Positions 1 to 64,000 of a DNA stretch of 64,000 bases are shown in pieces. The stretch's first letter is position 1. Every line of letters starts with the position of its first letter. The position numbers and the translations under genes were made by a program. The stretch comes from Ktedonobacteraceae bacterium (GTDB taxonomy: Bacteria; Chloroflexota; Ktedonobacteria; Ktedonobacterales; Ktedonobacteraceae), in contig DATLSI010000013.1 of assembly GCA_035534255.1 (NCBI GenBank), positions 60 to 64,059 on the forward strand. Direction: 5' to 3'. Below the pieces are notes generated by a model. It saw nothing but the letters and a program-made list of their open reading frames with translations. It did no database searches and was not told the DNA's origin.

Positions 1-542
1 CTGCGGCGGTGGAAACAGCCCGCCTGCTGGCAAGAGCTGGTTTTGGTATCATCACTGGTGGCGGGCCAGGTATCATGGAGGCAGGCAACAAAGGGGCGCA
101 GGCTGGTGATAATGTCTCCATTGGATGCAACATCGAGCTGCCTTTCGAGCAAGGGTCTAATCCTTTTTTAGATATCTCGCTCGATTTTCGCTACTTCTTC
201 GTGCGCAAAACGATGTTCGTCAAGTATGCCGAAGCTTTCATCATTTTTCCAGGCGGTTTTGGCACGATGGATGAGTTATTCGAGGCACTGACGCTCATCC
301 AGACCAGAAAAGTCAGTCATTTCCCCGTCATTCTCTACGATTCAAAATACTGGGCCGGGCTGATCAACTGGATTCGGGATACTATGTTGCCCTCTAACAA
401 AGTCGGACCCGACGATATAGGTCTGCTCATGCTCTCCGACGATCCTCAGGAGATATGTAAGATTGTGATTGATGCTTACCAGGAAAGCTATCGCCAGGAT
501 CGCAACAATCCGTTGAGCAAAAGGGATTCGACGATTCGTTAG
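1..542 (+). CDS. LOG family protein (TIGR00730, cytokinin riboside 5'-monophosphate phosphoribohydrolase-like); 5' end off-window
   Basis: The frame is open to the left edge; the track ORF 9..542 starts at an internal GTG. Motifs GGGPGIMEA and PGGFGTMDELFE match the LOG signature PGGxGTxxE. Confidence 0.85.
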   Translation, partial: AAVETARLLARAGFGIITGGGPGIMEAGNKGAQAGDNVSIGCNIELPFEQGSNPFLDISLDFRYFFVRKTMFVKYAEAFIIFPGGFGTMDELFEALTLIQTRKVSHFPVILYDSKYWAGLINWIRDTMLPSNKVGPDDIGLLMLSDDPQEICKIVIDAYQESYRQDRNNPLSKRDSTIR

Positions 543-634
543 GAGTTGTAACTTTTGGATTTGCAATCGCTTAGCATTCCACTAAAAAACCTTGCCTACG
601 TTGTGCATGAATAGTGCTTTGCGCAATGATGAGT

Positions 635-955
635 TTAGTTCTCGAAATTGACAGTAACGCGAGGTAGTTTCAACTGGGCCGTTCTGTGTGCCCAGGCGCG
701 AATGGCCTGTGCGACTACTTCGTTATCGCGGGGTTGGCGCAATTTATCGCGCTCTACCACACGCCTGGTCATCACCTGGATATGCCAGCCTCCGTTGATA
801 CGCTTTAATCCCGAAGGGGTGGCTACCCTCAGTAAAGCCGCGATACGGGGGGACTGGTTGTTGACGACCTGAAGAATGTCTGACCAGTTTTCGTGTAGCA
901 CCGACGTAAACTGTTCCGCGAATTCATCGTTTCTAGCGCGCGGGGTCTGCTCCAT
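635..955 (-). CDS. hypothetical protein (faint resemblance to the C-terminal region of DnaX)
   Basis: 106-aa ORF with GAGGAGG 6 nt upstream of the ATG on the minus strand. No catalytic motif. The W-x2-IL..P-x-IAALL pattern is only suggestive. Confidence 0.5.
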   Translation of the reverse strand: MEQTPRARNDEFAEQFTSVLHENWSDILQVVNNQSPRIAALLRVATPSGLKRINGGWHIQVMTRRVVERDKLRQPRDNEVVAQAIRAWAHRTAQLKLPRVTVNFEN

Positions 956-1158
956 GTAGCGCCTCCTCGTTGTCTAGAGTAAGACTGGCATGCCTCTAGT
1001 ATAGCATATTTTTCTCGCTTATCAGGAGGTTTAATTGCACATAATCTGTGTATCATATCGCGTCATCTCTTGACTTTGCGTTTTGTTATTATTTGCTGGT
1101 ACACTGGACGCATCTAAATACCTGCATGGAAATGTGATAGTAAAGGAATAGAAGTAAA

Positions 1159-2274
1159 ATGACCTTTTCAGGGAGCAGGCTTAGCCGCATGGCACAGGTG
1201 TTGATACGTTACTCGCTTGATGTGCAGCCGGGGCAGCTCGTGGCTGTTATGGCGGAGATCGAAGCGATTCCCCTTGTGCGCGAGGTGTATCGTGCAATAT
1301 TGCATGCTGGCGCGTATCCAGTTTTGCAGTTGGAAATGGATGACGCGGAGGCTGTCTACTTGAAGGAGGCCAGCGACGATCAACTCGATTTTATATCTCC
1401 GGTGAAACAATTGATTTACGAGCGCTTTGACCGCCTGCTGTATATTGATGCCAATACCAATACGCGCCTCCTTTCGCGTATCGACCCGAAACGCTCGGCG
1501 CAAAGACGCAAAGCGCAGGATGCTATAGACACAACGTGGTCACAGCGTGCCGCGCAGGGGCTGATGCGCTGGTGCTACACGCAGTATCCAACCAATGCCT
1601 ACGCCCAGGATGCTAATATGTCACTTGAGGACTACTGGGAATTTATGGGCAAGGCGTGTAAGTTGGATGATGCCGACCCATTAGCAAGTTGGCGGGCATT
1701 ATCAGATCGTCACCAGCAGCTTGTCGAATGGTTGCAGGGCCGTAAAGAAGTGCATATTATAGGCCAGGACACTGATCTTGTTCTATCGATTGAGGGCCGC
1801 TCGTTTCTGACCTGCGATGGGCATGTCAATTTCCCCGATGGCGAAATCTTTACCAGCCCTGCCGAAGATAGCGCGCAGGGGACGATTCGTTTTGCACTTC
1901 CCGGTGGCTATGATGGTCATCCTGTCGATGATATACGCCTGCGTTTCGATCGCGGACGGGTTGTCGAAGCACACGCTGCCTCTGGTGAGGATTTTCTGCT
2001 GAATATGCTTGCTATCGATGAAGGTGCGCGGCGCATTGGCGAATTTGCCTTCGGTACCAACTATGGGGTACGTGAAGCTACTCGCAATACCTTGTTTGAT
2101 GAGAAGATCGGCGGTACTCTGCATATGGCGCTGGGACGTAGCTATCCAGAATCAGGCGGGTTGAATGTCTCATCTCTGCACTGGGATATGGTGTGTGATC
2201 TTAGGAAACAAGGTGAGGTATGGGTTGATAGCGAACTTTTTCTCAAAGATGGGCAATATATTCTATGGCTATAG
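1159..2274 (+). CDS. aminopeptidase, M29 (AmpS/PepS) family
   Basis: 371 aa. Motifs NFPDGEIFTSP, GTLHMALG and HWDMV are as in thermophilic M29 metalloaminopeptidases. Confidence 0.8.
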   Translation: MTFSGSRLSRMAQVLIRYSLDVQPGQLVAVMAEIEAIPLVREVYRAILHAGAYPVLQLEMDDAEAVYLKEASDDQLDFISPVKQLIYERFDRLLYIDANTNTRLLSRIDPKRSAQRRKAQDAIDTTWSQRAAQGLMRWCYTQYPTNAYAQDANMSLEDYWEFMGKACKLDDADPLASWRALSDRHQQLVEWLQGRKEVHIIGQDTDLVLSIEGRSFLTCDGHVNFPDGEIFTSPAEDSAQGTIRFALPGGYDGHPVDDIRLRFDRGRVVEAHAASGEDFLLNMLAIDEGARRIGEFAFGTNYGVREATRNTLFDEKIGGTLHMALGRSYPESGGLNVSSLHWDMVCDLRKQGEVWVDSELFLKDGQYILWL

Positions 2275-2278
2275 GAAA

Positions 2279-3418
2279 TCATATTTTCCACCAGTTGCTA
2301 TGCCATCTTTTAGCAGCCGCAAGCGCATCTATTGTCTCTTGCGTCAGAATGGTCATACAACGATCTACCTCTGACGAGCCTGCATACAGATCGACGATGC
2401 CCAGGTCAACGCCAACAAGCGGTTCGACGGCGGCAACCGTGCAATACGGTACATATGCCACACTATAGCCACCCTCTTGCAGCATGAGCAGGCGACCATC
2501 GCAGATTTCTTCTGCCAGGTCAAACAGTAAGGTGGATATTGCCCTGAAACCGTCCATCGTAAGCATATTCTGAGCAAGCGGATCTAGCCAGTTCGCATCC
2601 TGCCCGGCGGAGATGATGATTAGTTGTGGGCGGTATTGCAGTCCAATGGGTAGCACCAATTGTTCGAAAGCGGCCCGATAACCCCTGTCGCCTGTGCCAG
2701 CCGACAGCGGGATGTTGACGGTATAGCCTGCTCCCGCGCCGCTGCCCACCTGTTCAAGCTCGCCTGATAGTTTGGGATACCAGTTGTGCTGGTGTAGCGA
2801 GACAAATAGCACTCCGGGATCTGCATAAAAGGCATCCTGGGTACCGTTGCCATGATGCACGTCCCAGTCCACGATCATGATTCGTTCCAGGCCAAATACG
2901 TTGCGGGCATAATGCGCGGCGATGGCGGCATTATTAAAAACACAGAAGCCCATGGCGCGATTGCTCATCGCGTGATGCCCAGGAGGGCGCAAGAGCGCGT
3001 AGGTGTTGCGCACTTCGCCCTGCATGATAGCTCGCGCTCCGTTCATAGCTCCGCCCGCCGCGTAGATTGCCGCGTCAAATGAACCAGGGCTGAGCGGTGT
3101 ATCGCTCTCAATTTCTCCCCAAATACCCTTCATCGGTCCACCCGCAACGTGGGCGCGCACGCCTTCGATATAGGCGCGGGTATGATAGACCGCCAGTTCA
3201 TCCTCGGTGGCCGCGCGCGCAGGGATTGAGTGCATCATAGCGCTCAGGCCCGACCCATCAAGAAATTCTTTAATGCGGCTCGTGATGGTCGTCGAGGAAG
3301 GATGACCTTCAGGAGAGGTTGCAAATGATCCGTTGCGCATGACTACAGTAGCCTGCGCGCCGGTATCATGCCCCAAGAAGCGTTCATCGAAAACGAGGCC
3401 GGTGCGATGAGTGGGCAT
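2279..3418 (-). CDS. histone deacetylase-family (class II HDAC / AcuC-like) deacetylase
   Basis: Motifs PPGHHA, DWDVHHGNGTQ and EGGY. Confidence 0.9.
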   Translation of the reverse strand: MPTHRTGLVFDERFLGHDTGAQATVVMRNGSFATSPEGHPSSTTITSRIKEFLDGSGLSAMMHSIPARAATEDELAVYHTRAYIEGVRAHVAGGPMKGIWGEIESDTPLSPGSFDAAIYAAGGAMNGARAIMQGEVRNTYALLRPPGHHAMSNRAMGFCVFNNAAIAAHYARNVFGLERIMIVDWDVHHGNGTQDAFYADPGVLFVSLHQHNWYPKLSGELEQVGSGAGAGYTVNIPLSAGTGDRGYRAAFEQLVLPIGLQYRPQLIIISAGQDANWLDPLAQNMLTMDGFRAISTLLFDLAEEICDGRLLMLQEGGYSVAYVPYCTVAAVEPLVGVDLGIVDLYAGSSEVDRCMTILTQETIDALAAAKRWHSNWWKI

Positions 3419-3563
3419 TACAAACGATCCTTTCTGATGCAGGGGTTCTTGTCATAGAAGTCAAGTTTGGTCAAACAGAAACTTGCGCTAACATCATATG
3501 ATATCCTTAAAATGGCTTTCAACTTGTTGCATAGAGGACTGTAAAATGTTAGTATAGCAAATC

Positions 3564-4097
3564 ATGGAACAGAACAATAATAACACTAATAAGAGTTCAA
3601 TTGATGAGATAGACCAGCGCATCATTGAGGCGCTGCAACTTGATGGGCGACGCCCATTCACCAAACTGGCGGCGGAACTGGGCATCTCTGAAGCCAGCGT
3701 GCGTCAGAGGGTTGCCAACTTGATAAACAACCAGGTCATGCAGATCGTCGCCATCACCAACCCGTTGAAAATGGGCTTTTCGCTCGCCAGTATGATCGGT
3801 ATTCGCGTTTCAGGCGACAGACTTTTAGAAGTTGCCAGGGAAATATCAGCCTTCGATGAAGTGATTTACCTGATTATATGCGCGGGCAGCTTCGATTTGC
3901 TGGCAGAAGTAGTATGTCGTGATAACGATCACCTGTTAAAATTCCTCACAGAAAAACTCTATAAAGTGCCTGGCGTGCAGCAGACCGAGACATTTATGTA
4001 CCTGCGCGTCGTGAAACAGAACAACTGGGCGTTTCTCTCGCAGGCCAGAGTCTCACCAACGTCTATACGGACTCACCCTTCAGATACCAGCCAGTAG
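3564..4097 (+). CDS. Lrp/AsnC family transcriptional regulator
   Basis: N-terminal HTH (IDQRIIEALQLDGRRPFTKLAAELGISEASVRQRV) followed by an AsnC-type ligand-binding domain. Confidence 0.9.
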   Translation: MEQNNNNTNKSSIDEIDQRIIEALQLDGRRPFTKLAAELGISEASVRQRVANLINNQVMQIVAITNPLKMGFSLASMIGIRVSGDRLLEVAREISAFDEVIYLIICAGSFDLLAEVVCRDNDHLLKFLTEKLYKVPGVQQTETFMYLRVVKQNNWAFLSQARVSPTSIRTHPSDTSQ

Positions 4098-4257
4098 GTT
4101 TCTGCCCAATAAGTGCCAGGAGACTGGTTCTTTCCATACGACTATAGTATAATGCCAGCGTGGGCATCTACAATGCACACAGTTGTGAAATGGCTCACTA
4201 CCTTACATCGCACCATAGTCGATCCTATGCTCAGAAAACGATGAAGGAGACACTTGC

Positions 4258-6144
4258 ATGGCAATGGAGACGCTTCCGGCAGGAACCCAACTGAAGGGGC
4301 GCTATCGTGTCGAACGTGTCCTGGGCAATGGCGGCTTTGGTCATGTCTACCTGGCGGTAGACTTACAAACAGGGCAGCAATACGCCATCAAGGAATATTT
4401 AGTGGCCGGGGCCAGCGGCAAAGCGCAACTTGAGCACGAGGCGCGCGTCCTGAGCCACTTACACCATCCCAGTTTACCCGCCTTCCAGGATGCTTTTGAC
4501 GAGCGCGGGCGCTATTATGTTGTGCTGGGGTATATTGAAGGGCGTGATCTGACCGATTGCATCCGCGCCGCGCGCCAGCGCAACGAAGTCGTACCGCTTG
4601 AACGCGTCTTGAACTGGCTCATCTCGATTTGCGAAGCCGTGACGTTTTTACATAACCAGCAACCACCCATCATTCATCGCGACATCAAGCCCGACAACAT
4701 TCGCATCACCTCGAACGGCATTGCTATTCTGGTAGACCTGGGCAACGCCAAAGCCGCAGCAGACGGCGCGCGCACTCTCCTGTTTATACGCCACCAGGGT
4801 ACGCCGGGCTATGCACCATTGGAACAGTATCCAGGCGGTGTAGGCACCGATACACGCTCCGATGTCTATGCGCTGGGTGGAACGCTCTTTTTCGCTTTGA
4901 CCGCGCACGAACCTCCCAGTGTTTCAACCCGCAAGCAATCGAGCGATCAGGGCATGCCAGATTTACCTTCGCTACAGGGACTCCTGGAGCAAAATCCACC
5001 TGAAGCCCAGGAACACAACAGCGTAAAACAGTTCAGACTGGGCATCAACAAACCGGCTAAGCCCGCAGCACGCCATTCACGCCACCTGGCCCAACTCAGT
5101 ATGTTATCACCCGATCTGCTCAATCGCCTGAACCTGATTATTGCGCGCGCGATGGCCATGGACCCCTGGGATCGTTATCAATCTGTCGAGGAACTGAGCG
5201 CTGACCTGCAAAGGGTGCGTGCTGCCATGCCCATCTCTGCTCAACCTTCAAATTCACCGGCTAGTCGTCCTGTTGATCCACATAGCACGCAGCCCGATCT
5301 GCCATTTCTGTTTGAAGCCATGCAAAACGCGCGCGAAAACACTACTCCACCTTCGCCGGATAGCTCCGCGAGACCCGGCGCGCCGACCACTCAGCCGCCT
5401 TCACAGGAGAGCAATGGACACTGTCCGCGCTGCCGGGCGGAAGTGACTCGCAACGCGGCATTCTGTCCGCGCTGCGGTTCACCACTGAATGCAGATAGTT
5501 CTCCTCAGCAGGCGGGAATACCACTGGCAAAGATTCAGCAGCGATCATCCAATGCAAGTGCTTCTGCTCAATCAGTCGTGCGTGCTTCCACGCCCCAGCA
5601 GACACCTCCCAGGCCATTTATGCAGGCTGCTACACCTGTAGCACCTGTAGCACCTGTAGCACCTGTAACACCCACGCAAAAACCCATAGTCATTCCTGGC
5701 GTTGATAGGACACAGCAAGGTCCCCTTTCAAATGCAAACACGATACTGCCATCGTCGCCTTCACCTGTGATGCCTGGCATGGCAAATAGCCTGTCTTCGC
5801 AACCACAACAACGTACTCGACTTCCGAAAATCCTCCTGTTCTTCGTTATTGCCATTATCGTCGTAATAATTGCCGTTGCGGTCTTTTTGGTGGTACACAG
5901 TAAGACCAATGGCGAGGGTAGCGGCGGAACGACCCTACAACAGGCACGATATTATTCTCCCGGAGCACAGGTTTACAATTATGAGCGAAACATCTCTCTC
6001 TGCTTTATTGCCACCACTGCGCATCCTGATACTCGGATACGGCAATGTCACACGGGCATTCCTGCCTCTGTTGGCATCGCGGAGCGAGTGGCTGGGCCGC
6101 GAACTGGGTCTGCGACCAGTAATTACCGGCTTAGGTTCACGTAG
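4258..6144 (+). CDS. Hanks-type Ser/Thr protein kinase with internal zinc ribbon and C-terminal TM segment
   Basis: Motifs GNGGFG..AIK, HRDIKPDN, DLG and GTPGYAPLE. Zinc ribbon CPRCRAEVTRNAAFCPRCG. TM segment LLFFVIAIIVVIIAVAVFLVV. AAGGAG lies before the ATG. Confidence 0.9.
   Translation: MAMETLPAGTQLKGRYRVERVLGNGGFGHVYLAVDLQTGQQYAIKEYLVAGASGKAQLEHEARVLSHLHHPSLPAFQDAFDERGRYYVVLGYIEGRDLTDCIRAARQRNEVVPLERVLNWLISICEAVTFLHNQQPPIIHRDIKPDNIRITSNGIAILVDLGNAKAAADGARTLLFIRHQGTPGYAPLEQYPGGVGTDTRSDVYALGGTLFFALTAHEPPSVSTRKQSSDQGMPDLPSLQGLLEQNPPEAQEHNSVKQFRLGINKPAKPAARHSRHLAQLSMLSPDLLNRLNLIIARAMAMDPWDRYQSVEELSADLQRVRAAMPISAQPSNSPASRPVDPHSTQPDLPFLFEAMQNARENTTPPSPDSSARPGAPTTQPPSQESNGHCPRCRAEVTRNAAFCPRCGSPLNADSSPQQAGIPLAKIQQRSSNASASAQSVVRASTPQQTPPRPFMQAATPVAPVAPVAPVTPTQKPIVIPGVDRTQQGPLSNANTILPSSPSPVMPGMANSLSSQPQQRTRLPKILLFFVIAIIVVIIAVAVFLVVHSKTNGEGSGGTTLQQARYYSPGAQVYNYERNISLCFIATTAHPDTRIRQCHTGIPASVGIAERVAGPRTGSATSNYRLRFT
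5632..5667 (+). repeat. 9-bp tandem repeat x4 (GCACCTGTA) encoding (PVA)n in the kinase linker
   Basis: Read directly: acacctgta gcacctgta gcacctgta gcacctgta. Confidence 0.9.
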
Positions 6145-7054
6145 ACAGGGACTCTACATCCATCGTGATGGTGTTGATGCCAATCGGTTCACTGGCGAGC
6201 AGGACCCACTCTACCGCTTCAAAAGCGAAGGAGCCAGGGTAGAGAGTGCTGAGCAATTCATCGAAGCTGGCAAAAATGCTGGAGCCACTCTTTTCATTGA
6301 ACTAACCACGCTTAACCCACAAAACGGGCAACCCGCGCTGATGCACATTCGCAGGGCGCTTGAAGCTGGTATGGATGTCGTTACCGCCAACAAAGGCCCG
6401 GTGGCTTACGCGCAGGCCGAACTACAGCAACTGGCAAGCAGGCACAACGCGCAGTTTCGCTTTGAGTCGGCGGTAATGGATGGGTTGCCCCTGCTCAACC
6501 TCGCGGAATTTACTCTGCCCGCTGCCGGGATTCGCGCATTCCGCGCGCTGCTCAACGCTACCAGCAGCCTGGTTATCAGCATGATAGAGCAGGGTTACTC
6601 ACAGGAAGAGGCCATCCGTAAAGCTCAGGAAGTGGGGGTCGCGGAAGCCGATCCCTGGTACGACCTGGACGGTTGGGACGCGGTTATGAAGACAACCATT
6701 CTGGTAAACTCGCTGATGGAAGGCGAACTTATTCCCCAGGCAGTCGAGCGCGAGGGCATTCGTCGCCTGACGAGTGACGATATCTGCGCTGCCGCGCTGG
6801 CCGGTTCACCGTACCGCCTGGTAAGCGAGGCGCACTATAAACATGGCATGCTCACCGCCAGCGTGCGACCGGTTCGCATCAGCGCGGATGATACGCTGCA
6901 TACCGGCATTCAGGGTAAGACCGGTGCCATCTCGCTCGAAACAGATGTCATGGGTACCATCACCTTGATTGAACACGAACCGACGGTAGCGCAAACTGCC
7001 TATGGAGTGCTGAGCGATCTGATTATCATCCAACGCGGCAAACGGATTGATTGA
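5981..7054 (+). CDS. homoserine dehydrogenase family protein (no ACT domain seen)
   Basis: Rossmann motif ILILGYGNVTRAF near the N-terminus. Motifs VTANKGP and EADPWYDLDGWDAVMKTTIL. Start placed at ATG 5981 rather than the track start 5870. Confidence 0.75.
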   Translation: MSETSLSALLPPLRILILGYGNVTRAFLPLLASRSEWLGRELGLRPVITGLGSRRQGLYIHRDGVDANRFTGEQDPLYRFKSEGARVESAEQFIEAGKNAGATLFIELTTLNPQNGQPALMHIRRALEAGMDVVTANKGPVAYAQAELQQLASRHNAQFRFESAVMDGLPLLNLAEFTLPAAGIRAFRALLNATSSLVISMIEQGYSQEEAIRKAQEVGVAEADPWYDLDGWDAVMKTTILVNSLMEGELIPQAVEREGIRRLTSDDICAAALAGSPYRLVSEAHYKHGMLTASVRPVRISADDTLHTGIQGKTGAISLETDVMGTITLIEHEPTVAQTAYGVLSDLIIIQRGKRID

Positions 7055-7114
7055 CTTTTACGGGGATGCTGTTTAGAATAGCAACTATCCTACTACTGAT
7101 AAAGGAGTACGAGT

Positions 7115-8101
7115 ATGGCTATCATCTGTCCGCAATGCTCCCTCGAAAATCCAGATCAGTCCACATTTTGTGCGCGCTGTGGAGCAAAGTTAACGCAGGA
7201 TCAAAATCCTGCCAGCACAACCAATGGCCCATCGCAACCCTATACCATGCCGGCAGAACCAATCATGCAACAAAGTTTTCCCGCGCAGTCAGCGCCTGGG
7301 GAATTTCAGCAGAACTATCCACCTCCCGTGCCGGGAACATACCAGCAGATGCAGCCGCCCACCATGTACGCCCAGCTTAATACGGCTCCTCCACCACCCA
7401 TTATCCCTCTCTCCGCGCAGCTTGGCAGGCGCGCATTCGCCGGACATGGTTATCCTGTCTCGCGCGCATCCTGGTTGATAGCGGACCAGCAAGCGCAAGC
7501 AACAGCCGTGCTCACTGCTGCGCGAGAGTCTCTGCTGCAGCGCGGTCTGCCAGGCCTGAGCATCAACCAGGCACGCCTGACCGAGCGAAGTTTCATGCTT
7601 GAAAGCCGCGATTACCTGACCGCGCATCGCGGCAGTTCCACGGTCTTTCTCTACGTCACACCTGGCGGGCGCGACCTCTATATCTCGCGCACAACTACTA
7701 CGCAGACACCAATCAGCATCGCGCGCGTCGCTATATTCACCCTGTTGTTGATTCTCATGATAATAGGTTTGGCGCAAAGCGGATCGCCGCCATCCTTTGC
7801 CGGTGGTTTCTCGTTAGGCGCAGCCATCTCCACCATCCTCATCAATTTTAGCGTCCCCCTACTGCTCTTTTTCCTGGTGCTGATCATCACATCCCTGCTC
7901 GCCTGGCTCATGCACAACGACCCGGGTATGTACTTGCGCCCTGCCATCATGAACGACTTTCAGGCCGACGACGCCGCGCTCATCCAGCAAGCAGTCGATA
8001 ACAGCCTGCTCAGCGCAGCCAAAACAGCGGGGATAGACGAAAGTAAGATTACGATGTCCGGTCAGAGGCAACGCATCAGGCGACGCATTAGATGGATATG
8101 A
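7115..8101 (+). CDS. zinc-ribbon domain membrane protein
   Basis: N-terminal CPQCSLENPDQSTFCARCG, a Pro/Gln-rich linker, then at least two C-terminal hydrophobic segments (IFTLLLILMIIGL, LLLFFLVLIITSLLAWL). Confidence 0.75.
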   Translation: MAIICPQCSLENPDQSTFCARCGAKLTQDQNPASTTNGPSQPYTMPAEPIMQQSFPAQSAPGEFQQNYPPPVPGTYQQMQPPTMYAQLNTAPPPPIIPLSAQLGRRAFAGHGYPVSRASWLIADQQAQATAVLTAARESLLQRGLPGLSINQARLTERSFMLESRDYLTAHRGSSTVFLYVTPGGRDLYISRTTTTQTPISIARVAIFTLLLILMIIGLAQSGSPPSFAGGFSLGAAISTILINFSVPLLLFFLVLIITSLLAWLMHNDPGMYLRPAIMNDFQADDAALIQQAVDNSLLSAAKTAGIDESKITMSGQRQRIRRRIRWI

Positions 8102-8121
8102 GGTCCCGCGCCCGGTCACGA

Positions 8122-8994
8122 TTAGAGTTCTACAGGCAAGTCCTGGCGCGCACCCCACTCATTCCAGGAGCCATCATAGTTGGTCAGCGCGGGATAGCCC
8201 AGCATGGCAAGGCTGAAGAGGACGGTCGTAGCTGCAACACCGCCGTTGCAATAGGCAACCACCCGCTCTGAAGGTGTCAAGTGTGCTGTTGAGAATATCT
8301 GCGACAGTTCTTCATTGCTGCGGAAAGTGCCCGTAGCAGCATCGATGAGTTCTTCGCGTGGAATGCTGAGCGCGCCCGGTATGCGCCCCGGCCGTCCATC
8401 ACCGCGCGCAATCGCTCCCGTGTACTGCCCGCTGTCACGCGCATCGATGAGCGTGACGCCCGGCTTATGCAGCATGGCCAGGATGTCTTCAGCCGTTGCG
8501 CGCAGTGGGGGCTGCACCTTTGGAGTGAATGTGGCGGCAGGATAGGTAGGAACATCTGCCGTTAACGGCAGATGTTCGCGTTTCCACTTGCGCAGTCCGC
8601 CATTGAGCACAACGATCCGCTCGTGGCCGTAGTAGTTGAGCACCCACCACAGGCGCGTGGCAAACTGCGAGGTTGGATGCGCGTCATAGGCCACAACGAG
8701 ATGCTCATCGCCTATGCCCAGGCTCTCCATTGCTCGCGCGAATTGCCGCGGCTGCGCTACCTGGGCCTCAATGGGATCTGCCAGATCCACGATGTCACGA
8801 GACCAGTCGATATAGACCGCTCCCGGAATATGCGCCTGCTCGTATTCTTCGCGCGCTCCAACGTATTCCGCGTGCTGGATGCCATCGCGTTCGCTGGTGC
8901 GCACATACCCGCGCATGTCAACGATACGTAGCGCCGCATCATCAAGATGCGCGGCCAACCAGGATGTTTCGACTAAAAAACGGCTGCGGTCCAT
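8122..8994 (-). CDS. tandem-rhodanese sulfurtransferase (thiosulfate/3-mercaptopyruvate sulfurtransferase-like)
   Basis: About 290 aa with a two-rhodanese layout. Active-site loop YCNGGVAAT lies in the C-terminal domain. Ends with WNEW. Confidence 0.85.
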   Translation of the reverse strand: MDRSRFLVETSWLAAHLDDAALRIVDMRGYVRTSERDGIQHAEYVGAREEYEQAHIPGAVYIDWSRDIVDLADPIEAQVAQPRQFARAMESLGIGDEHLVVAYDAHPTSQFATRLWWVLNYYGHERIVVLNGGLRKWKREHLPLTADVPTYPAATFTPKVQPPLRATAEDILAMLHKPGVTLIDARDSGQYTGAIARGDGRPGRIPGALSIPREELIDAATGTFRSNEELSQIFSTAHLTPSERVVAYCNGGVAATTVLFSLAMLGYPALTNYDGSWNEWGARQDLPVEL

Positions 8995-9029
8995 AAGGCA
9001 ATGCTCCTCTTATGCATATTGTAAGGGCT

Positions 9030-9578
9030 TTACGAGAAAAAGCCTGACGCTTCGGGATTGTCGGTACTGACGAAATGCGCAGGCGTCCCGAACAGGCTAA
9101 TGGGCCTCACGCCTGTAATCGTCATGGAGGGATTCGGCGTCTGCGTGGTAATGTAACGCTGCACGGTCAATCCCAACGGACGCGATAGAATGATAGCGGC
9201 GGTAGTTGCCAGCACCACATTATTGAACGATCCATAGGGACGGCGCATGCGGGCTACCGTCATGGCGGAGAGTCCGGTCAGCAGGCCAGTGACCGCCAGG
9301 TTGGTGCCACAGCGTTCATGAATGGCCAGTTCTGGGGAAGTGGTACGCAACAATGTCAGGGCTTCTTGCGCCGTCGGCAGGATTGCCTCGGTTGGCAAAT
9401 CACCGAACACAAAGAAACCCGCCGCGAACGAGATACCCGCCAGCCTCACATCGGGATATTTCTTGCTCAGCAATACAATAGTGGCGTGCTCAAGCGCGTG
9501 GTTTTGCTTGACCGCGCCTCCCAGAGTTAGCTGCTGTGTTAACTGCGCAAAGGGGTTTATAGAACTCATACGAGTCAT
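9030..9578 (-). CDS. hypothetical protein with HALEH and HERCGT motifs
   Basis: 182-aa ORF tightly spaced between the kinase-FHA gene (31-nt gap) and the rhodanese gene (35-nt gap). Hydrophobic central segments. Family not recognised. Confidence 0.6.
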   Translation of the reverse strand: MTRMSSINPFAQLTQQLTLGGAVKQNHALEHATIVLLSKKYPDVRLAGISFAAGFFVFGDLPTEAILPTAQEALTLLRTTSPELAIHERCGTNLAVTGLLTGLSAMTVARMRRPYGSFNNVVLATTAAIILSRPLGLTVQRYITTQTPNPSMTITGVRPISLFGTPAHFVSTDNPEASGFFS

Positions 9579-9609
9579 CCTCTCTATCTAGTCCACAAAA
9601 AGAACCTGG

Positions 9610-11088
9610 CTAGTAAACGATATTGAAAGTGACAATTTCATCACCGAAGTTGATGATATCGCCATCATTTAAGGGTACAGCTTGATTTGGTTGGATGCGC
9701 ATGTTATTGACCAATGTGCCATTGGCGCTCTGCATATCAGCAATGTACCAGCGATTGGTATCGAACCAGAATCGCGCGTGACGCCGCGAGACTGTGCGTC
9801 CTGAAATAATCAGGTCATTTCCGTTGGTACGTCCGATAGTCGTCACATCCTGGTGAAAGAGGTATGCGCGTCCACCAAGCTGGCCGTTCTGGAAGGTGAA
9901 GCGCGCTAGAATTGGCCGACCATTTGGCGCGAGTACGCGATCAGAAACCGCTTTTCGATCGGAGAGTTCATAACCACAGGACGTACAAAAGAGACGGTCG
10001 CTCTGGTTGGCCGAGCCGCAGCGAAAACAACTCACTGTAATCAAAGACGGTCTGCTCCCGCTCAAGCCGAGTGGCTGTGACTGTAACGGCTGCGATGACA
10101 GTGGCTGTGACTGCAACGGCTGCGATGGGTACAGAGGTCCCGATGCCGGCATCACAGAAGCAAATGGTGGTATTGGAGTGATAGGCGGCTGGATCGAGGG
10201 CTGCAAACCTGAACGCCAGCGTGGCAGGGAAAGATGCGATGCAATCAAGGCTGCCGTCAGGGCTTCAATAAGCGCGTCGGTTGTCTGGTAACGGTCAGAG
10301 GGCGCTTTGGCGGTCATCTTCAATACTACCTGCTCAATCGGCTGCGGCACGCCCATCTCGCGCATTTTCTCAACAGGCAAAGGCTCGTTCAAATGCTTCA
10401 CGGTGATGGATATGGGACTATCCGAAGTAAAAGGCACCTTGCCGGTCAGCGCGTGAAAAAGCACAATACCGAGCGAATAGATATCGCTGCGGCGATCCAC
10501 GGCCTGGCCGGTTCCTTGCTCGGGTGACATATACTGCGGCGTGCCGATGCCAGTACCCGCGCGTGTCAGGTTTGAGGTTCCTTCCAGGATTTTCGCGATG
10601 CCAAAGTCCGAAAGCAACAGGTGTCCATCTTTGCGCACCAGCATGTTGGCCGGCTTCACATCTCTATGCACGATACCATGTCCATGCGCGCACCCCAGCC
10701 CCTCAGCAGCCTGGATTACGAAATCTACAGCCTCGGCTACAGACACTGGACGCGTCTTCAGGCGATCTTTGAGCGTCCCACCATCAACGTACTCCATCAC
10801 AATGAAGGTGATCCCATCCTGCTCGCCAAATTCATGGATCGGGACAATATTGGCATGCTGGAGCTTGGCAACGGAGCGAGCTTCCTGCTGAAAACGCTTC
10901 AAGAAGATCGGATCGCGAGCGTGATAGGCGGGCAGTACTTTGACAGCAACGTATCTATCCAGGTTTGGTTGATAGGCCTTGAAGACCGTAGCCATCCCAC
11001 CTGAACCAATACGCTCGACGATACGAAACTGACCGAGCGATTTCCCAACCAGAGCATGTAGCTCATCTCCATTTGCCGATTGATCCAT
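9610..11088 (-). CDS. Ser/Thr protein kinase fused to zinc ribbon and C-terminal FHA domain
   Basis: Motifs GSGGMATV..AVK, HRDVKPAN, DFG and GTPQYMSPE. Zinc ribbon CFRCGSANQSDRLFCTSCG. FHA core TIGRTNGNDLII..VSRRHARF...SANGTLVN. Confidence 0.9.
   Translation of the reverse strand: MDQSANGDELHALVGKSLGQFRIVERIGSGGMATVFKAYQPNLDRYVAVKVLPAYHARDPIFLKRFQQEARSVAKLQHANIVPIHEFGEQDGITFIVMEYVDGGTLKDRLKTRPVSVAEAVDFVIQAAEGLGCAHGHGIVHRDVKPANMLVRKDGHLLLSDFGIAKILEGTSNLTRAGTGIGTPQYMSPEQGTGQAVDRRSDIYSLGIVLFHALTGKVPFTSDSPISITVKHLNEPLPVEKMREMGVPQPIEQVVLKMTAKAPSDRYQTTDALIEALTAALIASHLSLPRWRSGLQPSIQPPITPIPPFASVMPASGPLYPSQPLQSQPLSSQPLQSQPLGLSGSRPSLITVSCFRCGSANQSDRLFCTSCGYELSDRKAVSDRVLAPNGRPILARFTFQNGQLGGRAYLFHQDVTTIGRTNGNDLIISGRTVSRRHARFWFDTNRWYIADMQSANGTLVNNMRIQPNQAVPLNDGDIINFGDEIVTFNIVY
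10071..10130 (-). repeat. 15-bp tandem repeat x4 encoding (SQPLQ/SQPLS)n in the kinase linker
   Basis: gtggctgtgactgtaacggctgcgatgaca followed by gtggctgtgactgcaacggctgcgatgggt (26/30 identical). Each 30-mer is itself two related 15-mers. Confidence 0.85.
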
Positions 11089-11239
11089 GTTGAGACAAAC
11101 CCCTCTATTCCTGACCTGCTCCCTATTCGCCTCGTTTCCGGCACAAAGTCTCTCTAAAGTGTGAGGCAGGGCTAAATTTACTCCCTAGATTATACAGGTT
11201 GAGACTGCCCTTGTCGAGTAGAACTTTTCTCTACCTGGA

Positions 11240-12550
11240 TTATCCTTCTAACAGAAGTGACTCCGGGTCTTCAACCAGTTCCTTCACGCGCACAAGAAAC
11301 TGCACGGCTTCGCGACCATCCACGATGCGGTGATCGTAGGATACCGCGACATACATCATGGGGCGAATCACGATCTGACCATTGACCACCACGGGTCGTT
11401 GTTCGATCTTGTGCATCCCCAAAATGCCCACTTGCGGCGCGTTCAAGATAGGAGTTGACATCAACGAGCCAAACACACCACCGTTGGTTATCGTAAACGT
11501 GCCACCCTGTAGTTCCTCTAGTTTAAGCGTATTGTCCCTGGCGCGTTTTGCCAGTTCGGCAATTTCCCGCTCTATCTTGGCGAAACTCTTACGATCAGCG
11601 TCACGCAGCACAGGTACAACTAATCCTTCTTCCGCGCCCACCGCGATGCCGATATCGTAGTAATGTTTCAGGATCATGTCGTTTCCCTGAATTTCGGCAT
11701 TCAGACGCGGGAACGCCTTCAACGCGCCAACCACAGCCTTTGTAAAGAACGACATGAAGCCCAGCGACACGTTATGACGCTCTTTGAAGGCATTCTTGCG
11801 TCGGCTACGCACCTCCATTACCGCGCTCATATCGATCTCGTTGAACGTGGTGAGCATGGCAGCGTTGTGCTGTGCTTCCACCAGGCGCTGCGCGATGGTT
11901 TGACGACGACGTGACAGGCGCACGCGCTCCTCGCGCCCGCTCGCAGCCTGAGCCTGCAATTTCGGGGCAGGCGCAGGCGCAAACAACTGAGGGGCTACAG
12001 ATCGAGCTAGTGGCGCTGGTACCGCAGGCGCAGCGTTGGCGACCGGCGTTGTCTCACCGGCAGCGCCAGAAACCGCGGTATCAGACCGGGAAGACTGTTC
12101 AATGTAGCTCATGACATCTTCCCTGGTCACGCGACCATGCGGGCTATTCCCTTTAACCTGCGCAAGATCAACATTATTGTCAGCGGCAATACGACGCGCC
12201 AGGGGTGAAGCTGGATGATTCCCATCTGTAACCGTCTCAGGCACACCAGATGTCGCTTGAGCCGCAGTTACAGGTGGTTGTTGCGCGGACATCGAGACAG
12301 CTGCCTGCCTTGCCATCTTCCCGATCAAACCGATGATATCGCCTACCGCAACCTCATCACCCTCATTTTTCACGATCTTTTGCAACACACCGCTTTGTTC
12401 CGCGCTGACCTCAACATTGACCTTGTCGGTTTCGAGTTCAACCAGCGCGTCACCCGCATTAACGGTATCGCCTTCGTGCTTCAGCCAGCTGGCTATGACA
12501 GCATCAACAATTGATTCGCCCAACGGGGGGACACGTATCTCGATGGACAT
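11240..12550 (-). CDS. sucB: dihydrolipoyllysine-residue succinyltransferase (E2 of 2-oxoglutarate dehydrogenase)
   Basis: Lipoyl domain with ETDKV, Ala/Pro linkers, a peripheral subunit-binding segment ([15 protein letters not shown]), and catalytic DHRIVDG. Confidence 0.9.
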
Positions 12551-12627
12551 GTATTTTCCTACCTTTCGGAAAGTGTGATTGAGAGTCTATGGCTATAGGA
12601 AATGTTATAGCTCGGATAGGACCGTTC

Positions 12628-15441
12628 TCAAATGCTGCGAATCTTTGTCGACGTATGCAACGTCTGTTCGATGATCTGCTCCTGCTCAAGCTGGAAAAGG
12701 TCCGAAAAGCCGGTAGCAGGGCTTGAACGCGCGGGACGCGAAACATGTCCGAGTTTCATCTTTGATCCCAGCATGGCAGTCAAACGAGTACTCAGATAGG
12801 TCCACGCGCCCATGTTTTCAGGCTCTTCCTGCACCCAGAGCACTTCACTTGCATTGGGGTAATGTGCTAGCACCTGCCGCAACTCGTTTTCAGGGAACGG
12901 GTAGAGCATTTCGACACGCACAATTGCCACGTCGTCCGCTTGCGCGCGAGCGGCGTTGAAAAGCAGGTCGATAGCCACCTTGCCCGTGCAGAGCGCCACG
13001 CGCCTGACAGCGTCCGCGTGTTGGAGGGCATCACGATCGTTCAACACCGGATGGAAGGAATCTTCCGCCAGTTCGCGCAGGCTGGCAACCGCGAGTGGAT
13101 GGCGCAGCAGGCTCTTGGGCGTCATAACCACCAGCGGGCGCGGATAGCGTTCAAGGTAGAATGCCTGCAACCTCAAAAGGTGGTAGTACTGGGCCGCTGT
13201 TGAACAACTCGCCACGCGCCAGTTATCCTGCGCGCTTAATTCCAGGTAGCGTTCAAGTCGCGCGCTCGAATGTTCCGGCCCCTGTCCTTCATAGCCGTGG
13301 GGCAGCAGTAAGACCAGCGAGGAATATTGCTTCCACTTGGCGCGAGCTGACGCGATAAACTGGTCAATAATCACCTGGGCCACATTGGCGAAGTCACCGA
13401 ATTGCGCTTCCCATAGGGTCAGTACGTCGGGAGCATGCACGCTGTACCCGTATTCAAAGCCCAGTGACGCGCTTTCATTAAGCGGGCTATTAAAGATGGA
13501 AAAGTTCGCGTTAGCCTGTGGAAGGTGCTGTAATGGGATATACAATGCGCCTGTGTGCTGGTCGTGCAACACGGCATGTCGATGGCTGAACGTACCTCTT
13601 TCGCTGTCCTGACCGGTCAGGCGAATGGATGTGCCACCAGCCAGCAGCGAAGCAAAGGCCAGCGCCTCGGCCTGTCCCCAGTCGATGCCGCCCTCTGCCC
13701 CCATCGTTGTAGCGCGGCGCTGCAACAGGCGAGCCAACTTGGTGTTGGGTGAAAAGCCATCCGGCCGCCTCAATAGTTCATTATTATAGCTAAGCAGGGC
13801 ATCGGCTGATACAGGCTGCGGTAGTTCATGGCCCTCGTAATGCCCATTGACGCCATTGGTTTCATCCTGTTCCAGTGGCTTCAAACTCTCGTCAGCTTCG
13901 CGCCTGGCCTGTTCAAGCACCTGCAAAGCCCGTTGTTGCAACGCCTCAACATCTTGTGATGACAGGACGCCCTGTTCTTGCAGGCGCTGCGCGTAAAGTT
14001 CGCGCACGGTAGGATGCACGCGTATCACCTCGTACATCTGCGGCTGCGTAAAGGAGGGTTCATCGCCCTCGTTGTGTCCCCAACGCCGGTAGCCTACCAG
14101 GTCAACCAGCACATCTTTATGGAAGCTGTCTCGATAGGCGAAGGCCATGCGCACTGCCATCAGAGCCGCCTCAGGATCATCGGCATTGACATGAATGATG
14201 GGAATCTCGAAGCCCTTGGCGAGGTCGCTGGCAAAGTACGTCGAGCGGGAGTCACGCGGCTCCGTCGTGAAGCCAAGCTGGTTGTTCGCGATGATATGGA
14301 CAGACCCGCCAACTTTGTACCCCTGCAAATTCCACAGGTTCAAGGTTTCTGCCACGATGCCCTCGCCGGGGAAAGCCGCGTCACCATGAATTACAATAGG
14401 CAGCGTGCGATTGACATCCTGGCCAGGTCGGCCCGACTGAGTATATATCTCCTGCGAAGCGCGTGTCATACCCTCCACCACCGGATTGACGTATTCAAGG
14501 TGGCTCGGATTGGGCGACAGCGTAATTTTGAGGTCGATAAGCGCGCCTTCCTCTTCGTCAAGAACGTGTTCCGCGCCCAGGTGATATTTGACATCGCCGG
14601 TATAACCAAAGCCGAAGGTATCCGTCAGGGGAACACCTTCCTCGTGCTTCATATGCCGGAATTCGCTCAGGATATCCGCGTAAGGCTTCTGCAGCACGTG
14701 CGCCAGCACATTGAGGCGACCGCGATGCGCCATGCCAATGATGACCTCATGCGTCCCTTTCGCGACAGCGTTTTTGATAATCTCGTCGATCATCGGCACC
14801 AGCACATCGGTACCCTCCAGAGAGAAGCGCTTCTGGCCGGGAAAGGTGGTATGCAAGAACCGTTCAAATGCCTCGACCTGCGTCAGACGCTGCAAGAGTG
14901 TATAGCGTACATCCCATCCGGGCGCGAGGCGATATTGATGCAGGCCAACAGCATCGCGCAGCCAGCTTCTTTCTTCAGAGCTTTTCACCTGGTCAAACTC
15001 GTAGCTGATGGTTCCAGAGTACATCGCGCGCAGTGCGGTAATAGCTTCGAGCGCGTTGCGCGCACCTTCAGCCGAATGTCCGCCAATCACTTCCGGCGGC
15101 AGTTGCGCCAGATCCGCATCGCCAATACCGTGCGTCTCGGTCAATAAAGCCGGGTCTCCCAGTGGTTCGCTTCCCAGTGGATCGAGATGCGCTCCCAGGT
15201 GGCCGCGCGAACGTATGGCATGCGCGAGGTTAGTCGCTGCCACGATGGTAGATACCGGCGCGGCTGTCACTGGCGCAACTGCCACGACTGCCGGTGGCGA
15301 AGCTACAACAGATGTTGGTGACCAGGTATCGAAAATGGCACGCGTATCGGGGTCAATCGAAGCCGGGTTCTGGCGATAACGCTCATACAATTCGAGCACA
15401 TACCCGGCATTGGGTCCATAGAACGTATCTAAATCGTACAT
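12628..15441 (-). CDS. sucA: 2-oxoglutarate dehydrogenase E1 component
   Basis: 937 aa. The N-terminus FYGPNAGYVLELYERY is typical of OGDH E1. ThDP-binding region has HGDAAFPGEG. Lies immediately upstream of sucB. Confidence 0.92.
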   Translation of the reverse strand: MYDLDTFYGPNAGYVLELYERYRQNPASIDPDTRAIFDTWSPTSVVASPPAVVAVAPVTAAPVSTIVAATNLAHAIRSRGHLGAHLDPLGSEPLGDPALLTETHGIGDADLAQLPPEVIGGHSAEGARNALEAITALRAMYSGTISYEFDQVKSSEERSWLRDAVGLHQYRLAPGWDVRYTLLQRLTQVEAFERFLHTTFPGQKRFSLEGTDVLVPMIDEIIKNAVAKGTHEVIIGMAHRGRLNVLAHVLQKPYADILSEFRHMKHEEGVPLTDTFGFGYTGDVKYHLGAEHVLDEEEGALIDLKITLSPNPSHLEYVNPVVEGMTRASQEIYTQSGRPGQDVNRTLPIVIHGDAAFPGEGIVAETLNLWNLQGYKVGGSVHIIANNQLGFTTEPRDSRSTYFASDLAKGFEIPIIHVNADDPEAALMAVRMAFAYRDSFHKDVLVDLVGYRRWGHNEGDEPSFTQPQMYEVIRVHPTVRELYAQRLQEQGVLSSQDVEALQQRALQVLEQARREADESLKPLEQDETNGVNGHYEGHELPQPVSADALLSYNNELLRRPDGFSPNTKLARLLQRRATTMGAEGGIDWGQAEALAFASLLAGGTSIRLTGQDSERGTFSHRHAVLHDQHTGALYIPLQHLPQANANFSIFNSPLNESASLGFEYGYSVHAPDVLTLWEAQFGDFANVAQVIIDQFIASARAKWKQYSSLVLLLPHGYEGQGPEHSSARLERYLELSAQDNWRVASCSTAAQYYHLLRLQAFYLERYPRPLVVMTPKSLLRHPLAVASLRELAEDSFHPVLNDRDALQHADAVRRVALCTGKVAIDLLFNAARAQADDVAIVRVEMLYPFPENELRQVLAHYPNASEVLWVQEEPENMGAWTYLSTRLTAMLGSKMKLGHVSRPARSSPATGFSDLFQLEQEQIIEQTLHTSTKIRSI

Positions 15442-15631
15442 AGTCTATTAATGTTCCTTGAATATCCTTTGTGCTTTGAAAGAGAAAGCGTGTATACCTG
15501 TATTTTATCACCTGAGAGCGGTTTCAGAAAATCAGGGTTACACTAATCTCTTGCTTTCCCCACCTCCATACGCTAGATTCACCCCGGTTGAAACACAACC
15601 AGGCTCTTGCCACATATGATAAAATGGTAGA

Positions 15632-15905
15632 GCAGAAGCAATGAAGGAACAAGTAAGCCACCCGCACCTGTCAGAGAGAGTCCGTGTATGGTGCAAACGG
15701 ATACAGGAAGTGCGCTGAATATCACTCCTCAGCTTCCCGGTTGAAACAGTTAAAGCGTAGGCCGGGCCGGAACCTTTCCGTTACCATGAAGGATAATATC
15801 AAATGAGTGAGCTACTCTATCTTTTATGCTAGATAGCTAATCAGGGTGGTACCACGGGAGATTCTCTCGTCCCTTTATGACGAATATAGGCGACGAGATT
15901 TTTTT
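15632..15905 (+). promoter_or_regulatory. T-box riboswitch leader, Ile specifier (AUC)
   Basis: AG bulge AGAGAGAG (15673-15680) and distal loop TGGTGCAAA (15689-15697). Specifier loop GAAT-ATC-A with ATC at 15721-15723. T-box motif GGGTGGTACCACGGGA (15844-15859). A terminator follows. The 5' boundary is approximate. Confidence 0.85.
15865..15905 (+). terminator. intrinsic terminator of the T-box expression platform
   Basis: TCTCGTC (15865-15871) pairs with GACGAGA (15892-15898), followed by T7 (15899-15905). Confidence 0.8.
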
Positions 15906-15933
15906 GTAGTTTGTTTAGATCAGGAGCGGGCCA

Positions 15934-16653
15934 ATGAAGACGAAACTGCTCTACCACGAAAACAGTTTCACCTTTGAATGCAGCGCCAGAGTTGTCGCGA
16001 TTGAAAGTGATGAAATCGCACTCGACGCAACCGTATTTTATCCAGGCGGCGGTGGTCAGATGCCGGATCGCGGTATTTTGACGTGGGATAATCGCGGCCA
16101 GGAAGCCAGCGTGATCGCTTTGAACAAGCGTGATGATGTTGTCTGGCATACACTGGATCGCCTGCCGCCACCGGCTGGAACCGAGGTGGTATGCGCTATC
16201 GACTGGGATTTCCGCTACCAGATGATGCGCACACATACCGCATTGCATATCCTGTGCGGCATCATCTGGAAAGAATTTGGCGTCCAGGTAACTGGCGGGC
16301 AAATGTACCCGGATAAGGCTCGCATGGACTTCGCGATGGAAAACCTGAGCAAGGAACGCATTGCCTATATCGAAGAACGCGTGAACGATGCCATTGAGGC
16401 TGATTACCCGATTCGCGTCTATACGCTGCCTCGCGAAAAAGCCTTTGCTATTCCAGACCTGGTGCGTACCCGGATTAACCTGCTCCCAGCAGGCATCGAG
16501 GAGGTGCGCATTGTAGAAATCGTAGGGTTGGACTTACAGGCCGACGGCGGCACGCACGTGAACCATACAAAAGAAGTGCGCGGCATCAAGATAACAAAAA
16601 CCGAAAACAAAGGGAAAATCAACAAACGTATCGAGATCAGGCTTACGGATTGA
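15934..16653 (+). CDS. AlaX-like tRNA trans-editing protein (Thr/Ala-tRNA synthetase SAD domain, COG2872-like)
   Basis: HTALH (HxxxH) motif, and a DGGTH motif where AlaRS/AlaX have CGGTH. 239 aa. AGGAG lies before the ATG. A 10-nt gap containing GGAGG separates it from ileS. Confidence 0.8.
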   Translation: MKTKLLYHENSFTFECSARVVAIESDEIALDATVFYPGGGGQMPDRGILTWDNRGQEASVIALNKRDDVVWHTLDRLPPPAGTEVVCAIDWDFRYQMMRTHTALHILCGIIWKEFGVQVTGGQMYPDKARMDFAMENLSKERIAYIEERVNDAIEADYPIRVYTLPREKAFAIPDLVRTRINLLPAGIEEVRIVEIVGLDLQADGGTHVNHTKEVRGIKITKTENKGKINKRIEIRLTD

Positions 16654-16663
16654 GGAGGCCGAC

Positions 16664-19600
16664 GTGTCAGTGAAATCAAGCGTATTCAAACCGGTGACAG
16701 CAGCAGACCGGGTGGACTATCCGGCCCTTGAGAACGCTATCCAGCGCTGGTGGGATGAGCAGGGAATATTGCGTCAGTATACCCGGCGCAACGACCACAG
16801 CGATAAACAATTCTCGTTTCTGGATGGCCCCATTACCGCCAACAACCCCATGGGCGTGCATCACGCCTGGGGCCGCACTTATAAAGACCTGTACCAGCGT
16901 TTCAAGACCATGCAGGGCTTCAAACAGCGCTACCAGAACGGATTCGACTGCCAGGGTTTGTGGGTCGAAGTCGAAGTCGAAAAAGAGCTTGGCTTCACCT
17001 CCAAACTCGACATCGAGGCGTTCGGTATCGCGGAATTTGTGCAGTTGTGCAAAGAGCGCGTCTTCAAGTTTGCCAATCGCATGATCGAGCAGTCTGTCCG
17101 CCTGGGGTACTGGATGGACTGGGGCAACGACTACTACACGCTCTCGGACGAAAACAACTACACCATCTGGATGTTCTTGAAGAAATGCTATGAGCAGGGG
17201 CTGATCTACAAGGGCCATGATGTGATGACCTGGTGCCCGCGCTGCGCCACAGGCATCTCTAACATGGAAACGCTCTCCGAGGATTACCAGGAGAAAAAAC
17301 ACCTCAGTCTCTATGTGCGCTTTCCCCTGCAAGACCGCCCCCCGGGCGAGTACCTGCTGGTGTGGACGACCACACCCTGGACGCTGGCGGCCAATGTGGC
17401 GGCAGCCGTACATCCTGATCTCGCCTATGCAAAAGTGGAACAGGAGGGCGAGTTCTACTACCTCGCGGAAGAACTGTTGCCTGTATTGAAAGCCCTCAAG
17501 GGGCGCGACAAAGGCGACTTCCACGTGGTGGAGACGCTCAAGGGCAGCGACATGGTAGGCTGGCGATATAGCGGACCATTCGATGAACTCCCTGCTGAGC
17601 AAGGCGTTGAACACAAAGTCATCCCCTGGAAGGACGTAAGCGCCGCCGAAGGAACCGGTATCGTGCATATCGCTCCCGGCTGCGGTCGCGAAGACTTTGG
17701 ACTTGGCAAAGAGTTCAACCTGGCCGTCATCGCGCCCATCGATGAGTTTGGCGTCTATACCGGTGGCTACGACTGGCTGACAGGGAAAAGCGTCTCCGAT
17801 GTTCCAGAGGCGATAGCCGATAACCTGACACAAAAGGGGTTGCTCTATCGCGGGCAGATGTACGCACACCGCTACCCTGTTTGCTGGCGCTGCAAGACGG
17901 AACTGATCTTCCGCCTGGTGGACGAATGGTACATCTCAATGGAGCAACTGCGCTACGAGATCATGAACAGCGTGAAACAGGCCCGGTGGATACCATCGTT
18001 TGGCTTCGACCGCGAGATGGACTGGCTGCGCAACATGGAGGACTGGATGGTCTCCAAGAAACGCTACTGGGGACTGGCGCTGCCCATCTATGATTGCGAA
18101 CAGTGTGGCACATTCGAGGTCATCGGCAGTGAAAACGAACTGAAGGAGCGCGCAGTTTCGGGCTGGGAAGAGTTCGAGGGTCACACACCGCACCGGCCTT
18201 TTGTGGATGCGGTCAAAATACGCTGCAAAAGTTGCGGCGCGGTGGTTTCACGTATCAAAGATGTGGGCAACCCCTGGCTTGACGCGGGTATTGTGCCATT
18301 CTCGACGCTCAACTATCGCAGCAATCGCGAATACTGGCGGCAGTGGTTTCCGGCAGACTTCGTGACCGAGTCCTTCCCCGGCCAGTTCAAGAACTGGTTT
18401 TACTCGATGCTGGTTATGAGTACCGTGCTGGAGAAAACCTCGCCCTTCAAGACGCTTTTTGGCTATGGCACACTCCTGGGCGAGGATGGTACGCCCATGC
18501 ACAAGTCGAAGGGCAACCTGGTAGTTTTCGATGACGCCGCCGAGCGCGTAGGAGCCGATACCATGCGCTGGCTCTTCTCAAATCACGTGCCCGAACAAAA
18601 TCTCAACTTCCCGCGCATCCCTACAGATGAGGATATGGAGAAGGCGGCACAGACAGGGGTGCCGGTGCGCCTGAGCGAAAAGTGGATGCTGGTGCGCAGA
18701 GCGCTCAACAAAATCTGGAATGTCTACGGATTCCTGGTAACGTATGCTAATATCGACGGCTTTGATCCGACGCGCTATAGCATGCCAGCAGCGCAGCGCA
18801 GCGAACTGGATCGCTGGATCCTCTCCGAGCTGCAACAGACCATTCGCGCCGTCACCGAGGGGCTGGAGCAGTACGACAGTGCAAAGCCGTCGGCTGTCAT
18901 GCAGGATTTTCTGGAAGACCTGTCAAACTGGTACCTGCGGCGCAGTCGCGAGCGTTTCTGGAAAACCGGCACGGACAACGACAAGATCGCGGCGTACTTG
19001 ACGCTCTACGAATGTCTGACGACGCTTGTTACCCTGCTCGCTCCGTTCTTGCCTTTCGTCACCGAGGAACTCTACCAGAACCTCGTGCGCAGCGTCGATC
19101 CGCAGGCTGCGGCCAGCGTCCACCTGCGCGATTGGCCGCAAGTCAACGAGGAGCTGATTGATGAAGCGCTGACCCGCGAAACGCACCTGGTGATGCGCGT
19201 CGTGGGGCTGGGACATTCAGCACGCGAGAAAGCACAAATCAAGGTGCGCCAGCCACTGAACGCGCTCTACGTGCGTGCCGCGCATGCCGGCGAAGAAGAG
19301 GCGTTGCAGCGTCTGCAAGGTCAGGTGCTTGAAGAACTGAATATCAAGCAACTGCGCTTGATGAGCGATGATAGCGATATGCTGGCCTACACACTCAAAC
19401 CCCAGGTGAGGGTACTTGGACCGAAATACGGTCCACTGGTACAGAAGATCCTGGTGAAATTCAAAGCGCTGGACGCGCATGGAGCGCTACAGGCCGCCAG
19501 AACGCTGGCGGAAAACGGTTCGTTGCAATTCACACTCGAAGGACAACAGATCGAGCTGACAAAAGACGAGGTCGAAGTCATCGCCAGCGCCCGGCCCGGT

Positions 19601-19963
19601 TTCGTCGCGGCGGAAGAAAATGGCTACGTCGTTGCTCTCGAAACTACGCTAACGCCAGAACTGCGCGAAGAAGGGCTTGTGCGCGACCTGACACATTATG
19701 TGCAGGACATGCGCAAGAAAGCCGGACTCAACATTGAGGATCACATCGCGCTGGCGCTGTATACCACCAGCCAGGAACTGGCCGATATGTTAAAGCATTA
19801 CACTGAGTCCCTGCAGGCTGAGACACTGGCCGCTACGCTTGATATCCAGGTGCAGCAGCCACCAGCACACATCTCTGACGAGTTCTACCGAGAAGCCATC
19901 TCGCCGAATTCGCTGAAAAAGTTGGAAAATTATAGCATCGAAGTGGTTCTGCGCAAAATATAG
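16664..19963 (+). CDS. ileS: isoleucine--tRNA ligase
   Basis: 1099 aa. HIGH-like PMGVHHAWG and KMSKS-like MHKSKGN. CP1 editing insertion. Cys knuckles WCPRC, CWRC, CEQC and CKSC. Preceded by an Ile T-box. Confidence 0.95.
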   Translation: MSVKSSVFKPVTAADRVDYPALENAIQRWWDEQGILRQYTRRNDHSDKQFSFLDGPITANNPMGVHHAWGRTYKDLYQRFKTMQGFKQRYQNGFDCQGLWVEVEVEKELGFTSKLDIEAFGIAEFVQLCKERVFKFANRMIEQSVRLGYWMDWGNDYYTLSDENNYTIWMFLKKCYEQGLIYKGHDVMTWCPRCATGISNMETLSEDYQEKKHLSLYVRFPLQDRPPGEYLLVWTTTPWTLAANVAAAVHPDLAYAKVEQEGEFYYLAEELLPVLKALKGRDKGDFHVVETLKGSDMVGWRYSGPFDELPAEQGVEHKVIPWKDVSAAEGTGIVHIAPGCGREDFGLGKEFNLAVIAPIDEFGVYTGGYDWLTGKSVSDVPEAIADNLTQKGLLYRGQMYAHRYPVCWRCKTELIFRLVDEWYISMEQLRYEIMNSVKQARWIPSFGFDREMDWLRNMEDWMVSKKRYWGLALPIYDCEQCGTFEVIGSENELKERAVSGWEEFEGHTPHRPFVDAVKIRCKSCGAVVSRIKDVGNPWLDAGIVPFSTLNYRSNREYWRQWFPADFVTESFPGQFKNWFYSMLVMSTVLEKTSPFKTLFGYGTLLGEDGTPMHKSKGNLVVFDDAAERVGADTMRWLFSNHVPEQNLNFPRIPTDEDMEKAAQTGVPVRLSEKWMLVRRALNKIWNVYGFLVTYANIDGFDPTRYSMPAAQRSELDRWILSELQQTIRAVTEGLEQYDSAKPSAVMQDFLEDLSNWYLRRSRERFWKTGTDNDKIAAYLTLYECLTTLVTLLAPFLPFVTEELYQNLVRSVDPQAAASVHLRDWPQVNEELIDEALTRETHLVMRVVGLGHSAREKAQIKVRQPLNALYVRAAHAGEEEALQRLQGQVLEELNIKQLRLMSDDSDMLAYTLKPQVRVLGPKYGPLVQKILVKFKALDAHGALQAARTLAENGSLQFTLEGQQIELTKDEVEVIASARPGFVAAEENGYVVALETTLTPELREEGLVRDLTHYVQDMRKKAGLNIEDHIALALYTTSQELADMLKHYTESLQAETLAATLDIQVQQPPAHISDEFYREAISPNSLKKLENYSIEVVLRKI

Positions 19964-19965
19964 CT

Positions 19966-20017
19966 GGAAGGGTAACTTGCACTGCATCATACATGAGCCA
20001 GTGCAAGTTACCCTTCC
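19966..20017 (+). terminator. perfect 19-bp stem hairpin after ileS (no T-tract)
   Basis: GGAAGGGTAACTTGCACTG (19966-19984) and CAGTGCAAGTTACCCTTCC (19999-20017) with a 14-nt loop. The stem ends 3 nt before ATG 20021. Confidence 0.5.
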
Positions 20018-20020
20018 ATC

Positions 20021-21217
20021 ATGAAGAAGGCACTCATGCAAGACCGAGGAACAGCATGGAAAGAGGCGGGGTGGGTATTCGCGCTCAGTCGCCTGGTGAT
20101 CCTGCTCATAAGCTATATCAGCGTTGCATTCTTTCCTCAAGCGGGTCAGGTCGCGCCGCTGAACTGCTCGGCCACTTTTGGCCCGTGCCTGGGAGCGTGG
20201 TATCACCTGGATGCTGTTGCTTACGTAAATATCGCGCAACATGGCTACACGCACCTGCCTGATACAGCTTTTTTCCCTTTCTGGCCATTGCTAGAACACC
20301 TGGGCGGCATCCTGCTGGGTGCATCTTTCCCCAACTCCTACTACCTGGCGGGCATCTTGCTGGCGAATATCTGCTTTTTTTTCGCGCTTGTGCTGCTGTA
20401 CAGACTGCTGGCAGAGGATTTCGAGGTCAGTACAGCGCGCCGCGCCCTGTTCTACCTGGCATTCTCGCCATACGCGCTGTTCTTCTTCGCGGGCTACACC
20501 GAGTCTCTTTTTCTTTTATTGACCCTCGCCTTATTCCTGGTATTGCGCCGGGGCAAGGTGCTTGACTGGTGGCTGGCCGGCCTGTTGGGGTTACTGGCAA
20601 CCGCTACGCGTTCAACCGGTATCATGCTGGCCATCCCATTTCTGGTAATCTACCTCCAGCGTTTCTGGACACCATCACAACGGGCCTCGCACTCGTGGGG
20701 ACAGAAGATCAACGCGCTGCTGCCCATCGTCTTGATTCCAATGGGAGTCGTAGTCTACATGATCTTCCTTTTCATCACAAAAAGCAACCCGCTGCTCTTC
20801 ATTCAACAGGAAACTTCATTCGGCTGGCATCGTCACTTTACTTTTCCCTGGGTCGGCATCGTCAACACGATAGGCACAATTTTCAGCACAGCGCCCCTGA
20901 GCAGTTTTCACCTGCAAAATATACTCGACCTGGCATTTACGCTCATACCACTGGCGGTGCTGGCTATGGGATGGAGGCGCTTACCGCTCTCATATACGCT
21001 CTTTTCGCTGGGAGTCATCCTGTTCACGCTCAGTTTTCCGCAGAGCGTGGAACCCCTGGCATCACTGCCTCGCTATATGCTGATCCTGTTTCCGGTCACG
21101 GCAGCGCTGGCTTTCTGGGGCGAACGCGAACGCTTTCGTCAACTGGTGCTAGTGTTTTCGCTGGCATTGCTGGCGATCAATATTGTGTTGTTTATTTCGC
21201 ATTACTGGGTCGCATAG
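20021..21217 (+). CDS. polytopic membrane protein, PIG-V/GT-C-like glycosyltransferase candidate
   Basis: At least 9 hydrophobic segments. The N-terminal WYHLDAVAYVNIAQHGY...AFFPFWPLL pattern resembles bacterial Mannosyl_trans2 (PIG-V-like) proteins. Confidence 0.55.
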   Translation: MKKALMQDRGTAWKEAGWVFALSRLVILLISYISVAFFPQAGQVAPLNCSATFGPCLGAWYHLDAVAYVNIAQHGYTHLPDTAFFPFWPLLEHLGGILLGASFPNSYYLAGILLANICFFFALVLLYRLLAEDFEVSTARRALFYLAFSPYALFFFAGYTESLFLLLTLALFLVLRRGKVLDWWLAGLLGLLATATRSTGIMLAIPFLVIYLQRFWTPSQRASHSWGQKINALLPIVLIPMGVVVYMIFLFITKSNPLLFIQQETSFGWHRHFTFPWVGIVNTIGTIFSTAPLSSFHLQNILDLAFTLIPLAVLAMGWRRLPLSYTLFSLGVILFTLSFPQSVEPLASLPRYMLILFPVTAALAFWGERERFRQLVLVFSLALLAINIVLFISHYWVA

Positions 21218-21336
21218 CCAGGAGGTACACTTGTACGGAGAAGCCTTGCTCTCCTGCCCCACATTTCATACAATAGGAAAGATTGTTTTGATATACAAAG
21301 ATATATGTGTATTTCTGATATAAGGGTTTGATATAC

Positions 21337-22806
21337 ATGCTAACGGTGAAGGAAATACAACGAGAGAAGAAACTGGTAGCCCTCTCGTCGGTTGGAGCGG
21401 CCATCGGTTTGACGAGCATCAAGATCGTTGTGGCCTTGTTGACGGGCAGCCTGGGCATACTGGCCGAAGCCGCCCATTCAGGCCTGGACCTGGTGGCATC
21501 CTTGATGACCTACTTCGCTGTGCGCGTCGCTGACCGGCCTCCTGACGCGACCCATCACTACGGGCATGGCAAGGTTGAAAACCTTTCGGCGTTTATGGAA
21601 GCCGGCCTGCTCATGCTCACTGCGCTGTGGGTCATCTACGAGGCTGTGCGCCGCTTGCTCTTTCACGAGGGCCATGTTGATGCCAGCATCTGGGCTTTTC
21701 TGGTGATGCTCCTCGCCATCGCTGTCGATTTCACGCGCTCGCGAGCGCTGAAGCGTGTAGCTCGCAAGCTGGGCAGCCAGGCGTTGGAGGCCGACGCGCT
21801 GCACTTCAGCACGGATATCTGGAGTTCCGCCGTCGTCATTGCTGGCTTGCTCGTGGTTCGCTTATCGCAAAGTTTTCAGTTACCGGCGTGGTTTGGACAG
21901 GCCGATGCCATAGCCGCGCTGGGCGTCTCCGCCATTGTCATCTGGGTCAGCGTGCGTTTAGTCAAAGAAACGATTGACGCGCTGCTTGACCGCGCCCCCG
22001 ATGCCCTGGCTAAACAAGTCGAAACATCAATCGCGCAGGTGGAAGGCGTGACCGAGGTGCGCAGGATTCGCGAGCGCCGTGCAGGTAATAAGCTCTTCGC
22101 CGACGTGGTGATTGGCGCGCCGCGTACTTATACCTTCGAACAAATCCATGCTCTCAGCGAGCAGGTTGAGCAAGCCGCCACGCGGGGAGCGCGCAGCATC
22201 TCCCCACAGGGCGAAGTAGATGTGCTGGTTCACGTCGAGCCAACCGCCTCACCCGGTGAATCGGTGATCGACCAGATACATTACCTGGCGGAATTACAGG
22301 GCGTACACGCGCACGATATCCACGTGCGCGAGGTCAACGGGCAATTAGAAGCCGATTTCGACATCGAGGTACATGCAGATGTAGATTTGCAGGAAGCACA
22401 CAAAGAGGCCAGTCGCCTGGAACAGGCCATCCTGCAAAACAATCCCCACGTGCGCCGCGTGACCACGCACCTTGAAGCGCCCGCCGAGAAGATTGTGCGC
22501 CGCCAGGATGTCACTCCATTCTATACTGAAATGGCAGAGCGCATCATTGAACTTGCCGATGTAGTCGCGGGCGAAGGAAGCGCGCACGATGTTCACCTGT
22601 ATCGGCCAGCCACCACGCAATTAGAACTTACGAATGGTGCAAACAATCACCGCGAAGAACTCGACCTTGTGCTGCATACCATATTCGACCCGCATATCCC
22701 ACTGAGCCAGGCTCACATTCAGGCAGAGGAAATCAAACGTTCCTTGCGCAAAGAATATCCCGCTCTCGGATCGATAGCGATCCATACGGAGCCACCAGAA
22801 AACTGA
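21337..22806 (+). CDS. cation diffusion facilitator (CDF) transporter with extended, triplicated cytoplasmic tail
   Basis: TM domain has HSGLDL and ALHFSTD metal-site motifs. Three successive alpha/beta modules follow, each ending in an H-x-E-P-like motif (LVHVEP, THLEAP, IHTEPP). Start placed at ATG 21337; the track gives TTG 21328. Confidence 0.8.
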   Translation: MLTVKEIQREKKLVALSSVGAAIGLTSIKIVVALLTGSLGILAEAAHSGLDLVASLMTYFAVRVADRPPDATHHYGHGKVENLSAFMEAGLLMLTALWVIYEAVRRLLFHEGHVDASIWAFLVMLLAIAVDFTRSRALKRVARKLGSQALEADALHFSTDIWSSAVVIAGLLVVRLSQSFQLPAWFGQADAIAALGVSAIVIWVSVRLVKETIDALLDRAPDALAKQVETSIAQVEGVTEVRRIRERRAGNKLFADVVIGAPRTYTFEQIHALSEQVEQAATRGARSISPQGEVDVLVHVEPTASPGESVIDQIHYLAELQGVHAHDIHVREVNGQLEADFDIEVHADVDLQEAHKEASRLEQAILQNNPHVRRVTTHLEAPAEKIVRRQDVTPFYTEMAERIIELADVVAGEGSAHDVHLYRPATTQLELTNGANNHREELDLVLHTIFDPHIPLSQAHIQAEEIKRSLRKEYPALGSIAIHTEPPEN

Positions 22807-22832
22807 TGTTCAGACCACCATAACAAAAACAT

Positions 22833-22873
22833 CCCTGCTGCACGCGACGCGAGAAGCTTCTTCTACAGCAGGG
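22833..22873. terminator. hairpin between convergent genes
   Basis: CCCTGCTG (22833-22840) and CAGCAGGG (22866-22873). The 25-nt loop is large, so the call is weak. Confidence 0.35.
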
Positions 22874-22900
22874 CTAAGAAACGATGGCTCCAAAAAAACA

Positions 22901-23263
22901 TCAGGTGCGGAAGGCGCGGCGCACATTGGAGTCAAGCAGCAGGTAAAGCAGGATAATTACCGAGATTATCAAGCCTCCGGTGCCCCGCGAGCCATTATTT
23001 CCAAGACCAAAGATATGATTGATGATGCTAAGGGCTTCCAGTATCACAGCGGTCCAGAATGCCCAGGGTCTCAGATTCCACAAACCCCAGGCCAGAATCA
23101 ACGAGAGGATGCCGATAACCAGAGGAATCCAGCCAACGAAAAATAAAAAACCAGTTCCTGATACTCCTCCTGCCAGAACCGCGGTCAGACCAACTACAAT
23201 CAAGAGTACAGCCTGAATGCCTAGCAGGATAGAGATAATGGTGACGCCGAGCGGTCGTGACAT
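22901..23263 (-). CDS. small integral membrane protein
   Basis: 120 aa with four hydrophobic segments. No family recognised. Confidence 0.6.
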   Translation of the reverse strand: MSRPLGVTIISILLGIQAVLLIVVGLTAVLAGGVSGTGFLFFVGWIPLVIGILSLILAWGLWNLRPWAFWTAVILEALSIINHIFGLGNNGSRGTGGLIISVIILLYLLLDSNVRRAFRT

Positions 23264-23496
23264 GTTGCCCTCCGTTCATAAATTCATACGACCTGGAACA
23301 ACAATACTTTGATGTGACCCATCCTTGCAAGGGCAATGAAAAGGGTAAGCGTGGCCTCGTCATCCGGTGTATAGGAGATGGCTCCTGACTCAATGATACA
23401 ATAAAGTAGTGCTATTTTCAAACATCACGTATTCACTCACGCAAAACGATAATGGCTATAAAAAGTGGTTGGATCGCCAGTTAAGGAGCAAGGTTA

Positions 23497-24783
23497 ATGT
23501 CGTCCAGTCAAAACGCGAAAGTAAACGATACTTCAACACTTAATGCATCTGCGCGGAAAAAAGACAATGTTGCGCCAACCATGGATCGCAAATTGATGTG
23601 GGTTATGGCAGTGACGTGCGCGTTGACGGTCGCCAACATTTATTACATTCAGCCCTTGCTTGCCGACATCGCACAGAGTTTTGCAGTCGCGCAAGGAACA
23701 GCAGGAGTTATCGCGACCCTTTCACAGGTTGGATTTGTATTTGGGCTGATCCTGATTCTTCCCCTTGGCGACGCCTTTGAGAGGCGGCATCTAGTTCCGC
23801 TTGCAATGTGTGCGGTCACAATTGCGCTCATTGCCACGGCTCTTGCTCCCAGCATTGTTTTTCTGGCGGTCGCGAGCTTTGCCGTTGGTGTAACAAGCGT
23901 TGTTCCACAGATCATTGTCCCTTTCGCCGCTACCCTCGCCGCCCCACGCGAACGCGGTCGGGTTGTCGGAACTATCATGAGTGGATTACTGATTGGAATA
24001 CTGCTCGCGCGCACCGTGAGTGGCTTTGTTGGCGCGCAATTTGGATGGCGAACCATGTATTGGATCGCTGCTGGCATGACACTGGCGCTGACATTTATAC
24101 TCCGGTTACTCTTACCAAAAGAGCGACCGAGTACGCATATCAGTTATCCTCAATTACTGCGCTCGCTGTGGGGTTTCGCCCGCTCTGAACCAGTTGTGCG
24201 TGAAACAGGGCTTTTCGGAGCTATGGCCTTCGGTGCGTTCAGCGCTTTCTGGGTGACGCTTTCTTTTTTTCTCTCGACGCCGCCCTATCACTATGGAAGC
24301 ACCGTAGCCGGGCTGTTCGGGCTGGTTGGACTGGTGGGCGCGCTTGCAGCATCAGTAGTGGGCAGGCTTTCCGATCGTATGAACCCGCGCATCATTAGCG
24401 GGGTGGTGATTGTATGTACGCTTGTCTCATTCAGCATATTCTGGGTGGGAGGACACTGGCTATGGGGGCTGATTATCGGGGTTATTCTACTTGATCTTGG
24501 TGTGCAGGGAACCCACATTTCGAACCAATCCCGTATCTATCGTCTCAATCCAGAGGCTCGAAGTCGCTTGAACACTGTATACATGGTTTTTTACTTCCTT
24601 GGTGGTTCACTCGGCTCACTGTTGGGCGCATACGGCTGGAGCATTGCGCGTTGGAATGGCGTGTGCGTGGTAGGAGTAACCATGGTTGGTATCTCGCTCA
24701 CCACCTATATAATCGGGAGCATCCGCGAAGGAAAACACCTGGGCGAGGGCAGAGATGCAACCCGGACCCTGGATGCTCGGTGA
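23497..24783 (+). CDS. MFS transporter
   Basis: 428 aa with about 12 TM segments. MFS loop 2-3 motif LGDAFERR. Confidence 0.85.
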   Translation: MSSSQNAKVNDTSTLNASARKKDNVAPTMDRKLMWVMAVTCALTVANIYYIQPLLADIAQSFAVAQGTAGVIATLSQVGFVFGLILILPLGDAFERRHLVPLAMCAVTIALIATALAPSIVFLAVASFAVGVTSVVPQIIVPFAATLAAPRERGRVVGTIMSGLLIGILLARTVSGFVGAQFGWRTMYWIAAGMTLALTFILRLLLPKERPSTHISYPQLLRSLWGFARSEPVVRETGLFGAMAFGAFSAFWVTLSFFLSTPPYHYGSTVAGLFGLVGLVGALAASVVGRLSDRMNPRIISGVVIVCTLVSFSIFWVGGHWLWGLIIGVILLDLGVQGTHISNQSRIYRLNPEARSRLNTVYMVFYFLGGSLGSLLGAYGWSIARWNGVCVVGVTMVGISLTTYIIGSIREGKHLGEGRDATRTLDAR

Positions 24784-24863
24784 ATTGAAGCACCGTGAAG
24801 CATCGTAAGGCACGCTACCGGTATGCGGCTCTGCCCTCGCCCTGCTGTTTTCCTCGACCGGTA

Positions 24864-25883
24864 TTACAGTTCGGCGTTGGTATACGCCTGTGCTAGATTT
24901 GTCACAGGTGGGATAATCTTCATAGAAACCAGGAATTGCGTCATGGCCTGCCACGTCGCGCTATCGTTATAGCCCGCGGGATGTTGCGCGCTTCCCTGCC
25001 AGAAAGGGAGGGTTGCCTGTAACACCGCCGTCGCGTTCGCAACGTTCAATCCAGGAATGTAGTTTTTGCTGATCTGAATGGCTTGAGATGGATTGGCGAT
25101 GACATCTTGAACGCCTTTAAGGGTGGCCTGCACAAAAGCCTTGACCATCTGTGGCTGATTATGCAGCGTATCCTCGGTGGTAATCAGACCATTGGACACC
25201 AGGGGTTGATAATCGGAGACGTTGAAGGTACGTACAAGCATGCCCTGCTTTTGTAACTGCAATGGCTCGTTATTGGAATAGCCAACTACGGCATCGAAGC
25301 GATGGGCCAGCAAAGCGCTGACCTGGGTAAAGCCTATAGACTGGACATGCACATCTGAAAGTGACAGGTGGACAGAGTTCAGCAGAGCCAGCAGACCGAC
25401 ATACGTCGCGCCAAATGCTCCAGGCTCACCGATAGTATGCCCTTTGATATCTGCCAGCGTGTGTATAGATGAACTGGCCGGAACAATCAAGCTGACCGGA
25501 TAGCGTTGATAGATAGTGGCCACGTCAACCACCGGCAGGTTTTTGCTGCGCGCCACCATTTCTTCATCGCCTGTGGCAAAGACAAAAGTTTCGTGACCCA
25601 GGGCCAGCGAACCGATCAGGTCATTTACAAAACCGTTGTTAAAGGTGACATTCAAGCCGGCAGCCTTGTAGTAGCCCTTGCTTTGCGCGTCGTAAAATGG
25701 CGCAAATTGAATGTCTGGTATATAGCCGAAGGCAATGGAAACGTTGGTCAACTGACCCGGCGTGGGTGTTGTATTCGTGCTGCCAGTCGTGTTGCTACTG
25801 CCGCAACCGGCCAGCAACATCGACGCCAGAGCCAGCAACATGAAAAATGACGCAAAGAATGACCTACGGTAACGAGTATGCAT
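24864..25883 (-). CDS. ABC transporter substrate-binding lipoprotein, NMT1/THI5 (ThiY/SsuA)-like
   Basis: Lipobox LLAGCGSS and an NMT1-like N-domain (IAFGYIPDIQFAPFYDAQSKGYYKAAGLNV). Start moved to ATG 25883, which has GGAGAG upstream. Confidence 0.85.
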   Translation of the reverse strand: MHTRYRRSFFASFFMLLALASMLLAGCGSSNTTGSTNTTPTPGQLTNVSIAFGYIPDIQFAPFYDAQSKGYYKAAGLNVTFNNGFVNDLIGSLALGHETFVFATGDEEMVARSKNLPVVDVATIYQRYPVSLIVPASSSIHTLADIKGHTIGEPGAFGATYVGLLALLNSVHLSLSDVHVQSIGFTQVSALLAHRFDAVVGYSNNEPLQLQKQGMLVRTFNVSDYQPLVSNGLITTEDTLHNQPQMVKAFVQATLKGVQDVIANPSQAIQISKNYIPGLNVANATAVLQATLPFWQGSAQHPAGYNDSATWQAMTQFLVSMKIIPPVTNLAQAYTNAEL

Positions 25884-25919
25884 CGGTATTTCTCTCCAAT
25901 CGATTGTTGTGTGCATAAG

Positions 25920-26795
25920 CTAGTAGACCCTGTACGCTAATTTCGTTAGCGCCCAGGATAAGCCAAAGTAAAGGGTTGCCAGGCAAGCCATGACGATCAA
26001 GGTCGCGAATAGCAACGCGCTATCGAACTGGTTACGCGCCGAAAGCACCAGCGAACCAAGTCCCTGGTCCCCCTGGTTGATAAATTCGCCCACAATCGCG
26101 CCCACAATCGAAAGTGTGAGACCTGTGCGAATGGCGGCAAGGATGGCTGGCAGGGCCAGGGGAAACTCGATGTGCGCCAGCATGGGCCATCCGAACGCTC
26201 CCTCGACGCGCGCTGCATCAACAAGGCTGTGGTCGATGGTCTGATAACCCAGGGCGATAGTTATCACCATTGGGAACAACACTACCAGCATGCATAGGAT
26301 GAAAATGGGAATCAGGTCGTAACCCAACCACAGTTGAAGCAGCGGAAAGATTACGATAGCGGGTATGGCCTGGCCTGCCGCGAGATAGGGCTGAACGGTG
26401 GCAGCGAACAGGCGCGACCTGGCAATGCCGTATCCCAGGGGCATGGCGATAACCAGCGCCAACGCAAATCCCAGCAGACTTTCCTCGATCGTCACCAGCG
26501 CGTTGCTGAGAAACAATCCTGATGCGATACCAGCGGTTAAGGAGGAAAAAACATCACCGGGCGCGGGCAAAATCAGGCTGTTGACATGCCCGTAAGTGGA
26601 ACCCAGATACCAGACCGCCAGTACGAATATGGCGAGCAGAATGGGTGGAGCAATCAACAACACACGCTGCATCATGGCCTGCGTCGCCTGTCCGCGCTGC
26701 AAAATGGATGCATGCGGCCTGCGCGGCCCGTCAACTGGCTCTGTTGTGGCTAAATCCAGCGCCAGCTCATCTGGAAAAGTCGTCTTTACACTCAT
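25920..26795 (-). CDS. ABC transporter permease (NitT/TauT family)
   Basis: 6 TM segments. EAA-like loop VDAARVEGAFGWPMLAHIEFPLALP. Confidence 0.85.
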   Translation of the reverse strand: MSVKTTFPDELALDLATTEPVDGPRRPHASILQRGQATQAMMQRVLLIAPPILLAIFVLAVWYLGSTYGHVNSLILPAPGDVFSSLTAGIASGLFLSNALVTIEESLLGFALALVIAMPLGYGIARSRLFAATVQPYLAAGQAIPAIVIFPLLQLWLGYDLIPIFILCMLVVLFPMVITIALGYQTIDHSLVDAARVEGAFGWPMLAHIEFPLALPAILAAIRTGLTLSIVGAIVGEFINQGDQGLGSLVLSARNQFDSALLFATLIVMACLATLYFGLSWALTKLAYRVY

Positions 26796-26997
26796 TGACT
26801 TCCCTCGGTCTTAGCTCTACCGACCGTCTTTCCAACCCAAACAGGTAGAAAAGAGCAGTCAATTCAACTGACCCTGGGAGGCTTGTGAGGGAGACAAAAG
26901 GAGAGCAACACGGAGCAGCCTACCCCTGAGCAGGGGATAGACTCATTACTCCACCGCTTCTCTGCGACAGAGTAGATAGAATCCGCCTGTATGCTAA

Positions 26998-27156
26998 ACC
27001 TTCTCCCATCCGGACTGTACCGTCGGCTTCGGCTTTGCACCGAATCTGTCGCAAAGCTGACCATTATACATGGCAACTAAGCGGCTCGCGGGCTTGGTGA
27101 ACGTTTACGTAGACGCACCTTACCGCCGGTCGGGAATTGCACCCTGCCCCGAAGGT
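26998..27156 (-). promoter_or_regulatory. candidate cobalamin (B12) riboswitch aptamer
   Basis: Read on the minus strand. P1 is ACCUUC...GAAGGU. GGUGCAAUUCC matches GGUGnAAnUCC. CGGCGGUAAGGUGCG is close to E. coli btuB GCAGCGGUAAGG..GGUGCG. There is an internal GCCAU..AUGGUCAGC hairpin. A B12-box-like CAGUCCGGAUG lies just before the 3' P1 strand. Not confirmed with a covariance model. Confidence 0.55.
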
Positions 27157-27216
27157 CTCTATGTATAGTATGTCACATTTCCCCGGAAATTTGCAAGAGA
27201 TGATTTGTAGCTGTCT

Positions 27217-27957
27217 CTAGCGATTTTCGGTACGATGGAACTCTTCGGCATACTCAACCCAGTATTTTTTACCGAGGTCGGCTGTGCGCGAGCGCACCAT
27301 CTTTGCCAACTCCTCTGTACGGCCAATGAACTGGCTCTGGTGGCAGAGGAGCGCGTCGATCTTCTTTTCCATCGTTTCAGCGACATCAACAAAGAAGTTG
27401 ACGTGCGGCGCGCCCATCATGTAGACTTCCTTCACCTTATGCGGTCTCAACCCTTCGTCCAACAATTCGGGGAAGTCCCAGGGATTCTGTGAGGCCGGGT
27501 AAATGGCCATAATGGTTGCCTGACCTGCCGCCAGGTGATCGGGATGATAGCGCCCGATGGCCATGACTGGCTCCCACGTGCGATCAGGCGATTGGCAAAT
27601 CACACGCCTGGGTCGATAGGTACGCAGAAGACGCACGATATCGCGCCGCAACTCGTAGTTAGGCTGCAAAAGTCCATCGGGATAATCAAGAAAGATGACA
27701 TCTTTCAATCCTAGTACCGCACCCGCCGCGCGCTGCTCGCGCTTGCGCGTCTCGGTGACAAGTCTGCGGGCAGCCGGGCCAACATCGGTGGCTTCATCCG
27801 GGCCACCGCCCGACGCATCGGTGCAGATCACATAGTAGACATCCCAGCCCTCATTCACCCACTTTGCAGCCGTGCCGGCCGCGCCAAATTCGGCATCATC
27901 CGGATGCGCCACGATAACCATGGCTACATCTGGTTGCGCTTGTCGTTGTTCGCTCAC
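27217..27957 (-). CDS. PIG-L/LmbE family deacetylase
   Basis: Signature VIVAHPDDAEFGAAGT plus the downstream HPDH motif. Confidence 0.85.
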   Translation of the reverse strand: MSEQRQAQPDVAMVIVAHPDDAEFGAAGTAAKWVNEGWDVYYVICTDASGGGPDEATDVGPAARRLVTETRKREQRAAGAVLGLKDVIFLDYPDGLLQPNYELRRDIVRLLRTYRPRRVICQSPDRTWEPVMAIGRYHPDHLAAGQATIMAIYPASQNPWDFPELLDEGLRPHKVKEVYMMGAPHVNFFVDVAETMEKKIDALLCHQSQFIGRTEELAKMVRSRTADLGKKYWVEYAEEFHRTENR

Positions 27958-28244
27958 TCTAACATTTCTTTCTAAATTGCTTGCTTGCTGATAAACAGAC
28001 CATATGGTAGTAAATCACTTATTTCTTGTAAGCACAAGCAGTAAGCCGCCAATAGTAAAAATGCTCGAAAGAAATAACTGCCCAGGTATACGTATCGATG
28101 ACATTCCAAACTCCCTATATCAAATTTGTCCTCTTCCATTGTACCACCCAATTGCCCGTTCCATGATTACGTTGCCGTACATCAGGATGGTTTCGATAGA
28201 TTTGATAATCTACTGTGACTTATAATACTTCACTAATTACAGTA

Positions 28245-28274
28245 TTGGACATTGCGCCCGCCAAAACGTATAAT
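28245..28274 (+). promoter_or_regulatory. putative sigma-70 promoter of the F420 operon
   Basis: TTGGAC (28245-28250), an 18-nt spacer, then TATAAT (28269-28274), about 22 nt upstream of the cofE ATG. Confidence 0.4.
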
Positions 28275-28296
28275 AGCCATATCAGTGAGGAGGTCT

Positions 28297-29064
28297 ATGA
28301 ATACCGAGCTACGTATTATTCCTATTGAGGGTGTAGGCGAAATTCCCCCAGGGAGCGACCTGGGTTTTATTCTATTTCAGGCCATGCTAGCACAGCAATT
28401 GAAGCTCCAACGGGGAGATATACTCGTTGTCACGCAAAAGATCGTCTCTAAAGCGGAGGGACGCATAGTCCATCTTGACGAGGTGCAACCTTCGGAGTTC
28501 GCACGCGCTTTCGCGCAGCAGTTCAATAAAGACGCCGCGCATGTTGAAGTGGTGTTGCGCGAAAGCAAGCGTATCGTGCGCATGGATCATGGCGTCTTGA
28601 TAAGCGAGACCGCGCATGGCTTTATCTGCGCAAATGCGGGTGTCGATGAATCAAATGTGGATGGCGCGCGTACACTTACCCTGCTGCCGCTTGATCCTGA
28701 CCGTTCGGCCAGCGAGATACGCGAGCGATTGCAGCGACTGGCAGGTGAAGGCGCGAATTTTGATATCGCTATTATTATTTCTGATACATGGGGGCGACCC
28801 TGGCGCGAAGGGCAGGTCAACAACGCCATCGGCGTAGCGGGCATGCAGGCGCTGGTCGATTATCGCGGACAGGCCGACCCCTACGGCTACGAGATGCACG
28901 CCAGTATGATTGCCGTGGCAGACGAACTGGCAGGAGCGGCAGAGCTGGTGATGGGCAAGGTTGACCGCGTTCCCGTCGCGCTCATTCGCGGCTACCGCTA
29001 TCAACCGGATAAGGGGAGTGGCAAGACACTCCTGCGCAACCCGGCAACCGATATGTTTCGTTAA
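28297..29064 (+). CDS. cofE: coenzyme F420-0:L-glutamate ligase
   Basis: CofE-like pattern: IIPIEG...GDILVVTQKIVSKAEGR...ICANAGVDESN...DTWGRPWR. AGGAGG lies before ATG 28297. Confidence 0.85.
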   Translation: MNTELRIIPIEGVGEIPPGSDLGFILFQAMLAQQLKLQRGDILVVTQKIVSKAEGRIVHLDEVQPSEFARAFAQQFNKDAAHVEVVLRESKRIVRMDHGVLISETAHGFICANAGVDESNVDGARTLTLLPLDPDRSASEIRERLQRLAGEGANFDIAIIISDTWGRPWREGQVNNAIGVAGMQALVDYRGQADPYGYEMHASMIAVADELAGAAELVMGKVDRVPVALIRGYRYQPDKGSGKTLLRNPATDMFR

Positions 29065-29109
29065 CCAGCGGCTATGCGATACAATACAATACAAGGACAT
29101 TAGACGAGT

Positions 29110-29760
29110 ATGGCAACACATTCCAAACAGCGATCGGTCACACTTCCGGTGCGCGCAGATACACTGGCTACCTTATTGCAAAACCGGCGCAGCGTGCGCA
29201 AGTTTCTGGAGCGGCCTGTTGACCGCGCGATAATAGAGCAGATACTCGAAGCCGCGCGCTGGGCACCATCGCCGCATGGCAGGCAGCCCTGGCGTTTTGT
29301 GGTGTTGACGCGCACGGAGTTGAAAACCCTGCTGGCAGACCGCATGGGTGACACCTGGCAACGCAACCTGGAAATGGATGGTCAGGACGCCGAGATCGTC
29401 AATGTGCGCCTGGAAAAGTCGCGCCAGCGTATCCTGAAGGCGCCGGTGATTATTATTCCTTGCCTGTACCTGGAGGACCTGGATCACTATCCCGACGAAC
29501 GCAGGCAGACTGACGAAACCACCATGGCTATCCAGAGCATCGGCGCGGCGATACAGAATATGCTGCTCATGGCCTATGACCTGGGGCTGGACGCGGGCTG
29601 GATGTGCGCGCCACTCTTCTGCCCGGAAGTTGTTTGCGATGCGCTCGACCTGGGCAGGCGGTTGATACCCCAGGCTATGATTGCGGTGGGATACGCCGCT
29701 GCCGACCCGAAACGGCGCGAAAGACTTCCTTTAAGCAGCTTGATTGTTCGATTTGACTGA
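29110..29760 (+). CDS. nitroreductase-family protein resembling the FbiB C-terminal domain (candidate dehydro-F420-0 reductase)
   Basis: Nitroreductase N-motif RRSVRKF...APSPHGRQPWRF. Sits between cofE and cofD. Confidence 0.7.
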   Translation: MATHSKQRSVTLPVRADTLATLLQNRRSVRKFLERPVDRAIIEQILEAARWAPSPHGRQPWRFVVLTRTELKTLLADRMGDTWQRNLEMDGQDAEIVNVRLEKSRQRILKAPVIIIPCLYLEDLDHYPDERRQTDETTMAIQSIGAAIQNMLLMAYDLGLDAGWMCAPLFCPEVVCDALDLGRRLIPQAMIAVGYAAADPKRRERLPLSSLIVRFD

Positions 29761-29780
29761 ATTTTTGATTGAGGATAAGT

Positions 29781-30710
29781 ATGATCGTTGTGCTGGCTGG
29801 CGGCGTGGGCGCTGCGCGTTTCTTGCAGGGATTGGTCCAGGTTGTTCCACAGGAACGCCTGACGGTGATTGTTAATACAGGAGATGATCGCGATTTCTAC
29901 GGGCTGCATGTCTCCCCCGACCTGGACATTGTGATGTATACCCTCGCAGGCCTGGTTAATGAAACGCATGGGTGGGGTATCCGCGACGATACCTTCAACA
30001 CCATGCTGCAATTGACCGCCTATGGCAACGAAGACTGGTTCATGCTTGGTGATCGCGACCTCGCAACGCATATTCACCGCACGAAACTGCTACATGAGGG
30101 AAAGACGCTCAGCGAAGTCACCGACGAACTACGTGGGCATTTTGGCCTGGGCATGCGTATCCTTCCCATGAGCGACCAGCCCGTACAGACGCATATTCAA
30201 ACCCCGGCAGGTTTGCTGCACTTCCAGGAATACATGGTGAAACGCCGCTGCGCCGACGAGGTGCAGGATGTCGTATTTGTTGGCGCGAACGAGGCCAGGC
30301 CCGCACCAGGAGTGCTCGACGCCATCAAAGGCGCAGAAGCCATTTTGCTCGCCCCCAGCAATCCCATCGTTAGCATCGGCAGCATTTTAGCTGTGCCCGG
30401 CGTCCATGGTGTGCTGCACGAGGCCAGCGGCATGGTAGTGGCCGTCAGTCCCATCATAGGCGGCGCGCCTATCAAGGGGCCTGCCGACAAATTGATGAGC
30501 GGTCTCGGCATGGAGGTCTCGGCGGTGGGCGTGGCTCGTTGCTACCGCGATTTTCTGGATGTAATGGTGATTGACGAGCAGGATGCACACCTGGCGGAAC
30601 GCGTCGAGGACCTGGGCATACCGGCGGTGGTGACTAATACAATCATGCGAGATGCAACCAGCAAAGCCGCGCTGGCGTGTAAAGTACTGGAAGCCGCGGG
30701 TATAAAATAG
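29781..30710 (+). CDS. cofD: 2-phospho-L-lactate (EPPG) transferase
   Basis: N-terminal VVLAGGVGAARFLQGL, VNTGDD, and NPIVSIGSILAVPG, all typical of CofD/FbiA. Confidence 0.9.
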   Translation: MIVVLAGGVGAARFLQGLVQVVPQERLTVIVNTGDDRDFYGLHVSPDLDIVMYTLAGLVNETHGWGIRDDTFNTMLQLTAYGNEDWFMLGDRDLATHIHRTKLLHEGKTLSEVTDELRGHFGLGMRILPMSDQPVQTHIQTPAGLLHFQEYMVKRRCADEVQDVVFVGANEARPAPGVLDAIKGAEAILLAPSNPIVSIGSILAVPGVHGVLHEASGMVVAVSPIIGGAPIKGPADKLMSGLGMEVSAVGVARCYRDFLDVMVIDEQDAHLAERVEDLGIPAVVTNTIMRDATSKAALACKVLEAAGIK

Positions 30711-30723
30711 TAACAGGAGCACT

Positions 30724-31506
30724 GTGGAAGACATAAGCTACCGGGCGATCATTCCGGTTAAAACGTTGAGCGAAGCAAAAAGCCGCCTCGCGCCCCACCT
30801 TACGCAGCATCAACGTGAAACGCTGGCCCTGGAAATGTTACAGCATGTGGTGAACACGCTGCGCTCAAGCGAAACATTCGAGGTCATAACCGTTGTCAGC
30901 CCCGATACACTTGTGCTGGAAAAAGCACAGCTTTGGGGAGCGAAGGCATCGATTGAGGAGCAACACGGGCATAATCCAGCGCTGCACATGGCAGCTTTAC
31001 ACGATCTGGCCGAGGGCGCAGGCGCGCTACTGACCATTTCCGCCGACCTGCCTCTGCTGACAACAGGTGATATTCGTTCACTGCTTGAACGCTCAAGGCG
31101 CTATGATCTTGTACTGGCTCCATCAACCGATGGAACGGGAACGAATGCAATACTGGCGCGTCCGCCGCTGGTTGTGCCCTACCTGTTCGGCATAAACAGC
31201 CTGAAACGATACCTGCGCGCGGCTCGACAGGGCGCAGTGGGCAACACGCTCTATCAAAGTCAGGGACTGTCACTGGATATTGATACCATCGAAGATGTGC
31301 AGGAGTTAGAAAGTGCTTACCGGGGAGATCATAAAGATTGCCCCTATTCTATAGTCATGAACCCCCGCATGAATGCCGGGGGCTTGTCCCTACCTTTACA
31401 CACGCCGTTGATTGTTCCAACGGTGCTACCGGATGAGACAGGAGGCTGCATGACAGGGCAGCCCGCTACCAGTTGGCCTAACATTTTTCCATGGCAAGGC
31501 CATTAG
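30724..31506 (+). CDS. cofC: phospholactate/phosphoenolpyruvate guanylyltransferase
   Basis: AIIPVKTLSEAKSRLAP plus DLPLL and DGTGTNA motifs. GTG start. There is a C-terminal extension of about 50 aa relative to typical CofC. Confidence 0.8.
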   Translation: MEDISYRAIIPVKTLSEAKSRLAPHLTQHQRETLALEMLQHVVNTLRSSETFEVITVVSPDTLVLEKAQLWGAKASIEEQHGHNPALHMAALHDLAEGAGALLTISADLPLLTTGDIRSLLERSRRYDLVLAPSTDGTGTNAILARPPLVVPYLFGINSLKRYLRAARQGAVGNTLYQSQGLSLDIDTIEDVQELESAYRGDHKDCPYSIVMNPRMNAGGLSLPLHTPLIVPTVLPDETGGCMTGQPATSWPNIFPWQGH

Positions 31507-31648
31507 TTGCCACAACCCATATGTTACTTAAAGTGCAAGCCGTTACTCCCCACTGGTAGAGAGTGCCTAAGCACCGGGAGTATAGCAGAGAAGACTTTAG
31601 CCGGACTTCCACAGCTTACATAAGACAAGAGAGTGAAGGAGTTTATTT

Positions 31649-32632
31649 ATGCCAGTAATTGGTTATTCCGCGGCCCTGGAACAATTTGGGCCAACTGAGT
31701 TAATTCGCTGGTGCCAGGAAGCTGAGGATGCAGGTTTTGGCGGCGTGATGGCCGCCGATCACTTTCACCCCTGGGTGCCACAGCAAGGGCAAAGCCCGCA
31801 GGTGTGGCCCTGGATGGGCGCGCTCGGCATGGCGACGCAGCGAGCAACCTTCGGTCCCGGCGTGACCTGCGCCTCGTATCGTTATCACCCGGCCATCATC
31901 GCCCAGTTCGCAGCTACACTTGCAGCGATGTATCCCGGTCGCTTCTGGCTCGGCATCGGCACAGGAGAAGCCCTCAACGAGCATATCGTAGGCGGAGAGT
32001 GGCCCGAAGCGCCGGTGCGCCTCGAACGCATGGTGGAGTCCATCGAGGTAATCAAGCAACTCTTCACCGGCAAGAAGACGCGTTACTCCGGTAAGCATAT
32101 CAAGATGGAGAGCGCCCGCCTGTATACGCGACCGGAAAAGCCTTGCCCCATCTACATAGCCGCCTCTGGCCCAAAAACTGCCGAGACCGCCGGGCGACTG
32201 TGCGACGGCCTGATTACACCTGCCGCGCCGCACGAAAAACTCAAAATGCTGATCGAGAGCTTCAACAAGGGCGCAACAGAGGCAGGCAAAGACCCGTCAA
32301 CCATGCCTAAACTGTTGCAACTGCATGTCTCATGGGCGGCCACCTACGAGGAAGGTGTGGAGCAGGCTATGAAAGAGTGGCCCAATGGCGGCATCAAAGC
32401 GCCCAAGCAGGATATTCGCTCCCCAGAGGATTTTGCCGGATTTGCCCAGATGGTGCGCGCTGAAGATTTCAAAGGGCGTGTCTTCATCTCAACTAACCTC
32501 GACGAGCATCGCCAGCATATCCAGAGCTTCCTCGATCTTGGTTTTGCCGAAGTGCATGTGCATAACGTGGGTCGCAACCAGAGCGAGTTTATCCGCGCCT
32601 ATGGCGAAGCGGTCATTCCCTCCCTGCATTAA
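31649..32632 (+). CDS. fgd: F420-dependent glucose-6-phosphate dehydrogenase-like LLM oxidoreductase
   Basis: GYSAALEQFGP..DHFHPW...YRYHPAIIAQFAATLAAMYPGRFWLGIGTGEALNE closely parallels mycobacterial FGD as I recall it. Confidence 0.8.
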   Translation: MPVIGYSAALEQFGPTELIRWCQEAEDAGFGGVMAADHFHPWVPQQGQSPQVWPWMGALGMATQRATFGPGVTCASYRYHPAIIAQFAATLAAMYPGRFWLGIGTGEALNEHIVGGEWPEAPVRLERMVESIEVIKQLFTGKKTRYSGKHIKMESARLYTRPEKPCPIYIAASGPKTAETAGRLCDGLITPAAPHEKLKMLIESFNKGATEAGKDPSTMPKLLQLHVSWAATYEEGVEQAMKEWPNGGIKAPKQDIRSPEDFAGFAQMVRAEDFKGRVFISTNLDEHRQHIQSFLDLGFAEVHVHNVGRNQSEFIRAYGEAVIPSLH

Positions 32633-32657
32633 ATTAAAATGGTAGAGGTATTAAAGT

Positions 32658-33065
32658 ATGACGAGTGAACTTACTGAAAAGGCACGAGCATACCTGCGCG
32701 AATTGCGTTTCGCAGTGCTCGCCACGCTCAATAAGGACGGCACGCCGCAACTGAGCACCATGTGGTACTTGCTGGAGGATGATGGCACCATTATGATGAA
32801 TACCAAAGTCGGTCGCGTCAAAGAACGCAATATGCGCAATGACCCGCGCATTTCCCTGTGTTTCGAGGATGGCTACAACTACCTGACCATTAGTGGGCGA
32901 GTTGAAATGATCGATGATCCACAGATTAGCCAGCACGACATTTATCGCCTTTCCGCTCGCTATCACGGCGAGCAAGTGGCGAAAAGGCAAATGGAGGAGC
33001 AATTCTCCAAAGAGAAACGCGTCACGTTGCGCTTGAAACCTGAACACGTTGTTGAATACTTTTAG
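32658..33065 (+). CDS. PPOX-class (pyridoxamine 5'-phosphate oxidase fold) probable F420-dependent enzyme
   Basis: 135 aa with split-barrel pattern LRFAVLATLNKDGTPQLSTMWY...RISL. Adjacent to fgd. Confidence 0.75.
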   Translation: MTSELTEKARAYLRELRFAVLATLNKDGTPQLSTMWYLLEDDGTIMMNTKVGRVKERNMRNDPRISLCFEDGYNYLTISGRVEMIDDPQISQHDIYRLSARYHGEQVAKRQMEEQFSKEKRVTLRLKPEHVVEYF

Positions 33066-33260
33066 TAGTTAATTATCGTACCTGATCGCGTAATTGCCAG
33101 CTAGATAGAGCAAGCAATCAGGACGCGGAAGCGTTCTCAACTTGCGGACTGGACAAGGTATCCAGCCAGCCCCGATTCTAACTCTTGCCAGAGCGTTTTA
33201 ATTTCGCCGGTTATGCGCCTGGCAGGAGCCAGGCTGTTGTATCATAGAGTGTTTGCCCGG

Positions 33261-34778
33261 TTAAAGCACGGCGCGTTTCGCGTGAATTACTTCACGCTTG
33301 CTCTTTTTGCCTTCCACCACAATTTCAGCGCCCTCTTGCAACTGCTGTACATCACTTATTGCAGCGGGTATACCAGTTCGCTTCAGAAGTTCGGTTTGCC
33401 CATCAATACGGATAGCAACGGGTATGGTCTCACCAGTGCTGGATTTCGATGTTGTCCCTGCTATGATAAACACGCATTTCTTCTCAGATTGTGAAGCCGC
33501 AGCTATCACGGCGACTTTGCGCCCATGTTCAAGCAGCGCGGAGGGCAATTCTTGCGATTGCTGCTCCCCTGGAGTTGTAGCGTCCGGTTGCTGCTCAACA
33601 GTTTCTGTCTTAGCTTGTTGTTCAGATTCAGAGGATTGAGGCATTTCCTGGGGATGCGACTGCTCAAAAAGTGCTCCATCATAGGCAGCAGGAATGGCCA
33701 CTTCTAATACACGAGGCATGGCATCGAACTGGTACGCCACCAGAACGTGCTCCTGATCGCCAGCCTGTTGCAGCGCCTCGCGGTCTGACTTGCTGAGGTA
33801 ATCTTTGAGCTTCACAGCACTCCCATCCAGTTGCAGCCCGATTGAAGCAGGAACACGCATGGAGATATGCGACCCACGGAAGAACTGCGTATTCTGGTTA
33901 TCAGGCTTGCGCCTTAACAAGAGCGATGAAATCTGCTGCATAGTCGAGAGCGGTTCTCCCGCCATAATTACACAGACATCGAGCATCCCATCGTCAATTG
34001 AAGCGTCTGCCGTCATTTCCAAAACTCTTGCGTAGCGGCGCGTATTCCCTATAATCACCTGCAATGCCTCGCCCCGCCAGGTTTTCTCTGTGCCACCCTC
34101 ATTCTCGGTTACATTTACTTCGATGGGAAACGCGTGCTGCTCTGGTACCTTTTGAGCGGCAGCAATACCAACTGAGATCGCGCCAACACGATGTTTAAGC
34201 GTTTTATCGACCTGGCCCATAATGGCAGCATCAAGGCCCAGACCGGCCATCAACAAAAAATGATGTTTGCCTTTAACAGAAGTTTTTATCTTTCTCACCT
34301 GAGCTATTTTTCCTGGTACATCCTGAACAGGGGGGTGCTCCGCGTCCTCTTGAGTCGCTGAAAGGAATGTGAGCGTTGAAATATCAAGGTGTCCAACATC
34401 AACTTTGCGATTTTCGCTGCTGACAAGGGTAAGCGCCGCCTGCACGGGATCAGCAGGAAAACTTACCTCGCCAGCCCACACATTGGCCGTTCCACCGGGG
34501 AGGATACCGACGATGCTTTTTTGTTTTTTACCTTTTTTTCCACTCATCAGCCCATTGACGACCTGGTTGAGCGTCCCATCACCACCATAAGCAATAACCC
34601 TGTCATAGCCTTGCATGGCAGCTTCAGCCGCCAATTCCATGGTATGGCCACCGTATTCTTTTAGAAGAACATCGGTGCGCCAACCAGCAGCAGAAAACAC
34701 AGCCAGAATGGCGGTAAGTTTTGCTAGATTCTGTCCATCTCTGGGATTTATAATCAGGCACACTTTTTGAGCACGCAT
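33261..34778 (-). CDS. diacylglycerol/lipid kinase family protein (YegS/BmrU-like) with about 170-aa C-terminal extension
   Basis: DAGK_cat motifs AYGGDGTLN and ILPGGTANVWA. The tail after about aa 335 has an acidic/Gln-rich linker and then a small beta-rich module. Confidence 0.85.
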   Translation of the reverse strand: MRAQKVCLIINPRDGQNLAKLTAILAVFSAAGWRTDVLLKEYGGHTMELAAEAAMQGYDRVIAYGGDGTLNQVVNGLMSGKKGKKQKSIVGILPGGTANVWAGEVSFPADPVQAALTLVSSENRKVDVGHLDISTLTFLSATQEDAEHPPVQDVPGKIAQVRKIKTSVKGKHHFLLMAGLGLDAAIMGQVDKTLKHRVGAISVGIAAAQKVPEQHAFPIEVNVTENEGGTEKTWRGEALQVIIGNTRRYARVLEMTADASIDDGMLDVCVIMAGEPLSTMQQISSLLLRRKPDNQNTQFFRGSHISMRVPASIGLQLDGSAVKLKDYLSKSDREALQQAGDQEHVLVAYQFDAMPRVLEVAIPAAYDGALFEQSHPQEMPQSSESEQQAKTETVEQQPDATTPGEQQSQELPSALLEHGRKVAVIAAASQSEKKCVFIIAGTTSKSSTGETIPVAIRIDGQTELLKRTGIPAAISDVQQLQEGAEIVVEGKKSKREVIHAKRAVL

Positions 34779-34945
34779 ATACTATCTCCTATTTCTCGTT
34801 TAGAAGCTCTTCAACTTTATTCCAGCATGATAGATCACTTTGTTTGTTAGAAACTCTACCTCTAGCACTAGCAAACATCAGGAAAAGTTTCATAAGAGGT
34901 GAAGATATTTTCTTAACAGGTGGATCTGCATCCTTCCAGGTGATG

Positions 34946-35006
34946 TGTAGGGACGCGATAAATCGCGTCCGCTTGGGCGAGTGTCGGCATAAATCGCGTC
35001 CCTACA
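34946..35006. repeat. REP-like nested palindromic element
   Basis: GTAGGGACGCGAT (34947-34959) can pair with the adjacent ATCGCGTCC or with the distal ATCGCGTCCCTAC (34993-35005). ATAAATCGCGTCC occurs twice as a direct repeat. Confidence 0.7.
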
Positions 35007-35192
35007 AGGATAGTAAACATGATGTCAGGCGACATAGTATTCTTGAGGACAAATGCGCAGACATGTTTGCACTCAAGAGCGACATGATACAAGGTAACTT
35101 GCAGCCATCTTCATATCCAGAGATTCATTTCATACAACTTCTATATGCTATACTCAAGCAATGACACAGGACAACACGAAGGAGTTTTATTC

Positions 35193-36065
35193 ATGACCAG
35201 ATACTATGGCTGCCAGGATATGGTATCGCCGCTGCGCACCGTGCTCGTGAAACGACCGGATCAGGCCTTCGGCGCTGCCGATCCCCAGGCCTGGCACTAT
35301 GCAGGACGCCCCGACCTGACAGTAGCGCAACAGGAACATGATGCCCTGACCAATATTTTGCGCACAAACGGCGCGGAGATAATCTATCACGACGAATATC
35401 TGCCCGATTATGCAGATTCCATCTTCGCCTTCGATCCATCGCTCGTGACCGATTCCGGCGCGATTATCTTGAGCATGGGCAAGCAGAAACGACGCGGCGA
35501 AGAGGCAGCCATGGCGCGTACCTACGAGAAACTGGGCATTCCCATAGTGGCTACTCTGCATGGAGAGGCACGCGCCGAGGGCGGCGATCTACTGTGGGTT
35601 GATCACGATACTTTGGCCGTAGGGCTGGGCTTTCGCACCAACGCGGAGGCGTTGCGCCAACTGCGGGAGGCCCTGGACACTATCGGAGTCAAAGTGATTC
35701 CAGTCGAGTTGCCTTACTACACCGGCCCGGAAGCGTGCCTGCACCTGCTCTCGATGATAAGCATCGTCGATTACCATACAGCCGTCGTTCACCCACCGTT
35801 GATGGCAGTTCCATTCTGGCAGGAATTGCAGAGGCGCGACTTCAAATTGATCGAGATTCCCGAAGCAGAATACGACACGATGGCTACCAACGTACTGGCG
35901 CTGGCCCCACGCAAATGCCTGATGCTGGAAGGCAATCCCATCACCAAACGCCTGCTGGAAGACGCTGGTTGCAAGGTCATGACCTATCGCGGCAATGAGA
36001 TTTCGCTCAAAGCAGAGGGCGGCCCTACCTGTTTGACCCGTCCCATCTGGCGGGAGTATATTTAA
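35193..36065 (+). CDS. amidinotransferase-fold enzyme (dimethylarginine dimethylaminohydrolase / arginine deiminase-like)
   Basis: EGGDLLWV..LAVGLGFRTN and a C-terminal GGPTCLTRP carrying the catalytic Cys. GAAGGAG lies before ATG 35193. Confidence 0.8.
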   Translation: MTRYYGCQDMVSPLRTVLVKRPDQAFGAADPQAWHYAGRPDLTVAQQEHDALTNILRTNGAEIIYHDEYLPDYADSIFAFDPSLVTDSGAIILSMGKQKRRGEEAAMARTYEKLGIPIVATLHGEARAEGGDLLWVDHDTLAVGLGFRTNAEALRQLREALDTIGVKVIPVELPYYTGPEACLHLLSMISIVDYHTAVVHPPLMAVPFWQELQRRDFKLIEIPEAEYDTMATNVLALAPRKCLMLEGNPITKRLLEDAGCKVMTYRGNEISLKAEGGPTCLTRPIWREYI

Positions 36066-36243
36066 GCAACAAGATAAAGCCCGCTGATGATGCAATCTAT
36101 TCGTGCTACCAGAAATGCCGGTTGGCAAGACACGGCAGTCAAGTCGTTGTATAATGTAACAGAAGAAATGCATACGAATTGATGCTATGGCGGTAATACT
36201 TAAAACACAGAAAATAAGGAATACCATCGAATGGAGGGATGCA

Positions 36244-36630
36244 ATGCTCTGTCCCAATTGCCGGGCGAATTGCCAGGTTGACGATGAATTTTGTCGCCGT
36301 TGTGGAAGCGATCTTTCCGCGCCATCCACCAGTTTGGTGCCGGTCACGCCTAATCTTCCCGCAATCATGCATCACCCACAGTTGCCACGTCTGGCTGCTG
36401 GCGTTGGCGCGCTGGCGGTCGGCTTCGGCCTTGAATTATTGCGGCGTAACCTGCTAGCTCACCTGGAAAAGCCAGTTCGCTCAACCTCAAAAGCTTTGAC
36501 GACACAATCGATGAAAGGCATCAGGGATGCCCTTACGCAGCAACAGGCCAAAAACATGAAATTACCAAAGGGATATGCACTTGAAGAAACTGCTATCTAT
36601 ATCAATCGTGTGATTCGACGCGAGAAGTAA
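36244..36630 (+). CDS. small zinc-ribbon protein with one TM segment
   Basis: MLCPNCRANCQVDDEFCRRCG, then the hydrophobic LPRLAAGVGALAVGFGLELL. GGAGGG lies before the ATG. Confidence 0.65.
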   Translation: MLCPNCRANCQVDDEFCRRCGSDLSAPSTSLVPVTPNLPAIMHHPQLPRLAAGVGALAVGFGLELLRRNLLAHLEKPVRSTSKALTTQSMKGIRDALTQQQAKNMKLPKGYALEETAIYINRVIRREK

Positions 36631-36647
36631 AATGGGGAAAAGAGTCG

Positions 36648-37607
36648 ATGGCGCTATTATTACGTGAAGAAGACGCGCGCGCTGTATTGACCATGGCAAA
36701 TACCATTCAGGTGGTTGAGCAGGCATTTATCGCGCTATCGCAGGACCAGGCCATCAATCGCACGCGTATTCGTATGCTCGAAGAGAACGGGATTATGCAC
36801 TTACTGGCTGCATCTATTCCAACTATGGGAGTGATGGGCTATAAAACCTACACCGTTTTTCGGTCGGGAATGCGCTATGTGGTGATGCTCTTTAGCACGC
36901 TGGATGGACACCTACTCGCTATCATCGAAGCTGACTGGCTGGGAACCTTACGCACTGGAGCGACAAGCGCAATCGCCACCAGGTACATGGCGAACCCCGA
37001 TGCAGCAGTTGTTGGATTGATCGGTTCAGGCAAACAGGCGATGGCACAACTGCTCGGAGTCCGCGCCGTGCGCTCAATCACCACCGTAAATGTCTATAGT
37101 CGCCGCCTGCCCGAATGTGAAGAGTTTTGCGACCAGATGGCGCGCAGGCTGAATATTCAGGTGCGTCCCGTTGCCAGTCCGCGTGAAGCTATTGAGGAAG
37201 CGGATATCGTGATAACTGCTACTACTTCTCCGACGCCCGTTTTCCCCGGCGACTGGTTAAAGCCAGGATGCCACATCAATGCGATTGGTTCTAACTGGGC
37301 TAATCGCCATGAACTCGACTTGCCGACGCTGCAACGCTGTGACTTGGTCGTTACCGATTCACGCGAACAGGCCATGTTGGAAGCAGGCGACCTGATTTTG
37401 CCCGCCGATGAAGGTCTTTTTGACATGAATAGCATCCACGAATTGGCGGATGTGGTAGCCGGAAAGATTGCCCCTCGCCGCTCAATCGGCGATATCACGC
37501 TTTACAAAGGGCTTGGCATCGCGCTTGAAGATGTTGCCGCCGCCGGTCTGGTGTATCGCCTGGCACGCGAGCGAGGTCTGGGCACTGAGATCAACCTGTT
37601 AGCGTAG
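36648..37607 (+). CDS. ornithine cyclodeaminase / mu-crystallin family protein
   Basis: 319 aa. LRTGATSAIATRYMA and Rossmann GLIGSGKQA, typical of the OCD_Mu_crystall family. Confidence 0.85.
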   Translation: MALLLREEDARAVLTMANTIQVVEQAFIALSQDQAINRTRIRMLEENGIMHLLAASIPTMGVMGYKTYTVFRSGMRYVVMLFSTLDGHLLAIIEADWLGTLRTGATSAIATRYMANPDAAVVGLIGSGKQAMAQLLGVRAVRSITTVNVYSRRLPECEEFCDQMARRLNIQVRPVASPREAIEEADIVITATTSPTPVFPGDWLKPGCHINAIGSNWANRHELDLPTLQRCDLVVTDSREQAMLEAGDLILPADEGLFDMNSIHELADVVAGKIAPRRSIGDITLYKGLGIALEDVAAAGLVYRLARERGLGTEINLLA

Positions 37608-37624
37608 GATGTGTAGGATACGTT

Positions 37625-38863
37625 ATGACACGAAGTGCCCGACAATCGAAATTGATGCGCCTGTTACTGCTGCTCTTGCCGCTTTTTTTTGTGCTGACAG
37701 CCTGCACAGCCTCCACAGGCATTTTTGCTTCAGGTAACTGGCAAACGGGAACATTGCAGCAAGAACATATCCGCTCCCTCGCAGTCGATCCCAACAACCC
37801 GCAAAATATCTACGCCGGGGACGCGTCAGATGGTGTTTTTGTCAGCGCAGACGGAGGCACAACCTGGAAGCAGCAACAGAGCGGTTTACCTCCCAATATC
37901 GCTATCAATGCACTGGCCTTTGACGATCCTGGTAAGAAGCTCTACGTGGCAACCGATGCAGGAGTCTACGCCAGCGCCGACGCCGCAAAAAGCTGGACGC
38001 AGGTCGGAAGCGGTAGCCTCCCCGTGGACAAATATACCGCTATCGCCTTTGACCTGAAAACTCCACAAATCATCTATGTGGCAAGCGCGCAACATGGAGT
38101 GTTCGTCAGCTTTAACGGCGGAACATCCTGGGCAACCGCGAGCCAGGGGCTGTCCGCGGGTGTTACCATCAACGACCTGGTTTTCGACTCTTCCGCGCAC
38201 CAGTTATGGGCAGCGACCAGCATGGGCATTTATCGCTCGTCAAACGGGGGTAGGACCTGGCAGGCATTGAATAATGGGCTGCCCGCCGGTATCGACGCGT
38301 ATGCCGTCTTACCGGCAGCCACCGCCGGTGGCGCGCAGGGGTTGGTTTACGCCGGGACAAATGAAGGATTTTTCATCTCGCAAGATGCGGCAGCGCACTG
38401 GCAGGCCAGTCAGACCCAGCTTATCCTCGTCAGTATCTATGCTATACGCATCGACATTCACACACCCACGACCGTCTATATCGCCACCGGAACTGCGGGG
38501 GTATTGCAAAGCAGCAATAGCGGCCAAATCTGGCAGGGAGTTGCAACAGGCTTGCCACAACACCAGCGAGTTTACGCGCTGGTTCAGGGAACAACCAATT
38601 ATAGCCAGACCTTTGCCGCCATGAATAATGTCTATCTCTATCCTGGCACTGGCAGTATATTCGATTCTGCTCGCCTGCTGCCTTTACTGTTGATTGTAGC
38701 CTTTTTCTACCTGCTGCTTCGCATGAGTTCACGCGCGCGCAGGAAATCTCGTCCTCTGCTCGCAACAGAAAGCGATACTGAGTCCGATAGCCCGGTTGAG
38801 AAGCCAGCGTCCTTGCCTGAACCACCGATACGCCCGGCGAGCAATAATGAAAACAACAACTGA
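37625..38863 (+). CDS. BNR/Asp-box beta-propeller lipoprotein (Ycf48-like) with C-terminal TM anchor
   Basis: Lipobox LTAC. Six S-x-D/N-G-G-x-T/S-W-like repeats: SADGGTTW, SADAAKSW, SFNGGTSW, SSNGGRTW, SQDAAAHW, SSNSGQIW. C-terminal LLPLLLIVAFFYLLL. Confidence 0.8.
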   Translation: MTRSARQSKLMRLLLLLLPLFFVLTACTASTGIFASGNWQTGTLQQEHIRSLAVDPNNPQNIYAGDASDGVFVSADGGTTWKQQQSGLPPNIAINALAFDDPGKKLYVATDAGVYASADAAKSWTQVGSGSLPVDKYTAIAFDLKTPQIIYVASAQHGVFVSFNGGTSWATASQGLSAGVTINDLVFDSSAHQLWAATSMGIYRSSNGGRTWQALNNGLPAGIDAYAVLPAATAGGAQGLVYAGTNEGFFISQDAAAHWQASQTQLILVSIYAIRIDIHTPTTVYIATGTAGVLQSSNSGQIWQGVATGLPQHQRVYALVQGTTNYSQTFAAMNNVYLYPGTGSIFDSARLLPLLLIVAFFYLLLRMSSRARRKSRPLLATESDTESDSPVEKPASLPEPPIRPASNNENNN

Positions 38864-38872
38864 GCTTAGCGT

Positions 38873-39781
38873 TCAGTTTGTCATCAGCCAACGCAGGACT
38901 GAGCGAATATTATCTTCGTGCGCCTGCGCGTAAAAAGTACGATCGATCTCACCGCTGATGCCTTCGATCACTTCGTCAAAGCTATAATCGATCAGCATGG
39001 AACCTTTTGTAAGTTCTTCGTCGCCTGGCCTGGCAGTTTGCAGCAGGAGCCTGCCACGCCGTTCGATTTCGCGCACATAGCGCAAGTTGGCTGCGATCTG
39101 TGCGGGACTGGTCGTTTTTCCATGCGAACACAGCACGCGCTCAGGTTCTAAGGCTATCAATTGTTCCAGCGTGCTGAACATGTGTGGCACGCTATGTGTA
39201 CCCTCAATGAGCGGTACAGGTTTCTCCACGGCGTCAAATGCCAGCAACAGGCGTAATTCTGGAATCCAGGCCGCGATTTGATCTGCATGATGTCCAGGAG
39301 CAGACTTCAATTCAATGGTCAGATCACCACCGTGAATAGTCATGCTCTGATTAAAGGTGATGGTAGGAGGCACCAGCTTCACATCGCGAAAGAGGGCATA
39401 CTGCCGTTGAAATTCCACCAGTTCATCTGCCGCCTCCTGTGATTGCAGGCGCGCCAGGCAATGATGATGCGCAATGATGGGTGCGGCATGCTCGCCGGTA
39501 AAATAGGCATTGCCCCAGGCATGATCCCAGTCGGCATGACTATCGACGCACAATACAGGGCGTCCTTCCAGTTCAGACGTGACGAAATTCATCATATAGG
39601 CGACATCGGTGGGACAGAGCATGGTATCCAGCACCACTACATAGCGCCCGGTGAGCACCACGTAGGCATCGACTTCCATGCCCTCATATTCGCCGGTTGC
39701 ATCAAATACGCGGCGAAACACGCGTACCCGCTCATCGCCACTTATGCCGGGGACAGGGAAAAGTTGTTCGTTCGTCACCAC
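38873..39781 (-). CDS. MBL-fold metallo-hydrolase
   Basis: Variant metal motif DSHADWDH, later histidines (PGHHAD), and matching length. Confidence 0.75.
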   Translation of the reverse strand: MVTNEQLFPVPGISGDERVRVFRRVFDATGEYEGMEVDAYVVLTGRYVVVLDTMLCPTDVAYMMNFVTSELEGRPVLCVDSHADWDHAWGNAYFTGEHAAPIIAHHHCLARLQSQEAADELVEFQRQYALFRDVKLVPPTITFNQSMTIHGGDLTIELKSAPGHHADQIAAWIPELRLLLAFDAVEKPVPLIEGTHSVPHMFSTLEQLIALEPERVLCSHGKTTSPAQIAANLRYVREIERRGRLLLQTARPGDEELTKGSMLIDYSFDEVIEGISGEIDRTFYAQAHEDNIRSVLRWLMTN

Positions 39782-39802
39782 TGTTTTTCTCCGCGAGCCA
39801 GG

Positions 39803-40261
39803 CTAATGATGTGCGCCGATAAAGGCAACGATCAGGTAGATTGCGAATAGTATGACACACACCAGAAGAAACGTTCCGTAGCAGGTCAGCGTCCAGGCGC
39901 GGCGAGTATTGAGCGCCTGGCGTAACTGCTCTTCCATGTCAGGAGGATCGAACTGCATATCAGGACAAAACTCACGGATATTGGGCAGCATAGCGCGAAA
40001 GTCACGCGCATTCGACATCCCTTCAGCCAGAATGACCGTTGTATCGTCGTCCAGGTCTGCCATCAGGATCAGTTTGGAAGGATTGGGATCGCCGGGCGTC
40101 AATATCAGGCGTTTGATCCACTCCAGACGCAGGCGAACTTCCTGCCCATCTTCAACGCCCGTCACGACAAGTTCATCACTGTAGAGTCGTAACTCTTTCC
40201 CAATGCCAAAGCGCACAACGCGTACAGGGGATTTATAAGCACTTTGCTCTTCGCTCATCAA
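39803..40261 (-). CDS. hypothetical tail-anchored membrane protein
   Basis: 152 aa: a soluble beta-rich N-domain and a single C-terminal TM (TFLLVCVILFAIYLIVAFI). Confidence 0.6.
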   Translation of the reverse strand: MMSEEQSAYKSPVRVVRFGIGKELRLYSDELVVTGVEDGQEVRLRLEWIKRLILTPGDPNPSKLILMADLDDDTTVILAEGMSNARDFRAMLPNIREFCPDMQFDPPDMEEQLRQALNTRRAWTLTCYGTFLLVCVILFAIYLIVAFIGAHH

Positions 40262-40440
40262 TTAGCTCAACACGTTCTTTCATAATTTCCAGTTTCGGTC
40301 GCTTTAGATTGTACAGCATTTGAGGCATATCGTCGATAGCTGTGGGGAAGCGATCCAGGCACAAACGTGTCTGGCTGGCAGGAATGCTCTAGTTAAAATG
40401 AACAACAATTCACATATCATGGCTAATCGAAGCCGTTTGC

Positions 40441-40470
40441 TTGACAAAAGAGAGATGCGCAACTTAGAAT
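40441..40470 (+). promoter_or_regulatory. putative sigma-70 promoter of the response-regulator gene
   Basis: TTGACA (40441-40446), an 18-nt spacer, then TAGAAT (40465-40470). Confidence 0.45.
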
Positions 40471-40520
40471 TGTGTCAATACACTTGTGAGAGAGAGCAAG
40501 CAAGGAGCGCAATATTTTTT

Positions 40521-40943
40521 ATGGCTCGCGTCGGCCTATTGGAAGATAACACGGTTATAGCCAGACTTTCAGCCACCATGCTACATTATGTAGGACACCA
40601 GGTCACTGTCTATGAACATGCCCAGGACTGTCTGGATGCACTATTACTCACGGGTACCCATAATGTCGTAAAGTCCGCGCGCGCTCACGAAACAATCATT
40701 ACGCTACCCATCGAACTGCTGATCCTTGATCTCCATTTGCCCGAAATCGGTGGCTTCCGTATACTCGAACTTATCCAATCTCACCCGCATACACGCTTCC
40801 TGCCACTGATCTTCTGCACAGCCGCTCCCGAACGAGAGATAGATTACGCGATGCGACTCGCCCCTCATGCCCTCCTTGTTACCAAACCATTCAAAATGCA
40901 AACCCTGGTGGCTGCCGTCTCCAACGTCCTGCAAGCGCAGTAA
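40521..40943 (+). CDS. single-domain response regulator (CheY-like receiver)
   Basis: Acidic pocket LLEDN, phospho-acceptor LILDLHLPE, and conserved Lys in LVTKPF. Start set at ATG 40521 with AAGGAG upstream; the track ORF starts at 40320. Confidence 0.8.
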   Translation: MARVGLLEDNTVIARLSATMLHYVGHQVTVYEHAQDCLDALLLTGTHNVVKSARAHETIITLPIELLILDLHLPEIGGFRILELIQSHPHTRFLPLIFCTAAPEREIDYAMRLAPHALLVTKPFKMQTLVAAVSNVLQAQ

Positions 40944-40973
40944 CTTCAGCAAATTCTCGTAAGCTATTGCATA

Positions 40974-41018
40974 ATACCACCAGTGAGTAGCTAAAATAGC
41001 TCTATTCACTGGTAGTAT
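40974..41018. terminator. 13-bp stem hairpin between convergent genes
   Basis: ATACCACCAGTGA (40974-40986) pairs with TCACTGGTAGTAT (41006-41018) with one mismatch. Confidence 0.5.
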
Positions 41019-41920
41019 TATCGCTTTTTGCCAGACTTTGACGAAAAGCGACCCGGCGTCGGTGTAGAAGCCGAGCAGCCTGGTATGTCATGATTTGTCA
41101 ACACATTAGAGCGCACATGGGGAGTGCTCGTCAAATCTATAACAAACATTGAAATTTGCTGGTTCCCACAACTAGAGATAAACCTGGCTATACTTACTTG
41201 AAACCCGCCTTCATTAATATGTAATTGAACTGTATGCTGTTGATTACCATGGACTGTCACTACCAACATGACTCGGTGACCGTTTTTGAAGCCGCTCCCA
41301 CATAACGTCAGGTGCCGGTTCGAATTAGCAGAGGTCGCACAGATCCAAATATCAGGTTGCGACTGATTCGATGTAACGGTTTTAGTCGCGTTCGCTGAGG
41401 GTGTTGGACTCACAGTTACTTGTATGGACGGGGTGGGCGACAGCGCTTGTGGCGTCATTCCAGTCCCTGTTGATTTAGGGGGATGCACGTTCCTGGACGT
41501 CATCAAATGAGAAAAATGTGAAGTAACAGAGGCATATGCCAGCACTACTATGAAAATCAGAACCAGGCCTGCGGCAGCAGGTATATTCAACAGGCGTAAA
41601 GCTCGTTTCTGATTACTCTGGCGTCGCCGTCCGGTCCAGGCGTTTCGTAAAGGAACGCCGCGCCGAGCATGCGCCAGCACCTGTTCCGGTTTTACCTGGG
41701 GGTTGCGATACTCGCGCGACATGTACTTGAGCTGGCTGAGCGTATTGCTCGTTTGTGAGAGGCTGGCAAAGGTCAGACTGCACTGCTCACATTCAATAAG
41801 ATGCACCTGGATATGCTTTTCATACGCAGGACATTCCCCGCGAATGAATGCGAGTAAGAGGCTATCGATAGGATGTTCTCTCCCGTTCGCACCTATTTTC
41901 CACAACCTGTCCCTGACCAT
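41018..41920 (-). CDS. zf-HC2 anti-sigma-like single-pass membrane protein (no adjacent sigma gene)
   Basis: N-terminal HLIECEQC (HxxxCxxC), a TM segment (AAAGLVLIFIVVLAYA), and a Ser/Thr/Pro linker followed by a Cys-containing extracytoplasmic domain. Confidence 0.6.
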   Translation of the reverse strand: MVRDRLWKIGANGREHPIDSLLLAFIRGECPAYEKHIQVHLIECEQCSLTFASLSQTSNTLSQLKYMSREYRNPQVKPEQVLAHARRGVPLRNAWTGRRRQSNQKRALRLLNIPAAAGLVLIFIVVLAYASVTSHFSHLMTSRNVHPPKSTGTGMTPQALSPTPSIQVTVSPTPSANATKTVTSNQSQPDIWICATSANSNRHLTLCGSGFKNGHRVMLVVTVHGNQQHTVQLHINEGGFQVSIARFISSCGNQQISMFVIDLTSTPHVRSNVLTNHDIPGCSASTPTPGRFSSKSGKKR

Positions 41921-42230
41921 ATGTTTATCTACTGTCTTTTCTGAATTTGTTCATTCGTCTACCAACCGAACATCTGCCACCATTTGGACTTTCGCCATCA
42001 CACATACAGGCACTACACAATGATTGCGTTTTACCTTCACTTGATATAATCATCGAAGGCATTAAATACGGACACTTTCATCGATAATTTGAAAAGAAAG
42101 ACAGTTTCTAGCCAGGTACAAAGTAGCAAATTTTGTAGAAGGGTGATACAATTACTAACAATCTCATTGAGTAGTTGCCTCGCACGCACGATACACTGAG
42201 CGGGTTCCACAGGAAAGTGCTACGTCAATT

Positions 42231-43184
42231 ATGACAATAGAGGATAAAGACGCGCAGGCGTTAGATGCCTACTCGAACGCTGTAACAGGCGCGGCGGAAC
42301 GTGTTGGGCCTGCGGTTGTGCGTATTGATATAGAGCGTGAGGGCGGTCGCATTGCTCGATCAGTCTTCGGCGGCGGCTTAGGCTCCGGTTTCATCTTCGC
42401 TTCGGATGGTCAGATTCTCACCAATGCCCATGTTGTGAGCAATGCGCGGCGTATTCGAGTCACGCTCGCGGATGGCCGCACCTTCGATGCTGGACTGATC
42501 GGGAGCGAACCTGATGTCGATGTCGCGGTGTTGCGTATCGGCGCGGGTCGCCTACCCGTGGCCGAACTGGGACGCTTCCCCCTGAAAGTGGGCCAGCTCG
42601 TCATCGCTGTTGGCAACCCCTATGGTTTGAACTGGACCGTCACCGCCGGCGTAGTCAGCGCGCTGGGTCGCACTCTGGAAGCGCCAGGTATGCGTAAGAT
42701 GAACAACCTGATCCAGACCGATACCCCCATCAACCCGGGTAATTCAGGCGGACCGCTTGTTGATAGTCACGGGCGGGTAATAGGCATTACTACTGCTATG
42801 ATGCCAATGGCGCAGGGACTTGGCTTTTCCATCCCTCTGGATACCGTTAAGTCGGCCATCGCGCGCATCAACCAGAAACGTGAAGCGCCGACCGCAGGTG
42901 TCACTCTTGGCGTTGGAGGCATGCGCGCGAAACTTGATGACACGCAGAGACGCAGTTTCAACCTCACACAGCAATATGGCATGGAACTGCTCGAAATCCG
43001 GCAAGGTGGACCAGCCGAACGGGCGGAATTAAAACACCTGGATATCATTGTTTCAGCCGCCAACGAAGTCGTTACTGAGCCGCGCGACTTGCAGCGCATT
43101 GTGCGCCGTCACCACGTCGGCGAAAAAATTGCCATAAGTTTCTTGCGCGGGGGCAAACAACGCAAAGTAACGGTGATCCTTTAG
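42231..43184 (+). CDS. trypsin-like serine protease with PDZ domain (HtrA/DegP family), no obvious signal peptide
   Basis: Catalytic triad contexts TNAHV, DVAVL and GNSGGPL, with a C-terminal PDZ. Confidence 0.85.
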   Translation: MTIEDKDAQALDAYSNAVTGAAERVGPAVVRIDIEREGGRIARSVFGGGLGSGFIFASDGQILTNAHVVSNARRIRVTLADGRTFDAGLIGSEPDVDVAVLRIGAGRLPVAELGRFPLKVGQLVIAVGNPYGLNWTVTAGVVSALGRTLEAPGMRKMNNLIQTDTPINPGNSGGPLVDSHGRVIGITTAMMPMAQGLGFSIPLDTVKSAIARINQKREAPTAGVTLGVGGMRAKLDDTQRRSFNLTQQYGMELLEIRQGGPAERAELKHLDIIVSAANEVVTEPRDLQRIVRRHHVGEKIAISFLRGGKQRKVTVIL

Positions 43185-43317
43185 GCTGAATCGCAAACAC
43201 GTCGCGCGCGCTCCCAATGAGCGGTTTCCCAATTTTGAAATGCTTCTCATGTTACGTCTTATGTAGTGGAAGACGTAAAAGCAATGATCGGGCTGGTAGC
43301 CCGAAAGGGAAAGACAC

Positions 43318-43632
43318 ATGGGAACCATGCTGATTGGGATGATAACCATGCTAATGGTTATCGGGCTGGTCTTCGTCGGCACGCGCGTCAGCCTGTACCT
43401 GTTCTTGCTGAATACTGAAAGAACTCGCCACTTCACGCACCGTATGCATGCTACTGAAGAACGGTCGCAATTACATAGCGAGCATCATGTAGAGCGTCCC
43501 ATTTATTATGGCTTTATGAACACAGGAGACGCGAGCGCGCGCTATGCGAGGGGCAGTTTGATGGTGATCGCGCTGATCCTGCTGCTGGCAATCATGGCTG
43601 CTGTTTCCGTCCTGTCGGGATCGTTCCATTAA
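43318..43632 (+). CDS. small membrane protein (hypothetical)
   Basis: 104 aa with TM segments at both ends. GGGAAAG lies before the ATG. Confidence 0.45.
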   Translation: MGTMLIGMITMLMVIGLVFVGTRVSLYLFLLNTERTRHFTHRMHATEERSQLHSEHHVERPIYYGFMNTGDASARYARGSLMVIALILLLAIMAAVSVLSGSFH

Positions 43633-43665
43633 GTAATCAAGTACGTTCGTTTACGTCGAGTGTTC

Positions 43666-43696
43666 GGCCTGCCGGAATGTAATCAACCGGCAGGCC
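43666..43696. terminator. 10-bp GC-rich hairpin between convergent genes
   Basis: GGCCTGCCGG (43666-43675) and CCGGCAGGCC (43687-43696). Confidence 0.55.
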
Positions 43697-43698
43697 AT

Positions 43699-44160
43699 TC
43701 AATAGCCGCCACCTAACTTCCGGTGATCCCACGAAACTATCTCAACGGGTTCTACAAAGATGACCACTCGTTTCGCTGCCTGGGCTACAACCATCTGATG
43801 TGTCGTTTCATTCAAGGGGCCACCAGTGTACCGTTCATAGATGGTCTCGCCGATGCGCTGGACAGTTTCGCGGTCGTCGTTGATAATTGCCCGTCCTTTA
43901 ATCTGGACGCCCCGCAGTTCATCATAACGCTCACCAGTCTCTACCAGACAGGTAAGCCTGCCGTCTCGCCGCAGGTTGATAGCTTTTTGCGATTTAGCAT
44001 ACGTCCAAAAAACCACCTGGTCATTTATCAATGCATACCACATCGCTACCAGGTGCGGCCATCCGTCGTGATTAATGGTGGCTACTTGAAGTGTGCGCTG
44101 CTCCTGAAGAAATGAGCGTATTTCTTCGTCGTTCATGCGGATCAGGTCTCGACGGCTCAT
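43699..44160 (-). CDS. PPOX-class (pyridoxamine 5'-phosphate oxidase fold) protein, possibly F420-dependent
   Basis: Split-barrel pattern MNDEEIRSFLQEQRTLQVATINHDGWPHLVAMWY. Start set at ATG 44160 with GGAGGG upstream. Confidence 0.75.
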   Translation of the reverse strand: MSRRDLIRMNDEEIRSFLQEQRTLQVATINHDGWPHLVAMWYALINDQVVFWTYAKSQKAINLRRDGRLTCLVETGERYDELRGVQIKGRAIINDDRETVQRIGETIYERYTGGPLNETTHQMVVAQAAKRVVIFVEPVEIVSWDHRKLGGGY

Positions 44161-44284
44161 GTATTTCCCTCCGTCTTTCATATCCTATAACTATAACAGG
44201 TATCAATCGTTCTCTGCAAATCGGAGTCTTGTTCTTTCTAATTGGCCCTATCAACTGCTAAATTGACCTATTATTTAGACTATT

Positions 44285-45067
44285 TTATTTCAGAACAAGC
44301 AAAGCCTCCTCATATTCCCCAACCACCTCGAACCCCAGCCGCCTATAGCTGGCAATCGCGCTGGCATTATCAGCCTTCACGTTCAGTCCTATATGCACAA
44401 CCGTTTGTAACGACTGCTGGCAGAGCCTGGCGCAGACGGCAGTTGCAAGCCTCTGCCCGCGAAAAGCGGGATGGGTGGTCACACTACCAACGACGCCGAC
44501 CTTATAATGGGGTGAATAAACATGCACACCGGCCACGCTGACCAGCTTTCCATCACGCCGTATGCCGTAGAAATGCCCGGTTCCCAGCATGCGCGGGTCA
44601 AACGAATTACCAGGATAGCTAACTTGATACAAGGTCTGTAACTCTTCCAGATCGGCTACAGTCAGAGAGATTACCTCAGAGGTGTTAACCGTTTCGAGAC
44701 GCGATGGATCGGCTAATGCCATTTTGTAGTGAAGACCGTGAGAATCCACCCGGTAACGGGTTGCCAACAGTGTTGAGAGGTCCCCGCTGAGATGCGCGTA
44801 AAAGCGCGACGGGAGTAAAAGCATGCTTGATTGCAGTAGATCGCGCATAGCAGGCAGGTTCTCGCTAATGGCCAGCAACACAGGCATCTCCATCGCGCTA
44901 TAGAGTAAAACCAGCGCATGTATTTGTTTAGTCTCCACGAGGGCGTACCATGTCGTGTTTTGCCAGAAGAAGTCGTCGAGGTCGCCCAGTTCGTACAGGT
45001 GAATGAGCGCGTTCTGGCGCAGATAGCGCTCAATTGTGCTTTTATCGTGCAGACTGACGATATGCAT
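44285..45067 (-). CDS. GNAT family N-acetyltransferase (C-terminal GNAT domain)
   Basis: Acetyl-CoA loop VTTHPAFRGQRLATAV. Confidence 0.75.
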   Translation of the reverse strand: MHIVSLHDKSTIERYLRQNALIHLYELGDLDDFFWQNTTWYALVETKQIHALVLLYSAMEMPVLLAISENLPAMRDLLQSSMLLLPSRFYAHLSGDLSTLLATRYRVDSHGLHYKMALADPSRLETVNTSEVISLTVADLEELQTLYQVSYPGNSFDPRMLGTGHFYGIRRDGKLVSVAGVHVYSPHYKVGVVGSVTTHPAFRGQRLATAVCARLCQQSLQTVVHIGLNVKADNASAIASYRRLGFEVVGEYEEALLVLK

Positions 45068-45085
45068 GCTGCGCCACCTCCACCA

Positions 45086-47581
45086 TTACACTTGATACGA
45101 GGTCAATTCTACAATACCCATGATGCGTCCGTTGACGAGCTGCATCCCTTTTCTGGCGCGCGGGAACATCTTTATCTCGGACGCCTTCACTACGTTGGCC
45201 TGTTCTCCGCTTTCGCCATTGGTAATAATCAAGAATTGCTGGCGCTCGTTGACGATGGTCGCCGCCAATACTTTATCTTTGCCGACCAGTTCGGTAGTAA
45301 TCACACCGGCAGTTGCGCGTCCCTTCTGTGGATACTGGCTGAGTGGCACTTTCTTGCCCAGACCACTTTCAGTCAGGACGAACAGGCTCAAGGGGTCGCT
45401 TGCCGTATTTTGCTGCTCGCTATCAAGGTAGCTCGCGCTGACTACTTTCGCGTTTGGAGCAAGTATAATGCAGGCAACTCCCTGGCCAACGCGTCCCTGA
45501 GCGCGCAGGTTCTCATCACTGAATCGCAGTGTCTGCGCGTTGTCGGTCGTTACGAAGTATTCGCCTTTTCCCTGGGAAATGAGCGCGGCAACGATTGCAT
45601 CGCCCTCGGCCAGTTTCATGTCCAGCAGCCCATCAGTATCCGCCGTCTTATAATCGCTCAAAGGAGACTTTTTGACTTTGCCCAGCTTGCTGAAAGTTAC
45701 AAGGTAGCGGTTTTCGTCAAACGATTCGAGCGGCAGCAATGCCAGGACCTCTTCGCCCTGGGCCAGTGTCAAGAGCTTGCGAATAGGTTCGCCCTTAGCC
45801 GGACGGGTCGCCTGCGGTATGCGATGGGCGGCAACCTGGAAAACGCGCCCCGTGGAGCAGACGCAGAGCACATAATCCTGCGATGTAGACAGGACAACCC
45901 GGCGCAGTTGTTCATCGCCGCGCACGGTTGTATACGTCGCATCTCCATTTTTACCCCTGGGCGCATAGGCATCCACCGGCAGCGCCTTGACAGCACCAGC
46001 ACGCGTATAGGCGATCACGAGAGGTTCGCGCTGGTGCAGACTGACCACTTCGGTAACGGGAGCGTGTGCCTGCCCCTCCGTTTCGATGATGGTGCGTCGC
46101 TCATCGCCGAACTGCTTGATAAGTTGCTGCATCTCTTTTTTGAGCAGAGCGATCAAGGCTTCGCGGTCGGCCAGCAGGTACTCCAGTTCGCTGATTCTGG
46201 CCTGGAGTTCCTCTTTTTCTTTCGCGTATTTACTCGCATCCAGGCGCGTCACCTGGGCCAGGGTCATGGAAGCAATCACCTCGGATTGTAAGGGCGTCAG
46301 CTTATAGATGGTCTCGATCTTTTTGCGCGCCTCGGCACGATCTTCGGCCTGCTGGAAAATCTTCACGATGCGCTCGGCATTGGCAGCGCCGATTATCAGC
46401 CCCTCCACGACATGCAGGCGCTCGCGCGCTTTGCGCAGATCGAACTGCGCCCGGCGCGTGAGCACATCTACCTGGTGAGCGTTCCAGTAGTTGAGCAGTT
46501 CGAGCATGCCGACCTGTTTGGGATGGCGTGCTGCCTGCATGGATTCGCCGAAGAGGAAAACCATCTGGAACGATTGCGCGATCTGCAAGTCAGTTTCGCT
46601 GAATAGCAGGGAGAGCACCTGCGCGGCGTCGGCATCTTTGCGCAGTTCAAGTACGATGCGCGTGCCTTTTTCGGTATCGCTTTCGTCGCGCAATTCGGGT
46701 AGCAATCCTTCCAGCTTGCGCGCGTTGATGGCTTTGACAATCGAGGCTTTGACTTTATCGCGGCCAATGGGCGGTATCTGTGTAACCACCAGCAAGCGAT
46801 TGCGCGGCGTTTCTTCCAGGCGCACCTCGGCGCGCACAATGATGCGCCCTTTGCCCGTTGACAGGTAATCTTTGATGCCATCGATGCCCATGACACGCCC
46901 GCCCTGGCAAAAGTCCGGCCCCTGCACGTAGGCCATTAGTTGTTCAACGCTCATTTGCGGGTGATCTAACAGGGCGATACAGGCGCGCATCACTTCTGTA
47001 AAGTTATGCGGCGGGATATTGGTGGAAAGGCCTACGGCAATACCGCTTGAAGGATTGACGACGGGCGGGATTCTACCCGGCAGATAATCGGGTTCCTGCA
47101 CTTTGGGGTCCTGCTTATAGGTCGGATGTAGAGGGACGGTTTCGCGTTCCATATCGGCCATCAATGCTTCGGCCAGGGGCGCGAGGCGCATTTCCGTATA
47201 GCGATAAGCGGCGGGCGCGTCACCATCTTCACTGCCCATATTGCCCTGGCCCTCGATCAAGGGATAGCGCAGTGTAAATGGCTGGGCCAGGCGCACGGCA
47301 GCATCATAAACCGAGGCGTCACCGTGAGGATGATAGTTTCCCAGAATAAGGCCAACAACTTCCGCGCTTTTCACTGTTGGACGGTTAGAGAGGAAACGCG
47401 CATCTCGCATACCACTCAGAATGCGCCGCTGCACGGGTTTCAGGCCGTCGCGCGCGTCGGGTAAGGCGCGATCAGTAACTACCGAGAGGCCATAGGTGGC
47501 AAATGCCTGGGATATGACAACAGAAAATTCTTCCTCGCGAATAGTGCCAACTTCCACGGTGTTTTCTGTACTTCGAGCCAT
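45086..47581 (-). CDS. gyrA: type IIA DNA topoisomerase subunit A (GyrA/ParC family)
   Basis: Catalytic AAYRYTE Tyr context, HPHGD, and a C-terminal beta-pinwheel. The GyrA-box position reads PRGKNGD (45941-45961), so the gyrase versus topo IV assignment is uncertain. Confidence 0.8.
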   Translation of the reverse strand: MARSTENTVEVGTIREEEFSVVISQAFATYGLSVVTDRALPDARDGLKPVQRRILSGMRDARFLSNRPTVKSAEVVGLILGNYHPHGDASVYDAAVRLAQPFTLRYPLIEGQGNMGSEDGDAPAAYRYTEMRLAPLAEALMADMERETVPLHPTYKQDPKVQEPDYLPGRIPPVVNPSSGIAVGLSTNIPPHNFTEVMRACIALLDHPQMSVEQLMAYVQGPDFCQGGRVMGIDGIKDYLSTGKGRIIVRAEVRLEETPRNRLLVVTQIPPIGRDKVKASIVKAINARKLEGLLPELRDESDTEKGTRIVLELRKDADAAQVLSLLFSETDLQIAQSFQMVFLFGESMQAARHPKQVGMLELLNYWNAHQVDVLTRRAQFDLRKARERLHVVEGLIIGAANAERIVKIFQQAEDRAEARKKIETIYKLTPLQSEVIASMTLAQVTRLDASKYAKEKEELQARISELEYLLADREALIALLKKEMQQLIKQFGDERRTIIETEGQAHAPVTEVVSLHQREPLVIAYTRAGAVKALPVDAYAPRGKNGDATYTTVRGDEQLRRVVLSTSQDYVLCVCSTGRVFQVAAHRIPQATRPAKGEPIRKLLTLAQGEEVLALLPLESFDENRYLVTFSKLGKVKKSPLSDYKTADTDGLLDMKLAEGDAIVAALISQGKGEYFVTTDNAQTLRFSDENLRAQGRVGQGVACIILAPNAKVVSASYLDSEQQNTASDPLSLFVLTESGLGKKVPLSQYPQKGRATAGVITTELVGKDKVLAATIVNERQQFLIITNGESGEQANVVKASEIKMFPRARKGMQLVNGRIMGIVELTSYQV

Positions 47582-47583
47582 GC

Positions 47584-49716
47584 TTATACATCCAATTCCC
47601 TGATCTTGCGCGCATGATCCGCCAGGAATACGCGGCGCGCCTCAGCGTTTTCATCTTCCATCAATTCACCGACCAGCTTCGCGGCCAGCACGCCATCTTC
47701 CATCGTGACGCGCTTAAGAGTGCGGTGGCTCGGTTCAAACATGGTCTCGCGCAACTCCCTGGCGTTCATTTCGCCCAGACCTTTGAAGCGTTTGAATTCA
47801 AGGTCCTGCGCATCCTGCCGCGTTTTCAGGAATTGCAAACGTGCCTCGTCGTCGAGCAACCACGTCGTCTTGCCCCTGTACTTCACCGAGTACAATGGTG
47901 GGCAAGCAATGAAGACATGCCCGCGCTCGATAAGGTCGCTGAACTCCTGGTAGAAAAGCGTGAGCAATAGACATTGGATATGCAGGCCATCTACATCAGC
48001 ATCCGTCGCGATAATCACACGATGAAACTTCAAACGACCGATATCAAAAGAGTCACGCGTGCCGGTTCCGAGTACGTTAATGATGGTGCGTATCTCTTCG
48101 TTTTCCACGATACGTTTCAAATCGGCCTTGGCCACGTTGAGCGGCTTGCCTTTCAGCTTCAGGACAGCCTGGAAGTCGGAGAAACGTCCCTGACCAGCAC
48201 TTCCGCCGGCGGAGTCCCCTTCAACTATGAACAATTCGGCTCGCGAGGGGTCGTTGGTATTGCAGCGCAAAAACTTCTTCGAGAGCGTGGTATCGATCAA
48301 TTCGCCATTTTTCTTGTTGCCCGCTCGCGCCAGTTCTTCCACCAGTTGCGCCTCGTTGCGAGCTTTCTGCATTTGCAGGATGCGTTTGAGCCAGTCTTTA
48401 CCCGCGGAGGTGTTGCGCTCAAACCAGTCTTTCAGACCCTCGTCAGCCACGGAACGCACAATACCCTCGACCGGCGCGTTGTTCAAACGATCTTTAGTCT
48501 GCCCCTGAAACTGCGGATTGACGAGTTTCACGGAGATCACGACGTTCAGCCCCTGCTGGATGACCTCCGGCTTAAACCCATCTTTCTCGCGGCTCTTGAT
48601 CACGCCCCACTTCAGCGCGTAATCGTTGACAACTTTGGTGAGCGCGGCTTTGAAACCCGTCTCATGTACTCCGCCATCCCGCGTGCGCACCGCATTCGCG
48701 TAGCTATACATGGTAATTTTATAGCCGGTGGTTGGTTGCAGCGCGACCTCCACCTGCACTCCGTCTTTCTCTCTGGCAATGCCGATCACCTGCTTGAAAA
48801 GAGGAGCGTTCGTACCAGTAGCCAGTTCGCGCGCGTAGTCTGGAAGGCCCTCGCGCGAGTAGTAGATACGCTTGATCTGCTGTTCAGTATCATCATCCCA
48901 GGCATCCAGGTTAAAGGTAACACCACGATTAAGATAAGCGGCAGCCTTCAGGCGACTCTCAATCGCTTCGAGCGAGTAGTAGGCATCAGCGTCGAAAATG
49001 CCGCGATCATATAACCAGCGCAGACGCGTACCATGTAACTTTGGATCGCATAACAACACTTCATGCGGTAGAGCCGTGCCGCGACTGAAAACCTGCCGGA
49101 ACTCCTGGCCGTCTTTCCAGATCGTCAATTCAAGCTTTTCCGAGAGCGCGTTGATTACGGTTGAACCCACACCATGCAGTCCGCCAGCCGTCTTATAGAC
49201 CCCCTCTTCAAATTTACCGCCTGAGTGTGGAACCGTGAGAATAACCGTCGCGGCAGGCAAATATTCTCCCTGGTACAGCATCACGTCGAAAGGCATACCT
49301 CTGGCCTCGTCACGCACCGTCACCCAACCTTCGCGGTCAACACTCACCCAGATGTTCTTGCCGTAACCAGCAACCGCTTCATCAACGGCATTATCCAGCG
49401 CTTCCCAGATCAGGTGCAACAATCCCGTCGCCGAAGTCGAGCCGATATACATACCCGGCCTGTGGCGAATAGCCGCGATACCTTCGAGCACTTGAATATC
49501 GGCAGCTGAGTAACTTGTAGTGGACTGCTTCTTTGCTTTTGCCGCCGGCTTAGGCCCGCTTACAGGCGCAGCTTCCTTCGACGCATTATCTTCGTTCGGT
49601 TTTTTTGTGTTAAATAGTGAAAGTTGCCCTTGCAACTCTTGATCTTCTTGTATCGTGGTGGATAATTTGGCAGACCGCGCCATACTCCTATTCCCTCTTT
49701 TCACCTGGCTATTCAC
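47584..49716 (-). CDS. gyrB: type IIA DNA topoisomerase subunit B (GyrB/ParE family)
   Basis: Motifs LEGIAAIRHRPGMYIG, GGLHGVG, Toprim EGDSAGG and PLKGK. A Lys/Ala-rich N-terminal extension of about 65 aa. The stop is 2 nt before the subunit A start. Confidence 0.85.
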   Translation of the reverse strand: MNSQVKRGNRSMARSAKLSTTIQEDQELQGQLSLFNTKKPNEDNASKEAAPVSGPKPAAKAKKQSTTSYSAADIQVLEGIAAIRHRPGMYIGSTSATGLLHLIWEALDNAVDEAVAGYGKNIWVSVDREGWVTVRDEARGMPFDVMLYQGEYLPAATVILTVPHSGGKFEEGVYKTAGGLHGVGSTVINALSEKLELTIWKDGQEFRQVFSRGTALPHEVLLCDPKLHGTRLRWLYDRGIFDADAYYSLEAIESRLKAAAYLNRGVTFNLDAWDDDTEQQIKRIYYSREGLPDYARELATGTNAPLFKQVIGIAREKDGVQVEVALQPTTGYKITMYSYANAVRTRDGGVHETGFKAALTKVVNDYALKWGVIKSREKDGFKPEVIQQGLNVVISVKLVNPQFQGQTKDRLNNAPVEGIVRSVADEGLKDWFERNTSAGKDWLKRILQMQKARNEAQLVEELARAGNKKNGELIDTTLSKKFLRCNTNDPSRAELFIVEGDSAGGSAGQGRFSDFQAVLKLKGKPLNVAKADLKRIVENEEIRTIINVLGTGTRDSFDIGRLKFHRVIIATDADVDGLHIQCLLLTLFYQEFSDLIERGHVFIACPPLYSVKYRGKTTWLLDDEARLQFLKTRQDAQDLEFKRFKGLGEMNARELRETMFEPSHRTLKRVTMEDGVLAAKLVGELMEDENAEARRVFLADHARKIRELDV

Positions 49717-49936
49717 GTGTATTCAGCATACAGTGTTCTATTCTTCCTGTCAATAGCAATTTCGGTCAATTGTTCTACTCCCACAATGATGCTGGTTTGC
49801 CTCACCCTGAGAAGAAGGCGCGCAAAAAGCGTGATGCGAAGCATAATCGAGCGAGACCGCGCTCCACGCCAACCCAGATCGTGGAGCATCGGCTGCTGAA
49901 TTGCCAGGAGACCAACCAAAGGGGTAAAGGAGAAGC

Positions 49937-50599
49937 CTACATCGGTGCGAATGTGCGTGGAGTCGCCTCAACTAACAGCATCGGAACGAGCAAGACGTTG
50001 AAATCCCGCCTGCTGGTAATCTCGAAGCCGGCTGCCGACAACGTGCGAGCGGTATCGCGGTTCCAACGGCAGTTGCCATTCACCGCCCGCGAGATCGGCG
50101 TCATGATCGTCTGCACTCCAGCCAGAAAAGCGTTACGCGAGCGCACATGTTCGAGCAGGTAGAGCGTGCCAGCAGGCTTCAGCACGCGCAGAACTTCGCG
50201 GAAGCCGCGCAGGGGATCCTCAACGGAGCAGAAGACCAGCGTAACGACGACGCTGTCAAAGGTAGCGTCAGCGAACGGCAAGCTTTCGGCGGAGGCTTGC
50301 GTGAGATGAATGGGGACGCGCGCTCGCCTGAGATGATTGTTGGCATAACGCAGCATGGCGGCATCCGGCTCGGTCGCCTCGACGCGCTCGACCCTGGCTG
50401 GATCGTAGTAGGGGAAGTTCAAACCGTTGCCAGCGCCGACTTCCAGGACGACGCCCGCGGCCTTGCTCGCCGTTTTTTGACGCAAGGACCCCATGAAGTA
50501 GCTTTCGGCTACACCGCGAAACAGCGCTTCGTAAAGCGCGGAAAAGATGGGATGGTTAATCCTCGTTCGTTGATCGCTATCCTTGATTTGGCTCATCAT
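49937..50599 (-). CDS. class I SAM-dependent methyltransferase
   Basis: Motif I VLEVGAGNG and a Methyltransf_11-like layout. Start placed at MMSQIK (50599) to avoid overlapping the upstream gene; the track start is 50662. Confidence 0.8.
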   Translation of the reverse strand: MMSQIKDSDQRTRINHPIFSALYEALFRGVAESYFMGSLRQKTASKAAGVVLEVGAGNGLNFPYYDPARVERVEATEPDAAMLRYANNHLRRARVPIHLTQASAESLPFADATFDSVVVTLVFCSVEDPLRGFREVLRVLKPAGTLYLLEHVRSRNAFLAGVQTIMTPISRAVNGNCRWNRDTARTLSAAGFEITSRRDFNVLLVPMLLVEATPRTFAPM

Positions 50600-50616
50600 T
50601 TCTCTCACTAAACAGG

Positions 50617-50856
50617 TTATGCTTGCTGGCACATGCGCGCTTTTGCGCCTTGGATCGGGCACCCGAAAAGTGGGGCCAGGACACAGAGATCGAACACGCC
50701 GGCCAGGAATGGCACAAGCCCCACAACCGCAAGGATGGTTCCCACGACAGCGCTTCCTGCCGTAAGCAAGTAGACACCGGCCCCGATGATCGCCAGGCCA
50801 GCCACAATACGAAGAACGCGGCCAGGGCCGCTCGCCATAAATCGAATGAATGTCAT
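50617..50856 (-). CDS. DUF2892-like small membrane protein
   Basis: 79 aa. The N-terminal GRVLRIVAG pattern and two TM hairpin segments resemble YgaP C-terminal/DUF2892 proteins. Confidence 0.6.
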   Translation of the reverse strand: MTFIRFMASGPGRVLRIVAGLAIIGAGVYLLTAGSAVVGTILAVVGLVPFLAGVFDLCVLAPLFGCPIQGAKARMCQQA

Positions 50857-50975
50857 TGGTTTCTCCTTCTGCCTCTACAGGCAGCGATGCTCATTTCTGA
50901 AATCGACACTTACTGTTGAATACGCTGTTTCTTCCTATGCTTTGCCACCAGGGAATCAAACGTTTGCTGCTCTCG

Positions 50976-51233
50976 CTACTTCTGCTCCTGCTGGTCGAGG
51001 ATCGCCTGACTGATGCGCCTGGACAGATCGAGGATCGCGTCACGCGAAAGGGCAGGTCGCTGCTCCTGTCGCAGGTGCCGCTGCACCTCCACGAGGCTGG
51101 CATACAGCGGTGGACACGACGTGCAGTGCTGGAGGTGATCCTCGAGCGACTGGATGCGTTCCTGGTCGAGGTCGCCGTTCATGTAGTCCGACACCATCGA
51201 TCGCGCTTGCTGGCAGGTGAGTTCACGCATCAT
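50976..51233 (-). CDS. soluble ZAS (zf-HC2) anti-sigma factor, RsrA-like
   Basis: 86 aa with no TM segment. C7 plus H33-x3-C37-x2-C40. The start overlaps the sigma gene stop by 11 nt (51223-51233). Confidence 0.75.
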   Translation of the reverse strand: MMRELTCQQARSMVSDYMNGDLDQERIQSLEDHLQHCTSCPPLYASLVEVQRHLRQEQRPALSRDAILDLSRRISQAILDQQEQK

Positions 51234-51900
51234 CCTGCTTCTCCTTTCTCCGGCCTGGAGATGACCCTTTCTCCCCTGGTGAGAGCTGCTCTGCCTGGGC
51301 AGCCTCGTCCAGCAGCGTGACGAGCGCCATGCGCGCTCGTTGCAGGCGCGACTTGACCGTCGCGAGAGGAGCATCCATCAAAGTAGCCACTTCGGTCAAC
51401 TTCAGTCCATCTACCTCGTGAAGCAGCAGCGTGGCGCGATAGCTCGCCGGGAGTCGCTGTAATGCTTGTTCGATGATCTGCCGGCTCTCGAGGGCCAGTA
51501 CCACACGTTCGGGATCCACACTGTAGCGTTCATCGGCCCAGAGCTGATTGACGCGCGAGAACTCGACCGTGCGTTCGCGCACCTGCCTGCGGCGCAACTG
51601 GTCCCGGCAGGTGTTGAGCGCGATACGATAAAGCCATGTGGCAAAGCTTGCTGCGTTCCGAAACGTATTCAGGTGAGCATATGCGCGAATAAATGTCTCC
51701 TGCGCTGCATCCTCGGCCTCCTGGCTGTTCCCAAGCAAGCGCAGCGCGAGACCATAGATGCGGTCGGTATGACGAGTGACCAGCGTGGTGTAGAGCGAGG
51801 TATTGCCTGCCAGCACTCCGTCTACCAGCGTCTGGTCATCAAGCTCACTTTTCTCAAGCGTAGAAGTATGATGCTCATCGTTCATGTCTATACTATCCAT
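51223..51900 (-). CDS. ECF-type RNA polymerase sigma-70 factor
   Basis: Region 2 (DAAQETFIRAY, WLYRIALN) and region 4 HTH (LKLTEVATLMDAPLATVKSRLQRAR). Confidence 0.85.
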   Translation of the reverse strand: MDSIDMNDEHHTSTLEKSELDDQTLVDGVLAGNTSLYTTLVTRHTDRIYGLALRLLGNSQEAEDAAQETFIRAYAHLNTFRNAASFATWLYRIALNTCRDQLRRRQVRERTVEFSRVNQLWADERYSVDPERVVLALESRQIIEQALQRLPASYRATLLLHEVDGLKLTEVATLMDAPLATVKSRLQRARMALVTLLDEAAQAEQLSPGEKGSSPGRRKEKQDDA

Positions 51901-52103
51901 CGCCCACTCACTCGCGTGAAACCACGTTTCGTTTCTCAGCTTTCACGTCTAGTTAGACGCAGCATGCCATCAAAAAGATGCACGATCCGGTTGAATCTGC
52001 TTGCGGAAGTTCAGCGAATTGCGGAAGACGTCTGCTTTTACTCTCTGATCCGTACCTGGGTTTTCCTCCCAGGCGTAGAAACAAAGAGGAGTTTTGAACC
52101 TGC

Positions 52104-52529
52104 CTACGGCTCAAACTCGCTGTGCTCTCCCAAGGCCCACAGTTTCGCCCAGGCGAGCATGTGCGATCCCGAAGGAGGCAAGCTCCAGGTGTAGGGTTGG
52201 TCATGATCGCTACCTGCACCAAGCTCTACCTCCAACCGTCTCACTTCGATCAAACTCACACAGTGCTTGTCGTAGAGTTGATCTACAGTGATGGCGGTCG
52301 AAAGCAAACCCTGGTTGGCCCGACACAGCATCTCCTCCATCTGCTCTGGCGAGGTGGTTAAAAACACGCGGACGTTCTCCTTCGGCATACAACGATACAT
52401 ATTCAACAAGCCCAGCACCTGGTGAAACGAGGTGAGCGGGCTTGACTTCCAACGCCACATGGCTGACTCGCTCCCCCATATGGCAATTCGATAAAAGAAC
52501 ATATGACACCTTGCTTTCATTGGCAGCAC
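52104..52529 (-). CDS. hypothetical protein (weak call)
   Basis: Longest of several overlapping ORFs here. No family motif recognised. An internal ATG at 52502 has an AAGGTG-like RBS. Confidence 0.3.
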   Translation of the reverse strand: MLPMKARCHMFFYRIAIWGSESAMWRWKSSPLTSFHQVLGLLNMYRCMPKENVRVFLTTSPEQMEEMLCRANQGLLSTAITVDQLYDKHCVSLIEVRRLEVELGAGSDHDQPYTWSLPPSGSHMLAWAKLWALGEHSEFEP

Positions 52530-52760
52530 TGAGAGCGACCAGCACCGGGCATCTCCTCTTGCTGTTCAGCGTTCATACTTGTGACATGAGCAGGCCATAG
52601 TTCAATGGTGGTAACCTGGCCCTGGATAGCCTGACATGTAGGGTTCATTCAGCAACCAGCACTGTAAATTTTGTTGTAACACGAGTTAGACGAGTAGCAG
52701 AACTGTTTTTAGAGGGGAGAGTTGTATCCCAATTGGTGAAGCCGAGGTTTTTCAGTCGCC

Positions 52761-53654
52761 TTACAGGCTATTCTCGACGCGCTGCAAAAAATCAAGCACC
52801 GTCTGCATATACCGTTCAGACTCTTCAACGTGTGCCAGGTGAGAGCTATTTTGCAGCAGCACCCATTCTGAACCAGCAATACCCGTGCGCAAGATTTCGT
52901 TGAGGGCGGGAGTGGACTCGTCGTACAGGCCGGAAATAATCAGGGTAGGCACGCGGATTTCAGGCAGCCGTTCAGTACGATCCCAATCCTTAATCACCCC
53001 GATAATGTGGAACTCGCTGGGACCATTCATGTAGTTATAGACATAACCGATCTGGTCGAAGGCGCGTTGTACATACTCTGGTAAGGGTTTCACACGGCAA
53101 ACATGCCTGTCATAGAATACCTGCACAGCCTGTAAGTATTCTTCGCTGTCGGTTGTGCCTGCTTCCTCGTGGCGTATAAGCGCGGCATTCACCTCCGCTG
53201 TTAATTGCTCGCGCAGGCGGCTGGCCTCGGCTACCCACATCGGTATACTGGACGTGGTATTCGCCAGGATCAGGCTTACCAGACCGGCAGGTTGCCGCAG
53301 CGCGTACTCTTGCGCGAGCATACCTCCCCACGACTGTCCCAGGATATGCACGCGTTCAAGCCCAAGTTCGTCACGCACCGTCTGCAACTCGTCGGCGAAA
53401 CGCGCCACATAGCAGAGCGCGGGATCGTCGGGTTGATCCGAGCGGCCACAACCCAGTTGATCGTAGAAGATGACACGGCGCGTATCGCTGGCCAACGCTT
53501 CCAGGTTCTCCAGGTAATCATGAGGCGCGCCCGGCCCGCCATGCAGAATCAGAAGCGGCGTTTTCTCTTCTGCTCCGCCGCCGCCAACCATACGATACCA
53601 GACACGATATCCGTCTACTGGAATATAGCCCTCACGCGTGTGCAGACTCATCAT
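52761..53654 (-). CDS. proline iminopeptidase-family alpha/beta hydrolase
   Basis: Oxyanion motif HGGPG, nucleophile elbow GQSWGG, and a C-terminal His context (SSHLAH). Confidence 0.85.
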   Translation of the reverse strand: MMSLHTREGYIPVDGYRVWYRMVGGGGAEEKTPLLILHGGPGAPHDYLENLEALASDTRRVIFYDQLGCGRSDQPDDPALCYVARFADELQTVRDELGLERVHILGQSWGGMLAQEYALRQPAGLVSLILANTTSSIPMWVAEASRLREQLTAEVNAALIRHEEAGTTDSEEYLQAVQVFYDRHVCRVKPLPEYVQRAFDQIGYVYNYMNGPSEFHIIGVIKDWDRTERLPEIRVPTLIISGLYDESTPALNEILRTGIAGSEWVLLQNSSHLAHVEESERYMQTVLDFLQRVENSL

Positions 53655-53896
53655 GATTGTTCCTTCTTCGTCGCCGCGTGATTGTCCATGAAAGCAGCAA
53701 GATACGCCACCGGATAGTTACGAATTTCGCCCTTCTCAATACTTTCCTTTGTCATCCGTTCAACCTCGACAAAGGGTTCATTGCCTGCTGATTTGACCCG
53801 GTCATCAAGTTCGTAGGAAACACCGATTTGTTGTAGCACCTTGAACTTGTCTGGATGCTGAAGCCCCCATTCGATATAGCGTGATGGCGGCATCAT
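53651..53896 (-). pseudogene. TetR-family regulator remnant (C-terminal ligand domain only; HTH missing)
   Basis: YIEWGLQHPDKFKVLQQ..EKGEIRNYPVAYLAAF resembles TetR_C helices. No N-terminal HTH is encoded. The 4-nt ATGA overlap with the downstream hydrolase gene is preserved. Confidence 0.5.
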
Positions 53897-54119
53897 TTTA
53901 TTGCACGACGGCGGTGGATACCGCGCCCAGACAGTCGCCGCGCTACCCACAATTATCACTGCTCTGCGTCAACGTGGTTACAGCTTAGTGACGATCCCAC
54001 AATTGCTACACGATATGGCTTCAACCGCACAAACTCCATCTGTTCGACCAACAAGTGCCATGAGCGCCACGGCACTTATGCCTATCCTCGTGGCATGGAA
54101 GCAACCTTCGCCGGCATGA
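53880..54119 (+). pseudogene. polysaccharide deacetylase C-terminal remnant
   Basis: GGIILLHDGGGYRAQTVAALPTIITALRQRGYSLVTIPQLL is the typical extreme C-terminus of NodB-type deacetylases. The frame is closed by a stop at 53877-53879, so the catalytic domain is absent. Confidence 0.65.
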
Positions 54120-54178
54120 TATAATATCTATGTCGAGGCACCCTACACTCTATTTTCGCTGAAGGTGGTGGCAAGAGC

Positions 54179-54934
54179 ATGGCGCGTATGGAAGATGTTG
54201 AGTTCAAAGAGCGGCTCTTTCTAAAAGGATATCCATTTAGCCACTACAGTCCGCGCCCAGGCGACCCCAGAGCAAACGCGGTGACTCCTCTACGCAAACC
54301 GCTCTCTGCATGCATCGTTGCACTGGTAACAACAGCGGGGCTGAGCCTACCGGAGCAACCACCTTTCGATCTCACCATTAGAAATGGCGATAGCTCATTT
54401 CGCGAAATTCCTTCCGACATCTCACCACAACTCCTGGAAATGAACCAGCGCAGCTGGTCGTTCGACCAGACAGGCATATTGCGCGACCGCAACCTTACTT
54501 TTCCTCTCGACCGCCTGCGAGAAATGCAGCAGCGAGGGGAAATTGGCGCGCTCTCCCCCCATAGCTATAGCTTCATGGGTTCAATCGTGGGACCATCCAG
54601 ACTGATGACAGAGTCAGCCCCCGCAGTAGCACGGCGGCTCAAAGCTGACAACGTCGATGTTGTGCTGCTGACGCCTGTTTGACCCATGTGCAATCAGTCC
54701 GTGGGATTGATACAGCGCCAGATTGAATATACCGGCATCACAACGGTTTCCATTTCGTTGTTACGCGAGATAACCGAGAAAACTCGCCCTCCACGCGCCC
54801 TCTTTGTTCCTTACCCGTTGGGCTATCCGCTCGGCGAACCCAATAACGCTGATCTCCAGACGCGCATCATACAAGCCGCCTTCGCGCTCCTTCCGCGCAA
54901 CGATTGCCCGGTGCTGGAAACATTTACCCCGTAG
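54179..54934 (+). CDS. GrdB-family (glycine/sarcosine/betaine reductase selenoprotein B-like) protein with in-frame UGA (candidate Sec; UxxC)
   Basis: Track ORFs 54179..54682 and 54686..54934 share one frame, split only by TGA 54680-54682. The joined 251-aa product reads VDVVLLTPV-U-PMCNQSVGL...PPRALFVPYPLGYPLG, as in GrdB-like proteins I recall. Confidence 0.6.
54683..54709 (+). promoter_or_regulatory. candidate SECIS-like hairpin immediately 3' of the UGA
   Basis: Either CCCAUG (54683-54688) pairs with CGUGGG (54700-54705), or CAAUC (54691-54695) pairs with GAUUG (54705-54709). The stems are short and no model was applied. Confidence 0.3.
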
Positions 54935-54943
54935 AGGCCAGCT

Positions 54944-56139
54944 TCAGATCCTGTGATCCAGATCTTTCCAGTAAGCCTCTCGAATGCGTGTCTTGAGCAG
55001 TTTCCCGGCTGGATTGCGTGGGAGTTCATCAACGAAGTCAACCGAACGGAGCTTCTTGTAACTGGCAAGCTGTTCAGTGCAATAGGTTATCAGTTCCTCC
55101 TCGCTGGCGTTGGCCCCCGGTCTGAGGGAGACAACCGCCTTCACTGACTCGCCCCAGTGCGCATCGGGAACGCCGATCACGGCTACGTCAAGGACAGCCG
55201 GGTGCGCGCTCAGCACGGCCTCGATTTCTGCCGGGTAAATGTTCGCGCCACCCGAAATAATCATATCTATCTTGCGGTCACAGATAAAGTAGTAGCCTTC
55301 GGAATCGCGATAGGCGATATCGCCAACCGAAAAAAACCCGTCCCGCATGCTTCTAGCCGTGGCTTCGGGCTTCTTAAAATACTGGGCCAGCGCTTCATTG
55401 CGCACCCAGATCTCTCCCGGCATGCCATCGGGAACCAGTTCGCCTGCTTCGTTGAGCAGGCGAATCTCCTGGCCTGGCGCAATTGTGCCACAGGAGCCGG
55501 ACTTTCAGCAAGCTCGTATGCCTGTACGATTGCAAGAATATTCGCAAGAGAAATCCCTTTCGGACGGTACGCGCCTTTGGGATTCCCCGTCGTCCCTGAT
55601 GTATAACTCATCGTGCTGCCGAGTGACCCTTTGCCCAGAGGCATCTCCTCACCGGCGTCTCGCACTACCTCTTCGTATCGCAGCCAGCCCGCAGGCGCTT
55701 CTCCGCCAATAGCAACAAATGTTGGCGATCCCGGCATCTCAGCCCGTGCTCTATCAACCACATCCACCAGTTCTGGAGCGACGAATACCACTTTGGCTTC
55801 GCTGTCATTCAGTACATAGGTTACTTCACGCTCGCGCAAGCGATAGTTGACAGGTACCAGAATTGCACTAATCTTTGAAGCAGCAGCCCCAATTTCGATT
55901 CCTTCGAGCGAGTTATAGACCATAACAGCAATCCTATCACCCGCGTTCGCGCCCAGTTTCCGCAGAACATTGGCAACTCGGTTGGCGCGGGCATTCAAAG
56001 CTGCATAGGTAAGCGATCGTTCGCCGCAAATTAACGCGAGCTTGTCAGGACGCGCGGCTGCCTGCATCGAAAAGACATCGATGGCTGGAGCCTGTGCGGG
56101 AACTTTATCCTGGCCTGCATTACTTCGCTGTTCTTGCAC
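54944..56139 (-). pseudogene. AMP-dependent acyl-CoA synthetase/ligase, internally deleted and frameshifted
   Basis: The N-terminal part (to YTSGTTGNPKGA, ORF 55267..56139) and the C-terminal part (GSCGTIAPGQEIRL..GEIWVRN..GDIAYRDSEGYYFICDRKIDMIISGG, frame of 54944..55423) lie in different frames. The junction is near 55490-55510. About 130-150 aa of the central domain is missing. Confidence 0.75.
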
Positions 56140-56261
56140 GGCATATTCTCCTTCTGTCTCGCCGGTTTGTTTGTACTGAAAGCAGAAAAGTGATACAATG
56201 CTATTGCAACCCCAAACAGGCGCTAATCGTATTCAATCTAACCACAATTCGAGATAACATT

Positions 56262-56600
56262 ATGAACAACTTTATCACATATATCTATCTAGCCCTGGCA
56301 GGAGCGGTAATTGTCGCCCTATTCATTGCATACCAGATGCGTAAAGAGCGCTGGCTCGAGACCAGAGGAAAACGCATAGTCGCGGAGGTTACAGACGTAA
56401 AGCACGACAAGCGGCGAGCCTCGACTGGTGTGTTTCACGATTTTTACTCGGTGACTGCCATCTGGACCAATCCTCAGACTGGACATACTTATACTTTCTG
56501 GAAGTATATCTTCGATCAAGACCCGCACTTCACACCCGGCGCGCTGGTGTCTGTCATGATTGACCCGCACAACCCACACCGCTACGAGATCCAGATTTGA
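56262..56600 (+). CDS. DUF3592-like membrane-anchored protein
   Basis: N-terminal TM (IYLALAGAVIVALFIAY) followed by a beta-rich domain. Start set at ATG 56262. Confidence 0.6.
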   Translation: MNNFITYIYLALAGAVIVALFIAYQMRKERWLETRGKRIVAEVTDVKHDKRRASTGVFHDFYSVTAIWTNPQTGHTYTFWKYIFDQDPHFTPGALVSVMIDPHNPHRYEIQI

Positions 56601-56639
56601 CAACGGACAGCACCAACCTGCCCGCCTGAAGAAAAACCG

Positions 56640-57368
56640 CTACACCATTCTGGCCACCAGCTCCTGGGCAAGGTAACTGGCTACCATGGCAGCGTTAGAA
56701 CCCGGTCCAAAACCAGCGTCATAGCCAAGTTCCTTGGCGAAGGCGTGCGAGATGCGCGGCCCACCCACGATGAACAAATAGCGTTCGCGCACACCTTCCG
56801 CCTCTGCCAGTTCGATCAATTTGGTCAGGTTATGGACATGCACATTCTTCTGTGTCACCACCTGCGAGACCAGAATAGCCTCGGCCTGCTCAGCCGCTGC
56901 TCGTCTCAATAAAGCCTCGCAGGAAACCTGTGCGCCCAGGTTCAAAGCGCGAAAGGCGGGAAAGCGTTCAAGTCCATAATTTCCCGCGAAGCCCTTGGCG
57001 TTGAAGATTGCATCGATGCCAACGGTATGCGCGTCGCTCTCGATGGCCGCACCGATCACCGTTACCTGGCGACCCAGGCGTTGCTCGATCAGTTCGTTGA
57101 TCTCGTGAAAGTCCATCTCCTCGTGTGCTAGTTCATCAACCTGAATCTGTTCAACGTCAAGCGTATGCGAACAAGCACCATAGACGACAAAAAAAGTAAA
57201 TGCTTTGTCGATGGCCTCAGTATGGGCCACCACAGGATTGCTGATGCCCATCAGCATGGCATAGCGGCGGGCAGCTTCCCGCCCACGCGCATTAAGCGGC
57301 AGTGGTAGAGTAAATGAAAGTTGGACGACTCCATCGTTGGCGGTATCGCCATAGGGTCTGATCTGCAT
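56640..57368 (-). CDS. kamE: lysine 5,6-aminomutase beta subunit-like B12-binding protein
   Basis: IRPYGDT.NDG.VQLSFTLP dimerisation motif and B12 DxHxxG motif (SDAHTVGIDA). VSQVVTQKNVH and GGPRI..AKELGYDAGFGPG follow C. sticklandii KamE as recalled. Confidence 0.8.
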   Translation of the reverse strand: MQIRPYGDTANDGVVQLSFTLPLPLNARGREAARRYAMLMGISNPVVAHTEAIDKAFTFFVVYGACSHTLDVEQIQVDELAHEEMDFHEINELIEQRLGRQVTVIGAAIESDAHTVGIDAIFNAKGFAGNYGLERFPAFRALNLGAQVSCEALLRRAAAEQAEAILVSQVVTQKNVHVHNLTKLIELAEAEGVRERYLFIVGGPRISHAFAKELGYDAGFGPGSNAAMVASYLAQELVARMV

Positions 57369-57526
57369 AGGAAGTACCTCGATGAGAAGATTATACATAC
57401 TTTACACACAGTATATCATGCCTTCGTTTTGCTATAGAAGGGTTTAAACCCGGCTATATGGTATACTTTGAACAGGCGAACCAAACGAGCGCCACATCGA
57501 TACTATCCCCGAAAGGACTACCAACT

Positions 57527-59089
57527 ATGGCAAATCAGAACGAGCTGTATGACGCGATCATCATCGGAGCGGGACACAATGGTCTCGTGGCCGCAGGCTA
57601 CCTGGCGCGAGCTGGCAAAAAAGTCGTTGTGCTGGAACAACGCGACCGCGTGGGCGGAGCCTGCACCCTCGAAGAGCCGTTCCCCGGCTTCACCATGTCT
57701 CCCTGCGCCTACGTCGTCAGCCTGCTGCGCCCTGAGATCATTCGCGACCTGGAACTGCACCGCTACGGCTTCGACGCCTATGTCAAAGACCCGCAGATGT
57801 TCGTGCCGTTCCTGGATGGCAAGTATCTTTTCTTCCGCGCCAGCACCGAAAAAACCATCGAGGGTATTCGCAAACTTTCCCCACACGACGCTGAGGCCTA
57901 TCCCAAATTTCTACAATTCTTCGACCGCGCCTCGGAGATTCTCAACCCAATTTTGCTGGAAGAGCCACCTTCAGTAGCCGACCTTGCCGCGCGTTTCCGA
58001 GGCGAGGACGAAGAAATATATCGCTACCTCATGTTCGGCAACCTGTACGATATGCTGGCCGATTACTTCGAGTCCGACTACCTGCGAGCAGCCTTCGCGG
58101 GACAGGGAGTGATTGGCTCGTTCATCGGCCCCAAAACACCCGGCTCGGTATACGTCATGTGGCACCATATGTTCGGCGAAGTGAACGGCGAGATGGGCAT
58201 GTGGGGCTATGTGCGCGGCGGCATGGGGCGCATCAGTTTCGCCATGGCTGCTTCAGCCGAGGCGCACGGCGCGGTGATTCGTACCAATACCCCCGTCGCC
58301 AAAATCCTGGTTCACAATGGCAAAGCAGAAGGAGTACTGCTGGAAAACGGCGAAGAGCTGCGCGCCAGCGCGGTTCTCTCCAATGCCGATCCCAAACGCA
58401 CCTTCTTACAATTTTGCGCCGATGCCGACCTGGATAAAGGTTTCCTCAAACGCATCGCGCGTTTCAAGACCGAAAGCGCGGTCATCAAACTCAACGTCGC
58501 CCTGAAAGAACTGCCCAGCTTTAAGTGCTTACCCGGCACAGCGCCCGCCTTGCAGCATGCCGGCTCGCTCGATCTCACTCCCACGCCCGACTGGGTGCAG
58601 AATGCCTACGAAGATGCCATGCACGGCGGCCTCTCACAAAAGCCCTACATCGAAGCGTACATGCAGTCGGCAACCGACCCCACGATTGCGCCTGCAGGGT
58701 ATCATACCATCTCGATGTTCTGCCAGTACGCGCCCTATCACCTGCAAGGTCGCGAGTGGTCGGACGAGGTGAAGAACGAGATGGCAGATCGCATCATCGC
58801 TACCGTGACTGAGTTCGCGCCGAATTTCGCCGACGCGGTTGTGCATCGCCAGGTACTCAGCCCGGTAGACATCGAGCAGCGATACGGCATGCCTGACGGC
58901 AACATCTTCCATGGCGAGATCACCCCAGATCAACTCTTCTCGCTGCGGCCCACGCCCGAATGCGCGCGTTACCGCACGCCCGTCGATGGACTCTACCTGT
59001 GTGGCTCAGGTGTCCACCCCGGCGGCGGCGTGATGGGCGCGCCCGGCCACAACGCCGCGCAAGCGCTGCTGAGCGACTGGGCAAAGTAG
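57527..59089 (+). CDS. phytoene desaturase-family FAD/NAD(P)-dependent oxidoreductase (CrtI-like, COG1233)
   Basis: N-terminal dinucleotide fold DAIIIGAGHNGL...VLEQRDRVGG and C-terminal GSGVHPGGGVMG. Confidence 0.85.
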   Translation: MANQNELYDAIIIGAGHNGLVAAGYLARAGKKVVVLEQRDRVGGACTLEEPFPGFTMSPCAYVVSLLRPEIIRDLELHRYGFDAYVKDPQMFVPFLDGKYLFFRASTEKTIEGIRKLSPHDAEAYPKFLQFFDRASEILNPILLEEPPSVADLAARFRGEDEEIYRYLMFGNLYDMLADYFESDYLRAAFAGQGVIGSFIGPKTPGSVYVMWHHMFGEVNGEMGMWGYVRGGMGRISFAMAASAEAHGAVIRTNTPVAKILVHNGKAEGVLLENGEELRASAVLSNADPKRTFLQFCADADLDKGFLKRIARFKTESAVIKLNVALKELPSFKCLPGTAPALQHAGSLDLTPTPDWVQNAYEDAMHGGLSQKPYIEAYMQSATDPTIAPAGYHTISMFCQYAPYHLQGREWSDEVKNEMADRIIATVTEFAPNFADAVVHRQVLSPVDIEQRYGMPDGNIFHGEITPDQLFSLRPTPECARYRTPVDGLYLCGSGVHPGGGVMGAPGHNAAQALLSDWAK

Positions 59090-59121
59090 TCACCAGGAGC
59101 CACAAACGATAGTTTCTACTC

Positions 59122-59171
59122 TATCCCTTATCTATGATGAGTAAATGTTTATAAATATTCGATAAGGGATA
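59122..59171. repeat. perfect 11-bp inverted repeat in an AT-rich intergenic region
   Basis: TATCCCTTATC (59122-59132) and GATAAGGGATA (59161-59171) with a 28-nt AT-rich spacer. Confidence 0.6.
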
Positions 59172-59311
59172 TATAGTACTAATTTCCCCTTTTTTGAGCA
59201 TATTCATCCATTCATGCCGATGATATGTTACAATTCTTGCAAACATGATGTCCGTCGTGCAGCAAATGCTTAACTTCCAGGTATGCATGTTCCCTGGGAA
59301 AAGGGGATTCC

Positions 59312-60172
59312 GTGAAATTCAAAGTCGCCGTCGTTCAATTTGAAATAAGTCAGTTTGATCCTCAAGAAAATCTGGCGAAAAGCGAACAGTTTATTCAGCA
59401 AGCTGTCGCGTCCTCAGCCGATCTGATCGTCTTTCCCGAAGACTTCATAGTTGGGCCGCTCGATGGGCAGGTTGAATTCGCCGATTTCGAGCAGCGCTAT
59501 GTGAAACATTTCCAACAACTTGCCTCGCAGTACAGTATAGATATCGTGCCTGGCTCCATCATTGAAGGTGACGAGAACGGCCTGTTCAATACAGCCTATT
59601 ACCTTGACCACCACGGCGACATTCTCGGCAAATATCGCAAGGTCAATTTGTGGTTGCCTGAACGCACTTACATAGACCCCGGCCATGATCTGGCAGTCTT
59701 TGAAACGCGTTTCGGCAAAGTTGGCTTGCTTATTTGCTGGGATCTGATGTTTCCTGAGATGTTCCGCGCGATGGTTAGCGAAGGCGTTGAAATAGTTATC
59801 TGCCCCAGCTACTGGTGCCTGGAAGACGCTGGCAAGGGACAGAAGCTCAACCAGCACTCCGAAGTGATGCTCGTGAATGGATTGTGTGTTGCCAGGGCCT
59901 TTGAAAACGAAATCGTGCTGGTCTACGCCAACGCCGCCGGGAAGCTCGTTTCCGAGGGAGCCACAAACACATTGATCGGCCAATCACAGGTGACTGTGCC
60001 ATTCAAGGGGCCGCTCGACATCGTGATGCACAATTTTGAAGACATGTTCGTGCAAGAAGTCGATACAGAGGTGCTGTCGATCGCGGAAGAAGCGTATGAA
60101 ATTCGCAGCGACCTGCGCAAAGGCGTCACTGTCAATGCAAAGTCGCCTGTCCTCAGTTCCATCCAAAAATGA
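59312..60172 (+). CDS. carbon-nitrogen hydrolase (nitrilase superfamily)
   Basis: Glu-Lys-Cys triad contexts FPEDF, YRKVNLW and LLICWDLMFPE. GTG start. Confidence 0.85.
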   Translation: MKFKVAVVQFEISQFDPQENLAKSEQFIQQAVASSADLIVFPEDFIVGPLDGQVEFADFEQRYVKHFQQLASQYSIDIVPGSIIEGDENGLFNTAYYLDHHGDILGKYRKVNLWLPERTYIDPGHDLAVFETRFGKVGLLICWDLMFPEMFRAMVSEGVEIVICPSYWCLEDAGKGQKLNQHSEVMLVNGLCVARAFENEIVLVYANAAGKLVSEGATNTLIGQSQVTVPFKGPLDIVMHNFEDMFVQEVDTEVLSIAEEAYEIRSDLRKGVTVNAKSPVLSSIQK

Positions 60173-60224
60173 ACTGGCTGTGCTATAATCTGGCAGCAGT
60201 TTATTTCAGAAAGTGAACAGAGGC

Positions 60225-60671
60225 ATGCGTTATTTCGAGGATTTTCAGGTAGGCGAGACTATCCAACTTGGTAGCAAGCAGGTATCCGAAGCAGAAATTA
60301 TTGAATTTGCCAGACAATACGACCCACAGCCGTTTCATATTTCCCCTGAAGAGGCGAATAACTCTTTCTACGGCGGACTGATCGCCAGTGGATGGCATAC
60401 TGTGAGCTTGCTGATGCGTATGATGGTTGATGAGATGATAAATGACACTATCAGTATGGGATCGCCCGGTGTAGATGAAGTGCGCTTTTTGAAGCCAGTG
60501 CGACCGGGCGATACGCTGCGAGCGCGTTTGACCATCGTTGATTCTACGCCCTCTAAGAGTAGAGCCAACATGGGTATCCTCAAGTCTAAAAGCGAAGTGT
60601 TCAATCAGCAGGAAGAACTTGTACTGACTATGAACGGCGTCCATTTCATAGGACGCCGCCTACTGACATAG
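60225..60671 (+). CDS. MaoC-like hotdog-fold dehydratase
   Basis: YDPQPFHISPEEA...GGLIASGWHT is typical of the MaoC_dehydratas N-terminal region. Confidence 0.8.
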   Translation: MRYFEDFQVGETIQLGSKQVSEAEIIEFARQYDPQPFHISPEEANNSFYGGLIASGWHTVSLLMRMMVDEMINDTISMGSPGVDEVRFLKPVRPGDTLRARLTIVDSTPSKSRANMGILKSKSEVFNQQEELVLTMNGVHFIGRRLLT

Positions 60672-60727
60672 CTATTACCCTGGACTGAGGACATTTTATC
60701 ATTGATATTCAAAGTAAGGTTTCAGCG

Positions 60728-61453
60728 ATGCAGAAAACCGGGCCATTGAAGGCCGTCTTATTCGACCTGGATGATACCTTGTTCGACCACCGGTTCAGCA
60801 GCCGTAACTCACTCGTTACCATTCAACAACAATACTCCTGTTTTCAACACATAACAATTGACGAACTCGAGCGGGTACATATCACGCTGCTTGAGGAGAT
60901 ACACCTCCAGGTATTGCGCGGCACGATTACGCTGGATGAGGCGAGAATCATGCGCATGCAGCGTCTCTTCGCCCATTTTGGCGAGCAAATCCCCATCTCG
61001 ATTGCTGAAGAGGCGACAACATTTACGCGGCAAACGTACCAAAGTTTCCGGCGCGTTGTTCCAGGGGCAATCGCTTTACTTGAAGCGTTACGCTCACGTG
61101 TAAAAATAGGTATCGTCTCAAACAATATGCTGGTCGAACAACAGGAGAAGCTCAAACACCTGGGGCTGAAAGCATACATCGATGTGCTGGTAGTTTCGGA
61201 AGAGGCTGGATTTATTAAACCCGCCGCGGAAATCTTTCATATCGCGCTCGCGCGATTGCAATGTAAAGCGGAAGAGGCCGTCATGATCGGCGATGCCTGG
61301 CAAAACGATATCGTCGGAGCGCGCGGGGCCGGCATAAGGGCAATCTGGTTGAACCGTGCCGGTATGCCCTGTCCCGACCCCACACTTGCCACAGAAATCA
61401 CTGCCTTTGAACCAATCGAAGATGTGTTAGCGTTACTCTCGCTCCCTTCTTAG
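60728..61453 (+). CDS. HAD-superfamily hydrolase
   Basis: Motif I LFDLDDTL, motif II IVSN, and motif IV GDAWQNDI. Confidence 0.85.
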   Translation: MQKTGPLKAVLFDLDDTLFDHRFSSRNSLVTIQQQYSCFQHITIDELERVHITLLEEIHLQVLRGTITLDEARIMRMQRLFAHFGEQIPISIAEEATTFTRQTYQSFRRVVPGAIALLEALRSRVKIGIVSNNMLVEQQEKLKHLGLKAYIDVLVVSEEAGFIKPAAEIFHIALARLQCKAEEAVMIGDAWQNDIVGARGAGIRAIWLNRAGMPCPDPTLATEITAFEPIEDVLALLSLPS

Positions 61454-61571
61454 AGGTCATCCAGCATGGCGCGGATAAACATCACGGCAACCGATAGCCA
61501 GTCAAACGAGTGCGTCCAGACCACCCACTCCTGCTGCGTGGGCCAGCCCGGTTTGTAACGCGGGATCATTT

Positions 61572-62579
61572 CTACAGGCATGACAGTTGCCCATTTGACG
61601 CCTTCACCCAGTCCGCCATCGCTTCCAATCCTTCGGGGAAATATGCTTGCAACCACTCGACAAGGTCATCGGCCAGTGAAGCTACAAACACGCGTCGCTC
61701 GTTATGCGGGTAAGACCGCAGTTCAAGGCTATAGGCGTGCAGAAATTGCCTTTGTAAACCCGCAGCCGGTGTGCCCTTCTCGGCTGGCAGCGCGTAGGTC
61801 TGATCACCCACGATTGCATAGCCCGCAGCCGCGAGATGAGCGCGTATCTGGTGCGTGCGACCGGTGATGGGCCGCGCTTCCAGCAAGGCATATTCACCTT
61901 TGACAGCAAGTGTACTCACCGTTGTCATGGCGGACTGCCCATCAGGTCCGACGATACAACGGCGGCGATCAAACGGATCGCGTCGCAATGGGCCATCCAG
62001 CACATACCTCACACCATTGGCCACGAGAAGCCCGGCAGTCGCCGCCGTTTGCTGATCGCTCCCCTCTTTGATAGTCACATTGAACTCAGCACGAGGCTTT
62101 GTCCACTCCGGTGATCCTCTACGCACCACTGCCAGGTAACGCTTGATGATGCTGTGATCGTGAAACTGGCGAATAACATGACGCCTGGCGCGCTCGGTAC
62201 GCGCCAGCGCCACGATGCCCGATGTGTCTTTATCGATGCGATGCAGGAGACAGGGACGCGGCAACAATCCTTCCTCCTGCCACTGTTTTGCCCGTTGTTG
62301 CTCGCGCAGCATCTGCTGGATGTGTTCGGGCGCGCCCGACCATTGCGGCTTATCGGGCAGATCGGCGGGTTGCCAGTCATCGCTACCCTGCTCCGCGAGA
62401 TAGGAGAGAATGCTATCCCACATCGTACCATCAGCATGCTTATAAGTGGGATGGATGACCAACCCCGCCGGCTTGTTCACAATCAGCAGGTGGTGATCCT
62501 GGTAAATCACTGGTATGTCGGCTTGTTTCATACGTTGAGTATAGAGCGAATGAGAGCGCCGGTCAATACTGGCCGCCAT
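61572..62579 (-). CDS. RluA-family pseudouridine synthase
   Basis: Catalytic HRIDKDTSGIV and the GRTHQIRAHL motif. Confidence 0.9.
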   Translation of the reverse strand: MAASIDRRSHSLYTQRMKQADIPVIYQDHHLLIVNKPAGLVIHPTYKHADGTMWDSILSYLAEQGSDDWQPADLPDKPQWSGAPEHIQQMLREQQRAKQWQEEGLLPRPCLLHRIDKDTSGIVALARTERARRHVIRQFHDHSIIKRYLAVVRRGSPEWTKPRAEFNVTIKEGSDQQTAATAGLLVANGVRYVLDGPLRRDPFDRRRCIVGPDGQSAMTTVSTLAVKGEYALLEARPITGRTHQIRAHLAAAGYAIVGDQTYALPAEKGTPAAGLQRQFLHAYSLELRSYPHNERRVFVASLADDLVEWLQAYFPEGLEAMADWVKASNGQLSCL

Positions 62580-62611
62580 ACCACAAGTTGAGTTCAGTGG
62601 CTAGCGAAAAG

Positions 62612-62636
62612 CCGGTCGCCATCGGTGAGCGACCGG
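62612..62636 (-). terminator. 8-bp hairpin followed (minus strand) by CTTTTC
   Basis: CCGGTCGC (62612-62619) and GCGACCGG (62629-62636). It lies downstream of the minus-strand ORF ending at 62679. Confidence 0.4.
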
Positions 62637-62899
62637 AGAACACCTCTAAAAGTTATACCGCCTCTATCAATGATCGTTCTAATACAATGTATTTTCTGCT
62701 AACTCCGAGCCAGTCAGCCAGTACTGCGAACCATCACGCGCGCGGTTCATGAAGCGGTATTCATACAATGCACGCCGCAGGGCTGCGCTGTCATTGACGA
62801 TGCTGTGCAAAAGGAGCAACTCGTTTACCACTCCGGGCTTGAAGGCCCCTGGCTTTAGACATGGGGATGAATAGCCCGCCGCCCGCAGGCGGAACATGC

Positions 62900-62928
62900 T
62901 TGACAATACTACAATTTAAGTGTAAAAT
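62900..62928 (+). promoter_or_regulatory. near-consensus sigma-70 promoter directly upstream of tnpB
   Basis: TTGACA (62900-62905), a 17-nt spacer, then TAAAAT (62923-62928). The ATG at 62935 is 6 nt after the -10 element, implying a leaderless or very short-leader mRNA. Confidence 0.55.
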
Positions 62929-62934
62929 GTACGC

Positions 62935-64000
62935 ATGCGTAAAATGTTTCAGTACCGGATATACCCGACCAAAAAGCAGGTGAGAAGCCTTGAGGCGACC
63001 CTTGAAGAGTGCCGCTGGCTGTATAATCACCTGCTTGAGTGCCGTAAGACGGTCTATGAGGGAACGGGTGAAGGACTCACCTGCTACCAGCAACAGGCGA
63101 TGTATCCCATGCTGAAACAGCAACGTCCTTCCCTTGCAAATGTGCATTCCCAGGTGTTGCAGAATGTCGCGGTACGCATTGATCTGGCTATGAAAGCGTT
63201 CTTCCGTCGCTGCAAAGCGGGTGAAGAGCCGGGCTATCCCCGCTTCAAGGGCTACGGTCGCTATGATAGCTTCACCTATCCGCAAAGTGGGTTCAGTCTC
63301 ACGCATGACAACCGCGTCATGCTCTCCAAGATTGGCTCCGTGAAGATGGTCTCTCATCGCCCTGTCAAGGGCACGATTAAAACCTGTACCGTTCAGAGAA
63401 GCAGTACCGGAAAGTGGTATGTATCCTTCTCTGTTGAGTGCGAACCTGAACGCTTGCCCGATGTGCCTGACATGGTTGGCATTGACGTCGGACTCAAAAC
63501 GTTCGCTACCTTGTCCGATGGTGTTGAGATTGCCAATCCGCGTTTTTTCCGCAAGGAAGAGCACGCGTTGGCACAAGCCCAACGCCGCCTCTCTCAAGTA
63601 GCAAAGGGAACGCCTGAAAGACACCACAAACGCAAGGTTGTGGCACGGGTGTATGAGCGTATCGGCTGGCGACGGGAGAACTTCACCCATCAGGAGTCCC
63701 GCAAGATCGTCAACATGCACGGCATAATCTGTGTTGAAGACTTGCACGTCAACCGCATGACCCACAATCATTGTCTGGCAAAAAGCATTAGTGATGCCGC
63801 GTGGTCGGCGTTCTTTGCGCAACTCTCTTGCAAAGCGGCAGAAGCTGGCAGAGCGTTCGTCAAAGTCAACCCGGCCTATACGTCGCAAGATTGCAGCAGG
63901 TGTCACCACCGGCAAAAGATGCCCTTGAGTGAGCGTGTGTATCATTGTCCCTGTTGCCTCCTTTCGATTGATCGCGATGTCAACGCCGCCTTAAACATCA
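62935..64000 (+). CDS. tnpB: IS200/IS605-family TnpB (OrfB) RNA-guided endonuclease; 3' end off-window
   Basis: My own translation, since the gene is not in the ORF track. Reads MRKMFQYRIYPTKKQ..., RuvC-I GIDVGLK, RuvC-II ICVEDL, Zn finger CSRCHH..CPCC, RuvC-III DRDVNAALNI. The frame stays open to position 64000. Confidence 0.9.
   Translation, partial: MRKMFQYRIYPTKKQVRSLEATLEECRWLYNHLLECRKTVYEGTGEGLTCYQQQAMYPMLKQQRPSLANVHSQVLQNVAVRIDLAMKAFFRRCKAGEEPGYPRFKGYGRYDSFTYPQSGFSLTHDNRVMLSKIGSVKMVSHRPVKGTIKTCTVQRSSTGKWYVSFSVECEPERLPDVPDMVGIDVGLKTFATLSDGVEIANPRFFRKEEHALAQAQRRLSQVAKGTPERHHKRKVVARVYERIGWRRENFTHQESRKIVNMHGIICVEDLHVNRMTHNHCLAKSISDAAWSAFFAQLSCKAAEAGRAFVKVNPAYTSQDCSRCHHRQKMPLSERVYHCPCCLLSIDRDVNAALNI

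Follow-up and report, generated by a model that had tools for sequence, protein, structure and literature searches.

Results

A single reading frame interrupted by one UGA codon

The window, by which we mean the whole 64-kb stretch of Ktedonobacteraceae DNA that was analysed, carries at 54179-54934 two adjacent open reading frames, 54179..54682 (167 aa) and 54686..54934 (82 aa), which form a single frame whose sole interruption is the TGA at 54680-54682. Apart from this codon, the window copy has no further stop or frameshift in the 54179-54934 frame, and the same gene was found with identical sequence in three independent assemblies. The original prediction that the two ORFs are one frame broken only by this TGA, with a joined product of 251 aa, was thereby borne out by direct reading. 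The residues around the UGA are ...VDVVLLTPV-U-PMC-NQSVGLIQ..., which gives the motif U168-P-M-C171, and the tryptic peptide predicted to span U168 is ADNVDVVLLTPV-U-PMCNQSVGLIQR. The ATG at 54179 is supported as the start because the N-terminus MA(R/N/K) is conserved among Ktedonobacteraceae orthologues. All in-frame TGAs with long flanks were also scanned across the window, and the combination of conserved flanks and a hairpin occurred only at 54680. The features of the locus are collected in Table 1.

Table 1. Coordinates of the PrdB-like gene, its in-frame UGA and the associated RNA elements in the window
Feature	Position	Strand	Basis
Possible ribosome-binding site, purine-rich AAGGTGGTGG, 7 nt 5' of the ATG	54162..54171	+	Inference from sequence
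Complete CDS of a predicted PrdB-like selenoprotein, 251 aa	54179..54934	+	ATG 54179, putative Sec-UGA at codon 168, TAG 54932-54934
In-frame UGA, predicted U168	54680..54682	+	TGA/Cys column in homologues
Possible lower SECIS helix, weakly supported (54688-54691 with 54715-54718)	54688..54718	+	Minimum-free-energy fold
TGC codon, Cys171, presumed resolving Cys of U-x-x-C	54689..54691	+	Direct sequence reading
Predicted bacterial SECIS upper hairpin, 8-bp stem, GUG loop	54693..54711	+	RNAalifold, covariation, bSECIS criteria

Both neighbours of the gene are decayed and the gene between them is intact. The adjoining polysaccharide deacetylase retains only its last ~77 aa of 326-354 aa, and the adjoining acyl-CoA ligase lacks ~125 residues from its interior and shifts frame near 55501; the decay of the flanking genes that had been noticed beforehand is therefore real for both of these. 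No PrdA-like or unassigned large gene is present within 10 kb on either side, and the gene list over the same distance shows neither a grdA, grdE or grdC context nor PrdC or PrdH. Across 18 loci from different phyla, no neighbour is conserved. Neighbours that accompany the gene within the Ktedonobacteraceae only are an orphan B12-binding/OAM_dimer protein, an amine oxidase and a CN-hydrolase.

Homologues mainly carry TGA or Cys at the same column

Among 5.8 billion proteins searched, 1,543 homologues were recovered, and the best 120, at 71-100% identity, were inspected. Of these 120, nearly all are called with a length of exactly 167 aa, which corresponds to 65-67% of the joined query, and the gene callers therefore stop at the same codon. 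More than 100 homologues from Ktedonobacteraceae (71-100% identity, best 120 of 1,543) end at codon 168, and the named matches within this set are Ktedonobacteraceae MAGs. NCBI lists the fragment from the window, at 167 aa, under the name 'glycine/sarcosine/betaine reductase selenoprotein B family protein'.

We then compared DNA at 26 loci for the codon at the homologous column. It is TGA in 17 of the 17 stop-bearing loci examined, which come from several phyla and comprise Ktedonobacteraceae (L004-L011), a 'Heliomicrobium' MAG, Poribacteria, three Caldilineaceae, Chloroflexales, Chloroflexia, Thermodesulfobacteriota and Bariatricus. At four others (L013, L015, L016 and L017) the codon is TGC, for Cys; these come from a member of the Bryobacteraceae, two Verrucomicrobiota and a further MAG. 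With the same codon ending more than 100 homologues and TGA present at 17/17 loci, the pattern goes far beyond chance, in line with the original view that a random nonsense mutation on this exact codon would be a coincidence.

With orthologue P0075 as the query, 1.84 billion cluster representatives were searched exhaustively with HMMER, which gave 2,040 clusters at E <= 0.001. The best 150 of these 2,040 representatives were scored by column: 59 are truncated at it, 52 have Cys and 2 have Trp, and a minority have Ser or Gly. The residue expected at this column was Cys or Sec, and Cys or TGA is what was found in the DNA loci (17 TGA, 4 TGC) and, for Cys, in 52 of the 150 representatives. Trp stands at the column in three database calls (P0075, P0249 and P0276). 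The DNA of P0075 has TGA, and translation with table 11 does not reproduce its database sequence, so its caller must have applied a code that assigns TGA to Trp (genetic code 4); the Trp calls are artefacts of genetic code 4, as shown for P0075 and by extension for the other two. At the level of sequence, a column that alternates between TGA and mainly Cys is the standard signature of selenocysteine. The second half of the motif is also kept, with C171 at least 90% conserved in a family alignment of 30 sequences, and the residues that follow the Sec position outside the Ktedonobacteraceae are GQC, GYC, GLC, PVC or GTC, so that Met170 is not retained there.

The segment after the UGA is under purifying selection

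Among six Ktedonobacteraceae copies, whose dS ranges from 0.2 to saturation, dN/dS is 0.05-0.17 for the 83 codons after the UGA compared with 0.04-0.10 for the 167 codons before it. Because the downstream values resemble the upstream ones, the downstream segment is maintained as translated protein. In the ORF list and the locus comparison, no ORF on another frame or strand is conserved over this part. The orthologues are free of other disabling mutations except for frameshifts in two long-read assemblies, an outcome that also answers the concern, raised at the outset, that close relatives might be further disabled.

A covarying hairpin lies 3' of the UGA

Unguided RNAalifold prediction on 17 sequences yielded precisely the 8-bp helix in which 54693-54700 pairs with 54704-54711 around a GUG loop (54701-54703) that starts 18 nt after the UGA. 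Across the 17 TGA forms, 95.6% of the cells of this upper helix are paired, and compensatory double changes occur in 5 of the 8 pairs; none of 500 shuffles reached the observed covariation, and sliding the 3' partners by 1-3 columns as a control reduced pairing to 28-43%. The first loop base, G, is invariant among the TGA forms and the second, U, is nearly so. In all 17 TGA forms the hairpin is in register, with an energy of -5.0 to -11.7 kcal/mol (-7.4 kcal/mol for the window's upper hairpin alone), whereas in the 4 Cys forms the homologous hairpin has +4.3 to -1.8 kcal/mol and does not form. A lower helix appears in the window's minimum-free-energy fold, in which the whole element including this helix has -13.0 kcal/mol; across homologues 72% of its cells are paired, and it is not predicted by RNAalifold.

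The bSECIS model specifies 3-9 nt for the loop, 4-16 bp for the stem and 16-37 nt from UGA to loop, together with a G within the first two loop positions, usually as G[G|U], and a minimum free energy of -7.5 kcal/mol or lower (PMC13188914). With a 3-nt loop starting G-U, an 8-bp upper stem, 18 nt between UGA and loop and a whole-element energy of -13.0 kcal/mol, the window sequence lies within all four constraints. Folded as a single sequence, 54677-54740 does not exceed shuffled controls in stability (z = 0.09), and the support for a SECIS therefore comes from conservation and covariation rather than from energy. Because the helix lies within the coding sequence, constraints on RNA and on protein are entangled in these numbers, including for the loop GU, which belongs to a Val codon.

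A hairpin directly 3' of the UGA had formed part of the original prediction, and such a hairpin exists. Its placement has to be revised: pairing over 54683-54705 is unsupported by the alignment fold and by the pair counts, and the alternative at 54691-54709 is 2 nt out of register with the conserved helix.

Protein family and structural context

The protein scores 36.5 bits with Pfam GRDB (PF07355; threshold 22), the match aligning its residues 32-165 with positions 214-345 of the 347-position model. Since this model ends just before the Sec position, the downstream ORF has no Pfam match of its own. The best curated match is TIGR04483 (PrdB), with 147.7 bits and E = 3.5e-43 over residues 34-236 and model positions 19-216 of 238, a score that is under half of the equivalog cut-off of 300 bits. 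The two halves of the product align one after the other along TIGR04483, residues 34-165 to positions 19-145 and residues 3-69 of the downstream ORF to positions 151-217, and the UGA falls in the gap between positions 145 and 151, with U-x-x-C at the homologous position. The scores for the selenoprotein B subfamily model TIGR01918 (47.3 bits, cut-off 65.45) and for GrdB itself, TIGR01917 (39.4 bits, cut-off 602), are below threshold, and in both cases only model positions ~195-417 are covered rather than the full ~430-aa architecture. Assignment to the GRDB Pfam family, as made in the original prediction, thus holds, and the closest curated model is PrdB and not GrdB.

The structure was modelled on orthologue P0075, which is 57% identical to the window protein. 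The AlphaFold model (pLDDT 95.2, pTM 0.93) is one compact domain, in which the Sec position lies in a loop between strand 156-160 and helix 164-178 and the Cys lies in the first helical turn; this agrees with the earlier placement of the Sec after a beta strand and at the start of a helix. A sequence search found no solved structure, and a fold search gave 0 matches at E <= 0.001, with a best TM of about 0.3. On the basis of this model, U168 and C171 are inferred to form a U-x-x-C redox centre. A UxxC redox motif is reported for PrdB (TIGR04483) and GrdB, and by analogy with these proteins Cys171 is presumed to be the resolving residue.

Genetic code and selenocysteine machinery

Within the window, TGA terminates 10 of 36 long ORFs, so UGA is not reassigned. 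The 64-kb window holds no tRNA genes at all, and tRNA-Sec was found neither in it nor in 22 loci. A tblastn search with approximate E. coli SelA, SelB and SelD probes, for which there was a positive control for SelB only, gave no match in the window; this is in line with the earlier remark that no sel genes lie there. The sole match of these probes over the loci is SelB in L022, a Chloroflexales MAG with a TGA form, where selB (TIGR00475, 343 bits, cut-off 242) ends 375 nt upstream of the PrdB-like gene. The adjacency of selB and the PrdB-like gene is absent from two other SelB contexts (L027/L028 and Oscillochloris L029), and because it does not recur we regard L022 as a case of co-occurrence in one genome and not of linkage. 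Among the 120 matches listed for the L022 SelB, all are from Chloroflexales, at 58% identity or more. For Ktedonobacter racemifer DSM 44963, the type species of the family, SelD, SelA and SelB are all recorded as present, along with 5 selenoproteins (PMC5029168, Peng et al. 2016, Tables S1 and S2).

Discussion

The sequence signatures of selenocysteine recoding are present at this locus, namely a TGA that is conserved, a column shared by Cys and Sec, selection downstream of the codon and a hairpin that covaries. Taken together, these observations lead us to assign a probability of about 0.88 to the reading in which 54179-54934 is one functional gene for a 251-residue PrdB-like selenoprotein and the UGA is read as Sec. 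The TGA/Cys column, the selection data and the hairpin likewise support the central claim of the original prediction, that the UGA encodes Sec in the U-x-x-C motif of a GrdB/PrdB-family protein. By the established bacterial mechanism, the UGA at 54680-54682 would be translated as selenocysteine rather than as a stop, and the hairpin at 54693-54711, inside the coding sequence, would act as a bacterial SECIS that recruits SelB with Sec-tRNA(Sec) to the ribosome. By analogy with PrdB, Sec168 may then serve as the nucleophile that attacks the substrate, Cys171 may resolve the adduct by forming a selenenylsulfide, and renewed reduction of the Se-S centre may fall to a thiol or to an electron-transfer partner.

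Several other readings were weighed against this one. The gene could be a pseudogene, in which a random nonsense mutation struck a GrdB/PrdB-family gene within a locally decaying region, and the true decay of both neighbours (the deacetylase remnant of ~77 aa and the ligase that lacks ~125 residues and changes frame) speaks for it; the TGA, however, is common to more than 100 orthologues and several phyla, dN/dS after it is 0.05-0.17 at high dS and the same as upstream, and the window copy has no other stop or frameshift and is identical in three independent assemblies. The pseudogene reading, which the original prediction kept as a real alternative, is already refuted by these conservation and selection data, and we give it next to no likelihood. 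Alternatively, the locus might hold two genes, a 167-aa protein that ends at the TGA and an 82-aa protein that restarts at ATG 54686 in the sequence TGA-CCC-ATG. Gene callers annotate it in this way, and in Ktedonobacteraceae an ATG (Met170) does stand 3 nt after the TGA. Yet Met170 is replaced outside this family, where GQC, GYC, GLC, PVC or GTC is found instead, the Cys forms are single polypeptides that run through the column, and the two halves fall in succession on a single PrdB model and belong to one compact domain in the P0075 model (pTM 0.93); two genes would in addition leave the covarying hairpin, and its absence from the Cys forms, without explanation. We therefore consider two separate genes highly improbable.

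Translation through the UGA might also take place without Sec, either by near-cognate suppression with Trp, Cys or Arg or by a lineage-wide reassignment of UGA. In favour of this could be cited the Trp at the column in three calls (P0075, P0249 and P0276) and the fact that the Sec machinery of the source genome is seen in no part of the 64-kb window. The Trp calls, however, are the genetic code 4 artefact described above, TGA ends 10 of the 36 long ORFs of the window, and the family's type species has SelA, SelB and SelD. Moreover, the column alternates between TGA and mainly Cys, and the SECIS-type hairpin accompanies the TGA forms only. Readthrough of this kind is accordingly judged very unlikely. 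A further alternative concerns function and not decoding: the protein could be a genuine PrdB of D-proline reductase whose PrdA is encoded elsewhere in the genome. TIGR04483 is the best curated match, nearly full-length and at E = 3.5e-43, the 251 aa and the UxxC motif resemble the 25.7-kDa clostridial PrdB with its Sec151, and the JGI label on homologues is 'D-proline reductase (dithiol) PrdB'. Against this, 147.7 bits is under half of the 300 set as equivalog cut-off, no gene of PrdA size or PrdA type occurs within 10 kb, whereas real prdA and prdB share a cluster, no neighbour is conserved in 18 loci from different phyla, and the hosts, soil Ktedonobacteria, are generally regarded as aerobes rather than Stickland fermenters. 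On this balance a genuine PrdB is unlikely, and the reading that we prefer remains a PrdB-like selenoprotein, probably with another substrate.

The genes for PrdA and PrdB of genuine D-proline reductase lie in a single cluster. The enzyme binds D-proline through the pyruvoyl group of PrdA, and the alpha-carbon is attacked by Sec151 of PrdB; regeneration is carried out by PrdC, and enzyme with the U151C substitution has no activity (PMC11229817). Clostridial PrdB is a 25.7-kDa protein with Sec151, encoded by a UGA with a SECIS inside the coding sequence (PMC11229817). The window gene is like PrdB of Clostridium sticklandii and Clostridioides difficile in its size of ~250 aa, in the position of Sec in U-x-x-C and in having a UGA with a predicted intra-CDS SECIS. 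It differs in its score below the equivalog cut-off of 300, in the lack of PrdA, PrdC and PrdH nearby, in having no conserved context and in its hosts, which do not carry out Stickland fermentation. Because of the cut-off, the missing prd partners, the context and the hosts, D-proline reductase activity is not expected. The substrate is probably not D-proline, given that no PrdA is encoded nearby and that the score is below the PrdB equivalog threshold.

With GrdB, GrdF and GrdH (selenoprotein B, TIGR01917/TIGR01918), the protein has the GRDB domain in common, and the Sec position falls at the same column; a GrdB-type locus of Bariatricus (L025) has TGA at this column together with a hairpin. 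Relative to the GrdB models of ~430 aa, however, only the C-terminal ~200 residues are matched, the scores are far below the cut-offs, and no grd context is present. As for the RNA element, loop, stem, spacing and energy all fit the bSECIS consensus (the bSECISearch model, with E. coli fdhF as its prototype), but the sequence is unrelated to the E. coli SECIS and the lower helix is poorly conserved; the SECIS role proposed here is a prediction from sequence.

Relatives of this kind have been encountered repeatedly in environmental surveys. The Sargasso Sea survey of 2005 reported 42 PrdB-family Sec genes (PMC1088965) and the GOS survey of 2008 reported 235 (PMC2398784), and few selenoprotein families of the oxic surface ocean are as abundant as 'Proline reductase PrdB, UxxC, pfam07355' (PMC1088965, PMC2398784). 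PrdB selenoproteins are also listed in the non-Stickland Anaeromyxobacter and Geobacter (PMC1794560, Zhang 2006). The window gene resembles the 'PrdB (UxxC, pfam07355)' family of these surveys, and of Peng 2016, in its Pfam family GRDB, its PrdB size, its UxxC motif with Sec and its non-clostridial host, and it most plausibly belongs to this survey group, an assignment drawn from shared Pfam family, motif and size and not from direct alignment. The survey papers treat this 'PrdB' family as proline reductase, and the missing PrdA is not addressed there.

PrdB-like selenoproteins outside Stickland fermenters have thus been catalogued since 2005, and our result is an annotation correction and not a discovery. 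Since both the PrdB UxxC family and selenoproteins of Chloroflexi are already documented, the window gene is another member of a known family. The earlier suggestion that Sec in a Chloroflexota-like genome would be notable was accordingly overstated, with 5 selenoproteins already recorded in K. racemifer and the family itself catalogued. The practical consequence lies in the public records, in which the more than 100 close homologues are annotated as 167-aa fragments, save for a few calls with TGA as Trp; because of this 167-aa annotation, these records lack the predicted active-site Sec, the presumed resolving Cys and the final third of the domain. The biological gain is modest, one more predicted selenoprotein for soil Ktedonobacteraceae, from a gene that is kept intact while both of its neighbours decay.

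The role of a PrdB-like selenoprotein without PrdA in aerobes is a question for the whole family and not for this window in particular. One proposal, to which we give even odds, is that the stand-alone GRDB proteins of PrdB size form a separate, PrdA-independent family of U/C-x-x-C oxidoreductases and are not subunits of proline reductase. If this were true, a selenoprotein family that is among the most widespread in the environment would have been filed under the wrong function for two decades, and its fold would be one without a solved representative. The lineages in such a family would be Ktedonobacteraceae, Caldilineaceae, Poribacteria and others, and probably the abundant 'PrdB' selenoproteins of the sea as well. 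Longer relatives with the Cys form are also found, and they have extra domains without a Pfam match; among them, one has an HTH and one a sub-threshold match to the UGSC family.

Flanking genes and orthologues of the selenoprotein gene

Both genes that flank the PrdB-like selenoprotein gene in the window are decayed (see table). Of the polysaccharide deacetylase, the C-terminal ~77 aa are left, versus 326-354 aa in relatives; the AMP-binding acyl-CoA ligase, which has 536-584 aa in relatives, is missing ~125 internal residues, and its reading frame shifts near 55501-55504. The calls for these two genes are identical across three independent assemblies, and thus their decay is not an assembly error. 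Internal frameshifts were also observed in the PrdB-like orthologues on three long-read contigs (L004, L011 and L019), which come from MFD bins and bear names of the form contig_NNNNN. These frameshifts are most likely homopolymer assembly errors and not real pseudogenes; the TGA and the hairpin 3' of it are retained in all three orthologues wherever the region is readable.

Features of the window and frameshifted orthologues on other contigs
Feature	Location	Strand	Remarks
T-box leader	window 15632-15877	+	Rfam, 121 bits
FMN riboswitch	window 26994-27160	-	Rfam, 111 bits
Polysaccharide deacetylase remnant	window 53880-54104	+	flanks selenoprotein gene
AMP-binding acyl-CoA ligase, broken	window 54947-56196	-	flanks selenoprotein gene
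OAM_dimer/B12-binding protein	window 56640-57398	-	252 aa; only these two domains
Orthologue with internal frameshifts	L004 10001-10800		long-read MAG contig
Orthologue with internal frameshifts	L011 10001-10753		long-read MAG contig
Orthologue with internal frameshifts	L019 10001-10730		long-read MAG contig

Representation of the Sec position in databases

In P0075, a database orthologue, the Sec position appears as Trp, and inspection of the encoding DNA (L005 284-1021) revealed a TGA at this codon; we infer that the W at the Sec position of two further homologues, P0249 and P0276, is likewise a translated TGA. Apparently, some gene callers move to genetic code 4 on short metagenome contigs, and reading the Sec TGA as Trp yields full-length database proteins with a spurious W. 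The Pfam GRDB model (PF07355), which was presumably made from sequences truncated at the UGA, stops at position 345-347, directly N-terminal of the Sec column, and matches residues 32-165 of the window protein. The model thus misses the final third of the domain, with the resolving Cys in it, and this accounts for the lack of a Pfam match for the downstream ORF. UGSC is another marine selenoprotein family, abundant and with a UxxC motif. Residues 255-314 of P0301, a Cys-form relative, gave a sub-threshold Pfam match to UGSC around the C-x-x-C region (19.8 bits versus a cut-off of 25), which may reflect distant kinship of the GRDB-type and UGSC families, or chance.

Neighbouring genes and other elements

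The OAM_dimer/B12-binding protein resembles in domain content the small subunit of lysine/ornithine aminomutases, and no large catalytic aminomutase subunit adjoins its gene. Across Ktedonobacteraceae (loci L001, L004, L006 and L009), this gene is kept beside the PrdB-like gene and is adjoined by amine oxidase and CN-hydrolase genes. In the Chloroflexales MAG (L022), selB is separated from the PrdB-like gene by a tandem repeat (3096-3461) that translates as ...SLTVWQSGSLTV... on one strand and as ...RLPDCQTV... on the other, and is probably an intergenic repeat array. Elsewhere in the window, a T-box leader and an FMN riboswitch, both scoring above their Rfam gathering scores, have no relation to the PrdB-like selenoprotein.
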